Shown: positions 1 through 58,813 of the stretch, piece by piece
Position numbering within the stretch: position 1 is the first letter of the stretch
How the letters are laid out: each line of letters begins with the position of its first letter
Translations under genes and position numbers: made by a program
Assembly: GCA_021158265.1 (NCBI GenBank)
Contig: JAGGUY010000015.1
Span: forward strand, 1 to 58,813
Length of the DNA: 58,813 bases
Source of the DNA: Thermoprotei archaeon
GTDB lineage: Archaea > Thermoproteota > Thermoprotei_A > EX4484-217-1
Direction of reading: 5' to 3'
The notes under the pieces: generated by a model
Database searches by the model: none
Told to the model about the DNA's origin: nothing
What the model saw: only the letters and a program-made list of their open reading frames with translations

Positions 1-35
1 ATGAATCACGTATTTTAAGTGTAAGGTGTAAATAT

Positions 36-890
36 ATGGTTCACGGTGTTTACCTAAGAGAGCTTGCTAGAAAACTTTTCGGAGAAAACGTTTCATCGAA
101 GATTTGGAAGCGCATGGAAATATTAGGTGATATCCTCATTCTAAGAAAACCTTATGATGTTAGTGTTGAGAAGCTTAGGCTTTTGAGTGAACATATACTT
201 AATGAGTTAACATATGTTAAATCTGTTTGGTGCTCTATTTCTGAAGTCAGAGGAAAGCATAGGGTAAGAGACTTTATTCACCTATGTGGTGATTATAGAA
301 GCGAAACAGTATATGTCGAACATGAAACACGCTTTCTTATAGACATTACTAAAGTGTATGTTTCACAAGCTCTTAACTACGAACATAAGAGGGTAGCTGA
401 AAAGGTTAATGATGGGGAAAGAATTCTCAATATGTTCTCGGGTGTAGGTTTATTTTCATTAATAATGGCGAAGAGAAAGAATGTTATAGTGTATTCTATC
501 GATATAAATCCCTACGCCTACTATTACATGGTTAAAAGCATATGTTTAAACAATTTAAAAGGGAAAGTAGTTCCTATTTTAGGTGATTCAAAAGAGGTTA
601 TTTTGGAAGGTAGCATTGCTGAAGTAGATAGGGTGCTAATGCCCTTACCTGAACTAGTCTATGATTATCTTAAATATGCTTTGGATGCTCTAAAGGGGAA
701 AGGCTACTTACATGTGTATCTTTTCGTTAACGGGAAAAATAGAGTGCATGCTAAAGAGAATGCTATAGCAGAATATACGTCTTTTCTTAGAAAGCATGTT
801 AGCAAAGCTGTTATTGAAGATTCTCGAGTAATAAGGTCTGTTGGTAAAAGAAGATATCAGGTAGTACTAGATTACTATGTTGAAAAATAG
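36..890 (+). CDS. trm5: Trm5/Taw22-type tRNA (guanine37-N1) methyltransferase (Met-10+ family, class I SAM MTase)
   Basis: 284-aa ORF; SAM motif 'ILNMFSGVGLFSL', 'SIDINPYAY' and 'VLMPLP' arranged as in Trm5/TYW2 enzymes. Confidence 0.65.
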   Translation: MVHGVYLRELARKLFGENVSSKIWKRMEILGDILILRKPYDVSVEKLRLLSEHILNELTYVKSVWCSISEVRGKHRVRDFIHLCGDYRSETVYVEHETRFLIDITKVYVSQALNYEHKRVAEKVNDGERILNMFSGVGLFSLIMAKRKNVIVYSIDINPYAYYYMVKSICLNNLKGKVVPILGDSKEVILEGSIAEVDRVLMPLPELVYDYLKYALDALKGKGYLHVYLFVNGKNRVHAKENAIAEYTSFLRKHVSKAVIEDSRVIRSVGKRRYQVVLDYYVEK

Positions 891-893
891 TGT

Positions 894-2048
894 CTACCTT
901 TTCCTTCTTCTCCTTTTCTCTTCTACTTCAAGTGCTCGCGCACCAACCCCTACAAGCTTCCTCAATACTGAATCCATGAACTTCACATAAAAACCTTTTT
1001 GACCTACGAAGGGTCCGAATTCGCTGCTTCTCACCTTGAAAACCATGTTCGGTCCTGCAAAGTCTGCATCAATCACGTGTTTATGGATCCAGCTAACAGG
1101 ATGTATTGCTCTTACAAGCTCTTTAAAGTCCAATGTAAGCTCAATACCTCTTATTCTTAAACCAACTTCTTCCTCTAGCTTATTTATTCTCTCACCGCCT
1201 CTACCGACAAGTCTTCCTAAATGGCCTTCTTTAACTATTATTAGAGCGTCAGGTGTATGTTCACTAGTTATTTCAAACTTTTTCTTTTCTTCAAGAAATT
1301 CGATGACCGTTACAATGTCCGCATCTGGTGCATATGTTTTCGCAGCATCATAGATTCTCATTTCAAGTTCGTTAAGCTTTCTTTTTCTCATCCTTATTTC
1401 TAAGAGAAGCTTTATTCCTCTCTTAGCACCTATTCTAACAATATCTTTAATTCCTAAATCAACTACTGCAGCATTCTCTTCGCCTATTAATGCTTCTCTT
1501 AGTAGTGTTGCTCCATCAACTTGTATTTCAGGATTCTTCTGGAATACGGGGTCGCCGGCTATGATCATTCTAGAATTATTGCCCATTCTCATAAGCAACT
1601 CTAGGGAGCTTTCAGGAGGCACATTCTGTGCGTCATCAAGAAATATTATTGTGTCATCAAACGTTCTACCTCTTAGGAAATGAATGTCCACTAAGAGAAC
1701 TTTTTCTTCTTTAATCAAGTTCTCAACAGTACCCCATTCTATGAACTCTGAAAGTATGTCTCTTATGTATGCAGCGGATAGCTCATAGTAAAGCTTACCT
1801 AGTTCTATTGCAGTGACTTCTCTTTCAGAAACAATGTCTATTAATGGTCTAGCTATTATGAATCTCCTACAATTACCTTTAATGACTTCAGAAATACCGT
1901 AAGCTATTGATAATAGGCTCTTACCTGTTCCAGTAGGTCCGAAAACCCCTACTATGTCATAGCTTCTATCCTTTAAGACACTAAGTAGTTCTTCTTGACC
2001 TGGACTTAGAGGTTTAATCACGTCTAGTGGTGTCTTTTGCGTAGACAT
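894..2048 (-). CDS. PhoH-like ATPase with C-terminal KH domain
   Basis: 384-aa ORF; Walker A 'GPTGTGKS', PhoH-type core, KH-like 'GRLVGRGGERINKLEEEVG' near the C-terminus. Confidence 0.7.
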   Translation of the reverse strand: MSTQKTPLDVIKPLSPGQEELLSVLKDRSYDIVGVFGPTGTGKSLLSIAYGISEVIKGNCRRFIIARPLIDIVSEREVTAIELGKLYYELSAAYIRDILSEFIEWGTVENLIKEEKVLLVDIHFLRGRTFDDTIIFLDDAQNVPPESSLELLMRMGNNSRMIIAGDPVFQKNPEIQVDGATLLREALIGEENAAVVDLGIKDIVRIGAKRGIKLLLEIRMRKRKLNELEMRIYDAAKTYAPDADIVTVIEFLEEKKKFEITSEHTPDALIIVKEGHLGRLVGRGGERINKLEEEVGLRIRGIELTLDFKELVRAIHPVSWIHKHVIDADFAGPNMVFKVRSSEFGPFVGQKGFYVKFMDSVLRKLVGVGARALEVEEKRRRRKR

Positions 2049-2055
2049 TTGCCTT

Positions 2056-2667
2056 TCACCCTTCTCCTAACCATTTACTTCTGATTTCAAGCTCTAGTTT
2101 AAATATCTTCTTTTTAGATCTAAGTAGCGTATTATTTGCCCACTTTACGAGTTTGCTTAGATAACGCTTTCTAATAATAGTTTTTCCACGAATCCTTAGA
2201 GGAAACTCTAAATGCTCATTACCTTGTAACTCAACATGTATACCATTTCGGGAGAAGCTTATTATTCCACTATGTTTAAACCCTACATTTCTAGCTATTT
2301 TCAAAAGTTCTTGTGCTCTTTCAACAGTAAGGCATGATATGTGGATTATAGGAGGCTGCATAACAAACCATAGGTTTCCATCTAAAACATCATTAAGAAT
2401 CTTCATAACACTACTTACACTTATAGGTTCATGAGATTTCAAGTATGTCTTTATTGTTTTCTTATCCCACGGTTCTTCTGAGGAAAAAATCATGAGTCTT
2501 CCAGCACAGCTACTTGTAGTAAACATGTCATCGAAACTATTGAGTAGGTCAATTATTGATTCTAGTTCTTTATCAAAATACCCTGTTTCTTTATCTCTTT
2601 TTAACCTTTTCATAAACGCTTTTCTTCTCTCGTTCCAAGCTCTAAAATCAACATACATCGTTTTCAT
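2056..2667 (-). CDS. taw3: tRNA wyosine-derivative methyltransferase Taw3/TYW3
   Basis: 203-aa ORF; 'TTSSCAGRLMIF' matches the SSC(S/A)GR signature of the TYW3 family. Confidence 0.7.
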   Translation of the reverse strand: MKTMYVDFRAWNERRKAFMKRLKRDKETGYFDKELESIIDLLNSFDDMFTTSSCAGRLMIFSSEEPWDKKTIKTYLKSHEPISVSSVMKILNDVLDGNLWFVMQPPIIHISCLTVERAQELLKIARNVGFKHSGIISFSRNGIHVELQGNEHLEFPLRIRGKTIIRKRYLSKLVKWANNTLLRSKKKIFKLELEIRSKWLGEG

Positions 2668-2757
2668 CCTTTTCGTTAAGCACCTAAATTAGTGTATGTT
2701 TATAAGTTACACTGTTTTTTCTATGTACTTAGACGTTTTCGCTTAGGGTGTTAGGTC

Positions 2758-3090
2758 ATGAGTGAACAAATAACTATTGAAGAATTTTCTAAAATAGATC
2801 TAAGGGTAGGTGTTGTAAAGTCTGCTGAACGCATTCCGGGAACAAAGCTTCTAAGATTAATAATTGACCTTGGAGAATTGGGTGAAAGACAGATTATAGC
2901 TGGCATAGGTGATGTGTATTCTCCGGAAAGCTTGGTTAATAGAAGGCTTATAGTTGTAGCTAACTTGAAACCGAAAATTATTAGAGGCTATGTTAGTCAG
3001 GGAATGATATTAGCAGCTGACTGTTCCAAAGGAAAACCGAGAGTTCTAACGGTTGATGACGAACCTGGGCCTGGAGCTAAGGTTTGCTAA
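2758..3090 (+). CDS. tRNA-binding domain protein (Trbp111/CsaA/EMAP-like OB fold)
   Basis: 110-aa ORF; 'IDLRVGVVKSAERIPGTKLLRLIIDLG...IVVANLKPKIIRGYVSQGMILAA' is typical of the MetRS-C/Trbp111 domain. Confidence 0.75.
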   Translation: MSEQITIEEFSKIDLRVGVVKSAERIPGTKLLRLIIDLGELGERQIIAGIGDVYSPESLVNRRLIVVANLKPKIIRGYVSQGMILAADCSKGKPRVLTVDDEPGPGAKVC

Positions 3091-3095
3091 AATTT

Positions 3096-3407
3096 TTATG
3101 TTCTATTCTGGATAGTCATTGCTGTTTCAATAATTTTTTCACCAACAACTACTTGGTCTACACTGTGTATTACTGCTCCAACATTTCTAAGAACATCCTC
3201 CACTTCTCTATAGTCAATATCGTCTCCTTCAATAGTTATTATGAGCCCCATAGTTTCAACATCCACTTCATTTACGGTAACATTGACTGCACTTACACCC
3301 TTAACATTGGCTAACGCTTTAGCTACTTCAATAACTGAGGGATCCTTTAATGGCTTAAGTACATCTAGAACTAAACGTCTTATTTTATCCATATTCTCCT
3401 GAATCAC
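3096..3407 (-). CDS. DUF211-family small protein
   Basis: 103-aa ORF; 'IRRLVLDVLKP...VNVTVNEVDVET..LIITIEG' resembles archaeal DUF211 (COG1888) proteins. Confidence 0.5.
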   Translation of the reverse strand: MIQENMDKIRRLVLDVLKPLKDPSVIEVAKALANVKGVSAVNVTVNEVDVETMGLIITIEGDDIDYREVEDVLRNVGAVIHSVDQVVVGEKIIETAMTIQNRT

Positions 3408-3519
3408 CCGTTCAACACTATTCTTATAGAGAATTAGCTTATAAGTATTTAACGAAAATGGCTATTTGAGAAACGTTTAAGACTCATACTTAGGATTTGA
3501 AGGTAATTATGAGGGAAAA

Positions 3520-3978
3520 ATGTTGGATAAAGGCCTTGACGAATTAGATAGAAAAATATTAAACGAGTTAATAGAAAACCCTAGGATAACATATAGGGAA
3601 TTAGCTAGAAGACTGGGTGTTTCTGTAGGAACAGTACATTTAAGAGTGAGAAAGCTTCAAGCCAAAGGGGTAATTAAAGGCTTTTCTGTTCAGGTAGATT
3701 ACGGTAGAGTAGGATATGATGTTACAGCACTTGTCCTAATAAAGGTTGATGGAAAACACATACTCAATGTTGAAAGAGACGTTGCAAAGTACCCCAATGT
3801 ATGTGCCGTTTACGATGTAACCGGGGAGTTTGACGTAATAGTCATAGCAAAGTTTAGATCAATAAGGGAGCTAAACGACTTCATAAAGAGCTTACTAGCT
3901 AAACCCTACGTTATAAGCACAAACACCAGCATCGCGCTAAACGTTGTTAAAGAAGACTTTAGACTAAAGATACCTTAA
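3520..3978 (+). CDS. Lrp/AsnC family transcriptional regulator
   Basis: 152-aa ORF; N-terminal HTH 'LDRKILNELIENPRITYRELARRLGVSVGTVHLRVRKL' followed by a RAM/ACT-like C-terminal domain. Confidence 0.85.
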   Translation: MLDKGLDELDRKILNELIENPRITYRELARRLGVSVGTVHLRVRKLQAKGVIKGFSVQVDYGRVGYDVTALVLIKVDGKHILNVERDVAKYPNVCAVYDVTGEFDVIVIAKFRSIRELNDFIKSLLAKPYVISTNTSIALNVVKEDFRLKIP

Positions 3979-4028
3979 AATACTCTGAAAATTTCTACTT
4001 TAAAAGAGATCAGCATAGGTGATTCAAC

Positions 4029-4274
4029 ATGGTGGGTAAAAAGCCACCTAAAGCATTAGTTAAAACACCAAGACTTATCAGCCAAGGAAAGCTTCCACCA
4101 AAGTGGAGGGAGGGAAGAGGCTTTAGTATACTAGAACTTAAAGAGGTAGGATTAACCATAGATAAAGCAAGGAGACTAGGGCTTTATGTTGATGTAAGGA
4201 GAAAATCTAAACATGAGGTAAACGTGAAATTACTTAGAGGATTTCTTGAATCCCTTAGGAAGGATACGTCCTAA
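4029..4274 (+). CDS. rpl13e: ribosomal protein eL13 (L13e)
   Basis: 81-aa basic ORF; 'PPKWREGRGFSILELKEVGL...ARRLGLYVDVRR' resembles crenarchaeal L13e. Confidence 0.7.
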   Translation: MVGKKPPKALVKTPRLISQGKLPPKWREGRGFSILELKEVGLTIDKARRLGLYVDVRRKSKHEVNVKLLRGFLESLRKDTS

Positions 4275-4577
4275 TTTCTTCTCTTCACCAAAATACTTAG
4301 TGTAACAGTCAATGCAGACGTATTCAACAGGTGATACTTGAATTAAACAGTCCTCACAAAGGACTCTACCGCATATTTTACAGTACCCGATAGCGTGATA
4401 TTTATGACATCTTTCGCAAAGAGTTAATTTACATATTGAGCATATTCCATCAGAGTCTATGTGTTCACTACATACCTTCCTACCGCAAAGCTTACATGCA
4501 TATTTTGCTTCATTTCTTTCGCATACTTCGCAAAGAGTCAAATCCCTACTCCTTAATTGTAAAAACGAACTCCACAT
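4230..4577 (-). CDS. cysteine-rich zinc-binding protein with two B-box-like repeats
   Basis: 115-aa ORF with about 18 Cys in repeated CxxC spacing ('CEVCERNEAKYACKLCGRKVCSEH', 'CERCHKYHAIGYCKICGRVLCEDC'); its 3' end overlaps rpl13e by 45 nt. Confidence 0.5.
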   Translation of the reverse strand: MWSSFLQLRSRDLTLCEVCERNEAKYACKLCGRKVCSEHIDSDGICSICKLTLCERCHKYHAIGYCKICGRVLCEDCLIQVSPVEYVCIDCYTKYFGEEKKLGRILPKGFKKSSK

Positions 4578-4621
4578 TTATATAGTGATTTCTTTCAAGA
4601 TTTCTATAAGAGGAGTTAGTT

Positions 4622-5221
4622 GTGGAAGGCAAAGTGTTTTTCCTAAAAGCTGAGCTTGAAATATGGAGTAAAGTATTACCTATAGTGTTCATGATAATAT
4701 ACACGTTGTCCATAGCTTTCGGATTAACAATTTCATTAACTAATCCCTCATATGCAAGTTCCATAGTAACACCGCTATATGAGGAAATAAAGGAGTCACC
4801 TATGACGAAGCTCTGTAATGACCTTTTCGAAACAGCTACTGGTGCTAAGGAGGACAACGTGTTTTATCTGTTGAACTTAGTTAGTTTATCGCGTATTTCA
4901 GCAACAATAATGTCAACGTTGATTCCACCATATGTAGCATATACTTATTTTGCCGAAGGTCTCTTCCTAGGTCTCTTAGAGAAAAGTAGCTATAACATCG
5001 TAGTAATGTACATTCCGCTTATTATTGGAGACATGATGTCAATATCCCTTCTGCAGGGTGGAATATTTCAAATAATAATTTCAAGATTCCGAAATAAGCC
5101 AATAGGAGAATATACTTATATCATCACTTTAGCCGGACTTATTGGAGTAGTTGTCGTTAGCTACATTTCCACAGTATCGTCATGTATTATTGAGCCATTC
5201 TTCGTAAGAATGCAGCTATGA
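4622..5221 (+). CDS. integral membrane protein, function unknown
   Basis: 199-aa ORF with a GTG start and several hydrophobic segments; no motif recognised. Confidence 0.5.
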   Translation: MEGKVFFLKAELEIWSKVLPIVFMIIYTLSIAFGLTISLTNPSYASSIVTPLYEEIKESPMTKLCNDLFETATGAKEDNVFYLLNLVSLSRISATIMSTLIPPYVAYTYFAEGLFLGLLEKSSYNIVVMYIPLIIGDMMSISLLQGGIFQIIISRFRNKPIGEYTYIITLAGLIGVVVVSYISTVSSCIIEPFFVRMQL

Positions 5222-6362
5222 TTGAATGACTATGTTTCATAACGCTTTTAGCAATTTGGAGTTTTGTTAAAAGTAACAATATGTCTTCCTCGTGAAAGTC
5301 ATAGTTTCTTAAGTAATATTCTTCACCACTAATGTCATTAATTATTTTGGTCTTTTCCCTCTCATTTAGTTCGTGAAGAATTTTGGCTATTAATCCTTGA
5401 AGTTTAAGTTTTCTACGAAAAACTGCTGTTTCACCATAATACTTGTTGAGAAATCTTGTGTTATCTAAATTGTCGGTTGCAGTTATAGATCTGGCTAGTG
5501 ATCTGGAGAATAATGTGTGAATAAAAAGACCACCTCCAGTTATCGGTTTAACATGAAAACCTGAATCACCTATAAAAATAACTTTACCTTTATGATCTGG
5601 TCTTTCCGGGGGACTAGTCAATATTACTCCGCCATAGGGTTCCCCGTGCTTAATGGGTTCTGAAATAATCCTCCTTTTTACAAGCTGTCTTTCAAAAGCT
5701 CTAAGCATTCCAATAGAAACTTTTGATCCTCCAATTCCTACTCTAACTTTTCTCTTATCTAATGGGATGGCCCATCCGAAAAATCCTTTAGCAAACGTGT
5801 CTGTAAAGATTACTGAAAATGATGTTTTATCATAAGGCTTAGCGATTATGTCTTCCTGAATTCCATATACCTTTCTCTCCCCCTTCCTCTCTCCAAGTAT
5901 TTTCCTCCTTAACCTATGAACGTATCCTTCAGCAATAACAAATATTTTCGCTTTAACTCTATCCTTACCACTTAAGTTAGCCGTATTTCCTACAATGTCT
6001 ATGGCTTGATGTTTAAATAGGTAATCATTAAAGTTCGAAACGTTTTCGAAAAGAATTTTTTCATACGCTATCCTGTCTATGACATAGGCTTCTTCAAGCA
6101 AATTAACATAAACCTTCTTACTTGTCGAAAGAGTAGTTACAGTAAATGAGGACAGCCTGTTTATAATGGTTTTCTTCGTAATAGGCCACATGAGCTTTAT
6201 AAAGGATGAACTTACAAGGCCTGCACAATGTTTGTTCAGTCCTACTTCTCTTTTAGCCTCGATACCTAAGACGCTGCCATTGTATTTGAACTTTTTAAGG
6301 AAGTAGAGTAGGGAAAGACCTGCTGGACCTAAGCCTACTATTACCATATCGTATTCTCGCAT
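5187..6362 (-). CDS. geranylgeranyl reductase family flavoprotein
   Basis: 391-aa ORF; N-terminal FAD dinucleotide fold 'YDMVIVGLGPAGLS'; 'GDSGFHVKPITGGGL' is typical of the GGR family. Confidence 0.7.
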   Translation of the reverse strand: MREYDMVIVGLGPAGLSLLYFLKKFKYNGSVLGIEAKREVGLNKHCAGLVSSSFIKLMWPITKKTIINRLSSFTVTTLSTSKKVYVNLLEEAYVIDRIAYEKILFENVSNFNDYLFKHQAIDIVGNTANLSGKDRVKAKIFVIAEGYVHRLRRKILGERKGERKVYGIQEDIIAKPYDKTSFSVIFTDTFAKGFFGWAIPLDKRKVRVGIGGSKVSIGMLRAFERQLVKRRIISEPIKHGEPYGGVILTSPPERPDHKGKVIFIGDSGFHVKPITGGGLFIHTLFSRSLARSITATDNLDNTRFLNKYYGETAVFRRKLKLQGLIAKILHELNEREKTKIINDISGEEYYLRNYDFHEEDILLLLTKLQIAKSVMKHSHSIIAAFLRRMAQ

Positions 6363-6386
6363 AGTTTAAAATATACTTGTAAAGCA

Positions 6387-6851
6387 ATGATAAATGTATC
6401 TGAGAAGAAAACTTCAAGGGTGATGGTTATTTTCGAGTTCAGAAGGCTTATAGATACAAACGCTTGCTCTAAAATCATAAGGGAGAAAAGGAAGATCCTC
6501 ATATACGGTACATGTGTTAAGGACGAGCATTCAGAAATTCTGAAGAAATTCGTTGAGAATAGAGTACCTTTAGCTGTATGCTTAGAATGGGAACATATGA
6601 ACATGGTGGGTTTTAAGCTAGCTACAATGATGAAGTCATGCATGTTAGAAGAGATAACTGTTCTTACAGTTGATGGAAGTCCCCATTGTGTACAGCTCCA
6701 TATGATGGTGGAGGAGTGTAGAAAGCTTGTACCCGGAATTAAGATTAACCACTACGTTATCTATAAGGGAAAGGTTGTTGAGGTATCAGATAAAGCTGTC
6801 AAAACAGCACGGTATTTATCTAAGGTTGAAAAGCTCATAAGCACTCATTGA
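6387..6851 (+). CDS. hypothetical Cys-containing protein
   Basis: 154-aa ORF with scattered conserved-looking Cys/His ('VDGSPHCVQLH'); no family assigned, and the start may lie at an internal Met. Confidence 0.4.
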   Translation: MINVSEKKTSRVMVIFEFRRLIDTNACSKIIREKRKILIYGTCVKDEHSEILKKFVENRVPLAVCLEWEHMNMVGFKLATMMKSCMLEEITVLTVDGSPHCVQLHMMVEECRKLVPGIKINHYVIYKGKVVEVSDKAVKTARYLSKVEKLISTH

Positions 6852-6899
6852 AGCAGTAAAAAACAACTTGAACTCTAGGAATGTTTTGAACGCTAAACC

Positions 6900-7286
6900 C
6901 TATTCCAGATATGACCTATCAGCGTAATTTCTAACAACCCTCTTAGCTTTCAGCATCTTTGCTATGTAATCAAAGGCTCTTTCAGGATCCGTGTGTGATC
7001 CACAAGAGTATACATCCACTGTTGCAAATTTATGTTCAGGCCACGTATGAACTGCTATATGGCTTTCGAGAACGATAGCTAAGACGCTCACCCCTAAACC
7101 TATTTTCCAAGATTTCACATCGAGAAGCGTCATATTACCTATTTTAACAGCATTAACAACTATTTCCCTAAGGAGCTCCTCATTCATTAAAACTTCTTCA
7201 TCACAACCATATAGATTGCCATAAACATGCCTTCCTACAACCTTTGGCTGCTGCTCTTGATACTCTAAAGTCACAAGCCCAGTCAT
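6900..7286 (-). CDS. pyruvoyl-dependent decarboxylase of the AdoMetDC (SpeH) family, paralog 1 (AdoMetDC or AdoMetDC-derived arginine decarboxylase)
   Basis: 128-aa ORF; self-cleavage and active-site block '[25 protein letters not shown]'. Confidence 0.8.
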
Positions 7287-7287
7287 C

Positions 7288-7349
7288 GCCCCCTAACACC
7301 CCCTTTTTAAGGGGGTAAACATCATAAAATTTAAGCTTTACCCCCTTAA
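7288..7349. promoter_or_regulatory. cluster of C5/G5 motifs forming mutually exclusive hairpins in the divergent spacer
   Basis: GCCCCCTAA 7288-7296; ACCCCCTT 7298-7305 pairs with AAGGGGGT 7309-7316; TTAAGGGGGTAAA 7307-7319 is the exact reverse complement of TTTACCCCCTTAA 7337-7349. Confidence 0.45.
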
Positions 7350-7410
7350 AATTTTTTGAAATGACAAAATATTTTTCTAATAGCCAAATACGAGACAGCA
7401 TAAGGGATAG

Positions 7411-7890
7411 ATGTTGGTTATCCCCGGTCACTTAGCTAAAGCCTACCTCAAAAACCTCATAGACGAGAACCTACAGGTTCAACCTGCTGGAGTTGATTTG
7501 ACAGTTAAGAAAATATTTAAAATAGTTGGGAAAGGACTTATTGGATTAAGTGAAAGACAGCTTCCACAATATGAAGAACTACACCCGATAAATGGCGTTT
7601 GGCATCTTAGTAAAGGCGCATACAAAGTCGTTATTAACGAAGTAATTATGGTACCTAACGACACTATTGCCATGTGCTTTCCAAGATCCTCACTCTTAAG
7701 AATGGGTGTTGATGTACGATGTGCACTATGGGATCCTGGATATTATGGTAGAAGTGAGATTCTGCTAATAGTGCATTCAAAGGGTGTTGTGATAAAGAGA
7801 AATGCTAGAATAGCACAATTAATCTTCATAAAACTCTCTGAGAAACCCGCTAAAACATATGAGGGCAAGTATAAGGGAGAGAATCTATGA
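7411..7890 (+). CDS. dut: dUTPase (dCTP deaminase/dUTPase superfamily, short archaeal type)
   Basis: 159-aa ORF; 'QPAGVDLTV', 'FPRSSLLRMGV', 'WDPGYYGRSEILL' and 'ARIAQLIF' follow the archaeal Dut/Dcd fold pattern. Confidence 0.7.
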   Translation: MLVIPGHLAKAYLKNLIDENLQVQPAGVDLTVKKIFKIVGKGLIGLSERQLPQYEELHPINGVWHLSKGAYKVVINEVIMVPNDTIAMCFPRSSLLRMGVDVRCALWDPGYYGRSEILLIVHSKGVVIKRNARIAQLIFIKLSEKPAKTYEGKYKGENL

Positions 7891-8876
7891 TAAAAATAGA
7901 CTATGAGAAGATAATAGAAGTATCAAAGACTTTTGTTAAAAACAATGTTAAAGATAGGCTGTTACATTCACTGGATAGGTTCGATAATTCAGAATATTAT
8001 CCAGGTACGGATAAGGAGCCGGAGGAAGTATCTAGATATTTTATAGTTATGGTTGCTTTAGATCATAGAACAAGCTACAGAGGTAAACCTTACGAAGCAA
8101 TAATTAATGGTAGAAAATATCATGGAGCAGACCTGCTATACCGACTAGGTATTTTAAAGTTTAATGAGGATCCAGAATTCTTTGATCCGAAAAATCTAGC
8201 AAAAATAAGGATTAAGGATGTTCGTGATTGGTTGTGTATCGACAATGCTAGAATATGGGATTTAAAAGTTAGAACAATACTTCTTAGAGATTTAGGTTTG
8301 AAATTAACCAAGCTTTATCACGGTAGAGTAATGAAGCTTATAAGTGAAAGTAGGATGAAATTACGTAGTTTAAGAGGAGGACTTATTGATAGGTTGAAAA
8401 CGTTTAGAGCGTACGAAGACCCTGTTGAAAAGAAGTCCTTCTTACTTGTAAAGTTCCTTGAGAGAAGAGAAATATTCAAGCCTATCGACAAGGAAAATTT
8501 ACATGTACCTGTTGATAACCACTTAGTAAGAATTGCGTTCAGATTAGGGATTGTTAAGTTAGATGGGGAAATTCTAAAGAAGGTATTTAACGGTGAAGAG
8601 TTTTCATTTGAAGAAGACATTATGATAAGGTTGATTGTGAGAAAAGCCTATAAACTTATCTCCATGAGGATAGGTATTTCACCGCTAATATTAGACGATT
8701 TCCTCTGGAGTTTCGGAAGAACATGCTGTACGAAACCATTACCTCGCTGTTTAAACTGCGATAAAACGGTTTTAGGATTTAATCGTTGTCCATTTCTTGA
8801 GGTTTGCGATGCCTACTTAAATAAAATAGATAAGAGCATTACGGAGCATAGATTCATTAGAACTTGGTATTATTGA
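7887..8876 (+). CDS. HhH-GPD-like glycosylase-fold protein with a C-terminal Cys cluster
   Basis: 329-aa ORF whose start overlaps the dut stop (ATGA); 'VPVDNHLVRIAFRLGIV' resembles the HhH-GPD 'VDTHVxRxxxRLG' segment; Cys cluster 'CCTKPLPRCLNCDKTVLGFNRCPFLEVC'. Confidence 0.4.
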   Translation: MIKIDYEKIIEVSKTFVKNNVKDRLLHSLDRFDNSEYYPGTDKEPEEVSRYFIVMVALDHRTSYRGKPYEAIINGRKYHGADLLYRLGILKFNEDPEFFDPKNLAKIRIKDVRDWLCIDNARIWDLKVRTILLRDLGLKLTKLYHGRVMKLISESRMKLRSLRGGLIDRLKTFRAYEDPVEKKSFLLVKFLERREIFKPIDKENLHVPVDNHLVRIAFRLGIVKLDGEILKKVFNGEEFSFEEDIMIRLIVRKAYKLISMRIGISPLILDDFLWSFGRTCCTKPLPRCLNCDKTVLGFNRCPFLEVCDAYLNKIDKSITEHRFIRTWYY

Positions 8877-8955
8877 TGAGGGAATAGTCTTTTAAACCCT
8901 TCATTAAGACGAAGTATAATTACGAAAAAAGCAAAGTTCACGAGGAAGTTCTGGT

Positions 8956-9117
8956 ATGGGCAAAGTTGTTGTTGTTTCGGTAAAAATGCCAAAAGAGCTA
9001 CTAAAAGAAATAGACCGCTTGGTTGAGAAGGGCATCTTTACATCTAGAAGCGAAGCCATACGAAGAGGAATAGCATTGCTAATTCGAAACTATAACAGAG
9101 CTGAAGCTTTAACCTAA
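8956..9117 (+). CDS. ribbon-helix-helix (CopG/MetJ-like) small DNA-binding protein, absent from the ORF track
   Basis: 53 codons translated by hand: MGKVVVVSVKMPKELLKEIDRLVEKGIFTSRSEAIRRGIALLIRNYNRAEALT; classic RHH pattern (beta strand, 'LLxxID', 'SRSEAIRxAI'); GAGGA lies upstream. Confidence 0.6.
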   Translation: MGKVVVVSVKMPKELLKEIDRLVEKGIFTSRSEAIRRGIALLIRNYNRAEALT

Positions 9118-9211
9118 AATTTTAGATAAGGCTTGCTAAAAGCATTTACAATAAACTTTTATTCTCACATTAATAATTAGCTAGCTAGTAAGCGGTATAC
9201 CGTGGTCTAAA

Positions 9212-9517
9212 ATGCTTACACTTAGACTTAGGGATGCTGAAAAAGTTCTCTCATCAATAAAATCTCTTAGAGAGGTTAAATTAGCAGACGAAGAGAAACT
9301 TGTTACATACTACTTTATAAAATACATTTCCGTAGGAGAGATTCTTGCTGAAAAAGAACTTAAAGCATTAGGAATAAGTAATCCTTTAAAGGTAATAAAA
9401 AATCTCATTTTGAAGGGTGTTTTAGAAAGGGGAGAAGGATGCTATAATTTAGCTAAGAACATTAGAGAAGAAGTCTTCTCCTTGAAAAGGAAACATAGAC
9501 TTCAGCTAAGATTTTAG
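9212..9517 (+). CDS. hypothetical protein, possible winged-helix
   Basis: 101-aa ORF; '[22 protein letters not shown]' looks like a wHTH recognition helix plus wing. Confidence 0.4.
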
Positions 9518-9521
9518 CCCT

Positions 9522-10298
9522 CTAACCTAATTTATACTTCGCTCCTTCATGTTCAATAACATCTCCATGATTAACAATAACTTCGTCTTTTCTAGAGGTT
9601 CTAACGATTAATCCTCCCTTATTTGTAATGTCGCAAACAATTCCTTCAATAATTTCCTCATTAACTTTAATTTTTACCTTCCTACCTAAACTAAAACAGT
9701 ATCTTTTATACGCTTCAATAATTTCGAAAGCTGTATATTCCTTGAGAAAACGTTCTATGTTAACAACTATTTTCTCGAGTATCTCCTTTCTAGAAACCCT
9801 TCTACCTAAAATTTCTCTTAACGAAATGGTACCTTCTACGCCTAAATCTAACGAGCTATTATTACAGTTAATTCCTATTCCAACTAAGCTTATGATTTCG
9901 TTGTCGTAAATTAGGTTTTCAACAAGTATTCCTCCAAGCTTAAAACCCAAATAGACAACGTCATTAGGCCATTTAAGTTGAATATTGAGACCATAAAGTT
10001 CTTTTAGACTTACCGTTACAGCTAAACCTGCAATAATGCTTGTTAGTTCAAGTTTGTCTCTAGGTATAGGGGTGACTATTGTTGTCCATAGCCCCCCTCT
10101 AGGGGAAACCCATTTTCTTCCTTTCCTACCCCTCCCTCTAACTTGTTCTTCAGCAACAATTACTGCTCGAAAATATTTCCCGAATTCTAGTGCTTCTCTA
10201 GCAAAATCCATAGTTGAGAACGTCTTTCTTAAATAGAATATCTCGTAGCCTAAATTACGTAGTAGTATGCTATTCTCTATTTCTTTCAAATTATCCAT
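9522..10298 (-). CDS. birA: biotin--protein ligase (group I, no N-terminal HTH)
   Basis: 258-aa ORF; 'QVRGRGRKGRKWVSPRGGLW' is the BPL biotin/ATP-binding signature; divergent from accC. Confidence 0.8.
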   Translation of the reverse strand: MDNLKEIENSILLRNLGYEIFYLRKTFSTMDFAREALEFGKYFRAVIVAEEQVRGRGRKGRKWVSPRGGLWTTIVTPIPRDKLELTSIIAGLAVTVSLKELYGLNIQLKWPNDVVYLGFKLGGILVENLIYDNEIISLVGIGINCNNSSLDLGVEGTISLREILGRRVSRKEILEKIVVNIERFLKEYTAFEIIEAYKRYCFSLGRKVKIKVNEEIIEGIVCDITNKGGLIVRTSRKDEVIVNHGDVIEHEGAKYKLG

Positions 10299-10451
10299 TA
10301 CGTCACCTAATGAATATTTTTATTCGTCTATTGTCGAAATTATTAATATTGTGCTAAATAGTTTTCTACTAGCAAGTATGTTTGTTTTTACGAAAAAACT
10401 TTTTGAAGCAGGGGAATCAGCTAGCGCTTAGGGAGTGGTGAAGCATTAGCG

Positions 10452-11954
10452 TTGCTATTCAATAAAATATTGATTGCTAATAGAGGAGAAATTGCTGTTA
10501 GAATTATAAGAGCCGCTAGAGAGCTTGGTATCAAGACAGTTACCATTTACACTAAAGAGGATGCATCGGCTCTTCACGTAATTCTATCTGATGAAGCATA
10601 TAAAGTTTCAAGCTACATAAACATGGATGAAATAATGGATGTAGCGTTAAAATCTAAAGTAGACGCTATTCATCCAGGCTACGGATTTTTAGCGGAAAAC
10701 CCTATCTTTGCAAGTAAAGTCGTAAAGGAGGGCATAGTTTTCATAGGTCCCGAACCTGAGGCCATGGTTTTAGCAGGCAATAAGCTTGAATCGAAGAAAT
10801 CAGCTATTAAAGCTGATGTTCCGGTAATTCCTGGACCACTAGAGCCCATATCTAGTGTAAAAGAGGCTGAGAAAATAGCGGAAGAGCTAGGATATCCAGT
10901 ATTGCTGAAGGCTGTAGGTGGTGGAGGAGGTATAGGGATGAGAATAGTAAGAAACAGAGAGGAACTACACGAGTACTTCAGGCTTGCTCAACAAGAAGCT
11001 TACAAAGCATTTGCTATTCCGGATATTTACATTGAAAAGTACATTGACAAACCACGGCATATCGAAGTCCAAATACTAGCTGACAACTATGGTAACGTAA
11101 TACATCTTTTCGAAAGAGAATGCTCTATTCAACGGCGCTTCCAAAAGCTAATAGAGGAAGCTCCATCAAAAGCTCTGATGTGGGATGAAAGATTAGAAAT
11201 TGCGAATGACGCTATAAGGTTAGCCGAAAAAATAGGCTATACGAATGTTGGAACAGTAGAATTTCTCTATAAAAATGGAAAACACTACTTCATAGAAATA
11301 AACGCTAGATTGCAAGTTGAGCACGGAGTAACGGAAATGATTACTGGAATAGACATTGTAAAAGCACAAATGAGAATAGCAGCGGATAAACCATTAAACC
11401 TAGGTCAGGGGCAAATATCGATAAAGGGATGGGCAATTGAAGTTAGAATAAATGCTGAAGACCCCTTAAGAAACTTTGCTCCATCGTCGGGTAAGATTAT
11501 TAAGTACCATGAGCCAGGAGGGTTCGGTGTTAGAGTTGATAGTGGAGTTTATGAGGGATACATTATTCCACAAGCATTCAACCCCCTAATTTCAAAACTT
11601 ATCGTTTGGGGTGAAAATAGGAGAGAAGCAATAGAAAGGCTAAGAAGAGCACTCATAGAATACATAGTTGAAGGAGTGAGAACAACAATTCCTCTTTACA
11701 AGAAAATAGCTGAGGATGCGGATTTCATTGAAGGCAACATACACACTAAATATCTAGATGAAAAGCTACCTAAATTCATAGGCGAATTAAGCATTGAAGA
11801 GAGAAAAAGAATAATAGCTGCATCGTTGGCTTTTAAAATTAGAAAAACTAAGGCTAGAAAAAGCATTAGCCGAATTAGGTATGAAGAATACAAGAGCTCA
11901 CGCAACTTAAACGCTTGGAAACTTTCCACTCTATGCAACAATAATGTTTACTAA
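10452..11954 (+). CDS. accC: biotin carboxylase subunit of acetyl/propionyl-CoA carboxylase
   Basis: 500-aa ORF with a TTG start; 'ILIANRGEIAVRIIRA', ATP-grasp 'GGGGIGMRIV', 'EINARLQVEHGVTE'. Confidence 0.9.
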   Translation: MLFNKILIANRGEIAVRIIRAARELGIKTVTIYTKEDASALHVILSDEAYKVSSYINMDEIMDVALKSKVDAIHPGYGFLAENPIFASKVVKEGIVFIGPEPEAMVLAGNKLESKKSAIKADVPVIPGPLEPISSVKEAEKIAEELGYPVLLKAVGGGGGIGMRIVRNREELHEYFRLAQQEAYKAFAIPDIYIEKYIDKPRHIEVQILADNYGNVIHLFERECSIQRRFQKLIEEAPSKALMWDERLEIANDAIRLAEKIGYTNVGTVEFLYKNGKHYFIEINARLQVEHGVTEMITGIDIVKAQMRIAADKPLNLGQGQISIKGWAIEVRINAEDPLRNFAPSSGKIIKYHEPGGFGVRVDSGVYEGYIIPQAFNPLISKLIVWGENRREAIERLRRALIEYIVEGVRTTIPLYKKIAEDADFIEGNIHTKYLDEKLPKFIGELSIEERKRIIAASLAFKIRKTKARKSISRIRYEEYKSSRNLNAWKLSTLCNNNVY

Positions 11955-11977
11955 TATAGCGTTGGTGAAGGGAGACT

Positions 11978-12517
11978 ATGACACGTCGAATTATAGCTAA
12001 ATGTTTTGATGACGAATATTCCTTTACAATAGAGAAGCAGGAAAGCAATAGGTTTCTCATATTAGACGAAGTTTTAGGTAAGATAAATGCTGAGGTGAAA
12101 TATTTAGATGAGTTAAGAGCTGAAGTAGTAATAGATGGTAAGAAATACGTTGTCGTAATAGACGAAGACAAGAACATCGCTTATGTAAATGGGGTACCAA
12201 CTAAAATTACAGTTCTAGAGTTTTTAGAAACAAAAGCAACAAATTATGAGCTAATAAGTAATAATCGAAGAAATAATCGTGAGGAAACTCTCGGGGAAAT
12301 TAAGGCCCCACTTAGTGGTAAAATAGTTTCTGTTAAGGTGTCAGTAGGTGAGAAGGTAAGTAAGGGAGAAACGCTTCTGATAATGGAGTCCATGAAAATG
12401 CTTAACGAGATAAAATCACCCTATGATGGTGAAGTGAAAAACATTTTCGTAAAGGATGGTGACAGTGTTAAGAAAAACCAGTTGCTACTTAAAATAGAGC
12501 CTAAAAACACTTCTTAG
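11978..12517 (+). CDS. accB: biotin carboxyl carrier protein
   Basis: 179-aa ORF; biotinyl-lysine motif 'LIMESMKMLNEI' in a C-terminal lipoyl-like domain. Confidence 0.85.
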   Translation: MTRRIIAKCFDDEYSFTIEKQESNRFLILDEVLGKINAEVKYLDELRAEVVIDGKKYVVVIDEDKNIAYVNGVPTKITVLEFLETKATNYELISNNRRNNREETLGEIKAPLSGKIVSVKVSVGEKVSKGETLLIMESMKMLNEIKSPYDGEVKNIFVKDGDSVKKNQLLLKIEPKNTS

Positions 12518-14085
12518 AGCGGAATATTACCATGTTTTCTGGGAAGTCTTATCTCCCTTTTGTTCCTTAATGTTTCAAACGCTTTAATGATCATAGGTCT
12601 CGTCATACGAGGCTCTATTACGTCATCTATTAACCCTAATTCCGCAGCCCTATACGGATTTGCAAAGACTTTCCTATACTCCCTTAATCTCCTCCTAAAT
12701 AACTCTTCAGGATTCTCTGAAGCTTCAAGCTCCTTCCTAAATATTATTTTAACTGCACCCTCAGGGCCCATAACCGCTATTTCGGCTGTAGGCCAAGCAT
12801 AAACAATATCTGCACCTAAACTCTTAGAACCCATGGCAATGTAGGCTCCGCCATAGGCTTTTCTAAGAACTATAGTCACTTTAGGTACCGTAGCTTCAGC
12901 ATACGCATAAACTAGCTTTGCACCATGCTTTATTATTCCTCCATGTTCCTGATCTACGCCCGGCATGTAGCCTGGAACATCAACTAGCATCAATATCGGT
13001 ATATTAAATGAATCACAAAACCTTACAAAGCGAGCAGCTTTTGCTGAAGCATTAATGTCTAAAACTCCTGCTAAATGTTTTGGCTGATTCGCAACAATAC
13101 ATGTTGAGTACCCGTTAAATCTACCAAAACCAATGACTATGTTTGGAGCAAAGTCTCTATGTACCTCTAGGAACCTCCCATCATCAACTATTCTAAGTAT
13201 GATATCTCTCACATCATATGGTTCAGAAGGATCCGTAGGTACAATATTATTAAGTTCTTCATCTTCTCTATCAATAGGATCTTCCGTTTCAACATAAGGA
13301 GGTTCCTCCATATTATTTGAAGGTATATAGGAAAGAAGTTCTCTAACAATTTCAAAAGCTTCATCCTCACTATCCGCTATGAAATGAGCAACACCGCTTT
13401 TAGCTGCGTGAACCTCAGCTCCACCAAGTTCCTCAAATGTTACTTCTTCGCCTGTAACAGCTTTTACAACTTGAGGTCCTGTTATGAACATGTATGATAT
13501 TTTCTTAACCATAATTATAAAATCCGTTAATGCTGGAGAATACGATGCTCCACCAGCACATGGACCCAATATTAACGATATTTGAGGAATTATTCCTGAA
13601 GCTTTAACATTCATTCTAAAAATTCTTCCAAAACCATCTAATGCGGCAACTCCTTCCTGAATTCTAGCGCCACCTGAATCATAAAGTCCTATAAGTGGAG
13701 AACCTGTTTTAAGCGCTAAGTCGATTATTGCCTCTATTTTCTTAGCGTGCATCTCACCAAGAGAACCGCCCATTACCGTAAAGTCCTGGGAAAAAACATA
13801 AACTCTCCTACCATTTATTGTACCAAAGCCTGTGATTACGCCATCTCCTAAGTACTTAACCTTATCCATACCAAAATATGTGCTCCTATGAACAACAAAG
13901 GGCTGTAATTCGACGAAAGATTCTGGATCAAGCAGTTTCTCCAGCCTTTCCCTAGCTGTTAATTTGCCTTTCATTTTCTGTCTCTTTATTCTTTCAGGTC
14001 CTCCGCCCATACATGCTGTTTCTTTAAGTTTTCTAAGTTCATTTATTAAGTCATTTATTGTGGGCTGTTTCTCCTGATATTCCAT
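12514..14085 (-). CDS. pccB: acyl-CoA carboxylase carboxyltransferase (beta) subunit
   Basis: 523-aa ORF with PccB/AccD5-like content throughout ('GGGPERIKRQKMKGKLTARERL', 'GPCAGGASYSPALTDF'); 4-nt 3' overlap with accB. Confidence 0.9.
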   Translation of the reverse strand: MEYQEKQPTINDLINELRKLKETACMGGGPERIKRQKMKGKLTARERLEKLLDPESFVELQPFVVHRSTYFGMDKVKYLGDGVITGFGTINGRRVYVFSQDFTVMGGSLGEMHAKKIEAIIDLALKTGSPLIGLYDSGGARIQEGVAALDGFGRIFRMNVKASGIIPQISLILGPCAGGASYSPALTDFIIMVKKISYMFITGPQVVKAVTGEEVTFEELGGAEVHAAKSGVAHFIADSEDEAFEIVRELLSYIPSNNMEEPPYVETEDPIDREDEELNNIVPTDPSEPYDVRDIILRIVDDGRFLEVHRDFAPNIVIGFGRFNGYSTCIVANQPKHLAGVLDINASAKAARFVRFCDSFNIPILMLVDVPGYMPGVDQEHGGIIKHGAKLVYAYAEATVPKVTIVLRKAYGGAYIAMGSKSLGADIVYAWPTAEIAVMGPEGAVKIIFRKELEASENPEELFRRRLREYRKVFANPYRAAELGLIDDVIEPRMTRPMIIKAFETLRNKREIRLPRKHGNIPL

Positions 14086-14170
14086 ATCTAAACACCATAC
14101 ACTATTTGATTGATACTAAGAAGTAATGTATTTAAATTATAGGATACAATAAGCCAATATTAACTTCTGC

Positions 14171-15049
14171 TTAAACTCTGGGTTTAAACGCTATGACACC
14201 TTGCGATATAGGATCTACTCTAATATAGAACCCTACTCTCCTTAATCTTTCAGCAACGCCTTTAGTAATGCTTACTCTACGCTTCCCCCCTGGAGTTCCC
14301 GTGTAATGGAACAATACTCCGCCAGGCTTAAGTTTTCGATAGAGTTTACGGTAAAAACTTTCGCTATAAAGATGGCCAGATAAAGAGAACCTAGGTGGAT
14401 CATGGATTATTCTATCAAAAGCTTCATCCTCAAAAACATCTACTACGTCGTAAACATCACCTAAAAATATGGTTATTCTTTTATCCTCAAGAAACCTAGA
14501 CCATGGATTTAGCTGACTAAGGGCGAGAACATTCTCATCAATCTCTACGGTATAAACTTTTGAAGCACCAAATCTTAAACTGCCTATAGCAGTATATCCT
14601 AAACCTGTGCATGTATCTAAAACCACATGGCTTCTCTTAATTCGGGCTCTTTTGACCTTTATTAGAGAGTCTTTCCATGGATCAATGTCCTTAATCCTAT
14701 GCATATGAATTCCACTAATCTCAATTGTGGGTGCTTTGTTAGGATATGGAGCTTTTAATTTGTAGAACCTATTTTTAGTTGGAATCGAAAGTTCTAAGAA
14801 TTCATCACCTATTAACGCATAAACACAATCATCCTTTATTCTCATGTTTACAATTCCATTTAGTTTAAGTTTGGTGTTATACTCTTCGAAATAAATAACA
14901 TTAGAGTCTTTAATGATTCTAGATACTGAAATACCTAAATCTAATGAAATATATTTTTCAAGAAATTTCTCATGAAGAAGTTCTTTTAACAATTTTCCGG
15001 GGATTAAAGGGACATTTCTGTATTTATATTGGAAGATTTCAAGGAGCAT
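14171..15049 (-). CDS. class I SAM-dependent methyltransferase (archaeal COG2521-like, probable RNA MTase)
   Basis: 292-aa ORF; motif I 'VLDTCTGLGYTA', motif IV-like 'IIHDPPRF'. Confidence 0.65.
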   Translation of the reverse strand: MLLEIFQYKYRNVPLIPGKLLKELLHEKFLEKYISLDLGISVSRIIKDSNVIYFEEYNTKLKLNGIVNMRIKDDCVYALIGDEFLELSIPTKNRFYKLKAPYPNKAPTIEISGIHMHRIKDIDPWKDSLIKVKRARIKRSHVVLDTCTGLGYTAIGSLRFGASKVYTVEIDENVLALSQLNPWSRFLEDKRITIFLGDVYDVVDVFEDEAFDRIIHDPPRFSLSGHLYSESFYRKLYRKLKPGGVLFHYTGTPGGKRRVSITKGVAERLRRVGFYIRVDPISQGVIAFKPRV

Positions 15050-15059
15050 TGTTTATCGC

Positions 15060-15770
15060 TTATGTTCTCTTCTCTTCTAATTCTCTAATTTGCTTTTCAA
15101 GTCCGCTTAAGATCTCGTTTATTCTTTTTTCAAAAGCTAGTTTGTAAAGTAGTATTTTTGCTCTTCTCCTTATGGCTCTGTAATTTCTAGTTCTCGGCAA
15201 AACACCTTTCCTTTTAAGCGAACTTATTCTCTCGAGTAGTTGATTAAGGTCTAGGTTTAAGCTTTGAGCTGCATCAGCTAATGTTGGATTCCCCGCTAAA
15301 GCTTTAAGAACCACTGTTTCTTCACTACTAAGTTCAGGAAGCGGTGTTAGGAGAGTTGTTAAATAATCATCAATAACGTTTTCAACAGACTCTTTAACTA
15401 TAATTTCTAGTTCTTCGGAATCAACAAGGAACTGATCACTTAATTCAATAACTTTTACTTCAAGCTGATCAGCGGTTGCTTTTGCGGCATCGTCGATAAA
15501 GCCTTTACATATCACTAAGGGCTTTAAACCTAGGAGTTTAGCGTTAGTATATGCTTGCCTAACCCCTGAGACATCTAGCCTACCTGCTTTAATTTCTACA
15601 GCATATCTTGTTCCTGAAGGGTCCTCAGCTATGGCGTCAACTTCTGCTACATCAACGCCTTTTAACGTGATCTTCTTATGAACATCAACTATTCTATAGC
15701 CTAAGTCTTCAAGTACTGAAAGAGCTATTCTTTCACTACTTCTCCATTTAGCCTTTGAAGATATGGTTAA
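15060..15770 (-). CDS. PD-(D/E)xK nuclease-like domain fused to an HTH/coiled-coil C-terminus; start codon unresolved
   Basis: Stop-to-stop frame; the 85 codons upstream of the track's GTG (15515) encode 'SSERIALSVLEDLGY..VDAIAEDPSGTRYAVEIKAG' (E..D..ExK core); C-terminal HTH-like 'LADAAQSLNLDLNQLLERISSLKRKG'; GAGGTGAT SD at 15776-15783, but no ATG/GTG/TTG before 15515. Confidence 0.5.
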   Translation of the reverse strand, partial: LTISSKAKWRSSERIALSVLEDLGYRIVDVHKKITLKGVDVAEVDAIAEDPSGTRYAVEIKAGRLDVSGVRQAYTNAKLLGLKPLVICKGFIDDAAKATADQLEVKVIELSDQFLVDSEELEIIVKESVENVIDDYLTTLLTPLPELSSEETVVLKALAGNPTLADAAQSLNLDLNQLLERISSLKRKGVLPRTRNYRAIRRRAKILLYKLAFEKRINEILSGLEKQIRELEEKRT

Positions 15771-15842
15771 GTCTTATCACCTCATTCCAGAGAGAAGCTT
15801 TTAAATTAAGGCTTATATTTTTACCTCAATGGGAGATTTCTA

Positions 15843-16514
15843 ATGTGTTTACACGGTAAAGACCCCGTAGTAGCATTAGCATTAATACTCACTTTTGCTG
15901 AAAAGAATTATGGAAAATATGTTGAAGAGGTAATGGAGAGTATTAAGAAAAGAAGCTTATTTGAACAGCTCATAGCTACCATAATTTCTCAAAACACTAA
16001 CTGGAAAAACACTAAAAGAGCTCTTCATAATCTTAGAGAATATTTTGCTAAAATATCTCCTGAAAAAATAGCTAAGGTGGATTTAGAAACTTTAGAGAGA
16101 CTCTTGAAGCCTGCGGGGCTATATAAAGTAAAGTCTAAGGTAATTAAGGATTTAGCTAACGAAATAATTAGGAGGAAGCTTTTAGAGATTAAGAACGCTG
16201 AAAGGCTTCGTAATGAGCTGTTAAAAATAAGAGGCATAGGTCCTAAAACAGTTGATGTAGTACTGGCTTTCTCATTAAATGAACCGATTCTCCCTGTTGA
16301 CACCCATATTAGAAGAATAAGTTTAAGAATAGGTTTGACATCGTCGAGAAAGTACTATGATATAAGGCGCTCTTTAGAAAGAAGTATTCCCTCAAAGTAT
16401 AGGGTTAAAGCTCATCTTCTCTTAATAAGTTTTGGAAGAAATGTTTGTAGGTCAAGGGAACCTCTTTGCTGGGCTTGTCCGGCTTCGAAATATTGTTTAT
16501 CGTCAAGAGTTTAA
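15843..16514 (+). CDS. nth: endonuclease III-like HhH-GPD DNA glycosylase with a [4Fe-4S] loop
   Basis: 223-aa ORF; 'LIATIISQNTNWKN', HhH 'LLKIRGIGPKTVDVVL', 'PVDTHIRRISLRIGL', Cys loop 'CRSREPLCWACPASKYC'. Confidence 0.8.
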   Translation: MCLHGKDPVVALALILTFAEKNYGKYVEEVMESIKKRSLFEQLIATIISQNTNWKNTKRALHNLREYFAKISPEKIAKVDLETLERLLKPAGLYKVKSKVIKDLANEIIRRKLLEIKNAERLRNELLKIRGIGPKTVDVVLAFSLNEPILPVDTHIRRISLRIGLTSSRKYYDIRRSLERSIPSKYRVKAHLLLISFGRNVCRSREPLCWACPASKYCLSSRV

Positions 16515-17626
16515 CGTAGTCTCATTTCGCTTGTAAATGTCCTGCTTAACTTAGTCCAAACAACTCTAATAAACATGAGACCATGCTTAGTTAGCATTTG
16601 CTTCTTACAGGGGATCTCTATTTGAATTTCCTCTCCCGGCGTGAGCTCAGGGAGTCTCTGCCTAGAAACAACAACTCCTGTATCTATAACTAATAGCCAT
16701 GCTTTATCCGGTTTTGATGCCCCATTGTTCTTAATTGTTGCTATAACTTTTTCTTTCTCACCCTGTGATTCAAGTTTTGCATTAATTATGTCTAGTTTTG
16801 GCTTTAGCATGTACGTAATTGTAGCTAAAATTGTTGAAAGATTAACGTAGTCTCTTACTTGAATATTTGAGGTTTCATGCTGAATCTCTAGAATATTTTT
16901 AGGTTTTAAGTCTATGTTTTCAATGTAAAATTCTTCTGCACCTGTAATGTTGGCGGCATTGTAAATGTTTTTACCGTTTAAGAAGATTTTTGTTTCAGAA
17001 AGTTTTGACGAAACTATCATAACTCCTCTTAACTCTCCAAATCCCTCTATTAACTCGGATATTTCAAAAGGATATTTCACTGAAGTTTGAGGGGGTACGA
17101 GTATTGCTCCTGAACAGTATATGTAGGATGATTTTGCTTCAGATGCTTCATAAGTTACTATTAAATTCGCATGGTCTACAATGAGGTTTTCATTGCCATC
17201 ATATTTTATAGCTAATATGAGTTCTTCCCTAAATCCCTTAGCTTGAAGAACGGGTGTTACGTCGAAAAGTACTTTGCTAAAGAATTTGTCTTTCGCTTCA
17301 ACAGTTATCTGAGGTTTGAATTCTCTCGTAAGAGGGAACCCGTTAAACCAAACCCTCCACTTCACATTGTGTGGTTCGCTACTATGGGTGACAGCTATTT
17401 CGAGTGTAAGTTCTTTAATTTTTGCGTTAGAGGGTAATGGTACTTGGAAAGGTATGCTCCCACTTTTACTACTATATGTTACTCCAAGCTTTAAAGGACC
17501 TGAAGAAATCAATGTAACCTCGCCGTTTATAACACCTTTCTTTACAGTTAACATTTCGTTTATTGTCTTCGAAACCATGATATGAAACCCCTTATTCAAT
17601 ATCATAATATTTGGTAGAAAACGCAC
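16511..17626 (-). CDS. hypothetical beta-rich protein with a CARDB-like C-terminal module
   Basis: 371-aa ORF; the C-terminal 'VIATIKNNGASKPDKAWLLVIDTGVVVSRQRLPELTPGEEIQIEI' resembles CARDB/Ig-like repeats; no signal peptide seen; the start may be the internal Met at 'MVSKTINE'. Confidence 0.45.
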   Translation of the reverse strand: MRFLPNIMILNKGFHIMVSKTINEMLTVKKGVINGEVTLISSGPLKLGVTYSSKSGSIPFQVPLPSNAKIKELTLEIAVTHSSEPHNVKWRVWFNGFPLTREFKPQITVEAKDKFFSKVLFDVTPVLQAKGFREELILAIKYDGNENLIVDHANLIVTYEASEAKSSYIYCSGAILVPPQTSVKYPFEISELIEGFGELRGVMIVSSKLSETKIFLNGKNIYNAANITGAEEFYIENIDLKPKNILEIQHETSNIQVRDYVNLSTILATITYMLKPKLDIINAKLESQGEKEKVIATIKNNGASKPDKAWLLVIDTGVVVSRQRLPELTPGEEIQIEIPCKKQMLTKHGLMFIRVVWTKLSRTFTSEMRLR

Positions 17627-17635
17627 ACATATATT

Positions 17636-18430
17636 TTAGCCCTCTAGAATCTCAGCTTTATCTTTAACCAGATTTATTATTTTCTCCTTGGCTTCCTCAA
17701 CATATTTTCTTGCTTCTTCAAGGCTTTTACCGGATGATGTTATGTGAAGCTCTATTACTGGCTTATAGCCTTCAGAACCTTTAGGATGGCTCTTTATGTA
17801 AACTTTAATTACCTTCTTCATTACCTGATCTATGAATGGTGCTAAGCTTGATTCTGGAATCCCCTTTATGATTATCGTATCCTCATAGAATGCCAATTTT
17901 GGCCCTCTGTCTCTTAGTAATGACTCGACATATTTCTCAAACATTTCTTTCATTTCCCTTGGAACACCGGGTAATGCAATAATTAGTGATTTCCCTTTTT
18001 CAACAAGTATTCCGGGAGCTGACCCTGCAGGATTGGGTATGGGCTTTGCTTTTTCAGGCATTTTAGCAAGTTTTATCCTGTGCTTCGTTAGCTCTAAACC
18101 CATTTTCTCGTATTTTTCACGAACAAGTTTTAATGCTTCTTCATTCACAATCCATTTCATATTTAATGCATAGGCTAATGCTTCACTAGTCTTATCGTCA
18201 AATGTTGGTCCCAAACCTCCCGTAGTAATTATCACTTTCGCGTCTCTCGCTAATGCTTCTCTAATAGCAGACGAGATTTCCTCGATTTCGTCGGGAACTA
18301 CAGTTATTCTCCTAACCTTATATCCAAGTAATGTAAGTTTCCTTCCAAGCCATGTAGCATTAGTATTAACAGTTTTGCCTATAAGTAATTCGTTTCCTAT
18401 GCTAACTATCTCAGCCGTAAACATTTCCAC
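17636..18430 (-). CDS. CinA-N/MoCF-biosynthesis domain protein
   Basis: 264-aa ORF; 'AEIVSIGNELLIGKTVNTNATWL' and 'VIITTGGLGPTFDDKT' are hallmarks of the CinA/MoaB-like domain. Confidence 0.75.
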   Translation of the reverse strand: MEMFTAEIVSIGNELLIGKTVNTNATWLGRKLTLLGYKVRRITVVPDEIEEISSAIREALARDAKVIITTGGLGPTFDDKTSEALAYALNMKWIVNEEALKLVREKYEKMGLELTKHRIKLAKMPEKAKPIPNPAGSAPGILVEKGKSLIIALPGVPREMKEMFEKYVESLLRDRGPKLAFYEDTIIIKGIPESSLAPFIDQVMKKVIKVYIKSHPKGSEGYKPVIELHITSSGKSLEEARKYVEEAKEKIINLVKDKAEILEG

Positions 18431-18562
18431 ATTACCCTCTATAATAGACTGCGTTGAGGTTTAAAGGCTTAGTCATTTAAATTAATCTATGTTCGAAGGT
18501 TTCTCATGTGCTAAATGTTTAAAAACCCCTTCAATAACACACTTACAAAGATGCAATAGAGG

Positions 18563-18976
18563 ATGTGGGAAATGCAAAAGGCCTTTGAAGCAAAACAGTC
18601 TCTCATGGAGGAAAATAGAGTTGTAGGTAAACATATCTATGCAAATCTTTACGGCTGCGACGTCAACGTTATTTCTGACGAGAAAAAGCTAAGTGACATT
18701 GTTAAGGAGGCAGCTAAGCTAGCAAAGGCAGTACTCTATGAGCTAAAGGTTTGGAAATTTGGTGGAGATAAGGGAGGGGTAAGTGTTATAGGTCTTGTTT
18801 TAGAAAGCCACATAGCAATACACACATGGCCTAAATATGAATACGCAACGGTAGATGTTTACACATGCGGTGCCCATACGGATCCTTGGTGCGCATTCAA
18901 ATATATTGTATCCCAGCTTAAACCTAAAAATATGAGTGTAAACTACGCAGATAGATCAAGTCCTGTTATTACATAA
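18563..18976 (+). CDS. pyruvoyl-dependent decarboxylase of the AdoMetDC (SpeH) family, paralog 2
   Basis: 137-aa ORF; 'VLESHIAIHTWPKYEYATVDVYTCG'; the start may be the second ATG at 18572. Confidence 0.8.
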   Translation: MWEMQKAFEAKQSLMEENRVVGKHIYANLYGCDVNVISDEKKLSDIVKEAAKLAKAVLYELKVWKFGGDKGGVSVIGLVLESHIAIHTWPKYEYATVDVYTCGAHTDPWCAFKYIVSQLKPKNMSVNYADRSSPVIT

Positions 18977-19060
18977 CTAACTTTAAGTAAGCTATTCTTT
19001 ATTCTCCATTAAGAAGAGAAATAAAATCTAACTTTCTTAATCTATCTTTTGGGGATAATA

Positions 19061-19624
19061 ATGCTAAAGCTGCTTATCGTTGGAGATACGCATATACCGA
19101 CAAGGGCAAAGAGTATTCCTGAAATAATGCTTAAAATTATTGATGAGAATAAGCCTTATGACTACGTTTTCTTTACGGGTGACCTCGTTTCCGAAAGCGT
19201 TTTAGAATTCTTTAAAAAACTAGGTTCAAAGGCTTTCTTCGTTAGAGGAAACATGGACTACTTAAGCTTACCAGAGTATGTTGTTGAAGAAGTGAATAAC
19301 ATAAAAATGGGGTTAATACATGGAGACCAAGTGTATCCGAGAGGTGATGTGGAAGGGCTTTTGAGAATAGCTCGTAATCTTAAAGTTAATGTATTAATAA
19401 ATGGGCATACGCATTACCTAAGAATAATTGCTGTAGATAACGTATTACTTGTTAACCCGGGTTCTTTAACTGGTGTATGGAGTGGCGGATACGCTTCAAT
19501 GAGGCCCTCAATGATTATTGGCTACGTTGAGGAACCCGGGAAAATTAGGTTAGTCAGCTATGAAGTTTATGGTAAAAAGCTTAAAAGAGAAGAGAGTATC
19601 TTTCATCTTAAAGAACTCACTTAG
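19061..19624 (+). CDS. MJ0936/YfcE-family metallophosphoesterase
   Basis: 'LLIVGDTHIP', 'FTGDL', 'VRGNMD', 'LIHGD', 'INGHTH' motif series; ATG at 19061 preferred over the TTG at 19049. Confidence 0.8.
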   Translation: MLKLLIVGDTHIPTRAKSIPEIMLKIIDENKPYDYVFFTGDLVSESVLEFFKKLGSKAFFVRGNMDYLSLPEYVVEEVNNIKMGLIHGDQVYPRGDVEGLLRIARNLKVNVLINGHTHYLRIIAVDNVLLVNPGSLTGVWSGGYASMRPSMIIGYVEEPGKIRLVSYEVYGKKLKREESIFHLKELT

Positions 19625-20939
19625 CTTTCCTAACTTTAAGCTTAGGTCCTACCTTATCTATAACGACTACTTCGTCTCCCGCACTTATTTTCTCATCAGA
19701 AATAGCTATCCAGTATTCTCCATCTATTAAGACAAATCCCTCCTTCCCAGGCGAGATGTCGTCAAGCGCTTTACCTTTGGCGCCAACAATCGTCCATATT
19801 AATGGCTTAGTTCTTTTCGCTTTTACAACCTTGTATATTACGAATGCGAAGAATCCTGAAGCTAAGAATCCTATAATTAATCCTGCAGTTAAGAATCTTA
19901 GATAAAACTCTGGAGTAATATACCATGATTCAGGTAGGTATATTGGAAGCAGTATAAACCCTAGTGCTATCATTACTATTCCTGTTGCACCTAATATTCC
20001 GAAACCAGGGGTTACAAGCTCTATTACAAGTAGTATTACGCCAGCTATTATGAGTATTGACGAAATAGTGTTTATCGTAAATCCCATACCGAAAAGTCCA
20101 AGTATGAATAGGAGCAGACCTACAGCAATCATCGGATAATGTCCTGTGAATAAGCTTATTAGTAAGATGTAGAATCCAAGCATTAACAGTATATTTGCAA
20201 TTAGCGGATCCGCTAAGGTGTTAGATAGCATTTCACCTAAACTCCACTTATATTCCTCAAGCATATATCCCTTAGTGTTTATCTTCACCTCGCCATAAGG
20301 CGTTTTTACGGTTATTCCATTAATTTTACTGAGAAGATCAGGAATATTATCCGCTACAATGTCTATTACATTGCTTTTTAGGGCTTCATCATAGTTTAAC
20401 GTTAGGTTTTTAGTTACGAACTCGTAAGCTGCAGTTTCATTCCTTCCTCTTTCCTTACTTATTGTTTGCACTAATTCGGCAACAGGATTTATTATCTTAC
20501 TATAGTTTACTGGTTGGAATCCTTCAGGACCATACATTACGGGTTGTGCTGCACCTATTGCTGTTCCAGGAGCCATCGCAGCGATATGACATGAGAGCAG
20601 TATTATTGTTCCAGCACTCCAAGCTGTTGCTCCTCTAGGATAAACGTATCCTACCACTGGAATTGCTGAGTTAAGTATTGCCTTAGCAACCTGTTCTGTA
20701 GCGTCAAGTTCTCCTCCTGGAGTATCGATTATTAAGAGGAGTATCGCGTTTTCGGATTCAGCTTTATTCAAAGCATTTATGAGAGCTGTAGCTAATCCCT
20801 GATTAATTGTTTTACCGTCAAATCTAAAGACGTATACTTTAGGTCCAGCATAGGTTTCAGCTTCAACAATGGAAATAGCTGTTATAAGTAATGCTATTAG
20901 TAGAAAAATTGTTATTTTACTAATACGCTTATTTTTCAT
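19617..20939 (-). CDS. NfeD-type membrane-bound serine protease (stomatin operon partner)
   Basis: 440-aa ORF with an N-terminal signal anchor, a ClpP-like domain ('IDTPGGELDA'), multiple TM segments and a C-terminal NfeD OB domain ('GFVLIDGEYWIAISDEKISAGDEVVVI'). Confidence 0.75.
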   Translation of the reverse strand: MKNKRISKITIFLLIALLITAISIVEAETYAGPKVYVFRFDGKTINQGLATALINALNKAESENAILLLIIDTPGGELDATEQVAKAILNSAIPVVGYVYPRGATAWSAGTIILLSCHIAAMAPGTAIGAAQPVMYGPEGFQPVNYSKIINPVAELVQTISKERGRNETAAYEFVTKNLTLNYDEALKSNVIDIVADNIPDLLSKINGITVKTPYGEVKINTKGYMLEEYKWSLGEMLSNTLADPLIANILLMLGFYILLISLFTGHYPMIAVGLLLFILGLFGMGFTINTISSILIIAGVILLVIELVTPGFGILGATGIVMIALGFILLPIYLPESWYITPEFYLRFLTAGLIIGFLASGFFAFVIYKVVKAKRTKPLIWTIVGAKGKALDDISPGKEGFVLIDGEYWIAISDEKISAGDEVVVIDKVGPKLKVRKAK

Positions 20940-20946
20940 CGCTCCA

Positions 20947-21723
20947 CTACTTCCCCTCCTTAATCCCCTTAATTAATCCCACAACCTCTCCTATACCTTT
21001 TCCGGTCTCTGAAATTACTACTAGGTTCTTTTCTCTAGCTATTTCAACCATTGTCTGAAGTTCTCTAAGCCTTAACGCTGCTGGATGTTTCTCATAGAAC
21101 TCTGCCGCCTCAGCCATAATCTTAGCTGCTTGTCTTTCACCTTCAGCCTCAATAACTCTGGCTCTCCTCCACCTTTCAGCTTCAGCCTGTTTAGCCATAG
21201 CTCTAAGCATTGTCTCTGGCAGCTTCACTTCCTTCATTGTTACTGCTGTTACTTTTATGCCCCAAGGATCCGTAGCAACATCTAAGATGCTTGTTAGTCT
21301 CTTGTTTAACTCCTCTCTCCTAGTAAGTAAGTCGTCTAGCTCTACCTGTCCAAGAACATCTCTAAGAGTTGTTTGTGCTAGAAGAAGCACTGCATATGAA
21401 TAGTTTTCGACGGCAACAACGGCCTTAATGGGGTCGAAGACCTTATAGTATACTACTGCGTCAACACCTACGGTTACGTTATCTTTCGTTATAATTCTCT
21501 GCTCTGGAACATCAACCGATACTACTCTAAGATCAACTATTCTTACACTATCAACCCACGGTATTATGAAGAATAGTCCTGGACCCTTAGCTCCAATGAG
21601 TCTACCGAGTCTGAAAATTACTGCTCTCTCATACTCTTTAACTATCTTAATACTCTTCGAAAGTATTATCAAAATCACTAGTAAAGGTATTCCAAAGTAT
21701 ATTAGAAAATCTATAAACTGCAA
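20947..21723 (-). CDS. stomatin/prohibitin (SPFH, band 7) protein
   Basis: 258-aa ORF; 'IKIVKEYERAVIFRLGRL', 'TKDNVTVGVDAVVYYKV', coiled 'QAEAERWRRARVIEAEGERQAA'. Confidence 0.85.
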   Translation of the reverse strand: MQFIDFLIYFGIPLLVILIILSKSIKIVKEYERAVIFRLGRLIGAKGPGLFFIIPWVDSVRIVDLRVVSVDVPEQRIITKDNVTVGVDAVVYYKVFDPIKAVVAVENYSYAVLLLAQTTLRDVLGQVELDDLLTRREELNKRLTSILDVATDPWGIKVTAVTMKEVKLPETMLRAMAKQAEAERWRRARVIEAEGERQAAKIMAEAAEFYEKHPAALRLRELQTMVEIAREKNLVVISETGKGIGEVVGLIKGIKEGK

Positions 21724-21745
21724 CTACTAAACACCTACACTCCAG

Positions 21746-23089
21746 CTATTCTCTATTATTCCCAATTTCCCTAAAGCTAGTAATAAACTCTTTGTAGAAA
21801 GGTAAGTTATCTAGGATATTCTTTAAAGGAGTAGACTTCATGATCATAATTTCCCAACTTCTAAGAGCAGGACAAATATAACATCCTAGCCTATAGAAGC
21901 CTAGCTCATAAAGTGGGTTTAGCGGTATATTGTTCTGTAGAAGGTATAATTGAGTATGAGCTGCACTCCACATTTTTATAGGAGCAACCTGCATGAATCC
22001 CTCATGACCTCTTATAGGTGGTCTTTTAGATCTAAGCTCCGATTCGGCATCTCGATCTCCCATAATAATTAAAACCTTATCCCTACTATCAGCAATACTA
22101 TCTATTGCTCTATAAAGAGCTGCTATTTTTAACTTAGTACACCATCGATCCTCATTTGTCGGAAATCTCCTACCTTTACTAAGTTCCTCATCTACATGTG
22201 CTTCTTCAACGATAAGGTTAACACCTAACTTTCTAGAAACTTTCTCAACATACTCTCTATTATGTGGAAAATCGACGCCTGTATCAACGTATATTGCATA
22301 AAGCTTCTTCCTACCAAACACTTTTACAGCTAAAATAAGTGCAGTTGTGCTATCTTTACCTCCACTCCATGGAACAATATATACGTCATGCTTATTTTTA
22401 ACGTTCTTTAGAAGTTTTGTTGAAATTTTTTCCATAACATGTAATGTCTCAATATTGTTTTCTAATGTTTTCTTTAAATTTACTAATGAGCCTTCAGTAT
22501 CTCTCTTTTCATAAACTTCAACGTACCCTCTATCCGGAATTTTTATTTTAGCAATGAGGTTTTTACCGCAAAATATGTCATGTTCTCCGCTAAATTTCCT
22601 TACAAAAACAAGGTAATCGCAACCTTTACAGTATATACCCAAGTATTTGCTGACTACGTTTTTATTTTCTAAGAAAACATCAAATGCTGGGTTAACTTCT
22701 ATAGGTAACCTTACACCCCTTTTAATTATGCTGAAAACATATCCTTCATTATTCCATCGTGTTTCCAGCCTAAACCTTGCCCTTGCTCTCTCAAATTCCG
22801 AAGCTAACTGGCTTATTCTTGTATTCCTAATTTTTTCCTTCGGAACCATGTGAATAACAGTGTTTGCGCCTAACATTCCATCTAACTTTAAAAATTCTTT
22901 ATCCTGCCTACCAATAAGTACTATGTTGTAGTATTCATTACTTAGAACATCGTGAAGTCTCTCAATGCCCTTTTCCCCTCTAGCACCCTTCAAAGTTGTT
23001 ACTTCAATGTCCCATCCTTGATAAAATGTTCTAAGCATTGCCTTTACAGCATCCGCATCCTTCTTTGCCCTAACAATTATTCTAATCAT
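21746..23089 (-). CDS. PAPS-reductase/PP-loop ATPase family protein with a ~230-aa uncharacterised N-terminal region
   Basis: 447-aa ORF; PP-loop 'VPWSGGKDSTTAL'; C-terminal 'RLGCYICP'. Confidence 0.65.
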   Translation of the reverse strand: MIRIIVRAKKDADAVKAMLRTFYQGWDIEVTTLKGARGEKGIERLHDVLSNEYYNIVLIGRQDKEFLKLDGMLGANTVIHMVPKEKIRNTRISQLASEFERARARFRLETRWNNEGYVFSIIKRGVRLPIEVNPAFDVFLENKNVVSKYLGIYCKGCDYLVFVRKFSGEHDIFCGKNLIAKIKIPDRGYVEVYEKRDTEGSLVNLKKTLENNIETLHVMEKISTKLLKNVKNKHDVYIVPWSGGKDSTTALILAVKVFGRKKLYAIYVDTGVDFPHNREYVEKVSRKLGVNLIVEEAHVDEELSKGRRFPTNEDRWCTKLKIAALYRAIDSIADSRDKVLIIMGDRDAESELRSKRPPIRGHEGFMQVAPIKMWSAAHTQLYLLQNNIPLNPLYELGFYRLGCYICPALRSWEIMIMKSTPLKNILDNLPFYKEFITSFREIGNNRE

Positions 23090-23173
23090 AGCTTATCGTA
23101 TCACATGCTTTATTTACTGTAAAAATTAAGTATTTTTCGAGGTACTAAACTTTAAAGTTAGGGTTTAAAGTAC

Positions 23174-23626
23174 ATGACTTCGATAAGCAAGAGAAAACTG
23201 GGCTTCGCTAGAGAAAGAGATCTCGCTAGGCTCTTCTGGAGGAAAGGCTTCGCATGTATAAGAGGGCCAGCCAGTGGAGCTAAAGCTAAGAGAATTATTT
23301 ATCCTGATCTCGTAGCTATGAAGAATGGAAAAATATTTGTTATTGAAGTTAAAACGAGAGAAAAACGTGAAACCATATATATTGAAAGATTGAAGATTGA
23401 AAGGTTAATTGAATTTTCCAAAAGGGCTGGAGGTCAAGCATTTTTAGCTGTAAAATATATGGATGGGTCGGGATGGAGGTTCATTCCTATAGAGAAACTT
23501 GAAACAACACCCGCTGGAAATTACCGTTTAACTCCGGAAACTGTAGCTAGAGAGGGATTAACACTTAATGACTTAGCTAGTATTGCTTCAAACACTGTTA
23601 GCCTAGATAAGTTCATTAGAATTTAG
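23174..23626 (+). CDS. hjc: Holliday junction resolvase Hjc
   Basis: 150-aa ORF; 'GFARERDLARLFWRKGFACIRGPASG' and 'PDLVAMKNGKIFVIEVKTR' (E..D..ExK) as in archaeal Hjc. Confidence 0.8.
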   Translation: MTSISKRKLGFARERDLARLFWRKGFACIRGPASGAKAKRIIYPDLVAMKNGKIFVIEVKTREKRETIYIERLKIERLIEFSKRAGGQAFLAVKYMDGSGWRFIPIEKLETTPAGNYRLTPETVAREGLTLNDLASIASNTVSLDKFIRI

Positions 23627-25206
23627 CCTTCAACTCTAACCCTAATGCTTATACCGAGTTTATCTTCTAGTTTCCTTAATCTCTTAGCTTTCTTCATTAA
23701 GAGTCTTGCATATTCTCTAGGAACTATAACTGTCACGTTACTTCCTTGAACCTCTATTGACGCTTGAGGTATTAACCTCTCAATTTCCCTTATTATTCTA
23801 CGTTCGAAACCGCTCATCCTAACTCTCTTAACAGGCACAACCACTGTTGCTTCTCCGAACTTGTAAATTTCATATTCTAGTTCTCCTGTTAGGAAGTCTT
23901 TTACTTCAACAACTGGTCTTGCTAGTTCAGCCTCTTTTAACCCCGTAGGGAGCTTAACAGATATTGAAACCTCGTAAACTTTCTTTACCTCACCGTTCTC
24001 TATGAAAATCACGGTATCTATGATACTGGGTATCATACCTAACTCTACTCTCCCAAGAAATCTTTGAATAGCATCTATTGGTGATGTTGCATGAACAACT
24101 CCTACCATACCTATTCCGGCTAGTCTAAGATCCGTATAGAGCTTGAAGTCTTCATCGTTTCTCATTTCATCAAAAAATGTGTAGTCGGGTCTGCTTAGTA
24201 GCAAAATATCGTGAAGTTCATCAGGCGATGCATAGCTCTTAGAATACTGTGTTATGTTGTCCGATAAGTGCATATCTCTCGGAGACTCAATTGTTTTAAC
24301 TATTTTTCCCTTTCTCGAATAGTATTCTGCTAACGCTTGAGCAAAAGTTGTTTTACCCATTCCAGGCGCGCCAGCTATAAGTATTCCTTCAGCCCTTTCC
24401 TCAAGTCTCTTAATAAGCTTTGGAGGTAAATTGTAATCTTCAAGTTTGAGCTTAACAAGCGGACGTACTGCCGTTATTTCCCAACCATCAGAGAGAGGTG
24501 GACGTGTGATGATTATTCTGAATAGGCCTAGCTGAACTATTGTTGAACCTGATCTATCAATTTCTACGAACCCGTCTCGTCTTGTTTTCGCTGCTTCAAT
24601 AATTTCCTTAGCTAAACTTTCAATTTCGTCTCTTGTAAGAGGCTTATCCCTAAGTGATACAATTCTCCAGCTTCCCGGTTTACCCTTCTTAGCTATAGGG
24701 GGGACTCCTTCCTTCAAGTGAATGCTCATAGTGTTTTTATCGAAGAATTCTTCAAGCCTTATTTTCTCCTCCTTCTTGGGTTCAATGTATATAACATTGA
24801 TTCCTAACGCCTTAGCAACTTCTGCTTGCACCCTATCGCTTGTTATGAGTGTTGCTTCTAATTCCCAAGCTAGTTCTCTAATTAGCGCGTCTATAGCGCC
24901 CAATTTAGCGTACTTTATTTCGTAAACCCTTGGTTTTTCACCTGCAATTTCAAGTTCTATAAGTCCTTTACTGGCAAGTTCACGTAACCTCTTTATTTCA
25001 TCAAGTCCTGCAAACCCTATCGCTTTACCCTGATTCGCCTGATTTTCAAGTTCTGATATGACGGCCTTATGTATTATTATTTTACCCTTAATTTTCCCTT
25101 TCTCTATAAGTTTAGAAACAGCACCCTCAATAATGACGCTAGTGTCAGGTACGTAGGTTTCTTCTTCAGTTACAGCTACCCGTAATTCCTCAACCTCATT
25201 ATCCAT
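23623..25206 (-). CDS. PIN-domain plus PilT-like ATPase plus KH-domain protein (COG1855-type)
   Basis: 527-aa ORF; PIN-like 'YVPDTSVIIEG', Walker A 'IAGAPGMGKTT', C-terminal KH-like 'RLRKLEDKLGISIRV'. Confidence 0.75.
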   Translation of the reverse strand: MDNEVEELRVAVTEEETYVPDTSVIIEGAVSKLIEKGKIKGKIIIHKAVISELENQANQGKAIGFAGLDEIKRLRELASKGLIELEIAGEKPRVYEIKYAKLGAIDALIRELAWELEATLITSDRVQAEVAKALGINVIYIEPKKEEKIRLEEFFDKNTMSIHLKEGVPPIAKKGKPGSWRIVSLRDKPLTRDEIESLAKEIIEAAKTRRDGFVEIDRSGSTIVQLGLFRIIITRPPLSDGWEITAVRPLVKLKLEDYNLPPKLIKRLEERAEGILIAGAPGMGKTTFAQALAEYYSRKGKIVKTIESPRDMHLSDNITQYSKSYASPDELHDILLLSRPDYTFFDEMRNDEDFKLYTDLRLAGIGMVGVVHATSPIDAIQRFLGRVELGMIPSIIDTVIFIENGEVKKVYEVSISVKLPTGLKEAELARPVVEVKDFLTGELEYEIYKFGEATVVVPVKRVRMSGFERRIIREIERLIPQASIEVQGSNVTVIVPREYARLLMKKAKRLRKLEDKLGISIRVRVEG

Positions 25207-25375
25207 ACCTATTTTACTCCTCCGTTCTAAACTATCACGTACTAAACACCCTAGACTTATAAGCTTATTAGTATGTTTCGTAAAACCTGACGTTAAGGAA
25301 AAAGTATGAAATTTAAGAATCTAAGGCACTAAGATATACTTCAGCAGTGAGATTTCAGGATTTTAAATAATGATA

Positions 25376-25765
25376 CTAAGATATACGGTATAAAGACCAG
25401 GTAGTGTTATTTCTCTTCGGCATACTGTAATGCAACTCTATCGGTAAACCGTAGCTTAAAACGAACATTAAAGTTGCACAGTAGAGTGTTGGCCAAAACT
25501 CGTTTATGTATGCGAAATATAATGAAGGTATGAAGAACACTGCGGTAAGAATGTTCAATATAGCCGCTAAGTCTAGTTGAGGTTCACTCTTGAACTTACT
25601 TAGCCACACCTTTTCGCCTAAAACAACTTTACTAAACCAGCTATTTACCTTCTTAGGTTTAGGGAAAACTACGAAGTTAATTATGACCCAAAGGATAACT
25701 ATTCCTAAACCTACCCAATTGTGATACCAAATAGCTAGGTAAAGGAAGGGCGAGATAAAATAAGG
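25376..25765 (-). pseudogene. membrane-protein ORF apparently lacking its 5' end
   Basis: The open frame runs from the stop at 25766-25768 down to 25376; the upstream 52 codons are TM-like ('LAIWYHNWVGLGIVILWVIINFVVF') with no ATG/GTG/TTG; the first start-like codon is the GTG at 25609. Confidence 0.4.
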
Positions 25766-25966
25766 TCAGTTAAGGAAATTATTGAAAGGGTCAATGTAAG
25801 AGATGGCGTAATTGTTGGAGATGGCGTAGATGATATTGAAGCCGGAAAAGCATTCTCCTTAAAAACTGTAGCCGTACTTTATGGTTTTACAAGTAGGGAT
25901 GAATTGCTTAGGCATAAACCGGATTATGTCATAAATAGAATAGACAAACTATTGGAGATAATTTAG
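25739..25966 (+). pseudogene. C-terminal remnant of a HAD-superfamily phosphatase (phosphoglycolate phosphatase-like)
   Basis: 75-codon open frame without a start: '...DGVIVGDGVDDIEAGKAFSLKTVAVLYGFTSRDELLRHKPDYVINRIDKLLEII'; this is HAD motif III plus the C-terminus only, and motif I (DxDxT) is absent upstream in every frame. Confidence 0.55.
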
Positions 25967-26028
25967 CTAAGAATTATTGAATTAAGTGTTTACATTTTCT
26001 CTACACATTAGATATTACATTAGATATT

Positions 26029-26856
26029 TTACTTGGCAATTTCCACAGTCGCGTCTAATTGATGTTTTCTTAAAAGCTCTCTTTTAAGCTCTCTTATTTT
26101 ATTTTTAAGCTCTTTAATTGTAATGTTTTCATTAAGAGATTCTATGAAGATATCACCATGCCATAAGTTATAGTGGACTTTTCTGATTTTGATTTTAATA
26201 ACTTTAAATCCATGTTTTTCAACAGTTCTTTTAACGTCGTTTATGTAGCTTCTTGAAGGTGCTATGTCGCTAATGTTCTTTAAAAGAGCTTTTCCAGTAC
26301 CATATATCTCAATGAAAATATATGATGCTAAAATTAGGGCTCCAATATAATCTATTATGTAAGTGTAAAGTGCACCTGCTAGACTAGCTAGAATAACTAT
26401 TGTGCTCTCGATAAGCTCACTAACGGTGAAGGCAGAGTACGGCTTAAAGAATTCGCCGCTCCTCTTAGCTACCGCTATTGCTAAGTAGTAAAATATGAAA
26501 CCTAGTATGGCAAATAATGTTGCATTAATACTTACACTATATGGCTCTATTTTGTAAAGCTCTGCAACAACGAGACCTGCAACAAAAGAGTATGAAATTA
26601 AAGATACTAATGTACCTCCGAATCCTAGCTTATAGTGTCCATAGTGATGATCTATATCGGGAGGTTTCCTACTGACCTTATAGTAGTATATCGTAGCATA
26701 TGCTGCAATGAAGTTAGCTATTGAAGTTAGCGCATCGACGAAAAGTGCTCTTGAGCCGTAAACAACGCCTCCAAATATTTTAAAGAAGCCTCCAAGAGCT
26801 GAAAATCCTAGGACTGCGTATAGTTTTCCTGAATTCTTCATCATGGCTTTAGTCAC
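26029..26856 (-). CDS. cation diffusion facilitator (CDF) family metal efflux protein
   Basis: 275-aa ORF; six hydrophobic segments, 'VDALTSIANFIAAY', 'PDIDHHYGHYK', cytoplasmic C-terminal domain. Confidence 0.7.
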   Translation of the reverse strand: MTKAMMKNSGKLYAVLGFSALGGFFKIFGGVVYGSRALFVDALTSIANFIAAYATIYYYKVSRKPPDIDHHYGHYKLGFGGTLVSLISYSFVAGLVVAELYKIEPYSVSINATLFAILGFIFYYLAIAVAKRSGEFFKPYSAFTVSELIESTIVILASLAGALYTYIIDYIGALILASYIFIEIYGTGKALLKNISDIAPSRSYINDVKRTVEKHGFKVIKIKIRKVHYNLWHGDIFIESLNENITIKELKNKIRELKRELLRKHQLDATVEIAK

Positions 26857-26992
26857 ACATTTAATCGTAGCATTATCGTGTAGAGAGTATTTTTAATTGT
26901 TTCTAAAACTGCAAGTTCAACTAATCTTTATATTGTTATTTCGAAAGTATTATAACTACGGACCTAGATGGCTAATGTAGGGATGTTGTGTA

Positions 26993-27211
26993 ATGGGTAA
27001 AGTTAGGAAGGGACAAAAGTGTTCGGTTAATGGATGCGAAAATACTTCTTCACATAGTGTAAGTTATGTTGAGGCTAGAGTTCTTGAGGAAAAAGGTTTG
27101 AAACTATCTCCTCTAAGGAATAGGGTTTACTTGTGTGATGAGCATTATAAGCTTTTTAAGAAGCTTAGGAAGAAAATTGAAAAGTATGAGAAATGGAGGA
27201 TTAGGGGATAG
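26993..27211 (+). CDS. small Cys/His protein, unknown function
   Basis: 72-aa ORF; 'KCSVNGCENTSSH...YLCDEHY' suggests a zinc knuckle; ends 12 nt upstream of leuS. Confidence 0.4.
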   Translation: MGKVRKGQKCSVNGCENTSSHSVSYVEARVLEEKGLKLSPLRNRVYLCDEHYKLFKKLRKKIEKYEKWRIRG

Positions 27212-27223
27212 GTGAATTAAGCC

Positions 27224-30166
27224 TTGGCTACGGCTGAAATAGCGCCTGTAAACGACTTCGCAAAATATCTTAATGAAATATCTGAGAAATGGCTTAGAAA
27301 ATGGTATGAAGATAGAGTATTCGAAGCTGATCCTAAATCAGGTAAGCCCAAGTTTTTCCTAACAGCAGCTTTTCCTTATCCGAATTCTCCACTACACATA
27401 GGTCATGCAAGAACATACACTGTAACAGACATTTATGCTAGGTTTAAGAGAATGCAGGGATTCAACGTACTATTCCCCATGGGTTTTCACTACACTGGAA
27501 CACCAATTTTAACCATGGCTGAAGCCGTAGCTAAAGGCGATAAAGAACTAATAGACTTATTCATTAACGTATATCACATACCTAAGGAGGATATTGAGAA
27601 GCTAAAAACACCATTAGGTATGGCTAAATACTTCCATGAGGACGCCAAGAAAGCTATGAAGCAATTGGGGTTAAGCATAGATTGGAGAAGAGAATTTACA
27701 AGTATAACACCACAATTCAGCCAATTCATAAGGTGGCAATTCCAGAAGCTTAGAGAGAAAGGATATGTTACTCAGGGAACACATCCTGTAGGATGGTGTC
27801 CTGTACATCAGAACCCTGTAGGGCAACATGATACTAAGGGCGATGTAGAGCCAGAAATAGGCGAGTTCACCCTAATACTTTTCGAAGGAGAGAATGGAGA
27901 AAAATATCCATGCGCTACATTAAGACCCGAAACCGTTTTCGGAGTAACAAACCTATGGGTTAATCCTGAAAGCGAATATGTTTTAGCAGAAGTTGATGGA
28001 AGCAAATGGGTTATTAGCTCTAAAGCAGCATGGAAGCTAACATTCCAGAATAGGAAAGTTAAAACAATCAGGAAAATATCCGGAAAGGAGCTTTTAGGTA
28101 GGAGAGTAAAGAACCCTATGACGGGAGCTAAAGTACCCATTTTACCCGGGAAATTTGTTGATCCAAATAATGCATCAGGAGTTGTAATGTCGGTACCCGC
28201 TCACGCACCATACGATTATGTTGCATTGGAGGAAATAAGGAAAGATAAAGAAGTTCTTGAAAAATACAATGTAAGTCCTAATGAGTTGCAGCCTATTTCA
28301 ATAATTTCTGTTGAAGGGCATTCGGAATATCCTGCAAGAGACATCGTTGAGAAAATGGGTATTAAAAGCCAGTTAGATGAGAGACTTGAAGAAGCCACTA
28401 AACAGCTTTACTCATTAGAATACCATAAGGGAGTTATGAAAGAGAATACTGGAAAATACTCTAAACTCCCTGTTAGAGAAGCTAGAGATAAAGTAAAAGA
28501 GGATTTACTAAGCCAAGGAAAAGCAGATATAATGTATGAAATACTTAATAAGCCAGTATATTGTAGATGCGGTACTGAAATCGTGGTTAAGATTTTAGAG
28601 AACCAATGGTTTCTCGACTACTCCAATCCCGAATGGAAGGAGCTTGCCAGGAAAGCCTTAAAATCTATGAGAATATTTCCCGAAGAATTCCGTAAAGACT
28701 TCGAATACACTATAGAATGGGTTAAGGAAAGAGCATGCGCTAGACAAAGAGGCTTAGGAACAGAGCTTCCATGGAGTCCCGGTTGGATTATAGAGTCACT
28801 TAGCGATTCAACAATCTACATGGCATACTATACTATTTCGAAACATATTAATGAGTATCGAATAGAACCCAACAAATTAACGCATGAAGTATTCGACTAC
28901 GTATTCCTAGGAGTAGGCGATGTAAATAAGATTTCTGAAAAAACAGGAATTCCTGCGAAAATATTGAAGGCAATGAGGGAAGAATTTCTGTACTGGTATC
29001 CTCTTGATAGCAGACATAGCGGAAAAGACCTAGTACCTAACCATCTAACGTTCTTCATATACAATCATGCAGCAATATTTCCTGAAAAGCTATGGCCACG
29101 GCAAATAGTTGTCAACGGATTCGTACTCTATGAAGGCAAGAAAATGTCTAAATCACTAAGGAACATTGTGCCCCTTAGAATAGCCAATAAACTCTATGGC
29201 TCAGATACTGTAAGGTTATCTTTAGCAGTTTCAGCTGAAATAAACCAGGATGCGGACTTCAGTGTAAGCTTAGCTTCAAGCGTTCTCGAAAGGCTAAGAA
29301 GACTAAAGAACTATATTGATTCCTTTGTAGACGAATACAAAATAAACAATGTTAGTATAGAGGATATCCATAAGGTTATGGATAAGCTATCATATGCGGA
29401 CAAATGGCTTTTAAGCATCACACAAAAGAGGATAAAGTCAGTTACAGAAGCACTGGAAAACCTTAGAATTAGGGAAGCATCTGGAACGGCACTTTATCTT
29501 ATGGAGCAAGATCTAAAATGGTATATTGAGGTTTCCGAAATACCGAATCCCTATGTGCTAAAGTACTTCGTTAGTGTTTGGCTTAGGCTGTTAGCTCCCT
29601 TTGCACCATTCATTACTGAAGAACTTTGGAGGAAAATAGGGGAGAAAGGCTATATATCCTTAGCTAAATGGCCCAATTACGATTACAGACTAAGAGACCT
29701 TAAGGTAGAGTTAGTAGAACACTACTTACGAAGAATCGTAGACGATATTAAGGAAATAGTTAAGGTAACCTCGATAAAGCCGCAGAAAATATACCTTTAT
29801 GTCGCAGCACCATGGAAGTATGAACTAGTTGGAGTTATCATAGATAAGTTAAAGGCTAAAGTTAAAAATCCGCAAAGAGAAGTTCTTAAAGAAGTCATGA
29901 AGAACAAGGAAATAGCAAAGCATGGGAGAAAAGTTGTTGAGTTAGTCAAATCATTAATAGACTTCATAATGCCCTTATCCGAAGAATACTATGATACCTT
30001 AGCCTCACTTGACGAAGAAGAGGTTCTCAAGGAAAACCTACAATACTTAAAGAGAATGCTCGGATTAGAGAAGGTATTTGTGATGAATGAGGAAGGGGCA
30101 AATTATGATCCTAAGGGTAAGGCGAAATATGCTATCCCATGGAAGCCAGCAATTTACATTGAATAG
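27224..30166 (+). CDS. leuS: leucyl-tRNA synthetase
   Basis: 980-aa ORF with a TTG start; HIGH motif 'PLHIGHARTY', KMSKS motif 'KKMSKSLRN', archaeal-type editing insertion. Confidence 0.95.
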   Translation: MATAEIAPVNDFAKYLNEISEKWLRKWYEDRVFEADPKSGKPKFFLTAAFPYPNSPLHIGHARTYTVTDIYARFKRMQGFNVLFPMGFHYTGTPILTMAEAVAKGDKELIDLFINVYHIPKEDIEKLKTPLGMAKYFHEDAKKAMKQLGLSIDWRREFTSITPQFSQFIRWQFQKLREKGYVTQGTHPVGWCPVHQNPVGQHDTKGDVEPEIGEFTLILFEGENGEKYPCATLRPETVFGVTNLWVNPESEYVLAEVDGSKWVISSKAAWKLTFQNRKVKTIRKISGKELLGRRVKNPMTGAKVPILPGKFVDPNNASGVVMSVPAHAPYDYVALEEIRKDKEVLEKYNVSPNELQPISIISVEGHSEYPARDIVEKMGIKSQLDERLEEATKQLYSLEYHKGVMKENTGKYSKLPVREARDKVKEDLLSQGKADIMYEILNKPVYCRCGTEIVVKILENQWFLDYSNPEWKELARKALKSMRIFPEEFRKDFEYTIEWVKERACARQRGLGTELPWSPGWIIESLSDSTIYMAYYTISKHINEYRIEPNKLTHEVFDYVFLGVGDVNKISEKTGIPAKILKAMREEFLYWYPLDSRHSGKDLVPNHLTFFIYNHAAIFPEKLWPRQIVVNGFVLYEGKKMSKSLRNIVPLRIANKLYGSDTVRLSLAVSAEINQDADFSVSLASSVLERLRRLKNYIDSFVDEYKINNVSIEDIHKVMDKLSYADKWLLSITQKRIKSVTEALENLRIREASGTALYLMEQDLKWYIEVSEIPNPYVLKYFVSVWLRLLAPFAPFITEELWRKIGEKGYISLAKWPNYDYRLRDLKVELVEHYLRRIVDDIKEIVKVTSIKPQKIYLYVAAPWKYELVGVIIDKLKAKVKNPQREVLKEVMKNKEIAKHGRKVVELVKSLIDFIMPLSEEYYDTLASLDEEEVLKENLQYLKRMLGLEKVFVMNEEGANYDPKGKAKYAIPWKPAIYIE

Positions 30167-30173
30167 CGAATCT

Positions 30174-30887
30174 TTAAACAATTACATATCCTTTATTTAC
30201 CTCTATGAAACCATAAGATACTAGATCGCTTATTATCTTTCTAGCGAAATTCTTATTAACACTCATTCTAGCAGAAACTATTACTACTGCGTCTTTTACG
30301 GTATAATTTCCATATTCGGCAGCAGCTTCTTTAAGTAAGCTTAAGGCTCTGAATAAGTATTTAGGTAGTATTTTGAATGCCTCTACGATCTTGCCTTCCG
30401 AAACTGCTATCAATACCTTATCTGTAAATGTTTTTAACTCGTAAATTCTATCCTTCCTTTTCCTGCAATATACTTTTAGGAACCCTTTAGTTCCTTTGAG
30501 CGCTTTAGATGGACTATAATCAGTTATTATAATGAACTCTACGTCTACATTCCTAATGCTGGAACCTATTCTTACATTGCTTTCTGAAGGGTTATGTATG
30601 TGTAAGGAGTAACCCCTTATTCCGTTGATAAGCTTTTCTAAGTAAACTATGTTCTCTAACTTCTCATGTCCAACAATGTTGCTTAATAATTCGGATCTGA
30701 ATCTTCCACTATAATCAATAAGATAAATGTTTTCAGATGTGCATTTAGCAATTTTAGATATTAGAAAGGCTTGCAATATTTGTTTAGCATATTCATAATT
30801 ACTTAAAATAGCTATCCTCCTATTATATGGCCATACTAGAATTCTTTCTAATGCCTCATTTTCTAAACTACATTTCATTTTGGTCAT
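30174..30887 (-). CDS. hypothetical protein with a possible C-terminal winged-helix
   Basis: 237-aa ORF; only 'ARKIISDLVSYGFIEVNKGYVIV' looks wHTH-like; no catalytic motif recognised. Confidence 0.45.
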   Translation of the reverse strand: MTKMKCSLENEALERILVWPYNRRIAILSNYEYAKQILQAFLISKIAKCTSENIYLIDYSGRFRSELLSNIVGHEKLENIVYLEKLINGIRGYSLHIHNPSESNVRIGSSIRNVDVEFIIITDYSPSKALKGTKGFLKVYCRKRKDRIYELKTFTDKVLIAVSEGKIVEAFKILPKYLFRALSLLKEAAAEYGNYTVKDAVVIVSARMSVNKNFARKIISDLVSYGFIEVNKGYVIV

Positions 30888-31011
30888 CTAATTTTGCCAT
30901 TGTTGGAAATATGTTTTAAACCCGTAGACTAATAGTAGTTATAGCGAGATGATTGAAAATTAGCCCGCTGACTATGTATAGGATGATGTTACGCAGGCCT
31001 TAATGAAACCC

Positions 31012-31353
31012 CTATGTTTCCTTTTCTTCTTCAAGTGCAACAAGCATTTCTCTATACTTTTCCTCCATTATCCTCTCTAACTCAGGGGGAATGCCAAAAC
31101 CTACTATCTCAACATTTACGTTCTTAACTCCTTTAACCGTTTTAGCTGCCTCTTCAACGCTAGCTATGAGAACATATGTTATTGGGCAGTAGGGTGTTGT
31201 AAGCATTAAGCCTATTCTAACGTTTCCTTCATCATCGACTTCAATGCTTCTAATAAAACCTCCGTCAACTAAGTTTACCCCTATTTCTGGATCCATAACT
31301 TTTCTTAGTTTCTCTCTAATTTCCTCCACTATTCTGCTTTTGTCTATGACCAT
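31012..31353 (-). CDS. DUF59/MIP18-family Fe-S assembly protein (SufT/PaaD-like)
   Basis: 'LRKVMDPEIGVNLVDGGFIRSIEV...LMLTTPYCPI'; ATG at 31353 (preceded by AGGTGCAGAGG) preferred over the TTG at 31419. Confidence 0.75.
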   Translation of the reverse strand: MVIDKSRIVEEIREKLRKVMDPEIGVNLVDGGFIRSIEVDDEGNVRIGLMLTTPYCPITYVLIASVEEAAKTVKGVKNVNVEIVGFGIPPELERIMEEKYREMLVALEEEKET

Positions 31354-31483
31354 AGCCTCTGCACCTACTTCTTTCACGCTGTTAAAGGAGTATAAGGGGT
31401 AAATTAACTTTACTTGCAATGTAGCATGACAATAGTTAATCTTAAAACTACGTTTACACCATATTCACATAACGGGTTACTTT

Positions 31484-32098
31484 TTGGAGAAACTTGAAGC
31501 GCTAAAGAAATCCATGAAGGAGATTGCTCTATTCATAAACAACGCCATAGACCATATTAAAGAAGAAGAAGTCGAAAAAATGATAGATATTCTCATGAAA
31601 GCATACCATGACCACGGTAAAAGGAAAATTCTAGTAATGGGAGCTGGTAGATCAGGACTTGTAGGTAAAGCGTTCGCCATGAGACTAATGCATTTAGGCT
31701 ATAACGCATACGTTCTCGGAGAAACGATAGTTCCAAGGATAGGCAGAGACGACATTGTTATAGCAATTTCAGGCTCCGGTAGAACAAGACTAATAGTGAC
31801 CGCTGCCGAAGCCGCAAAGGCGGTAGGCGCTACATTAATAGCAATAACAACATATCCTGGTTCGCCACTAGGTAAATTAGCCGACATTGTTGTGACAATT
31901 CCTGGAAGATCGAAGGTTGCTAAAGAGGAAGACTACTTTGCAAGGCAAATCCTAGGAATCCATGAACCATTAGCACCTCTGGGAACGCTTTTTGAAGATA
32001 CATGTATGGTGTTTCTCGATGGATTAGTTGTTGAACTTATGAGAAGGCTTGGAAAGGATGAAGAAGAAATAAGGCAAAGACATGCAAACATAGAATAA
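31484..32098 (+). CDS. SIS-domain 6-phospho-3-hexuloisomerase-like protein
   Basis: 204-aa ORF; '[23 protein letters not shown]' and 'ISGSGRT' as in PHI/HxlB. Confidence 0.7.
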
Positions 32099-32124
32099 TA
32101 TTGTTCTCAAAGTGTGAGGGAACT

Positions 32125-32709
32125 ATGGTTATAACAGTAGCTATAGGATCACAGAACCCATCGAAAATAAAGGGTATTCAAGTAGCCTTCGAGAAAATGT
32201 TTAAAACAAAGATAAACGTTTTAAGTAGAGCTGTCGAAACATCTTTACCGCCACAGCCTATAGGATTAAAAACAACTATAAGAGGTGCTATTGAAAGGGC
32301 TATAAACATAAAGGCAATACTGAGTAAAGCAGATTTCTATGTCGGATTAGAGGCAGGTTTAGTACCTATACCCGCAACAATAACGGGATATATGGACTTT
32401 CAAGTTGCAGCAATACTTGACAACCATGATAAGGTAACTATAGGTTTTGGACCTGGTTTTGAATTTCCAAGTTCGGCCGTACGCTACGTTTTAGCGGGAG
32501 GGAAGGAAATAGAGGAAGCTATGATTAAAATTTCCGGAATAAAAAACATAGGAGACAATATTGGTGCCATAGGTTTCCTAACGAATAACATTGTCTTAAG
32601 AGAACACTTATCAGAAATAGCAACAATAATGGCTCTTATTCCTAGATTCAAAAAAGAACTTTACGAAGATCTTCCCAATGTATATGAGGTTCTAGAGGAA
32701 CTTAGGTAA
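32125..32709 (+). CDS. inosine/xanthosine triphosphatase (YjjX/DUF84 family)
   Basis: 'ITVAIGSQNPSKIKGIQVAF' and 'GLEAGL' motifs; ATG at 32125 (GTGAGGG upstream) preferred over the TTG at 32101. Confidence 0.7.
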   Translation: MVITVAIGSQNPSKIKGIQVAFEKMFKTKINVLSRAVETSLPPQPIGLKTTIRGAIERAINIKAILSKADFYVGLEAGLVPIPATITGYMDFQVAAILDNHDKVTIGFGPGFEFPSSAVRYVLAGGKEIEEAMIKISGIKNIGDNIGAIGFLTNNIVLREHLSEIATIMALIPRFKKELYEDLPNVYEVLEELR

Positions 32710-32792
32710 TACAATGTAGTTAACGTTTTAAGCACTTGCTATTGAACATTAATGTTTAGATACTATATGATACAGCAATATTAGCAGACTAA

Positions 32793-33791
32793 GTGAAATC
32801 AGTAACGAATGAGGGTATGGTAATGCAAGGCTATGTCCATGAAGGCTATGTTTTGAAGATTTTTGACGAATCATTATGGCTAGCTAAATGGAATATCCAT
32901 GACAACACTAAAAACGTTATTGCGCTACCGTGGAAACATAGAATTAGAAACCAGTGTTTCGTTGAAAAAATAAACTACGCCAAATCAAAATATCCTTACC
33001 TTATGAAAGTAGTTAAGCCTTACAATAGGATATTGCCAGTAATTTCCAGGAACCATATTAGGAAAATATTTGACCCTTACGAAGAAGCGAAAAGAATTCT
33101 AAGGAACCCTAAAAGTTATGAAAGAACCGTTAGAGATCTTGTAATGCTCATAATCTCTGAGGCAGGAATAGATGTAGACGACATAGGCGTTGTGCATGAT
33201 TCAGCGCACGAACCCATAATCATTTCTAGAGGTAAAAGTTTAGCCTATAAAATATATAATGCTGTCAGAAGGCTTTTCTTTACGACAAACTTGTTCTACC
33301 ATTTAAAACCAGAGACGCTTTTTGATGTTGAAAAACACGATATTTACGTTAAGATATCTAATAAAGTACTGAAATCGCTATACTCAAGAAAATATTTGAA
33401 CGGAATGTTTGGTACAATATTTTACACTATAAGATTACTTGATGATTCACTCTATAACATTAGTGACATAGAAGTAAGGAGCTTCGGACGAGTAACTCTA
33501 ATAGCAAAAATACTTGATGATAAGAACTCAATATTTTATCCTAGTAAATATGGTGTTGAGGTAACAAGTATTGCTGAAGGAAGTTTTAGAGCAAAATTTG
33601 TTAGCGAAATAGTAGCGTTTAATGAAGGATTTAGAGAAGCAGCATGGGAAGGTTCAGAGGTTTTAGTTCAAGGAGTTCTCGAGAAGGTAATAGATAAAGT
33701 TAATGACAGAGAGTACTATAGGGTTAGTGTCGGTTTTTCAAAGGACCTAATATTACCTTTACAAAGGCAACATATTCCTTTATATGCCTAA
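32793..33791 (+). CDS. hypothetical protein (possible degenerate nucleotidyltransferase plus OB-fold)
   Basis: 332-aa ORF; no clear catalytic motif; the C-terminal third is beta-rich and OB-like. Confidence 0.4.
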   Translation: MKSVTNEGMVMQGYVHEGYVLKIFDESLWLAKWNIHDNTKNVIALPWKHRIRNQCFVEKINYAKSKYPYLMKVVKPYNRILPVISRNHIRKIFDPYEEAKRILRNPKSYERTVRDLVMLIISEAGIDVDDIGVVHDSAHEPIIISRGKSLAYKIYNAVRRLFFTTNLFYHLKPETLFDVEKHDIYVKISNKVLKSLYSRKYLNGMFGTIFYTIRLLDDSLYNISDIEVRSFGRVTLIAKILDDKNSIFYPSKYGVEVTSIAEGSFRAKFVSEIVAFNEGFREAAWEGSEVLVQGVLEKVIDKVNDREYYRVSVGFSKDLILPLQRQHIPLYA

Positions 33792-33875
33792 TGTAAGCTA
33801 TCTTAACAATAAATAATGTATTTTCAAAAAATCGTATATATGTGCTCTGTCGTAGTCATAAGCGGGAGTTAAGAT

Positions 33876-35123
33876 TTGGCAGAGAATCCTTATGAAATGG
33901 CTTTAAAGCAGTTAAAGAAGGCTATCGATGTTTTAGGTTATGACCGTAATATATACGAAATACTGAGTAAGCCTCAACGCATTCTTGAAGTAAGCATTCC
34001 CGTAAAGATGGATGATGGATCAATAAAGGTTTTCATAGGCTACAGAGTACAGCACAATAATGTTCTAGGACCATATAAGGGCGGGGTAAGATATCATCCA
34101 GGTGTTACAAGGGATGAGGTTATTGCGTTAGCTATGTGGATGACGTGGAAATGTAGCGTGGCGGACTTACCCTATGGAGGAGGAAAGGGGGGAGTTCGTG
34201 TTGATCCAAGAAAACTTTCCATGGGTGAGTTGGAGAGATTATCTAGGGGCTATATTAGAGCTATTGCTCCAATAGTAGGTCCCGATATCGATATTCCAGC
34301 GCCGGACGTTTATACGAATCCTCAAGTTATGGCCTGGTTTATGGACGAATATAGCAAGCTTAAGGGGAGAAACGTACCTGGGGTTGTAACTGCGAAGCCT
34401 GTTGAACTATGGGGATCCTATGGTAGAATAGAAGCTACAGGATATGGTGTGGCCGTTGCAGCAAAGTTTGCTTCTAGAAAATACGGGTTACCTTTCGAAG
34501 GTGCACGTGTAGCAATCCAAGGATACGGTAATGTAGGATACTATTCTGCGCTCTTTATGCATGAGTGGGGAGCAAAAATAGTTGCTGTTAGCGACAGTAA
34601 AGGCGGAATCTATAATCCAGACGGATTTGATCCTCAAAAGGTAAAGGCATTTAAAGAAAGGACGGGAACTGTTGTAGGATTCCCGGACGCTAAAAAAGAC
34701 ATAACAAACGAAGAGCTATTAACTCTAGAGAACATTGATATTTTAGTGCCAGCTGCAATAGAGAACGTTATTACAAGTGAAAATGCAGATAAAGTTCACG
34801 CTAAAATCATTGTCGAAGGAGCTAACGGTCCAGTAACACCTGAGGCGGATGAAATATTGTTCAAGAAAGGGGTAGTTGTTGTTCCGGACATTATAGCTAA
34901 CGCTGGCGGAGTAATAGTGTCCTATTATGAGTGGGTTCAGAACATGCAGGGTCTCCAGTGGAAACTTGATGAAGTATTGAGAATGCTCGAAGATAAAATG
35001 CTTTCAGCACTTGACAAGGTATATAGGAAATATTATAAGTTGGGTTCGGACTTGCGAACAGCAGCCTACGCGGTTGCTGTAGAAAGAGTAGTTAATGCTA
35101 TGAAACTTAGAGGCTGGATTTAA
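33876..35123 (+). CDS. gdhA: glutamate dehydrogenase
   Basis: 415-aa ORF with a TTG start; 'GPYKGGVRYHP', 'LPYGGGKGGV', NAD(P) fold 'IQGYGNVG'. Confidence 0.95.
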   Translation: MAENPYEMALKQLKKAIDVLGYDRNIYEILSKPQRILEVSIPVKMDDGSIKVFIGYRVQHNNVLGPYKGGVRYHPGVTRDEVIALAMWMTWKCSVADLPYGGGKGGVRVDPRKLSMGELERLSRGYIRAIAPIVGPDIDIPAPDVYTNPQVMAWFMDEYSKLKGRNVPGVVTAKPVELWGSYGRIEATGYGVAVAAKFASRKYGLPFEGARVAIQGYGNVGYYSALFMHEWGAKIVAVSDSKGGIYNPDGFDPQKVKAFKERTGTVVGFPDAKKDITNEELLTLENIDILVPAAIENVITSENADKVHAKIIVEGANGPVTPEADEILFKKGVVVVPDIIANAGGVIVSYYEWVQNMQGLQWKLDEVLRMLEDKMLSALDKVYRKYYKLGSDLRTAAYAVAVERVVNAMKLRGWI

Positions 35124-35218
35124 ACGTTCATAGCTTAGCAAAGCTAATACAAAACATTAATTTGGCATAAGGTTGTTGATTTTTCCAGATAAGTAGTGGT
35201 GATGCTATAAAATTCAGG

Positions 35219-35641
35219 GTGAAGCCTATGAAAGTCTACGTTAAAGAATTAACTTTAAGCACCCATAGAAAGTATCAACTCGTAGATATAACGTATGAAG
35301 TGGAAAATGCGGTTAAAGAGAGCGGAATAAGGAATGGCTTATGCTTGGTCTTCGCTCCTCATGCGACAGCGGCGATAGTGGCTAACGAGCATGAAAGAGG
35401 ACTTATGGAAGACATACTTAGGAAGATTAAAGAGGAATTTCCAGAGAACGGTAAATGGCAACATAACATAATAGATGATAATGCGCATGCCCATCTAGCC
35501 TCAGCCTTTATAGGGGCTGATAGAGTATTCCCCGTGATAAACGGGAGACTTGTAAGAGGTACGTGGCAAAACATTTTCCTTGTTGAAATGGATGGTCCCA
35601 GAGGATACCGTAGAGTTATTGTCGAGGTAATTGGTGAGTAA
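35219..35641 (+). CDS. YjbQ/UPF0047 family protein (secondary thiamine-phosphate synthase-type)
   Basis: 140-aa ORF; 'HATAAIVANEHE', 'DDNAHAHLASAFIG', 'GTWQNIFLVEMDGPR'; the start may be the ATG at 35228. Confidence 0.8.
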   Translation: MKPMKVYVKELTLSTHRKYQLVDITYEVENAVKESGIRNGLCLVFAPHATAAIVANEHERGLMEDILRKIKEEFPENGKWQHNIIDDNAHAHLASAFIGADRVFPVINGRLVRGTWQNIFLVEMDGPRGYRRVIVEVIGE

Positions 35642-36310
35642 ATGGAGATAAAGATAGCTGAGGATGTAAGAAAGCTTGGTGTATTCATAGCTTACCGCTT
35701 TATACACAACATTAAAGTTGAGAAATCAAGGGAAAAACTAAGAGAGGAAATAAACAAGGTTGTAAATGCTGTTAGAAAAAGGTACCGTTTAGATGAGCTC
35801 AAAAATGACCCCATAATTAGGGCGTACCGGAAATTTCTTTGGAAAATAGGAATAGACCCTACTAAGACTAGGCCAAGTAGTGAAGCACTTTTAAGACGCA
35901 TTCTTAGAGGTAAAACTTTACCTTTAATAAATAACGTTGTTGATATTGGAAACTTAGTAAGTGTCAAAACAAGAATTTCCATAGGAATATATGACTTAGA
36001 CCGTATAGAAGGCAACCTAACATTTAGGTTGAGTAGAGGAGGCGAAGAATTCAACCCCATAGGTTCAAACAAATTCTTCTTAAGAGGAGGTATCGTAGTT
36101 CTTTCAGACGGTAAAAGAATAATTCATGTGTATCCTCACAGGGATTGCCAAGACACTATGATTACTTTAAACAGTAAAAACGCAATAGCCATTGGTGCAG
36201 GAGTTCCGGGAATACCTAAAGAGCACGTTTTCCAAGCCATTGAGTTATTAGGAGAATACATTGTAAAATTCAGCGTGGGAGAACCTTCCGAAACGATATT
36301 GGTTAATTAA
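35642..36310 (+). CDS. stand-alone B3/B4 tRNA-binding domain protein (PheRS-beta-like)
   Basis: 222-aa ORF; 'ALLRRILRGKTLPLINNVVDIGNLVSVKTRISIGIYDLD' is typical of the B3_4 domain. Confidence 0.7.
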   Translation: MEIKIAEDVRKLGVFIAYRFIHNIKVEKSREKLREEINKVVNAVRKRYRLDELKNDPIIRAYRKFLWKIGIDPTKTRPSSEALLRRILRGKTLPLINNVVDIGNLVSVKTRISIGIYDLDRIEGNLTFRLSRGGEEFNPIGSNKFFLRGGIVVLSDGKRIIHVYPHRDCQDTMITLNSKNAIAIGAGVPGIPKEHVFQAIELLGEYIVKFSVGEPSETILVN

Positions 36311-36374
36311 TAATAAAGCATATGTTTAGTTAAGCTTTAAGCTATGGAAAAGAAAAGGTGATTTCTAATTATTT

Positions 36375-37469
36375 CTAAATACTCTTTAGTGCTATTAGGT
36401 AAGCGGATGCTGTGTGCTTGTCTAATCCATATCTCATCATTATGTCATCGTGTTCTCTCGAACGAGTTGTACCTTTTGGATTCACATAGTTTACACGTAA
36501 TCCGTAGATGGGCGCTTTCATCGCTATCATTTCTATGATTCTATTTCTAAATATGGATATTCTCCAATTATAGTTTCTATGTAGTCGCCTACCATTCTTA
36601 ATCCAGAAGAACCTTAACCTACCCATTACTTCAGGGTTTTCAAGAACTATAGTTGATACTCCATGGTTGTATGCGCATCTAAGCATCTTATGCACTATCA
36701 TACCAATAACACTCCACGCCCTACTTCTTGGATATCCTCTAGCCGATATTTCTCTGAACCAGAAGGTTTTTGCATCCCTCAGCCTACCATCCGCATCAGT
36801 TATTGCTAAGTTAATCCTATCGGTATTGACATCCACGCCGCCAATTAGATTTCCTTTAGGTTCATCATATCTCTTCGCATGCTTTAGATAGAAATCATAG
36901 GATACTGAGATATGTATCTCTCCTCTAACATACAACTTACTATCTCTAACACCATAGTCTCTAATAATGAGCTTTGGCATGTACTTCTCCCTTAACTCAA
37001 CGACTTCTTTGAGGAGGTCTGCTTGACCCTTGTTTGGTTTAGCGTTTATTAGAATTCTATCCTTTGAGCCATCATAGCCATAGGTTGTTATCAGCGCCGA
37101 GCCATCCTCGTAGACCCTTATGACATTACCGTTTACCTCTCTCTCGTAGTGTTGGAATAGTAACCAATCAGATAGCTCTACATTAGAATAATCTATGCCG
37201 AGACTCCTAGCAGACTCCCATATACCGTAGACTAAGTATACGACACCATAAGAATACCTCTTATTAGGTATAAGCTCATAAGCCTTATTTTTAAACAACT
37301 TTATCCAAGCAACCTTAGATGGTACAAGTACATGTTCTAATTGTTTTGACCTAGAGAGGATTCTATGGCATGCAGTCTTAAATAGCCATGCAGTAGATAG
37401 TATCTTCTTTGCATTCTCACCATTAAAGTTGAATGTTAGTTTAATCGTATATAGTGGTTGTTCTTGCAA
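36375..37469 (-). CDS. tnpB: TnpB-like (IS200/IS605 OrfB-type) RuvC-fold protein lacking the zinc finger
   Basis: RuvC-like triad candidates 'GGVDVNTD', 'IVLENPE', 'GLDKHTASAYLIA'; 'YGLRVNYVNPKGTT' matches the TnpB 'G..V..V.P.YTS' block; TTG start at 37469 proposed, 23 nt downstream of a TATA-like box, giving the N-terminus 'MQEQPLYTIKLTF'. Confidence 0.6.
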   Translation of the reverse strand: MQEQPLYTIKLTFNFNGENAKKILSTAWLFKTACHRILSRSKQLEHVLVPSKVAWIKLFKNKAYELIPNKRYSYGVVYLVYGIWESARSLGIDYSNVELSDWLLFQHYEREVNGNVIRVYEDGSALITTYGYDGSKDRILINAKPNKGQADLLKEVVELREKYMPKLIIRDYGVRDSKLYVRGEIHISVSYDFYLKHAKRYDEPKGNLIGGVDVNTDRINLAITDADGRLRDAKTFWFREISARGYPRSRAWSVIGMIVHKMLRCAYNHGVSTIVLENPEVMGRLRFFWIKNGRRLHRNYNWRISIFRNRIIEMIAMKAPIYGLRVNYVNPKGTTRSREHDDIMMRYGLDKHTASAYLIALKSI

Positions 37470-37486
37470 GGCTATAGCCTCAGAAA

Positions 37487-37497
37487 TATTTATAAAA
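37487..37497 (-). promoter_or_regulatory. TATA-box-like element for the TnpB-like gene
   Basis: Minus strand reads TTTTATAAATA, about 23 nt upstream of the proposed TTG start, consistent with a leaderless archaeal transcript. Confidence 0.4.
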
Positions 37498-37512
37498 TAA
37501 AGGTAATGGTGA

Positions 37513-37592
37513 CCTCGGGGTTCCGAGAGCCGTAGGGCTATGAATCCTCGGGCAACCGAGGACGAGCCTCTACGGTGAGGGGCTCCGAGAGG
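37513..37592 (+). ncRNA. candidate structured sRNA (K-turn plus GNRA hairpin within a GC-rich island)
   Basis: Helices 37513-20/37583-92, 37530-38/37566-75 and 37546-51/37556-61; GCAA loop 37552-55; 3-nt bulge UAU followed by tandem G.A/A.G (37542.37565, 37543.37564); strongly GC-rich against an AT-rich background. Confidence 0.35.
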
Positions 37593-37605
37593 AAGCGTAA
37601 TGACC

Positions 37606-37654
37606 CACCTACCGTGACTAAAATATTCAAAAGCAATAAAAACCACGGTAGGTG
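37606..37654. repeat. perfect 11-bp inverted repeat (hairpin with a 27-nt A/T-rich loop)
   Basis: CACCTACCGTG 37606-37616 and CACGGTAGGTG 37644-37654. Confidence 0.8.
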
Positions 37655-37703
37655 AAGAACGCTAAATGTAAACGGGTAAAACACAGCTATTGTTTGAGGT
37701 AAG

Positions 37704-38495
37704 TTGGAAATGAAGCCTAAGATCATAGCAACGTTTGTACCAACTGGTGGTAGGAGAATTGTAGAGCTTGCACTTGAAATTCTTAATAAGCCGGGCTCAA
37801 TAGCTAAGATATCATCTCTTCTTGCAGAGCATAACATAAATATTCTGTGGGGTTTTCATGCTGCAGCACCAGAAGATAAGGTAGAAATATGGGGTCTTTT
37901 CGTAGAAGTACCTAAAGATCTCAACTTGAATGAACTAATTTCAAAACTTAAATCATTAAACGTAGTATATTCTGTACGATATTCCGAAAGAAAGTATGGA
38001 CAATTTCTAGTTGATACACTATACTATCCTATATTGACTACAACAGGGGATCAAGTAGCATTACTCTCATAGAATGAATGCGCTGAATTATTCAAATACA
38101 TTAGAGAGAAATACGGTATTGACGCATTACGTGAAATAGGTAAGAGGCTTATTAAAAAATTCGCTAAAAACATGAGTAAAACGCTTAAAGGTATGGAGCT
38201 AAGTGAGGAAGAGCTGATAAAATACATTGCAGACGCATTAACTGTAAAGGGTTACGGTAAATTTGAAGTTAAAGAAATAAGAGAAAGCGAAGGAATAGTA
38301 ATTTTCTCAGTAACCGAAAATATTGAATGTTCAACACTTAAAGAGTTAAAAGAAAACGCTTGGAAGGGCTTAATTGTTGGAATGTTAGAGGAGCTTGCTA
38401 AGGAGGTTTTTGGTAGAGAGGTTAAGGTTAAAGAAGTAATGTATAAGTGTATCAAACAACCGTATTGCGAATACATTGTAAAGTACAAAGAGTAA
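37704..38495 (+). pseudogene. ACT-domain plus V4R-domain protein interrupted by a single in-frame TAG (38070-38072)
   Basis: Track ORFs 37704-38072 and 38172-38495 share one frame; the 33 codons between them are open and read as protein ('NECAELFKYIREKYGIDALREIGKRLIKKFAKN'); the V4R-like region spans the stop and ends 'CIKQPYCEYIV'. Confidence 0.6.
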
Positions 38496-38508
38496 AAAAG
38501 TAACTGCA

Positions 38509-39537
38509 ATGAGGAAAATTCAAGGCAGAGTCTTGATAAAGGTAGGAGAAGACATTGAAGTACCTATTTTAGGTTCTATAGCTTTCGGATTAATAGATAG
38601 AGGAACAAATGTTATTCAAGTAAGACCTGTTAGCTTTTGCAATTTGAACTGTATAATGTGCTCAACAGATGCTGGCCCTTATTCTAAGTGGAGGCAGGCA
38701 GAATATTGGGTTCCCCCGGAGATATTGCTAGATGGTGTAAGGGAAATTATTAAGTATAAGGGAATAGATAAGGTAGAAGCTCATATAGATACTGTTGGTG
38801 AACCAACTCTTTACTCAAGGCTTATAGAGCTAGTACAGGGACTTAAGGATATTGGGGAGGTAAAGATTGTAAGTATGCAAACGCATGGACAAAACCTTTC
38901 GGAACATAAGGTTGAAGAACTTTCGGAGGCTGGATTAGATAGGATAAATTTAAGCGTAGACGCTATTGATGAGAAACTAGCTAAATACATACAAGGTGCT
39001 GAATGGTATAATGTAAGAAAGGTTCTTAGGATTGCAGAGTATACGTTAGAGAACACTAAAATAGATATTCACATAGCGCCAGTTTATTTGCCTGGAATAA
39101 ACGATGAAGAAATACCTAAGATAATAAAGTGGGCTTTGAAAACAGGTGCAGGTAAGAAATGGCCACCTCTAGGTATTCAAAAATATATACCGCATAAGCA
39201 TGGGAGAAAAGCTCCTGTAAAGAAGGTTATGAGCTGGTATGAGTTTTGGAATTATTTAAAATCTCTTGAAAGAATGTTTAAAGTTAAACTAATACCTAGG
39301 CTTGAAGATTTCGGCATGTTTAAAACAAAACCTTTACCTAAACCTTTTAGAGTAGGTGAGAAAGTACGGGTTAAAATTGTTGCTCCGGGTTGGCTTAAGG
39401 GGGAGAAGTTAGCTGTTGATTTAAGAGGCTTAAGAACAATAACGGTAGTAAACGCTGAAGAACTCCATGAGGGAGCAAAGGTTTCAGTTAGAATTGTTAG
39501 AAACAAGGATAATATCTATGTTGCAATACCTACCTAA
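38509..39537 (+). CDS. radical SAM protein (archaeal COG2100-like) with a C-terminal beta-barrel-like module
   Basis: 342-aa ORF; 'CNLNCIMC' CxxxCxxC motif; C-terminal 'GEKVRVKIVAPGW...GAKVSVRIV'. Confidence 0.75.
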   Translation: MRKIQGRVLIKVGEDIEVPILGSIAFGLIDRGTNVIQVRPVSFCNLNCIMCSTDAGPYSKWRQAEYWVPPEILLDGVREIIKYKGIDKVEAHIDTVGEPTLYSRLIELVQGLKDIGEVKIVSMQTHGQNLSEHKVEELSEAGLDRINLSVDAIDEKLAKYIQGAEWYNVRKVLRIAEYTLENTKIDIHIAPVYLPGINDEEIPKIIKWALKTGAGKKWPPLGIQKYIPHKHGRKAPVKKVMSWYEFWNYLKSLERMFKVKLIPRLEDFGMFKTKPLPKPFRVGEKVRVKIVAPGWLKGEKLAVDLRGLRTITVVNAEELHEGAKVSVRIVRNKDNIYVAIPT

Positions 39538-39806
39538 ATAAGAGCTGCCTCACCAAAGAGAGGAGGCTTCTTAAGTCCATAAATGGTTGATATTTCTCCT
39601 AAAATATGTAGGCTTATGGGGTTTTTTGAATAAGCATAAACTAATTCATCATTAAACTTTATGAAGAAATCGCTTAGATCATACTTTTCAAACGTTTCAA
39701 AATCTATAGTGCAACCTTCGTTAACGTAAGCATTAACAGTCATGGGTTCAATATTTAAGGAAGAAACTTCGCTAACAACCCCTCTAAACGCTACCTCATA
39801 GAACAT
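39534..39806 (-). CDS. hypothetical small protein
   Basis: 90-aa ORF, divergent from the GGDEF-like cassette; no motif recognised. Confidence 0.35.
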   Translation of the reverse strand: MFYEVAFRGVVSEVSSLNIEPMTVNAYVNEGCTIDFETFEKYDLSDFFIKFNDELVYAYSKNPISLHILGEISTIYGLKKPPLFGEAALI

Positions 39807-39904
39807 TGTCTATCTTTCACCTCCCGAAAACATCTTTATCTTAAAGAATTCCTTTTTAACCTTTGCACCCCAATATTACGTATGTTAGTAAAGGGATGTA
39901 GAAC

Positions 39905-40351
39905 ATGAATACTAAAGGCTACGGGAAACTAATTGAAGGGACAGTTATTGTTCTTGATCTTGATAAATTTAAGAAGGTAACTAAGGAGAGAGGATTCAAT
40001 GAGTATAAACCCAACATAATTACTGGAACGCTAACGCATTTAGTTGAAAATTTTGTTCGAAAATGGAATGCCTATGTTCTATACGGACTAGACTATTCTA
40101 GGGGAACAGAGGAAGCAGTAATCATAATACCAATGATAAAGCCTGAAGAAGTATTAGGTGATCTCGAGAAAATACGTAGGGAAATAGAGAAGCTCGGTGC
40201 AACATTAAGTATAGGTGTTAGCTACGGGGTAATAGTTAATATTAAAGCTAGAAATCGAAGAGAAGCTTATGAGAATATTACAGTTAAAAACGCTCTTAAA
40301 GCACTTAGAGAAGCAAAGAGAAAAGGAGGAAATAGAATAGTGATAAAGTGA
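39905..40351 (+). CDS. stand-alone minimal GGDEF/Cas10-palm-like nucleotidyl cyclase domain protein
   Basis: 148-aa ORF; 'VIVLDLDKFKKV', 'SRGTEEAVIIIP', 'ATLSIGVSYG', 'ALKALREAKRKGGNRIVI' are collinear with the GGDEF motifs DxDxFK, GGEEF, SIGVA and AKxxGRN. Confidence 0.6.
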   Translation: MNTKGYGKLIEGTVIVLDLDKFKKVTKERGFNEYKPNIITGTLTHLVENFVRKWNAYVLYGLDYSRGTEEAVIIIPMIKPEEVLGDLEKIRREIEKLGATLSIGVSYGVIVNIKARNRREAYENITVKNALKALREAKRKGGNRIVIK

Positions 40352-40357
40352 GATAGT

Positions 40358-41005
40358 ATGGGCATAGATCTTCATAGAATAGTATCATATACTTTAGCTC
40401 CAAGAAGAGGTATAAAGCCAATAATAAATGAAGCCCATACTGTGAAAACACTTATTCTCCTCTACACTAAAGGTCCTCTTGGAAGACAAGCTTTAAGCAA
40501 AATTTTAGGGATTGGCGAATCCTCCGTTAGGACTCTCATAAGGAGGCTAAAGGAACTCGGCTTAGTTGATGTATCAAAAGCAGGCGGCGCTTATTTAACA
40601 AATACGGGTGAAGCTATTGTTAAGAGGCTTCTTGAGAAAATAGTGCCACCCAAGGTAATAGATATTAGCGACTTAAATTATCTAAAGCTGTCCAGAAAAG
40701 CATGCGCAATAGTGCTAAGAGATTATTGTAGGGAAAAACCCGATGTGCTTCGCATAAGAGATTCTCTTATAAGATATGGTGCAGAAGCAGCATTGATAAT
40801 ATGTGTTAGGAAGGGAAAGTTCATTCTTCTCTCACCACAAGGTAACGGTATTGACGAAACCGTAATCGAAGAATTAAACGAGCTAAAGAACAGATTAAAC
40901 ATAGAACTTCATAATTACGATCTCATATTAGTATCTTATGCTGAAAGCTTGGATAAATGTGAAACCTCTCTTTATAAATTCATAGTTTTAGAAGGGATTG
41001 ACTAA
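40358..41005 (+). CDS. winged-HTH protein with an uncharacterised alpha/beta C-terminal (putative ligand-sensing) domain
   Basis: 215-aa ORF starting 6 nt after the cyclase-like gene; HTH 'LGRQALSKILGIGESSVRTLIRRLKELGLV'. Confidence 0.55.
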   Translation: MGIDLHRIVSYTLAPRRGIKPIINEAHTVKTLILLYTKGPLGRQALSKILGIGESSVRTLIRRLKELGLVDVSKAGGAYLTNTGEAIVKRLLEKIVPPKVIDISDLNYLKLSRKACAIVLRDYCREKPDVLRIRDSLIRYGAEAALIICVRKGKFILLSPQGNGIDETVIEELNELKNRLNIELHNYDLILVSYAESLDKCETSLYKFIVLEGID

Positions 41006-41768
41006 AGTGAGTATTGAGAGAATAGAAAAAATAGCTAAAAGCTTAGGTGGATTAATTGATTACAAGTACGTTAAAATTGTTTTAGGTAAGAATGATCCTA
41101 AAGTTCTAATAGACATTCCAATAACAGTAAATACTAAAAACGTATATGGTTACTTATCAGCAATCTATACGTTAATGAACCCCACACTTGCTAAGAAAAT
41201 TAAAGGAACTATAATTTTGCGAACATACTTTAAATACCACATAGCTGAGCATGTTTTGCAGGAAGAGGAATTTGACTATGCTTTCGAAACTTTATTTTTT
41301 GACGAAAGCGTGGGTTACATTGTGTCTAAAGATTTAGTTCTAGAGAAAATACCTGTAATGCGTTGGAATGAGAGAAAAGACGTTATCGTGCCTTATATGG
41401 GTTTATGGAGCGAAAACATGGTTTCCGAATTGAACTTTAATCTCATAGTTTCTCTTCTCAACGAAATAGGGATCTTAGATTTCAGTATCAATGATTTTAG
41501 CAAAGAATATCTTGAAACACTTAAAGTTCTCAAAAATTATGGCAACATTGTTTTAGAAAGTGTAAGTAGGTTGGGGATAGCAGTACCTAAAGTTAATGTT
41601 CTAGATAAAGTGAATGAAAACATGTTAGTCTTAGAGGTTAGAAGTTTCCTAAACGAAGTTATCGACGCTGTTAGAGCTAAGAAGGATGGTATTGTTTTAA
41701 GTTTGATGAAGGGCATTATTTGGGAAAATATTGGAAACTATCTCTTAGCTATTGCTTTTTCTCAATAA
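40998..41768 (+). CDS. hypothetical protein, third gene of the cassette
   Basis: 256-aa ORF; TTG start overlaps the upstream stop by 8 nt (alternative GTG at 41007); no motif recognised. Confidence 0.5.
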   Translation: MTKVSIERIEKIAKSLGGLIDYKYVKIVLGKNDPKVLIDIPITVNTKNVYGYLSAIYTLMNPTLAKKIKGTIILRTYFKYHIAEHVLQEEEFDYAFETLFFDESVGYIVSKDLVLEKIPVMRWNERKDVIVPYMGLWSENMVSELNFNLIVSLLNEIGILDFSINDFSKEYLETLKVLKNYGNIVLESVSRLGIAVPKVNVLDKVNENMLVLEVRSFLNEVIDAVRAKKDGIVLSLMKGIIWENIGNYLLAIAFSQ

Positions 41769-43713
41769 CTTTCACTGAACCATAACCTACATAAACTATT
41801 TTGTCAGGAACTAGAGCGTCAAGAACTTCGCTTCTATTAGTAGCTACAATAACTGTTATTCCCGCTTTCCTAGCTATTTCTGAAAGCTTTCTAGCAACCC
41901 TTCTAGCAGTTAAGGCATCAAGGTGCGCTGTAAATTCATCAATAATTAAGACGTTGGGTTTTTCAGCTAGTAAACTTGCTAATTTAGCTCTCTCCTTCTG
42001 TCCTGTTGAGAGCTCCGAGAATTTTGCTCTATAGAAAACAGCGTCCGATAATCCACACATGTTAAGTATTTCCACAGATACGAATTCATCCCCGGTTTTA
42101 TCATAGATGTGCTCTAGGATGCTTTCATCTCCAAACGTCGGCTCTAACTCTCCCGGTAAAAGTATTGAAAGCTTTATGTTCTTAGGAACATTAATTTCAC
42201 CTCTTGATGGGATATATCTCTTATCTGTAAGCTTTAATGCTGCACCAGCAATCATTCTAAGTAATGTTGTTTTTCCAGCACCAGAAACCCCAACAACAGC
42301 TACTATTTCCTTAGGCTTTATAGTTAAGTTCACATGGTGTAGAACAGTTTTTTCAATGATTCTCTTTTCGACACCGAAAGCCCTAAGAACATCCTGTAAT
42401 TTTTCCGAAAGCCTACTAATGTCAAGAAGGTTTCTGTATGTTTTTGTAACGTCGCTTAAGACTATGGGTTCAGCTATTACCTCCACTTTACCGTATCTAC
42501 TTCTGTACAGCTTCCCTCCATGCTTTTTAGCGTAGGGATCTTCCTTCAGAAACTTAGCTATTTTCTCTCTGGCAATTTCGGTTAGCGGATAATAAAGGAC
42601 AGGTCTACCACTCGCTGTTTCCCATAGAAAAATAAAACCTGCTTTTTCGAAGAACGGATTATACCTTGCCATTTGAGCTATTGTTTCCACTAAATGCTTT
42701 CTTCTCTTCATTTCCGGAACTCTTCTCTCTCTTATCCAGTCTATTGCTGCTCTAACAGCTAATACTCCTAAACCATCTCCTCTATAGTCTGGGTGTATGA
42801 CGACTCTAGCTATTCTTGAAACAGCCGTGTTTGCGGCTTTCAATAGCTCCTTTCTGAGCTCATCACCTATCATTGCCTTAGCTATCCTTTTACCATAAAT
42901 TGAAACAAGTTCACGATACTTCTTCATTAATTCTCTTCTTTTAGTATAAGCTTCAGGCCAAAATGTCGGATGGAACCATGATTTTCCAAAAACTCTTTCC
43001 CTAATAAATTTCTCAATAATAACTGTCCCCTTTTCATCAACAACCTTCCTTGACATTAAAGGTATTGGAGTATCTACTCTTACATATCCTACAATTCTGG
43101 GTTCATAGGGTTCTCTTTTAGCAAGCTCTAAAACTAGGAATCTTGATGAGGGTAATGAGCCCTTTATTTCAACAAGCTTTGCCTCAATATTGCATGTAGG
43201 ACATATGGGCGGGGTATTTGATTGGAAGAATTTACCGCATTTCGGGCATCTCCAAACAGCTACTACAATCTTCTGAGAAGCGTAATGATACTGTTCTAGG
43301 TTAACAATATTTCTATAGTCTTCTTCACTAAGAGCCTCCCTAGCTATAACCTCATACCTATAGAGTTCTTTGCCAGTTACAGAATCGTATCTTGGAAGTA
43401 CAAATTTCCTACGATAAATAGGCCATACCTTAATATGTTCATCTCCCCATATCCTATAGAGCTCATAATCGTCATAATATAGGATATGTTTGTTAAAGAA
43501 TCTCTTAGGTATCTCCTTAATTACAAGCTTTACCTTTTCACCTTCAATAAGCCATTGGGCAATATTCCCCATCATAAGTAAGTTTATTTCCCCTAAGCCC
43601 CTCACGTCAACTGTAACATGTCCTTGCCATCTATATCCATATTCAGGAACACTAGCTTCTCTAATAACCCCGTAGTGTACTCCTAAAACCGATTTACTAA
43701 GTAGTGAAGACAA
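41749..43713 (-). CDS. multidomain protein: unknown N-domain, Zn ribbon, GNAT acetyltransferase and a single ABC ATPase domain
   Basis: 654-aa ORF; 'CPKCGKFFQSNTPPICPTC'; GNAT 'VVIHPDYRGDGLGVLAVRAAIDW'; Walker A 'GVSGAGKTT', signature 'LSTGQKERA', Walker B 'LIIDEFTAHLD'. Confidence 0.7.
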   Translation of the reverse strand: MSSLLSKSVLGVHYGVIREASVPEYGYRWQGHVTVDVRGLGEINLLMMGNIAQWLIEGEKVKLVIKEIPKRFFNKHILYYDDYELYRIWGDEHIKVWPIYRRKFVLPRYDSVTGKELYRYEVIAREALSEEDYRNIVNLEQYHYASQKIVVAVWRCPKCGKFFQSNTPPICPTCNIEAKLVEIKGSLPSSRFLVLELAKREPYEPRIVGYVRVDTPIPLMSRKVVDEKGTVIIEKFIRERVFGKSWFHPTFWPEAYTKRRELMKKYRELVSIYGKRIAKAMIGDELRKELLKAANTAVSRIARVVIHPDYRGDGLGVLAVRAAIDWIRERRVPEMKRRKHLVETIAQMARYNPFFEKAGFIFLWETASGRPVLYYPLTEIAREKIAKFLKEDPYAKKHGGKLYRSRYGKVEVIAEPIVLSDVTKTYRNLLDISRLSEKLQDVLRAFGVEKRIIEKTVLHHVNLTIKPKEIVAVVGVSGAGKTTLLRMIAGAALKLTDKRYIPSRGEINVPKNIKLSILLPGELEPTFGDESILEHIYDKTGDEFVSVEILNMCGLSDAVFYRAKFSELSTGQKERAKLASLLAEKPNVLIIDEFTAHLDALTARRVARKLSEIARKAGITVIVATNRSEVLDALVPDKIVYVGYGSVKVIEKKQ

Positions 43714-43772
43714 ATTAACACCTTAAAATAGATTAATGAAAGGTTATGTTAGAATCCATTAAAAACTTGCTT

Positions 43773-44303
43773 TTATTTTGACTTTTTGAATCTCTCTATT
43801 GCGGCAAGTATTCTTTTCTTAGCCTCTTCAGGTCCCTTCCATTCCCTTACCTTAACCCATTTACCAGGCTCTAATTCCTTATAATGTTCAAAGAAATGCT
43901 TTATTTTGTCTAAATACGCTTTAGGTAGGTCATTTATTGAATTAATATTGGCCCATCTGGGGTCTATCTTAACTGTAGGCACAGCTATAACCTTGTTATC
44001 AGGCCCTTCCTCATCCTCCATTTCAAGTAACCCTATAGGTCTAGCAGGTATTACCGTTCCCGGAAACACTGGTTCATGGCTTAATACTAATACGTCAACG
44101 GGGTCCCCATCCTCCTCGAGAGTTGAGGGAATGAAGCCATAGTTGAAGGGGTATATCATTGCTGTATACAGTATTCTGTCAACAAATACTGCACCCGTTT
44201 CCTTATCAACTTCGTATTTAACATATGAATTCATAGGTATTTCTACTACAACATATATTTCATCAGGTGGATTTTTTCCTGGCGGAAGCTTTTCAAGATT
44301 CAT
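43773..44303 (-). CDS. ppa: inorganic pyrophosphatase (family I)
   Basis: 176-aa ORF; '[17 protein letters not shown]', '[23 protein letters not shown]'. Confidence 0.95.
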
Positions 44304-44390
44304 AAATTATGATCACCAGTATGTTTTAAGTAAACTTTTAACATTAAAACTTATCTTAGTAGTGTCTCTTAAATTATCAGATGATGAAGT

Positions 44391-44651
44391 TTGGTATTGA
44401 GATTTAAGGTAACTGTGGACTGGAGTAAATGTGAAGGTTCAGAACTATGTGTTACTATGTGCCCAGCTTACGTCTTTGAAATGAAAGAGTTGACCATTGG
44501 AAATAGGGTTAAGAAAGTTAGCTATGTTATTGATGAAAATAAATGCATTGGATGTTTTGGATGCATGATTATATGTCCAAATAACGCCATCACCATTGAA
44601 CCTAAAGATTTAAACAAAATAAATAGGGTTAGGCAAACAACTTTAGTTTGA
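44391..44651 (+). CDS. small 2x[4Fe-4S]-type ferredoxin-domain protein
   Basis: 86-aa ORF; 'CEGSELCVTMCP' and 'CIGCFGCMIICP'; the start may be the GTG at 44412. Confidence 0.7.
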   Translation: MVLRFKVTVDWSKCEGSELCVTMCPAYVFEMKELTIGNRVKKVSYVIDENKCIGCFGCMIICPNNAITIEPKDLNKINRVRQTTLV

Positions 44652-45912
44652 ATTTTCTCCCCTTTCTTTTAACCTTAGCTATTAGAATTCTTTCTCCACT
44701 GAAAAGTTTAGCTCCAAGAGTGATCAGTGCTAGTGTGTATATTGCTAAAATAAGTAAGTGCCTTACTGAGTATATAAAGCCGTTCTCGTATTTAACAAAG
44801 GTTACCAACGCTAAAACACTATGAGTGTATGGAATTAGGTAAAGCAGAGGTAATGTTTGCGAAGCTATTTTCTCTAAGTCCCCATAAATGCTGGCGAACA
44901 TAACTAAAGCTAAAACAGTTGTTAATGCTGTAGCATTACTATGGGCTGATCTTACACTACCTGAAACTGTCGAGAGAAGTAATGCTATTGAAACTGTTAC
45001 AGTTACAGTTAAGAAAACATCAATAGCATATATCCCTATAAGTCCCAAGCCTCCGCCAATGGGTATTTGTACTCCAAGGAGTCCTCCAAAGAGGAATGTG
45101 TACATTAAGAAAACTCCGAGAGTGTTCATTCCGGCAGCTACACCGCTTAAAACAAGGCTTGCGATAAGCTTGCCACCTAATATTTCAATGCGTGACGCGG
45201 GAGTTACTAAAAGAGCTTCTAATGTTTTTCTCTCTTTCTCGCCAGCCACGCTATCAGTAACGAAGGCTATTGCCGGATGCATGCTAAAGTATAGTCCTAA
45301 AATAAATATCATTAGCGTGAGAAACAGAAATCTCTCCTCAGGGGATGCCGCTCTTCCGCCGGGACCTATGTATTCTACAACTTTCTTTATGGGGTTAAGA
45401 AATCTTTCAGGTTCCACATTAGGTATGGCAGTTTTTATTCTCTTTCTGACGATGTTATTTGATAAAGCATTTATAGCCATTTCAACAAGCGATAGTGCTT
45501 CTGAAGCTTTAGATGAAACAACGTTCGGTTTAATATATACTATGCCAACACCATTTAATGACTTAGTTATGTTCTCTGTAAATCCTTTAGGTATGATTAA
45601 TGTTAGATCAATGTTTGGATTTTCTAAAACCTGTAGCTCGCTAGTGTAATTTGTAAAAATGTTTACATTTCCAAAATATTTTGAATAGTTAAGCAAAGTG
45701 TTTTTTAGTTCCTCAGAATATTCGCCTTTATCATAATCTATTATAGCTATGTATGCAGGTTGTGCCTTAAACATATATCCTATAAGGCCGCCCAGCGTCG
45801 GATAGAAGATTATGGGGACTATTATCGCTGCAAATATTGTTCTCTTATCTCTTGACAGATCAAGTAATTCCTTCCAAATGATATTTTTAAGTCTCCTCCA
45901 ATTCACTTTCAA
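44629..45912 (-). CDS. ABC-2 type exporter permease (NatB-like)
   Basis: 427-aa ORF; N-terminal 'IIWKELLDLSRDKRTIFAAIIVPIIF', a large extracytoplasmic loop and a C-terminal TM bundle; its start overlaps the upstream ATPase gene. Confidence 0.75.
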   Translation of the reverse strand: MKVNWRRLKNIIWKELLDLSRDKRTIFAAIIVPIIFYPTLGGLIGYMFKAQPAYIAIIDYDKGEYSEELKNTLLNYSKYFGNVNIFTNYTSELQVLENPNIDLTLIIPKGFTENITKSLNGVGIVYIKPNVVSSKASEALSLVEMAINALSNNIVRKRIKTAIPNVEPERFLNPIKKVVEYIGPGGRAASPEERFLFLTLMIFILGLYFSMHPAIAFVTDSVAGEKERKTLEALLVTPASRIEILGGKLIASLVLSGVAAGMNTLGVFLMYTFLFGGLLGVQIPIGGGLGLIGIYAIDVFLTVTVTVSIALLLSTVSGSVRSAHSNATALTTVLALVMFASIYGDLEKIASQTLPLLYLIPYTHSVLALVTFVKYENGFIYSVRHLLILAIYTLALITLGAKLFSGERILIAKVKRKGRKFKLKLFA

Positions 45913-46627
45913 CAGCCCTCACAAACGCTTCTTCAAGATTCGAGGCATTATACTTCTTCTTTAATTCGTCTGGAGTACCTATCGCTATTATGTTTCCTTT
46001 ACTTATGAAAGCTACACGATCGCATAGGTACTCTACTTCAAGCATATTATGTGATGACAGCAGAACTGTGCTTCCAGTTTCTCTAACGAACTTCTTAATA
46101 GAGTTTCTAACATTAACTGACGCGTAAACATCTAAGCCTGAAGTTGGTTCATCAAGAATTGCTAGTTTCGGTTTTACCATTAACGTTCTAGCTAACGCAA
46201 GCCTTCTCCTCATACCCTTACTATATGTTTCCACTTTATCGTAAACTCTGTTTCCAAGACCTGAAATTTCTATTCCAAATTTCACCATTTCCTTTACTTC
46301 ATCGCTTGTTTCACCGTACATTTTAGCGAAGAAGAGTAAATTTTCAACCCCAGTTAGTCTCTTATAGAGATCTGCTTCCTCAGGTAAATAGCTAATAAGT
46401 TCTCTAACCTTATCTGCTTCTCTAACTACATCGTACCCGAAGACCTTCACTATTCCTTTACTTGGTTTAAGTATTGTAGCTATAATTCTTAAGGTGGTTG
46501 TTTTACCGCTACCGTTAGGTCCTATTAGTCCGAAAATTTCTCCCTCATCTATATCAAATGTTATTCCTTTTAGTGCTTCAAAGTCGCCGTAAAATCTATG
46601 TAGGTTCTTAATTTCTACCGCTAACAT
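45887..46627 (-). CDS. ABC transporter ATP-binding protein (partner of the ABC-2 permease)
   Basis: Walker A 'GPNGSGKTT', signature 'YSKGMRRRL', Walker B 'LAILDEPTSGLD'; ATG at 46627 ('MLAVEIKNL') preferred over the track start at 46750. Confidence 0.85.
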   Translation of the reverse strand: MLAVEIKNLHRFYGDFEALKGITFDIDEGEIFGLIGPNGSGKTTTLRIIATILKPSKGIVKVFGYDVVREADKVRELISYLPEEADLYKRLTGVENLLFFAKMYGETSDEVKEMVKFGIEISGLGNRVYDKVETYSKGMRRRLALARTLMVKPKLAILDEPTSGLDVYASVNVRNSIKKFVRETGSTVLLSSHNMLEVEYLCDRVAFISKGNIIAIGTPDELKKKYNASNLEEAFVRAVESELEET

Positions 46628-46839
46628 TTTAGTGTAGGCCTCTTCTAAGAGTCTTAAAATTATAGATGAAGTATATAAGTGAAATCCAGAGTGTAAACGT
46701 ATTTTCGACAATATGCTAAAATATGTTATTTTAGAGCATTTGCATTTCAAACCTTCGATGCAAGCATAAAATATTTAAGTTTCGTGAAAACCTAAATTGA
46801 GTGAATACTGCTAAAAAGTGTTTTAGGGTGTAAAATTAC

Positions 46840-49098
46840 ATGAACTATAAACTTAAAACGGCTCTCTCTAAGAGCGCAGCAATAGCAATAGCTGTAATAC
46901 TAATATTAGTGGCAGTAGCTGGCATATACTTCGCAATGAAACCCGCACCCAGCCCAACAACTTCGCCATCACCATCGCCTACAACAAGTCCTTCACCCTC
47001 ACCGACAGCTTCTCCCTCACCTACGACTTCACCATCTCCTTCGCCTACAACAAGCCCGTCGCCCTCGCCATCACCAACACCTACTGTTACTAAGACATTC
47101 CATAAGAGAGTAATATACATAATAAACAACGATGCTACTGCAAGAATACAGCTTTACAAAGCTGGTGTCGCTGATAGATCTGTAGTGCCTCTCGACAGAT
47201 TAAAAGATGTTGAAGGAACCAAGCTAGGAAACTACGAGATTGTTGTTGAAAGAAATCCAAACTTCGTTACATTACAGATAATTTATGGTGTATTTAACAC
47301 AGCTAAAGCGCCACTAAACAACACATTAGTTAGACAGGCCTTAGTATGGGCAACACCATACCAGACAATATATGATAAGATATATTCAGGATTCCTAGTA
47401 CCCCTAAGAGGCATCATACCCAAAGGACTAATAGGTTGGACAGACTACAACGTCATCGATTATGACTATGACATGGACAAGGCTAGAGAGTTAATAGAGA
47501 AGTCAGGCATTGATCCATCAAAGTACACGATAACTATATACTATAATGTAGGTAATGATCAAAGAGCACAGATATCAGCACTACTAGCAAACACCTGGGG
47601 TAGATTAGGATTTAACATAGTTATACAGCCGCTTAACTGGCCTGTACTACTAGGCAAGGTAGCTCATGGAGAGTTTGACTACTACACTATTGGTTGGGTG
47701 CCGGACTATCTTGATCCGGACAACTATGCTGGACCACTATTCTACGGTGGAACAAGGTTCAAAGAGGTAAAGATATTAACTGTTGAATCCTCAGATGAAA
47801 TATCGAACCTCCTTAAGAACGCTAAAGTCTTCGACACTAAGGAAGCATACGTTGTTGTTGGCGAAAAAGGTACTGGAGCACAAGTACCTGAGCTAACAGG
47901 TAAGAAGATAATTGTTGTTCAGTATGAGCCTGACTGGGAGGAGACATTCACCATTAAGGAAGCTATGGAGAAGGGGTGGGGCTTCTCCTTCATCAACCCG
48001 TACTTCTACAGGAACGTAACAGCTGACGCTCTAATAATCGCTGGTAGAGAAACTGCTGATGTAACACTTAGAAAGCCAATATATGAGGCAGTCTTCCAAA
48101 TATCAAACTATGAAGTACCAGGATTATGGCTAGGCCAAGTACTGTTCGTAAGAACATACTGGAACTGGGTTGGAGGAATATACTACCATCCAACATTAGC
48201 CAACAGATACGATCTAGTATGGGAGAACTCAGATGCACCAGTAGCAGACATAGGTATTAAGGATTACAAGAACGACCCATCAACATACGTTATAGCAACA
48301 ATAGGATGGCCTGACACGTTCGATCCAGCAAAGAGCTATGAGACCTTCGGATGGGAAATATTCCTACAGGTAGGTGACACATTAGTAACGTACTGGAAAG
48401 AGGAAACAGAGGAGGTAACACCAGATCTAGCAGTAGCATGGGCACATGATGAATCAGGAACAGAATGGTACTTCGTAATAAGAGGAGGAGTTAAAGCCTA
48501 CGACCCATGGAACGATAAGACTTATCCAATAGATGCTACTGACGTACTATTCGAATTCTGGAGACTCGCTAGATCACAGTTAGACCCAACATGGATGATA
48601 TCAGAGTTCATAGATGTTAATTCATCCAAGGTACTAACTGAGGAAGAATTCAACAGCCTACTTTCCGAGAAACCACTAAAGGTTGAATGGAGAGGCAAGA
48701 CAGCTGAAGTTCACACACTAGACGAACTACTAAGCTTCTTCGGATACGAAGGACCAACAGCTGGAGTAGTAATGTTCAAACTATACAAACCATACGCACC
48801 ATTCCTAAGCATACTTGCCGACCCATTCACAATGGTGATACCAGCAGAATACATGCTCGGAGATAAGTACGAGGAGGTTATGGAAGCTGGGGAATGGGGT
48901 AAGAACCCATCAGCTTGGGCTAAGTACGTACAGCCAGGTGAAGATGATGCAATACACCAGTTGCTTAAAGATAAGCTAGTAGGTACAGGACCATACTACG
49001 TTAAAGAATACGAAGTGGACAGCTACATAGTACTAGAATACAACCCATACTACTGGAATGCTTCAATCTGGGAACTCTACTACGGTTTTAAACCTTAA
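46840..49098 (+). CDS. family-5 (Opp/Dpp-type) ABC substrate-binding protein with an N-terminal membrane anchor, a Ser/Thr/Pro linker and permuted domain order
   Basis: 752-aa ORF; anchor 'AAIAIAVILILVAVAGIYF'; SBP_bac_5-like blocks are present but in the order C-terminal part, then N-terminal part (see findings). Confidence 0.8.
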   Translation: MNYKLKTALSKSAAIAIAVILILVAVAGIYFAMKPAPSPTTSPSPSPTTSPSPSPTASPSPTTSPSPSPTTSPSPSPSPTPTVTKTFHKRVIYIINNDATARIQLYKAGVADRSVVPLDRLKDVEGTKLGNYEIVVERNPNFVTLQIIYGVFNTAKAPLNNTLVRQALVWATPYQTIYDKIYSGFLVPLRGIIPKGLIGWTDYNVIDYDYDMDKARELIEKSGIDPSKYTITIYYNVGNDQRAQISALLANTWGRLGFNIVIQPLNWPVLLGKVAHGEFDYYTIGWVPDYLDPDNYAGPLFYGGTRFKEVKILTVESSDEISNLLKNAKVFDTKEAYVVVGEKGTGAQVPELTGKKIIVVQYEPDWEETFTIKEAMEKGWGFSFINPYFYRNVTADALIIAGRETADVTLRKPIYEAVFQISNYEVPGLWLGQVLFVRTYWNWVGGIYYHPTLANRYDLVWENSDAPVADIGIKDYKNDPSTYVIATIGWPDTFDPAKSYETFGWEIFLQVGDTLVTYWKEETEEVTPDLAVAWAHDESGTEWYFVIRGGVKAYDPWNDKTYPIDATDVLFEFWRLARSQLDPTWMISEFIDVNSSKVLTEEEFNSLLSEKPLKVEWRGKTAEVHTLDELLSFFGYEGPTAGVVMFKLYKPYAPFLSILADPFTMVIPAEYMLGDKYEEVMEAGEWGKNPSAWAKYVQPGEDDAIHQLLKDKLVGTGPYYVKEYEVDSYIVLEYNPYYWNASIWELYYGFKP
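46942..47085 (+). repeat. low-complexity (T)SPSPSPT(T) repeat encoding the surface linker of the SBP
   Basis: Residues 35-82 read PAPSPTTSPSPSPTTSPSPSPTASPSPTTSPSPSPTTSPSPSPSPTPT. Confidence 0.9.
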
Positions 49099-49235
49099 AA
49101 TAAACAACAATATTTTTTATATAATATTCTTTAAGAACTTGAAAATAGTTTATGTACCAATAAAGTTTATTAGATACTTTTTTATGTCTGTAAATTTGAT
49201 ACTCCTCATTAACAACTTTGCTGACGGTCTTTACA

Positions 49236-50279
49236 ATGGCGGGATTGAAGGAGTACTTAATAAGGCGATTAATAACATTCATACCTACAATAATCGGTGT
49301 AACAATAATAGTTTTCCTAATAGCGAATGTGATTCCAGCAGATCCAGCTAGAGCGTGGGCTGGCGGTGAAAGAGCTAGACCTGAGGTTATTGAGAGAATT
49401 AGGAAAATGTACCACCTAGATGATCCATGGTACATACAGTACATTTTCGTTATGAAGGGTATCTTAAACTACTTCATAAACCCCAATCACGAAGGAGCAC
49501 TTATAGATCCCTTAACAAGTAGGTATGTCTTTGACGATATATTCTTAAGATTTCCAACGACACTGCAATTGGCCATTTTCGCTGAAATATTCATACTTTC
49601 AATAGGCATACCTTTAGGTTTAATTTCAGCCTTAAAGAAAGATACTTTACTTGATACTTTCGTTAGAATATTTGCATTAATAGGAGTCTCTCTTCCAATA
49701 TTCTGGATTGGATACATTTTCATCTGGATATTCTTCACAAATCTAGGATGGACAACACTAGCTGGCGTACCTGTACCTAAGTGTTATGAAACCGGAACAT
49801 GCCCTATAACAACACATGTTCCCCTCTTCGATGCTATTTTTGCTGGAGAATTCGATACACTAATGCAGATAATTAAGAGATTCTGGCTACCGGGCTTCAC
49901 CTTAGGCTTAGGCTATGCAGGTGTTCTCGCAAGAATAGTTAGAAACTCGTTCCTTGACGCATTAAACTCTGATTTCATAGAGTTTGCTAAGGCAAAAGGG
50001 CTACCTAAGAGGTGGATCTGGAAGCATGCGCTTAAAAACGCCATGGTGCCTATAATTACGGTTATAGGTTTACAATTCGGAGGCCTCTTGGGAGGTGCTT
50101 ACATAACTGAGACGGTGTTCGGCCTACCAGGTGTTGGACGTTATGCTGTACAAGCAATAAGTAATTTAGACATGCCAGCTGTAATAGGGACAACACTTCT
50201 CTTCTCATTCCTATATGTTACGGTAAACCTCATAGTTGACATAACATACTCAATAATTGATCCTAGGGTAAGATATTAA
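49236..50279 (+). CDS. peptide ABC transporter permease (OppB/DppB-like)
   Basis: N-terminus 'MAGLKEYLIRRLITFIPTIIGVTIIVF' is typical of DppB; ATG at 49236 preferred over the TTG at 49218. Confidence 0.85.
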   Translation: MAGLKEYLIRRLITFIPTIIGVTIIVFLIANVIPADPARAWAGGERARPEVIERIRKMYHLDDPWYIQYIFVMKGILNYFINPNHEGALIDPLTSRYVFDDIFLRFPTTLQLAIFAEIFILSIGIPLGLISALKKDTLLDTFVRIFALIGVSLPIFWIGYIFIWIFFTNLGWTTLAGVPVPKCYETGTCPITTHVPLFDAIFAGEFDTLMQIIKRFWLPGFTLGLGYAGVLARIVRNSFLDALNSDFIEFAKAKGLPKRWIWKHALKNAMVPIITVIGLQFGGLLGGAYITETVFGLPGVGRYAVQAISNLDMPAVIGTTLLFSFLYVTVNLIVDITYSIIDPRVRY

Positions 50280-50294
50280 TGAGGTATTTTTGCA

Positions 50295-51461
50295 ATGGGG
50301 TCTTCAATAGCGTCTAAGGAAACCTATGAGAAAAAGATTCTTGATAGATTTAGCGATAAACTTGTTGACAGTATAACTAATTTAATAGACAAAGTTAAGC
50401 CTGGATGGTCTGAAAGGAATAAATCGAAAATAGATGAATGGAAGCTTATGTTCTATGCTTTTAATAGGTCGCCTCCAGGCATAATAGGTGCAATTCTTAT
50501 AATATCATTTATCCTAATAGGCTTGTTTGGACCATATGTAGCTCCTTATAGTTATCGTGAATTTTTATATATAGAGTATCCTGATACCTATCTTGTTCCT
50601 CCGGGAAGCACCGTTACAATAACTAATAAGCGAGGCGATATAGTTAAGGTCTTTAATTTCCCCTTAGGAACAGACAAATATGGTCGAGACCTTTTAAGCC
50701 TAATACTGTATGGTGCAAGAGTTTCATTAATAGTTTCATTAATAGTTATACTTTTAGGTGTCCCTGTAGGTATTCTTTTAGGTTTAGTTGCAGGATATTT
50801 TGGAGGTAAAGTTGATGAAGTAATAATGCGTATAACAGACATTTTTCTAGCATTTCCCGCATTAATATTGGCAATAGCTTTCGCCTCAGTCTTACCTGAA
50901 AGAATACGTCCTATAATTATTCAAAGCGGAATTCTTAAGCAAGTATTTTCAGTATTTTTTGCAGCCGATGTAAGAGACGCAGCCAATTTTGCACCAATAC
51001 TTTCGGTAATATTAGCGATAATATTGGTGTGGTGGCCGCCCTACACGAGAATAATACGTGGTAGTGTACTTAGCGCTAAAGAGAACCTTTATGTTGAAGC
51101 AGCTAAAGCTTTAGGTGTAAGCACATGGAAGATACTTTTCAAGCATATTTTGCCCAATATTATATCTCCGGTGCTTGTTCTTATTACACTAGATATTGGG
51201 TCAGTTATTTTAATGGAAGCATCTCTAAGTTTCTTAGGTTTAGGTGCGCAAGACCCTATGGTTGATTGGGGCAAGATAGTCTATGATGGAGCACAGTATT
51301 TCCCAGATAGGTGGTGGCTTGTAATATTTCCAGGGCTAGCTACATTCTTAGCCGTTTTAGGATGGAACTTGATAGGTGATACTTTGAGGGATGTTCTTGA
51401 TCCTAGAACTAGAAGAAGCATAGAGTTTAAGGTTAAAAGAGGAAAAGCCGAAGAGAAGTGA
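50295..51461 (+). CDS. peptide ABC transporter permease (OppC/DppC-like) with an extended N-terminus
   Basis: 388-aa ORF; 'PLGTDKYGRDLLSLILYGARVSL'; EAA-like loop 'YVEAAKALGVSTWKILFKHILPN'. Confidence 0.85.
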   Translation: MGSSIASKETYEKKILDRFSDKLVDSITNLIDKVKPGWSERNKSKIDEWKLMFYAFNRSPPGIIGAILIISFILIGLFGPYVAPYSYREFLYIEYPDTYLVPPGSTVTITNKRGDIVKVFNFPLGTDKYGRDLLSLILYGARVSLIVSLIVILLGVPVGILLGLVAGYFGGKVDEVIMRITDIFLAFPALILAIAFASVLPERIRPIIIQSGILKQVFSVFFAADVRDAANFAPILSVILAIILVWWPPYTRIIRGSVLSAKENLYVEAAKALGVSTWKILFKHILPNIISPVLVLITLDIGSVILMEASLSFLGLGAQDPMVDWGKIVYDGAQYFPDRWWLVIFPGLATFLAVLGWNLIGDTLRDVLDPRTRRSIEFKVKRGKAEEK

Positions 51462-52465
51462 TAAAGGGCATGAAAACACTAGGTCTTAAAAGAAAAATAC
51501 TTGAGGTAAAAGATTTACATGTTCATTTCTACACTTACGCTGGTGTTGTTAAGGCTATTTCGGGAGTTTCATTTGAAATATATGAAGGAGAAACGTTTTG
51601 TCTCGTAGGAGAAACTGGATGCGGAAAAAGTGTTACTTCGAGAGCAATAACTAAGCTTATTGAATCACCAGGGAAAATAGTTAAAGGACAAGTACTATTC
51701 TATAGGGACGGCTCCCCAATAGATTTGCTTAAGCTAAGTGACGAAGAACTCAGAAGAATAAGGGGTAGAGAAATAGCGTATATTTTCCAAGATCCAACAG
51801 CAGCTTTAGATCCGCTCTACTCTGTAGGTTATCAAATAGCTGAAACCATGGTGGCGCACAATACAGCAACATGGAAGGAAGCTTTTAGAAGAGCAGTAGA
51901 CATCCTTAAATCCGTGCTTATACCTGATCCTGAGAAGCGTGTTAAAAACTATCCTCATGAGCTCTCCGGGGGTATGAAGCAAAGAGTGGTAATAGGAATA
52001 TCATTGTCAAATAAGCCTAAGCTTCTCATAGCAGATGAGCCGACAACAGCTGTTGATGTGACCATTCAGGCTCAGATTCTAGATCTTCTAAGAAAGCTTA
52101 GGCAAGAGGAGAAAATGACGCTACTTCTGATAACACATAACATGGGTGTTGTTGCTGAAATGTGCGATAGAGTAGCGGTTATGTACGCTGGAAAGATAGT
52201 TGAAATAGGAACGGTGCATCAAATATTCAAGAATCCGCAGCATCCATATACAAAGGGTCTTTTAAAAGCGGTACCTAACCCGCTAATTAAGATTGAGAAG
52301 CTAGAATCTATACCTGGGACAGTACCTAACCTAATATTCCCACCTTCTGGATGCAGGTTTCATCCAAGATGTCCGCGTAAACTGGACATTTGCGATAAGA
52401 AAGAACCACCACTAATAGAAGTAGAGGAGGGACATAAAGTAGCTTGTTGGCTATATGTGAAGTAG
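51458..52465 (+). CDS. peptide ABC transporter ATPase (OppD/DppD-like)
   Basis: 335-aa ORF; Walker A 'GETGCGKS', 'LSGGMKQRV', 'LIADEPTTAVD', C-terminal oligopeptide-type Cys motif 'GCRFHPRCP'. Confidence 0.9.
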   Translation: MIKGMKTLGLKRKILEVKDLHVHFYTYAGVVKAISGVSFEIYEGETFCLVGETGCGKSVTSRAITKLIESPGKIVKGQVLFYRDGSPIDLLKLSDEELRRIRGREIAYIFQDPTAALDPLYSVGYQIAETMVAHNTATWKEAFRRAVDILKSVLIPDPEKRVKNYPHELSGGMKQRVVIGISLSNKPKLLIADEPTTAVDVTIQAQILDLLRKLRQEEKMTLLLITHNMGVVAEMCDRVAVMYAGKIVEIGTVHQIFKNPQHPYTKGLLKAVPNPLIKIEKLESIPGTVPNLIFPPSGCRFHPRCPRKLDICDKKEPPLIEVEEGHKVACWLYVK

Positions 52466-52486
52466 TTGTTATAGGGTGTTAATGTA

Positions 52487-53458
52487 ATGCCCGAACCTCT
52501 CGTTAGAGTAGAAAATCTCAAAAAATACTTTCCAATAAAGGGGATATTCTTTACAAGAGCACATGTTAAAGCAGTTGATGGGGTATCTTTCGAAATCTAT
52601 AGAGGAGAAACATTGGGGCTCGTAGGAGAGTCTGGCTGTGGAAAATCCACTACTGGAAGACTTCTTATAAGGCTTCTGGAACCAACAGCTGGACATGTTT
52701 ATTTCGAAGGGAAAAATATCTTTAAGCTTAAAGGTGAGGAGTTAAAGAGGTTTAGGAGAAAAGCGCAGATAATACTTCAAGATCCTTATTCTTCACTTAA
52801 TCCTAGAATGACTATTTTCGAAATAATAAATGAAGCACTTGAAGTTCACAACATCAAGGTTCCTGATAAGGAGGAGTTCATTGTCGACTGGCTTAGAAGA
52901 GTAGGTCTCGAAAGACATCATCTTTATAGGTATCCTCACGAATTTAGTGGTGGACAAAGACAAAGAATAGCTATTGTAAGATCACTGATAATAAAGCCTG
53001 AATTTGTTGTTCTTGACGAGCCAACATCGGCTCTCGACGTTTCAGTTCAAGCACAAATACTTGATATGTTAAAGGAATTCCAAAGAGAATTAAACTTAAC
53101 ATATCTATTCATATCTCATGACTTAGGCGTTGTTAAGTATATGAGCGATAGAATAGCGGTTATGTATTTAGGGAAAATAGTTGAACTCGCACCTGCTGAT
53201 GAATTATTCGAAAAACCACTTCACCCATATACACAAATGCTTCTCTCCTCAATACCGATACCTGACCCTGAATATGCCCTAAAGAAGCCTAAGGTAAAGG
53301 TTATTGGAGAACCACCTAGCCCTATAAATCCGCCCCCTGGATGCAGGTTTCATCCAAGATGTCCGCGTAAACTGGACATTTGCGATAAGAAAGAACCACC
53401 ACTAATAGAAGTAGAACGAGATCATTATGTTGCATGTTGGCTTTACGCTAAAAAGTGA
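52487..53458 (+). CDS. peptide ABC transporter ATPase (OppF/DppF-like)
   Basis: 323-aa ORF; Walker A 'GESGCGKST', 'FSGGQRQRI', 'VVLDEPTSALD', C-terminal 'GCRFHPRCP'. Confidence 0.9.
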   Translation: MPEPLVRVENLKKYFPIKGIFFTRAHVKAVDGVSFEIYRGETLGLVGESGCGKSTTGRLLIRLLEPTAGHVYFEGKNIFKLKGEELKRFRRKAQIILQDPYSSLNPRMTIFEIINEALEVHNIKVPDKEEFIVDWLRRVGLERHHLYRYPHEFSGGQRQRIAIVRSLIIKPEFVVLDEPTSALDVSVQAQILDMLKEFQRELNLTYLFISHDLGVVKYMSDRIAVMYLGKIVELAPADELFEKPLHPYTQMLLSSIPIPDPEYALKKPKVKVIGEPPSPINPPPGCRFHPRCPRKLDICDKKEPPLIEVERDHYVACWLYAKK

Positions 53459-54146
53459 TCGACCCAGTTTTCTCCTTAATTTTTCTAACCATCTTTTTAA
53501 GTAATTCTATATCATTGTTTATGAGTGAAGTGTATGGTGTACTCAAGTGTTTCCCAGAAAATGTTGCATCAAAAACCTCTACTCTAGCACCTAGGACTTC
53601 AACATATAAAGGTAGATAAATTATTTGTCCACTCCCTTCAAGAACCTTTATTCTATCCAAACGTGTTTTTGATGAAATCCCAAATCCTTCTTTCAATAAT
53701 CCTTTTAGCATGAAAATTCCATTTTTATCAAAAACTTTTCTTCTTAGCATCTTTATTATTGATTTAGCTGATGCGTCCGGAAATCTCATGTACTTATTCC
53801 ACATAGTAATTTTCTTAGCGTATTCCGAAATTTCTCCACTGATCTTCTTAGAAACTATTTCGAGCTCGTAGGCGTACGCTATGAGCTCATTAAGTAATTT
53901 TTCCGGCGAAGAATGTGCGGGATCGATTATGATCCCTTCAATAAGGGGTTTTTGTTCTTCAACTATTTCTTTCTCATTTGTTTTTCTTGATAGAAGTATT
54001 TTCATGTGTTTTTGGAAAGATAATTCAGATAAGCCTACATCAACAAGTAAGTCATATTTTCTAAAACCTAGTTTATACCTTAATCTAAGGAGTGGTTCCC
54101 ATATTAATGGCATTTCAAGCTTTATTTTTGGTTCAAGTATAAGCAT
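53448..54146 (-). CDS. hypothetical protein
   Basis: 232-aa ORF; no motif recognised; 11-nt 3' overlap with oppF. Confidence 0.4.
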   Translation of the reverse strand: MLILEPKIKLEMPLIWEPLLRLRYKLGFRKYDLLVDVGLSELSFQKHMKILLSRKTNEKEIVEEQKPLIEGIIIDPAHSSPEKLLNELIAYAYELEIVSKKISGEISEYAKKITMWNKYMRFPDASAKSIIKMLRRKVFDKNGIFMLKGLLKEGFGISSKTRLDRIKVLEGSGQIIYLPLYVEVLGARVEVFDATFSGKHLSTPYTSLINNDIELLKKMVRKIKEKTGSITF

Positions 54147-54303
54147 AGTAGCTTATCACTAACCGAGCTTAAACTCTGAAGAGTACAAATGTTTTTCGCC
54201 AATTGCTGTAAACAAATTATTTGCGGAAACTATTTAAAACTTCAAGGTATCTACATTAAACTCAGTTTTCGAAACATAGCAGGAGGATTGTGGTGAATTA
54301 TTT

Positions 54304-55368
54304 GTGAAACCCGTAAACGATGTGGGCATAGCTGGGTGGGGTGTTTATATTCCGAAATATAGGATTAAGTGTTCTGAAATAGAGGCTATGTGGGGTTTTC
54401 AGCCCGGATATTGTAGGAGCTTAAATGTTTATGAGAAAGCTGTTGCTGGAGTAGACGAAGACACAATAACTATAGGTTACGAAGCAGCTAAAAACGCTAT
54501 TTTACGTGCAAAAATTAGCCCATCAGAAGTGGGAGCGATATATGTTGGAACGGAGTCTAAGCCCTACGCTGTTAAACCCTCAATTACTGTGATAGGTGAG
54601 GCACTAGGAATTACACCTAAAACTTTAGGAGCGGATCTAGAGTTCGCATGTAGGGCAGCGGGTGAAGCTATTGAGGCATCAATAGGGCTCATAGCTTCGG
54701 GAATGATAAAGTACTCATTAGTTATAGGTGCAGATACAGCTCAAGCATCGCCAGGCGATGTTTTAGAATTTACCGCATCAAGTGGGGGAGCCGCATATGT
54801 TCTAGCTAAGAGAGGAGATAATACTGTAGCATATTTTGAGGGTTCATTTAGTTACATAACAGATACGCCTGATTTCTGGAGGAGACCTAGGAGCCCATAT
54901 CCATATCATGGGGAACAGTTCACTGGAGATCCAGCATACTTCCACCACATAATTTCAGCGGTAAAGGGACTTATGGAATCCTTAGGTCTTAGATCCTCAG
55001 ATTTTGACTATGCAGTTTTCCATCAACCAAACGGTAGATTTCCATTAAAGGTTGCTTCGAAACTAGGCTTTCCTAAAGATAAGGTTCTTCCAGGTCTAAT
55101 AACTCCATACATAGGTAATACCTATAATGGATCGGCATTGATAGGTTTAGCAGCAGTACTTGAACAAGCAAAACCAGATCAGAGGATACTGTTAGCATCC
55201 TTTGGTAGCGGCTCAGGTAGTGATGCATATAGTATAATTGTAGAGGATGGTATTGAAGAACGTGTTAACTTAGCGCCTAAAGTTAAGGATTTTCTTGAGA
55301 ATAAGGAGTACATAAGCTACCCCCTTTATGCTAAATTCCGCGGATTAATAGAGAAATTTGAGATGTGA
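54304..55368 (+). CDS. archaeal HMG-CoA synthase
   Basis: 354-aa ORF with a GTG start; 'VGIAGWGVYIPKYRI', thiolase-fold condensing enzyme with 'EFACRAAGEA' and 'FHQPNGRFP'. Confidence 0.85.
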   Translation: MKPVNDVGIAGWGVYIPKYRIKCSEIEAMWGFQPGYCRSLNVYEKAVAGVDEDTITIGYEAAKNAILRAKISPSEVGAIYVGTESKPYAVKPSITVIGEALGITPKTLGADLEFACRAAGEAIEASIGLIASGMIKYSLVIGADTAQASPGDVLEFTASSGGAAYVLAKRGDNTVAYFEGSFSYITDTPDFWRRPRSPYPYHGEQFTGDPAYFHHIISAVKGLMESLGLRSSDFDYAVFHQPNGRFPLKVASKLGFPKDKVLPGLITPYIGNTYNGSALIGLAAVLEQAKPDQRILLASFGSGSGSDAYSIIVEDGIEERVNLAPKVKDFLENKEYISYPLYAKFRGLIEKFEM

Positions 55369-55374
55369 TAAGAC

Positions 55375-56523
55375 ATGAGGAAAGTGTATGTTGTTGGTGT
55401 AGGCTTCACTAAAATAGGTAGGTTTTTCGACAAAGGTCTAAGAGAGCTTTTCGCAGAAGCCGCCATTAAAGCCTTAGATGATATAGGAGGCGAAAATGTC
55501 CAAGCATTAGTTGTAGGTAACATGATGAGTAGTTCTCTTGGCGAACAAGACAATTTAGGTGCCGTACTAGCTGACTACGCCGGGCTTGGAGGAATACCTG
55601 CTTTCAAAGTAGAAGCAGCATGCGGTAGTGGCGGAGTAGCTGTTTATACAGGTTACTCACTTGTGGCTTCAGGGCTCTTCGACATAGTTATGGTAGGTGG
55701 TGTTGAAAAGCAAACGGAGTATCCAACGAGAATAGTTTCTAAAGGTCTTGCACAAGCATCGGATGCCGAGTACGAACTATTCTATGGTATAAGCTTTACT
55801 GGACTAAATGCTTTAGTTATGCGTAAGTACATGGAAACATACGGCATATCGAGAGATGAAATGTCGGTATGGCCCGTTTTAATGCATAAAAACGCCTCAA
55901 AGAACCCTTATGCGCAACTCCCATTTGAAGTAACTATTGAGCAAGTAAGTAATTCGATGCTTATAGCCGATCCTATAAGACTATTGGACTCAAGCCCCAT
56001 AGGTGATGGCGCAGCAGCATTAGTTCTAGCATCAGAAAAATATGCTAGAAAACTCTCCGACACACCGGTTGAAATAGCCGGTGTTGGATTAGCTACAGAC
56101 CATATATACATTGCGTATAGAGATGACCTATTAAAGCTGAAAGCAACGATTGATGCGTCAAAGGTAGCTTACCGTATGGCGAAGGTAGAGCCTTCGCAAA
56201 TAGATGTAGTTGAAGAGCATGATGCATTTACAATTCTAGGATACATGAACCTGGAGGATTTAGGTTTCAGCGAAAGAGGAAAAACGCCGAAAGAAATAGC
56301 TGAAGGAAGATTTCATCCCGGAGATAAGCCAACTGTTAATCCGAGCGGAGGGTTAAAGGCACGAGGTCATCCTGTTGGAGCGACTGGGGTTTACCAAGTA
56401 GCTGAAGTAGCTATGCAACTTAGAGGTGATTACCCTGGAGTAAAAGTTAATGGAGAAATAGGGTTAGCTCAGAGCATTGGAGGTTTAGGAACAACAGTTT
56501 CTGTAATAATACTTAGGAGGTGA
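55375..56523 (+). CDS. acetoacetyl-CoA thiolase (acetyl-CoA C-acetyltransferase)
   Basis: 382-aa ORF; 'VEAACGSGGVAV' (active-site Cys), 'NPSGGLKARGHPVGATG'. Confidence 0.85.
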   Translation: MRKVYVVGVGFTKIGRFFDKGLRELFAEAAIKALDDIGGENVQALVVGNMMSSSLGEQDNLGAVLADYAGLGGIPAFKVEAACGSGGVAVYTGYSLVASGLFDIVMVGGVEKQTEYPTRIVSKGLAQASDAEYELFYGISFTGLNALVMRKYMETYGISRDEMSVWPVLMHKNASKNPYAQLPFEVTIEQVSNSMLIADPIRLLDSSPIGDGAAALVLASEKYARKLSDTPVEIAGVGLATDHIYIAYRDDLLKLKATIDASKVAYRMAKVEPSQIDVVEEHDAFTILGYMNLEDLGFSERGKTPKEIAEGRFHPGDKPTVNPSGGLKARGHPVGATGVYQVAEVAMQLRGDYPGVKVNGEIGLAQSIGGLGTTVSVIILRR

Positions 56524-56530
56524 AAACTGT

Positions 56531-56950
56531 TTGAGCATGAAGTTCTCAATACCTAAAACGTGGAGGGAAAGGAAACCCCATTACCTTCTTGAAGCAACAA
56601 AATGCAAGAATTGCGGAAAGATCCATTATCCTCCAAGAACAGTCTGTGATAAATGCGGAAGCAGAGATCTTGAAAGAACCAGATTAAGCGGCGAAGGAAG
56701 GATTGTATCGTATACTGTTCAATACGTTGTTTTAGACGGATTCAGAGATTATGCGCCAATAATTTATGCCATAGTTGAGCTTAAGGAAGGTGTAAGGGTT
56801 CTAGCTCCTTTAACAGATGTGAAACCTGGAGATGTGAAAATAGGGCTTAAGGTTAAAGCGGTGCTTAGAAAGGTTAGCGAGGATGGAAAACTAGGGTTAA
56901 TAAGGTATGCTATAAAATTTAAACCATTAGAGGCTGAATCTCAGAAATGA
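56531..56950 (+). CDS. DUF35 OB-fold/zinc-ribbon protein (scaffold of the thiolase/HMGCS complex)
   Basis: 139-aa ORF; Zn ribbon '[20 protein letters not shown]' followed by an OB fold. Confidence 0.85.
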
Positions 56951-58203
56951 AGTTAGAAAATAAGCTTAAAGAGATAGTAGAGAAGGTGGTTAGGGGAGAA
57001 ATAAAGTTTCACGAATTAGATACTATACTAGGTAATAGCAATGAAGCAACGCTTGTTAGAAGGTTGGCTTTAGAGAAAATTCTAGGGATTTCTTTAACAA
57101 ACATAGCTTTCACAACAATAGACTGGGTTGAAGTTGTAGGAAGAAACATTGAAAATCCCATAGGCGCTGTTCACATACCTTTAGGAATAGCTGGTCCATT
57201 AAAGATAAATGGTGAATATGCTAAAGGAGAATTCTACATCCCGTTAGCGACATCGGAAGGAGCTCTTGTAGCTAGTGTGAATAGAGGCTGTAAGGCTATA
57301 AGTGAAAGCGGAGGCGCCACAGTTAGAATATTGAATGATGGTATGGCTCGTGCACCAGTTTTCCGTGTAAACTCTATTGTTGATGGAATAGAGTTAATCA
57401 ACTGGGTTAATGAAAATTTTGATAAGCTAAAAGCTGAGGCTGAATCTACAACAAGACATGGAAAGCTAGTAAGAATAGAGCCATTCATGGTAGGAAACAA
57501 TGTGTGGTTAAGATGCATTTACACTACAGGAGACGCTATGGGCATGAATATGGTTACAATAGCTACCGATAAAATATGTAAGTTTATTGAGAAGGAATTT
57601 AGGAAAGCCAAATGTGTTTCGCTCAGCGGAAACATGTGCGTAGATAAGAAACCATCTATACTCAATATGCTACATGGTAGGGGAAAAACAGTTGTTGCTG
57701 AAGCAGTGATTAAGAAAGATGTTGTTGAAGATGTTTTGAAAACCAAACCGGAACACATAGTAGAAGTAAATGTGAGAAAGAATCTTCTAGGATCGGCAAG
57801 AGCTGGAAGTATAAGCTTCAACGCACACTTCGCTAACATTGTCGCAGCAATATTTCTAGCTACAGGTCAAGATGCTGCTCAAATAGTTGAAAGTAGCATG
57901 GGATATACTTGGGCAGAATTAACCGAGGAGAACAACCTATACATTTCAGTAACTCTTCCAAGCCTTGAGGTAGGTACCGTAGGTGGAGGTACACGCTTAC
58001 CCACACAAAAAGAGGCATTGAAAATTCTTGGAGTTTACGGTTCAGGAAACCCTCCAGGAACTAATGCCAAGAAATTTGCTGAGATAATAGCAGCAACAGT
58101 ATTAGCTGGAGAGCTAAGCTTACTAGCTGCTTTAGCAGCCGGTCATTTAGCTGAAGCACACAAAAAATTAGGTAGAGGACTTATTTGGAAATCTAAAAGA
58201 TAA
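56947..58203 (+). CDS. hmgA: HMG-CoA reductase (class I-like archaeal type)
   Basis: 418-aa ORF whose start overlaps the DUF35 stop (ATGA); '[13 protein letters not shown]', '[10 protein letters not shown]', 'VGTVGGGT'. Confidence 0.9.
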
Positions 58204-58813
58204 CAAAAACAATACTTTTCATTAACGCCTTTTTAAGCTCAACCAAATTTTCCTCGATTTTGAAAAAACATGTCCTAAAGTATTCTTCAACTTCGGATAG
58301 AACTTCTTCATCAATATTTAGCTTCTCATAGAAATCTAAACAGCAAACATATGTTCTGATTTTCTCTTCAAGTATAGGGGTTGGATTAAAGCCCCATACA
58401 GCACTTCCACCTTCGAGTACATATTTTAGATTTCCATAGTGTAATAACTCTTTAAAACATGGTGCTAATAGAATGTATGGGTTATTGAATGAGGTTTCTT
58501 TAACACAATTTACAGGTACCGCTACATAGCTTGAAGCAAGCCCTTCAAGATCTCTAACATATATTCTGGATAAACATTTAGGGCCCAAAACTACTGTTTT
58601 ACCTAAAACATTTTTAGGTACTTCAACTCCTCTTTCAACAATTTTCCCTAACGCTAAAGTGCCTAGAACCGTGTGTTTCTTTAGAGTAAGTGCTAGATAA
58701 TCTATGTCCGTTAATAGAGCATATTTCACCCTAACGAGTACGTGATCCTTATGGACTATAGCGTATCTCTCAAAATCCCTAAATAATTCTCCATTCCTAG
58801 CAATAAGCTTAAA
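58193..58813 (-). CDS. hypothetical protein, possibly a degenerate MDR/alcohol-dehydrogenase-like fold; 5' end outside the window
   Basis: The frame stays open to the window edge ('...[15 protein letters not shown]' resembles the GroES-like N-domain of MDR enzymes, but the zinc ligands are not evident). Confidence 0.4.

Follow-up and report, generated by a model that had tools for sequence, protein, structure and literature searches.

The window, i.e. the whole stretch of DNA that was analysed, is a contig of 58,813 nucleotides from a Thermoprotei archaeon. Between a TnpB-like gene and an ACT-V4R gene it carries a segment that is strongly GC-rich (G+C of 0.61 at 37500-37599) relative to the AT-rich genome (about 0.38), as had already been noticed in a first-pass annotation. 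The features of the locus are as follows.

36333 to 36374, no strand: gene-distal end of the element, degenerate (AGCTTT... versus GGCTGTT elsewhere), aligned to the ends of relatives and to the miniature copy on contig C16.
36375 to 37469, minus strand: TnpB-like nuclease gene, 364 aa, with a TTG start at 37469-37467 and the stop codon at 36375-36377.
37470 to 37479, no strand: perfect palindrome GGCTATAGCC, directly 5' of the nuclease start codon, at a position conserved in full-length copies.
37482 to 37497, no strand: BRE-like purine-rich stretch and TATA box (TTTATAAAA at 37489-37497), within the interval that separates the divergent genes.
37508 to 37663, plus strand: structured RNA scaffold with the 5' sequence GGUGAC, predicted from folding and covariation.
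37513-24/37579-91, plus strand: P1, the outer helix of the RNA, including G.U pairs.
Between P1 and P2, plus strand: conserved GAGA/GA internal loop.
37529-38/37566-76, plus strand: P2, containing the 9-bp helix 37530-38/37566-75 with U37569 bulged.
37539-43 with 37564-65, plus strand: K-turn 1, with the UAU bulge 37539-41 and the pairs G37542.A37565 and A37543.G37564.
37546-51/37556-61, plus strand: P3, 6 bp, closed by a GCAA loop.
37594-98/37659-63, plus strand: C-stem of K-turn 2, with the AAU bulge 37599-601 and the pairs G37602.A37658 and A37603.G37657.
37606-16/37644-54, plus strand: P5, a perfect 11-bp inverted repeat with an AT-rich loop.
37664 to 37683, plus strand: host DNA flank, putative guide segment, its length taken by analogy with omega-RNA.

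The predicted folding energy of the segment is -74.4 kcal/mol on the plus strand (z -7.3) and -64.9 kcal/mol on the minus strand. Part of the structure had been drawn by eye in the first-pass annotation, and every listed feature was recovered: the bulged 9-bp helix within P2, K-turn 1, P3 with its GNRA loop, and the 7-mers CCTCGGG (37513 and 37546) and CCGAGAG (37523 and 37585), each present twice. The proposed outer helix stands but is longer than supposed, and the 9-nt/7-nt internal loop it was said to enclose gives way to the GAGA/GA loop. The inverted repeat of P5 is perfect over 11 bp as described; it is not, however, a feature apart, as it stands on K-turn 2 of the same RNA (strands AGCGU-AAU-GA and GA-ACGCU, 37594-37603 with 37657-37663), and both the structured unit and the element end at 37663, not at 37654. 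Not noticed at that stage were K-turn 2, the promoter, the existence of repeated and miniature copies, and the fact that the RNA 3' end is also the element boundary. Both K-turns match the consensus, i.e. a C-stem, a 3-nt bulge, tandem sheared G.A/A.G pairs and an NC-stem.

Further copies, sought as the first-pass annotation had advised, are numerous. The source genome (G000), a 60%-complete assembly, contains 7 copies of the RNA, those outside the window being on contigs C31, C16 (two), C40, C25 and C2/C32. A covariance model built from an eight-sequence alignment of RNA copies gave matches in 45 of the 151 sampled genomes of the class; single genomes hold as many as 14 copies. In the eight-sequence alignment (MAFFT/RNAalifold) every helix displays compensatory changes, and the loop of P3 switches between GCAA and GUGA. 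In an alignment of 62 distinct copies, which was fitted to the model and therefore flatters the pairing figures, standard pairs occupy 93.7% of the cells versus 34-48% in controls whose 3' pairing partners were slid by 1 to 3 columns, double-sided changes occur at 40 of the 47 pairs, and 0 of 500 shuffles match the observed values; these slid controls and the earlier MAFFT/RNAalifold result agree in direction. A count from the pair table puts G.U pairs at about an eighth of the cells, and one pair is U.G in 60 of the 61 rows bearing letters at that place. Because G.U pairs would be A.C mismatches on the minus strand, the structure belongs to the plus strand, as had been proposed.

The K-turns are themselves well conserved. 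In K-turn 2 of the 62 copies G117 is found 61 times, A118 60 times and A207 in every case, while position 206 has G in 50 copies and A in the other 12; K-turn 1 keeps its signature in the copies, some 40, that possess the middle domain. A C-box-like GUGAUGA lies within K-turn 2 of many copies, and genes of the L7Ae family are present in the source genome. As judged from these alignments, the segment is a conserved, plus strand-specific multi-helix RNA structure with two K-turn signatures. The Rfam search that had been suggested returned no matching family, either at gathering thresholds over the whole window or at permissive thresholds over 37300-37800; no tRNA or split tRNA was found for the segment. 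A long ORF across the RNA was considered as coding sequence and rejected: homologues of the nuclease start at TTG/ATG, and the changes are compensatory pairs rather than codon-wise. The longer form of the nuclease ORF, reaching 37646, is an artefact, the annotated N-terminal extension crossing the RNA gene.

Pfam and PDB sequence searches with the nuclease gave no matches, and an NCBIfam search only weak TnpB-related ones. Its AF2 model (pLDDT 88) is matched by Foldseek over the whole length to Cas12f, Cas12k, Cas12m and the TnpB of ISFba1 (E 2e-9 to 2e-4), the nearest structural matches being Cas12f and Cas12k. The 840 homologues mostly measure 363-371 aa and include annotated proteins of Vulcanisaeta and Caldivirga. 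D213 (the RuvC-I Asp), E277 (the RuvC-II Glu) and H352 are invariant in the 35 homologues compared, the last within the RuvC-III motif D350-[K/R]-H352-T-A-S-A-Y, where a His takes the place of the usual catalytic Asp. The interval from RuvC-II to RuvC-III holds no Cys pairs, i.e. the C4 zinc finger is absent. TnpB proteins fall into five major clades, of which RIIIr-4 is one. Loss of the C4 zinc finger and a His replacing the RuvC-III Asp are its hallmarks, and the group is largely archaeal (PMC10691335, Altae-Tran et al. 2023). The nuclease thus appears to match clade RIIIr-4 by its motifs, not by tree placement. The predicted fold and catalytic residues fit an active TnpB relative, whose cleavage chemistry is putative in view of the His at RuvC-III. 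The source genome also encodes an N-terminally truncated paralogue (C26 12879-13601, 240 aa, 35% identity) with no RNA match beside it. On viral contigs neither a 20-mer of the RNA nor the nuclease protein family was found.

In 61 aligned upstream regions a BRE/TATA consensus (a purine-rich BRE, then TTATAA) occupies positions -35 to -25 relative to the first base of the RNA. The RNA thus has, at the level of motifs, its own BRE/TATA promoter, correctly placed for archaeal transcription of the plus strand. In the window copy the spacer between the two genes (37480-37507) measures 28 nt versus 41 nt in the closest relatives: the interval from the TATA box to the start of the RNA is shorter by 13 nt, with the loss of one of two TATA-like boxes. 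The TATA box that remains in the window is about 15 nt from the first base of the RNA and is well placed for a leaderless nuclease mRNA. On the nuclease side of the spacer the palindrome GGCTATAGCC, replaced in other subfamilies by GGGGAATCCCC, is a possible operator for a dimeric DNA-binding protein.

We then considered the linkage between the RNA and the nuclease gene, which the first-pass annotation had wished to see examined. The RNA is divergent from the gene and immediately upstream of it in 17 of 17 loci seeded with full-length nuclease homologues. Among 46 loci seeded with the RNA, the gene is present in 12, always adjacent and divergent, and absent from 34. The nuclease mRNA and the RNA do not overlap: the element extends only about 40 nt beyond the nuclease stop codon, and the RNA stands 5' of the gene and on the opposite strand. 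Most of the other RNA copies are gene-less miniature elements retaining both ends, in which the final codons of the gene and the rest of the far end are joined to the promoter and the RNA. Solo copies distant from any nuclease gene keep the structure intact. At two loci (L021 1188-1489, G003:C8; L022 1122-1408, G006:C43) two RNA genes of the family lie head-to-head with a 39-nt spacer and two TATA boxes, an arrangement conserved in two genera; in both pairs the longer RNA ends 8 nt before the TnpB-like ATG, its 3' flank being the start of the gene itself.

The segment is the RNA module of a TnpB-only mobile element of about 1.33 kb, at about 36333-37663. Its RNA-side boundary is sharp. Two copies in genome G043, 99.3% identical over 1316 bp, diverge exactly after GGGUGAACGGC, where the last helix of the RNA ends, and the same copy boundary (...AACG[C/G]T, then unrelated sequence) is found in G000, G049, G147 and G090 and in all subfamilies. 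As far as these comparisons indicate, the last base of the RNA is the last base of the element. The far end begins with GGCTGTT in both full-length and miniature copies. In the window the subterminal repeat GATTTCTAATTATTTCTAA begins at 36360 and extends some 4 nt into the nuclease stop codon, and the 36 nt at 36360-36395 have a perfect match in the miniature element on C16. The window copy looks partly decayed and, though its ORF is intact, may be impaired, because 13 nt of the promoter spacer are missing and its far end is degenerate. A decayed element is also seen at C25 29418-29663, where all that remains of the nuclease gene next to an RNA copy is its last 28 codons.

Two insertions in the source genome have empty counterparts in congeners. 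In both there is no target duplication; the left junction comes directly after a host GG, and homology resumes at the RNA 3' end within a base. The first is the C2/C32 insertion at the 3' end of upp, where joining the flanks restores the normal C-terminus. The contigs C2 (1-160) and C32 (10476-10684) overlap within this miniature copy and represent one locus; the insertion sits on the last upp codons and lengthens the upp ORF by 13 codons. The second is a divergent miniature copy (C40 about 18085-18340, locus L006) which interrupts a gene for a membrane protein; G001 and G002 have this gene intact. Empty sites were not recovered for the window copy (35642-38495), the locus being rearranged in relatives (G001 to G003 are without the B3/4-domain gene there, and the sister genus is without the ACT-V4R gene), nor for the C16 and C31 copies, whose flanks are not contiguous in relatives. 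The base preceding the far end (-1) is a purine at 31 of 33 sites, and the opening GG of the terminal heptamer is conserved; no clear multi-base TAM was found before the far end at these 33 sites, the -1 purine and the GG alone being conserved. The target motif is perhaps R-G-G.

The two ends of the element resemble each other. The apical loop and 3' strand of P5 form an inverted copy of the far-end subterminal stretch, and the P5 loop and the far end change together between subfamilies (z of 3-8 in 8 of 11 copies; the comparison set 36360-36378 of the window against the P5 loops of the C16 and C32 copies and included loci L072, L034, L036 and L048). Because its loop mirrors the far end, some of the conservation of P5 may reflect a DNA-level role in transposition. 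A search for a Y1 transposase was negative in the source genome (60% complete) and in 4 of 5 multi-copy genomes. A serine recombinase is present in 3 of these 5, only inside separate canonical IS607 elements, and is absent from G043 (complete) and from the source genome (60% complete).

Three readings of the segment had been left side by side in the first-pass annotation, and linkage, boundaries and empty sites best support the last of them, an RNA end element of the TnpB-like insertion in an atypical position. We go further and regard the RNA as probably the guide RNA of a RIIIr-4-like TnpB, read out of the element into the flanking DNA. It is read as a guide because it is structured, ends at the element boundary and is linked to a gene of the TnpB fold, which is the logic of omega-RNA. 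Transcription would start near GGUGAC and leave the element, so that each RNA would gain a 3' tail from its own flank, and the nuclease would use this flank-derived tail as a guide. L7Ae would probably be bound to the K-turns within the nuclease particle; it is the K-turns that suggest it as a component. The nuclease would then recognise and cut the element-free version of the same site, the target carrying a short motif, probably ending in GG, where the far end would lie. Repair from the occupied copy would restore the element, and the miniature copies would use the nuclease in trans. A bolder form of this proposal, which we put forward as speculation with little expectation that all of it holds, is an archaeal three-part nuclease: a zinc-finger-less RIIIr-4 TnpB with a His site, a self-promoted divergent guide RNA, and an obligatory L7Ae on the two K-turns, the apical loop of the RNA pairing with the far end and so joining target recognition to the element ends, faintly like a bridge RNA.

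One alternative is that the structure acts mainly as DNA, i.e. as a folded single strand or an inverted-repeat end for a transposase, the RNA being incidental. The ends of IS200/IS605 elements do act as DNA hairpins; here the terminal bases and a subterminal stretch of 20-40 nt are inverted at the opposite end and co-vary with it between subfamilies, and the miniature elements keep both ends. This seems unlikely nevertheless, because five helices co-vary and lie mostly outside the inverted-repeat part, because GNRA loops and two K-turn signatures are motifs of RNA, and because the BRE/TATA box is correctly spaced to start a transcript at the first structured base. The lack of a Y1 transposase in the source genome and in 4 of 5 multi-copy genomes argues in the same direction.

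We consider equally improbable that the RNA is a non-guiding product of the transposon, which would control expression of the nuclease, serve a toxic TnpB as a kind of antitoxin, or recruit L7Ae to some other end. A toxin-antitoxin-like role has been proposed for the related RHH/MazE-TnpB group (PMC10691335), the RNA and the gene share a compact bidirectional promoter beside a palindromic operator-like site, and one RNA copy in each of G003 and G006 leads directly into the nuclease start codon. But the RNA does not overlap the mRNA and so cannot work as an antisense; the 3' end of a regulator need not coincide with the element boundary; and solo copies remote from nuclease genes keep their structure intact.

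The two other readings of the first-pass annotation, an independent cellular L7Ae-binding sRNA (box C/D-like or other) and a leader of the ACT-V4R gene, placed beside the TnpB-like gene by chance, are highly improbable in spite of the K-turns, the C-box-like GUGAUGA and the co-directional ACT-V4R gene 41 nt downstream, since the module is mobile, present in many copies and set in contexts that have nothing in common, copy number differs among close relatives with orthologous sites empty in congeners, the ACT-V4R orthologues of G001 to G003 are without the RNA, the best Rfam C/D model scores 14.4 bits for a threshold of 45, and there is neither a C'/D' pair nor an unpaired guide by the D box, the sequence beside the D-like GA being paired in P5.

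The proposed guide RNA of the RIIIr-4-like TnpB can be compared with several known systems. To our knowledge, every characterised TnpB has an omega-RNA that is co-directional with the gene and overlaps its 3' end. Here, in contrast, the RNA is upstream, divergent, self-promoted and off the ORF, and bears two consensus K-turns. What it has in common with the omega-RNA (reRNA) of IS200/IS605 and IS607 TnpB (ISDra2; RAGATH-18, PMC11061315) is a structured scaffold at a transposon end linked to a TnpB-fold nuclease, a scaffold/flank boundary at the element boundary such that the flank would supply the 3' guide, and the persistence of gene-less copies. A possible kink-turn has been noted in the RAGATH-18 RNA of IS607, from which an reRNA derives (PMC11061315). 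Neither Rfam nor sequence comparison connects our RNA with these omega-RNAs, and at the canonical IS607 omega-RNA position of co-resident elements its model gives only weak matches, of at most 18 bits. Two of these non-significant matches, of about 18 bits, lie at the 3' end of canonical IS607-type TnpB genes (L117 3131-3239 and L118 3089-3207). Such matches hint at a distant kinship.

Like the RIIIr-4 proteins, the nuclease described here is without the C4 zinc finger and has a His at RuvC-III. No guide RNA of RIIIr-4 is described in PMC10691335, where a long 3' untranslated region is indicated for the RHH/MazE subgroup; here, in contrast to that subgroup, there are only about 40 nt past the stop, the RNA is 5' and the element has no RHH gene. 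The solo copies on C31, C16, C40 and C2/C32, which keep both ends and the RNA without a nuclease gene, are alike the gene-less PATE/MITE-like derivatives of IS200/IS605, but they retain a complete archaeal promoter for the RNA and belong to a family of divergent layout. With the tracrRNA of Cas12f/Cas12k and the omega-RNA of IscB the present system shares a structured RNA encoded by a gene of its own next to a miniature RuvC nuclease, and in IscB the RNA is also on the 5' side of the gene. It differs from Cas12f/Cas12k in having no CRISPR array. The IscB RNA, unlike ours, runs in the same direction as its gene and has a 5' guide; the flank that varies in the present family is 3'.

A full-text literature search retrieved no description of a divergent or K-turn-bearing TnpB guide RNA, nor of a RIIIr-4 guide RNA. 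The omega-RNA logic would appear here in a divergent, self-promoted layout absent from the literature searched. If this is true, an omega-RNA need not derive from the mRNA tail of its own nuclease, which bears on the origin of the separately transcribed tracrRNA-like guides between TnpB and Cas12; a requirement for L7Ae, if true, would be a new link between the archaeal RNP machinery and the nucleases of mobile elements. A scaffold, a promoter, a boundary and a candidate target motif would make the 364-residue thermostable nuclease directly testable. The covariance model is also of use in annotation, since by it many orphan GC-rich "RNA genes" of hot-spring archaea are explained as relics of transposons.

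Follow-up and report, generated by a model that had tools for sequence, protein, structure and literature searches.

The first of three tightly spaced genes in the window, i.e. the whole stretch of 58,813 nucleotides analysed here, encodes a minimal palm protein (P1) of a conserved archaeal family, denoted RGTEE family in the following. With a probability of about 0.5, P1 is an active NTP-condensing enzyme that heads an operon specific to the lineage of the window. The analysis reveals a GGDEF-type palm that is truncated but has a two-metal site of intact appearance; its motifs are ~99% conserved in Desulfurococcales, Fervidicoccus, Nezhaarchaeota and Asgard archaea, in all of which it occurs as a stand-alone protein of ~145 aa. 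We are thus dealing with an interesting enzyme rather than with a new three-gene system, since only one narrow lineage links P1 to its downstream partners P2 and P3; as a lineage-specific arrangement, the three-gene "system" matters much less.

Features of the P1 locus (positions refer to the window)
Feature	Position	Strand	Length	Start, match or content
P1 gene	39905..40351	+	148 aa	ORF, ATG start
P2 gene	40358..41005	+	215 aa	ORF
P3 gene	40998..41768	+	256 aa from TTG; 253-256 aa overall	ORF
Small ORF, divergent from P1	39534..39806	-	90 aa	ORF; no family match
Radical SAM protein gene	38509..39537	+	342 aa	Pfam Radical_SAM, 5.8e-25
Divergent intergenic region, small minus-strand ORF/P1	39807..39904			TATA-box-like element inside

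The ORF coordinates given in a preliminary description of this DNA were reproduced, as was the gap of 6 nt between the P1 stop and the P2 start. The overlap of the P2 stop with the P3 start described there stands only with respect to the tight coupling of the two genes. The homologues of P3 begin at 'VSIERIEK' and therefore its start is probably GTG 41007, located 1 nt past the P2 stop, instead of TTG 40998 with its 8-nt overlap; the coupling is tight under either choice. With homologues for all three genes and ~99% conservation of the P1 motifs in 100 relatives, the observation is far beyond chance, and P1, P2 and P3 are real genes. An A/T-rich TATA-box-like element, CACCCCAATATTAC (about 39866-39879), is found 26-33 nt 5' of the P1 ATG, and an alignment of the upstream regions of six clade members shows its core, C..AATA.TA, to be invariant. 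This element would act as the promoter of a leaderless or short-leader P1 transcript. The palindrome AAAGAATTCCTT (39843-39854) was considered as a conserved P1 operator and rejected, as the alignment of the six clade members shows no conservation of it.

The collinearity of P1 with GGDEF domains, originally recognised by eye, is confirmed by profile comparisons. P1 matches the Pfam GGDEF profile (PF00990) at positions 34-161 with E=1.1e-4 and 22.4 bits, thereby falling short of the curated cut-off of 23.8 bits, and TIGR00254 with 32.2 bits, likewise below the curated cut-off of 37.4. Among PDB sequences the GGDEF domain of DosC is matched with E=9e-5, and hhalign of the P1 family against bacterial GGDEF domains yields a probability of 96.9% and E=1.7e-10. 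PF00990 is matched at E<=1 by 9 of 24 RGTEE-family members, the best value being 3.8e-5. Since such scores lie just below threshold, domain censuses miss the family. The AF2 model of P1 (pLDDT 92.4) was compared with GGDEF structures through Foldseek and the profile alignments. The top 13 PDB matches in Foldseek are GGDEF domains (probability 1.0, TM 0.57-0.66), led by those of DosC, WspR, DgcB and PleD and followed by class III adenylyl cyclases. Palm/GGDEF matches are hence obtained with hhalign and Foldseek alike, and the model shows P1 to possess the GGDEF/class III cyclase palm fold.

The motifs of P1 comprise D18-L-D20-x-F, Y34-K-P-N37-x-x-T40-G, G61-L-D63-x-x-R66-G-T-E-E70 and A130..L134..K138..G-G-N. 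D18 and D20 align with the DxD metal motif on strand 1, G67-T68-E69-E70-A71 with G-G-D/E-E-F on the β-hairpin, SIGV with the SIG strand and K138 with the lysine of AK..G(R)N, all in the register proposed earlier. The hairpin retains both acidic residues but has Thr in place of the second Gly of GGDEF and Ala in place of the Phe (GTEE-A). The columns of the guanine-reading Asn (DxFKxxN) and Asp (GHxxGD) are occupied by T26 and K35, respectively, and inspection of the sequence upstream of the hairpin revealed no RxxD I-site; both points agree with the preliminary description. Since neither the Lys and Asn of DxFKxxN nor the GRN arginine are retained, the classical diguanylate cyclase (DGC) reaction is doubtful for P1, and with its guanine determinants replaced the product could not be assumed to be c-di-GMP.

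P1 had been termed an orphan, a label that does not hold in view of at least 100 relatives at cluster level; this exact protein is already labelled 'GGDEF domain-containing protein' by NCBI. The 100 listed relatives are all 110-180 aa in length and all stand alone, with no fusion to a sensor or REC domain. RGTEE is present in 99 and DxDxF in 98 of them, GTEE is invariant (100/100) and followed by A, V, C or T at position 71. D18, N37, E69 and E70 are found in every listed sequence, K138 in 99 and D20 in 98. Column 26 of the family is variable (T/V/M/S), N37 and T40 are invariant at the start of helix 2, and the column of the GRN Arg is Gly142 in 98/100 listed relatives. The guanine-reading residues and one phosphate-binding arginine are exchanged for the family-invariant Y34, P36, N37, T40, D63, R66 and G142. 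Profiles, the AF2 model with Foldseek and the motif conservation over 100 members jointly support the initial view of P1 as a minimal, sensor-less palm.

P2 carries an N-terminal winged HTH (residues ~34-92) of the PH0730-like/CggR-like type, followed by a DUF4443 domain. The match to Pfam PF22167 (41.6 bits, cut-off 30.2) and that of the C-terminal part, ~113-207, to DUF4443 (PF14544; 41.2 bits, cut-off 27) are both above cut-off and bear out a winged HTH and a DUF4443 domain, the latter previously a guess. PH0730 (PDB code 2p8t) is matched over residues 31-200 with E=4.6e-11. For the model of the C-terminal domain (pLDDT 90.2) Foldseek lists PH0730 first, followed by the insertion (GAD) domains of AspRS from bacteria and of GatE, and these are the only matches with meaningful scores. 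As modelled, the DUF4443 domain of P2 is a GAD fold. Assignments of this domain as a CARF, SAVED, GAF, cNMP-binding or PilZ sensor were rejected, Foldseek giving the GAD fold instead, and the Csa3, CasR and CARF matches reported by PADLOC for P2 are confined to the winged HTH (residues 28-89). By its domain composition P2 is a putative transcription regulator.

The surroundings of the palm gene outside the window were taken from a genome scan for the P1 family, which was pattern-limited and built on 8 sequences. It counted 39 archaeal loci and also collected ordinary bacterial GGDEFs (L040-L080), which serve as comparison set. Members are found in the cultivated species Staphylothermus hellenicus and Fervidicoccus fontis as well as in Aeropyrum. 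The TBP gene directly adjoins the palm gene in 24 of the 39 loci, in three orientations. The most widely recurring neighbour after TBP is a radical SAM gene, located within <=5 kb in 12/39 and within <=8 kb in ~15/39 loci in several orientations, directly adjacent in Fervidicoccus, and accompanied by an overlapping gene for an RrnaAD-like methyltransferase in Desulfurococcales and Fervidicoccus. The radical SAM protein of the window displays a MoaA/Tes-like core and a beta-rich C-terminal tail with only generic NCBIfam/PDB similarity, and the context provides only a hint of a functional link to the palm gene. Further neighbours are an M48 peptidase, a DNA ligase, a GPN-type NTPase, GDH and, in Acidilobaceae, S26e. 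In Nezhaarchaeota the palm gene is flanked by genes of an RsmB-type methyltransferase and a TRAM protein, and in one Asgard lineage a TGT gene, followed by PNP, overlaps the start of the palm gene. A PHP phosphoesterase gene lies directly 3' of the palm gene in Asgard archaea, and one lineage has a histidine-kinase gene overlapping the start of the palm gene. Neither the 39 genome loci nor the distant contexts contain a partner common to the phyla; TBP, metallophosphoesterase, radical SAM, PHP, TGT, RsmB/TRAM and histidine kinase were each rejected as universal partner, being lineage-limited.

These neighbourhoods bear on a rather unlikely alternative, according to which P1 is a housekeeping nucleotidyltransferase acting on RNA or nucleic-acid ends, similar to Thg1 or to an RNA-specific GGDEF, with P2 and P3 as unrelated co-transcribed neighbours. 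RNA-related neighbours do recur (TGT/PNP, RsmB/TRAM, radical SAM with the RrnaAD-like protein, S26e), but genes for translation and RNA modification are abundant among conserved archaeal genes, so this theme may be due to chance, and no single RNA-related partner extends across the phyla. Such a role would agree with the slow evolution of P1, its seemingly single copy per locus and the GAD fold of P2, known otherwise from AspRS and GatE. It would also be in line with the considerations of Anantharaman et al. on RNA-specific activity and on non-signalling archaeal relatives (PMC2904730). However, P1 contains no recognisable RNA-binding domain, and structurally it comes closest to cyclases and not to Thg1 or polymerases.

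The overlapping histidine-kinase gene and the downstream PHP gene, on the other hand, are hints of a signalling role elsewhere. It is quite unlikely that the RGTEE family as a whole forms the archaeal counterpart of GGDEF signalling, in which lineage-specific partners read a messenger other than c-di-GMP. In that case the RGTEE cyclase would be constitutively expressed and self-oligomerising in Thermoprotei, Nezhaarchaeota and Asgard archaea, the GAD-fold domain of P2 would be the reader of the messenger in the lineage of the window, and elsewhere a histidine kinase could provide the input and the adjacent PHP/metallophosphoesterase could degrade the messenger. The long-enigmatic GAD/DUF4443 fold would thereby gain a ligand.

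The third protein, P3, was previously noted to lack any recognisable motif, and indeed no match was found in Pfam, NCBIfam, PDB or PADLOC. It is a soluble, lineage-restricted and fast-evolving protein with five word-indexed homologues, and an exhaustive profile search among 1.84 billion proteins returned only three representative clusters. Its orthologue in locus L002 shows weak barrel-sandwich matches, which are the sole Pfam hints. The divergent 90-aa ORF, which has no family match in Pfam, NCBIfam or PADLOC, is kept in position in L001, L082-84, L096, L002 and L003 with 88-102 aa and 21-76% identity; it evolves fast and is treated as context.

Profile searches of the genome-scan loci reveal P2 and P3 beside P1 only in L001-L003, L082-84 and L096. 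The cassette is thus confined to one narrow clade, in which the gene spacing varies from -17 to +24 nt and the identity to the window proteins amounts to 63-81% for P1, 35-77% for P2 and 21-63% for the positional orthologues of P3. Both partners are absent at P1 in 33/36 other archaeal loci of the scan and in all distant contexts examined. The postulated co-occurrence of the three genes therefore holds for relatives of the lineage and is lost outside this clade, and the cassette was rejected as a family-wide feature. Since the whole surrounding region is syntenic within the clade as well, the conservation of the trio adds little. P1 evolves most slowly within the block and is taxonomically broad, and for these reasons it is unlike a patchy defence gene. 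The RGTEE family is conserved, vertically inherited and of housekeeping type, the opposite of such a gene.

It is accordingly very unlikely that the three genes constitute one signalling or conflict module, in which a messenger made by P1 would bind to the DUF4443 domain of P2 and change transcription, with P3 as effector. The tight coupling does persist while P2 falls to 35% and P3 to 21% identity, a part in an arms race would fit the fast-evolving P3, the winged HTH of P2 resembles that of Csa3/CasR, and mCpol sets a precedent for minimal palms as signal generators (PMC12657218, PMC12657230). Yet the trio is limited to one clade with equally syntenic surroundings, P1 mostly occurs with neither partner, and a P2 homologue with 41% identity is located elsewhere with no palm gene nearby. 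The GAD fold, moreover, is no known cyclic-nucleotide sensor fold. The PADLOC defence models gave no matches for P1 or P3, no family member was found on viral contigs, and the window harbours no CRISPR array, tRNA or Rfam element and no other mobile context around the cassette, the surroundings of which within the window are not a defence island. The system of cyclase, ligand sensor and effector, of mCpol or conflict type, put forward in the preliminary description is thus not supported, the neighbours of P1 elsewhere being different and P2 having a GAD fold.

Finally, it is highly improbable that P1 is a non-catalytic binding module, a degenerate GGDEF domain like GdpP or PelD serving as regulatory subunit, e.g. 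of the transcription machinery: the GG-to-GT and F-to-A changes, the lost Lys, Asn and Arg of DGCs, the weak matches of 9/24 members to a GdpP-type degenerate GGDEF model, the TBP adjacency in 24/39 loci and the omission of such sequences from the cyclases by Galperin in 2005 (PMC1183210) would fit, but domains degenerate in this way have as a rule lost their acidic residues, whereas the conservation of D18, E69 and E70 (100%) and of D20 and K138 (98-99%) across Thermoprotei, Nezhaarchaeota and Asgard archaea is typical of an active site, and the TBP adjacency may be inherited gene order within Desulfurococcales.

In the favoured reading as an NTP-condensing enzyme, P1 would be an active two-metal enzyme binding an NTP other than, or beyond, GTP. 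Self-association would be needed, as for mCpol or an isolated GGDEF domain, in order that the 3'-OH of one nucleotide attacks the α-phosphate of the other, and a (cyclic) di- or short oligonucleotide would be the product. Only in the lineage of the window would P1 open an operon, under a conserved TATA-like promoter of its own, and be translationally coupled to the P2 regulator and to P3. P2 and P3 would then represent a regulatory addition, peculiar to this lineage, to an enzyme of housekeeping type and not a mobile signalling or defence module. If active, P1 would disclose a new messenger nucleotide of archaea or else a new nucleotidyltransferase that acts on RNA, and it would be relevant to the proposal that the GGDEF, Thg1 and Cas10 palms share an origin (PMC2904730). 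A direct test is feasible, since P1 is a small, thermostable protein that cultivated species possess.

Compared with the bacterial GGDEF domains of PleD, WspR, DosC and DgcB, P1 shares the palm fold at the TM values given above, with the DxD motif, the acidic pair, the SIG strand and the AK lysine in register. In contrast to these domains, P1 is missing roughly 33 positions at the start of the profile (1-33), i.e. the N-terminal part which usually connects the domain to a dimerising sensor, and contains RGTEE-A instead of RxGG[DE]EF. Further differences of the family are the missing conserved Lys of DxFK, the replacement of the GRN Arg by Gly, the lack of an I-site, the archaeal distribution and the sub-threshold scores. 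P2 in turn has the same two-domain architecture, winged HTH plus GAD-like DUF4443, as PH0730 from P. horikoshii. P2 homologues also occur in unrelated contexts, e.g. beside ornithine carbamoyltransferase and NAD kinase, so that the P2 family is not tied exclusively to the palm gene. To our knowledge, no function is known for PH0730 itself.

With mCpol/OptS of the Panoptes anti-phage system (PMC12657218, PMC12657230, PMC13577387) P1 has in common that it is a minimal, sensor-less palm of similar size. The mCpol/OptS palm shows that such a protein can self-oligomerise and constitutively make cyclic di- or tri-nucleotides (PMC12657218). While the GGDEF motif is 'nearly absent' in OptS, P1 keeps a GGDEF-like C-terminal helix and the EE pair, and in contrast to the rare and patchy mCpol the RGTEE family is conserved and resides in housekeeping neighbourhoods. 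The operon partners of mCpol/OptS, namely nucleotide-sensing S-2TMbeta, CARF-TM, SAVED-TM or HEPN effectors (PMC12657218), were found neither in the 39 genome loci nor in the distant contexts. Membership in mCpol was rejected, as 24 members gave no match to the mCpol Pfam model at E<=1 and GGDEF ranks first by sequence and structure. An assignment as Cas10 palm of type III CRISPR was likewise discarded: P1 is a stand-alone protein of 148 aa, with no match to a cas model and no array in the window; a single weak match to the Cas10 palm2 (E=0.11) was seen in one of the 24 members. A class III cyclase was dismissed for lack of a Guanylate_cyc Pfam match in P1 and the 24 members, and the Ma1120 and Rv1900c structures rank below GGDEF in the Foldseek list, at 10-17% identity.

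Diguanylate cyclases and c-di-GMP are regarded as essentially absent from archaea (PMC5847659, PMC10249747), in accordance with the earlier remark that GGDEF signalling is not established in Crenarchaeota, and c-di-GMP has so far not been detected in archaea (PMC10249747, PMC8646023). 'Truncated' archaeal GGDEFs have nevertheless been described, namely MK0296 from M. kandleri and APE1864 from A. pernix (PMC1183210 in 2005; PMC2904730 in 2010). Galperin regarded such sequences as truncated and left them out of the cyclase count (PMC1183210). [quoted passage not shown] Like the RGTEE family, MK0296 and APE1864 are archaeal, short and stand-alone, have no signalling-domain partners and keep the acidic residues; the two papers contain no description of the motifs, the phyletic breadth (Asgard archaea and Nezhaarchaeota were then undiscovered), the gene context or the function. 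Equated by their published descriptions, MK0296 and APE1864 probably belong to the RGTEE family, a link made likely by an Aeropyrum sp. MAG that encodes a clear family member (L029).

The product of the first gene of the cassette (P1, 148 aa) represents the GGDEF palm in a divergent and truncated form. Over their C-terminal 80% the Pfam GGDEF model (22.4 bits, threshold 23.8) and TIGR00254 (32.2 bits, threshold 37.4) match P1 under their curated thresholds, and a search of the PDB retrieves the GGDEF domain of E. coli DosC (9e-5). Profile-profile comparison of an alignment of 24 diverse P1 relatives with one of genuine bacterial GGDEF domains yields a probability of 96.9% (E=1.7e-10) with the columns in register, namely D18/D20 with DxD, G67-T68-E69-E70-A71 with G-G-D/E-E-F, SIGV with SIG and K138 with the AK lysine. 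The AF2 model of P1 is confident (pLDDT 92.4); its best structural matches in the PDB are the GGDEF domains of DosC, WspR, DgcB and PleD (probability 1.0, TM 0.57-0.66), after which mycobacterial class III adenylyl cyclases are ranked, and in a viral library phage diguanylate cyclases come first. The fold and motifs assigned by eye in the preliminary description thus hold: the alignments, from which the metal-ligand correspondence is judged, and the predicted structures show a palm fold with virtually invariant acidic motifs and lysine in GGDEF register.

P1 is not the orphan it was initially taken for. Homologue searches return at least 100 cluster representatives (E down to 8e-20 among the matches listed) from Desulfurococcales (including Staphylothermus hellenicus), Fervidicoccus fontis, Nezhaarchaeota and several Asgard lineages, all 100 of them stand-alone proteins of 110-180 aa, and an NCBI entry 100% identical to P1 already bears the name 'GGDEF domain-containing protein'. 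Throughout these 100 relatives D18, F22, N37, G61, G67, T68, E69 and E70 are invariant, while D20, T40, R66 and K138 are retained in 98-99%; the string RGTEE is found in 99 and D-x-D-x-F in 98 of them. Such conservation would be expected if the residues form an active site whose substrate contacts are particular to the family; putative contacts are Y34-K-P-N37-x-x-T40-G, where helix 2 begins, and G61-L-D63, ahead of the hairpin. Neither Pfam nor NCBIfam holds a dedicated model for this RGTEE family, and a literature search found no published description of the motif. The conserved, uncharacterised archaeal family has nevertheless been glimpsed before: Galperin (2005) left MK0296 and APE1864 out of the GGDEF count as 'truncated sequences' (PMC1183210), and in 2010 such archaeal proteins were predicted to be active and unlikely to be signalling proteins (PMC2904730). 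As an Aeropyrum MAG encodes a clear member (L029), MK0296 and APE1864 likely belong to the same family.

With a probability of about 0.5, P1 would be a two-metal NTP-condensing enzyme with a base specificity other than GTP, which in the lineage of the window heads an operon with the regulator P2 and the fast-evolving P3 as a lineage-specific attachment. Lacking a dimerising sensor domain, P1 would have to self-associate to join two nucleotides, as mCpol/OptS does (PMC12657218). A free (cyclic) oligonucleotide is the predicted product, at slightly less than even odds.

The main alternative, an RNA-directed nucleotidyltransferase as proposed in 2010 (PMC2904730), appears unlikely and draws on palm-gene neighbours of RNA-modification flavour in distant phyla. 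In Nezhaarchaeota a gene for an RsmB-type methyltransferase lies on one side of the palm gene and one for a TRAM protein on the other; in one Asgard lineage (L085/L086 3422-5474) the last 8 nt of a TGT-family gene fall within the palm gene, with PNP next. Across Desulfurococcales the palm gene keeps a loose linkage to the radical SAM gene that precedes the cassette in the window and whose product shows generic MoaA/Tes-like core similarity only; in Fervidicoccus this radical SAM gene directly adjoins the palm gene, which has a metallophosphoesterase gene on its other side. In several genomes the gene for a small RrnaAD-like SAM methyltransferase overlaps the start of the radical SAM gene, and the two may form an RNA-modification pair. 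This RNA theme may nevertheless be due to chance, and no partner common to different phyla was found in the loci examined. The translationally coupled partners vary between phyla: elsewhere in Asgard the palm gene has FtsX on one side and a PHP phosphoesterase on the other, the PHP_C phosphoesterase gene coming 30-40 nt after it (L033 7965-9129, L087, L095), and in one lineage (L092 2883-4462) a HisKA/HATPase_c histidine kinase gene shares 4 nt with the start of the palm gene.

In the pattern-based genome scan, which comprises ordinary bacterial GGDEFs and 39 phylogenetically non-independent archaeal loci, a TBP gene immediately adjoins the palm gene in 24 of these 39 (co-directional in 17, divergent in 4, convergent in 3). 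The adjacency is found in most Desulfurococcales (L004-L039; e.g. L009 7262-7852 and 7950-8423) and withstands local inversions; it may be functional or inherited gene order. No TBP gene was found among the window ORFs on comparison with the neighbour clusters. Outside the clade of the cassette, the palm gene also recurs beside genes for an M48 peptidase, a metallophosphoesterase, the same radical SAM enzyme, GDH, DNA ligase, a GPN-type NTPase and DUF2070.

In the window, a 58.8-kb contig of a Desulfurococcales-like Thermoprotei MAG, ORF calling recovers all three genes where they had been described. Since the P3 homologues begin at VSIERIEK, the true start of P3 is probably GTG 41007, 1 nt past the P2 stop, in place of the overlap initially reported; the tight packing as one transcription unit holds with either start. 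The unit is preceded by a 98-nt divergent intergenic region with a TATA-like element (C..AATA.TA) that is conserved across the clade, and a small palindrome upstream of P1 in the window is not conserved in the clade alignment.

Positions of features in the window and of the radical SAM gene in two further loci
Feature	Position	Strand	Remarks
B3/4-domain protein, 222 aa, stand-alone	35642-36310		between YjbQ and TnpB-like insertion
423-aa ORF	36375-37646	-	no Pfam match
ACT-domain ORF	37704-38072		stop codon 38070-38072
V4R-like ORF	38172-38495
Radical SAM gene	38509-39537; L002 5970-7498; L090 5442-7020		upstream of cassette
TATA-like element	about 39866-39879		upstream of P1
P1	39905-40351		ORF
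P2	40358-41005		ORF; start 6 nt past P1 stop
P3	40998-41768		ORF as first called
654-aa fusion	41749-43713	-	zinc-ribbon-like N-terminal region, GNAT acetyltransferase, ABC-type ATPase

Among the scan loci, profile searches place P2 and P3 partners beside the palm gene only in L001-L003, and they recur in L082-84 and L096, loci reached via P2/P3 relatives. Within this clade the order is GDH, YjbQ, (B3_4), (ACT-V4R), radical SAM, small minus-strand ORF, palm, P2, P3, pyrophosphatase, with spacings of -17 to +24 nt between palm, P2 and P3 genes, and identity to the window proteins falls to 63% for P1, 35% for P2 and 21% for P3. Synteny of the three genes is hence found in close relatives and not beyond the clade: the supposed system is a clade-specific operon, not a general palm-P2-P3 cassette. 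That P1 belongs to the RGTEE family and that no general cassette exists are very probable.

The proposal that P1, P2 and P3 act as cyclase, sensor and effector is quite improbable. P2 (215 aa) does possess the predicted N-terminal wHTH and a C-terminal domain, a PH0730-like wHTH and DUF4443, both above threshold, and is homologous to PDB entry 2p8t, itself without assigned function. The C-terminal domain, modelled alone (pLDDT 90.2), matches PH0730 first, then the GAD insertion domain of bacterial AspRS and GatE; structure searches gave no match to known cyclic-nucleotide sensor folds, and the PADLOC matches of P2 to Csa3, CasR and CARF are restricted to the wHTH. A P2 homologue of 41% identity (L081 3939-5642), with no palm gene nearby, is encoded in divergent orientation to ornithine carbamoyltransferase, and after it come a diphthamide-synthase-like gene and NAD kinase, a hint that P2-family regulators in other archaea may serve amino-acid or other metabolism. 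P3 is exceptionally restricted (a set of 1.84 billion proteins holds three representative clusters) and, in line with the absence of any motif noted at the outset, has no match in Pfam, NCBIfam, PDB or PADLOC searches. Its positional orthologues of 277/278 aa (L002 9105-9938, L003 2834-3670), about 21% identical to it, provide the sole fold hint, weak and sub-threshold C-terminal matches to barrel-sandwich hybrids (RnfC_N, biotin-lipoyl-like, DUF2118).

The flanking genes in the window are metabolic or housekeeping. P1 and P3 match no defence model in PADLOC, no RGTEE-family members were found on viral contigs, and CRISPR arrays, tRNAs and Rfam elements are absent from the window. The ACT and V4R ORFs correspond to a single gene of 260-270 aa in L001 and L082-84 and are split by one TGG (Trp) to TAG change (ALLS*NEC vs ALLSWNEC) in the window, to be explained as a nonsense mutation or pseudogene, a sequencing error or read-through. 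The 423-aa ORF shows weak C-terminal matches to TnpB-related proteins and Cas12f2 (E=2.4e-4 and 6e-3) and is missing from the otherwise syntenic L001, L082-84 and L096, which suggests insertion of a divergent TnpB-like element. The B3/4-domain protein is related to the PheRS beta-subunit domain; its gene is found in L096 and missing from L001 and L082-84, so that the stretch upstream of the cassette varies between close relatives. The gene for the 654-aa fusion is convergent with P3 and shares 20 nt with the P3 end. It is an accessory gene of variable occurrence (present in L001, absent in L082-84, fragmented in L096), the ATPase part of which matches PADLOC mad3 and mad8 (E=1e-28 and 5e-17).

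A role of P1 as a non-catalytic module is very improbable. Of the preliminary description the observation is confirmed and the interpretation partly supported: the palm stands, the three-gene system as a general module does not, and the results so far do not demonstrate a new system. The RGTEE enzyme family merits assay, since GGDEF-type signalling is regarded as absent from archaea. Compared with diguanylate cyclases, P1 is missing the N-terminal ~33 positions of the domain, other residues take the place of the second Gly and the Phe in the signature, and the columns of the guanine-reading Asn and Asp hold T26 and K35, a replacement already recognised by eye; across the RGTEE family, the Lys of DxFK is variable and the Arg of GRN has become an invariant Gly.
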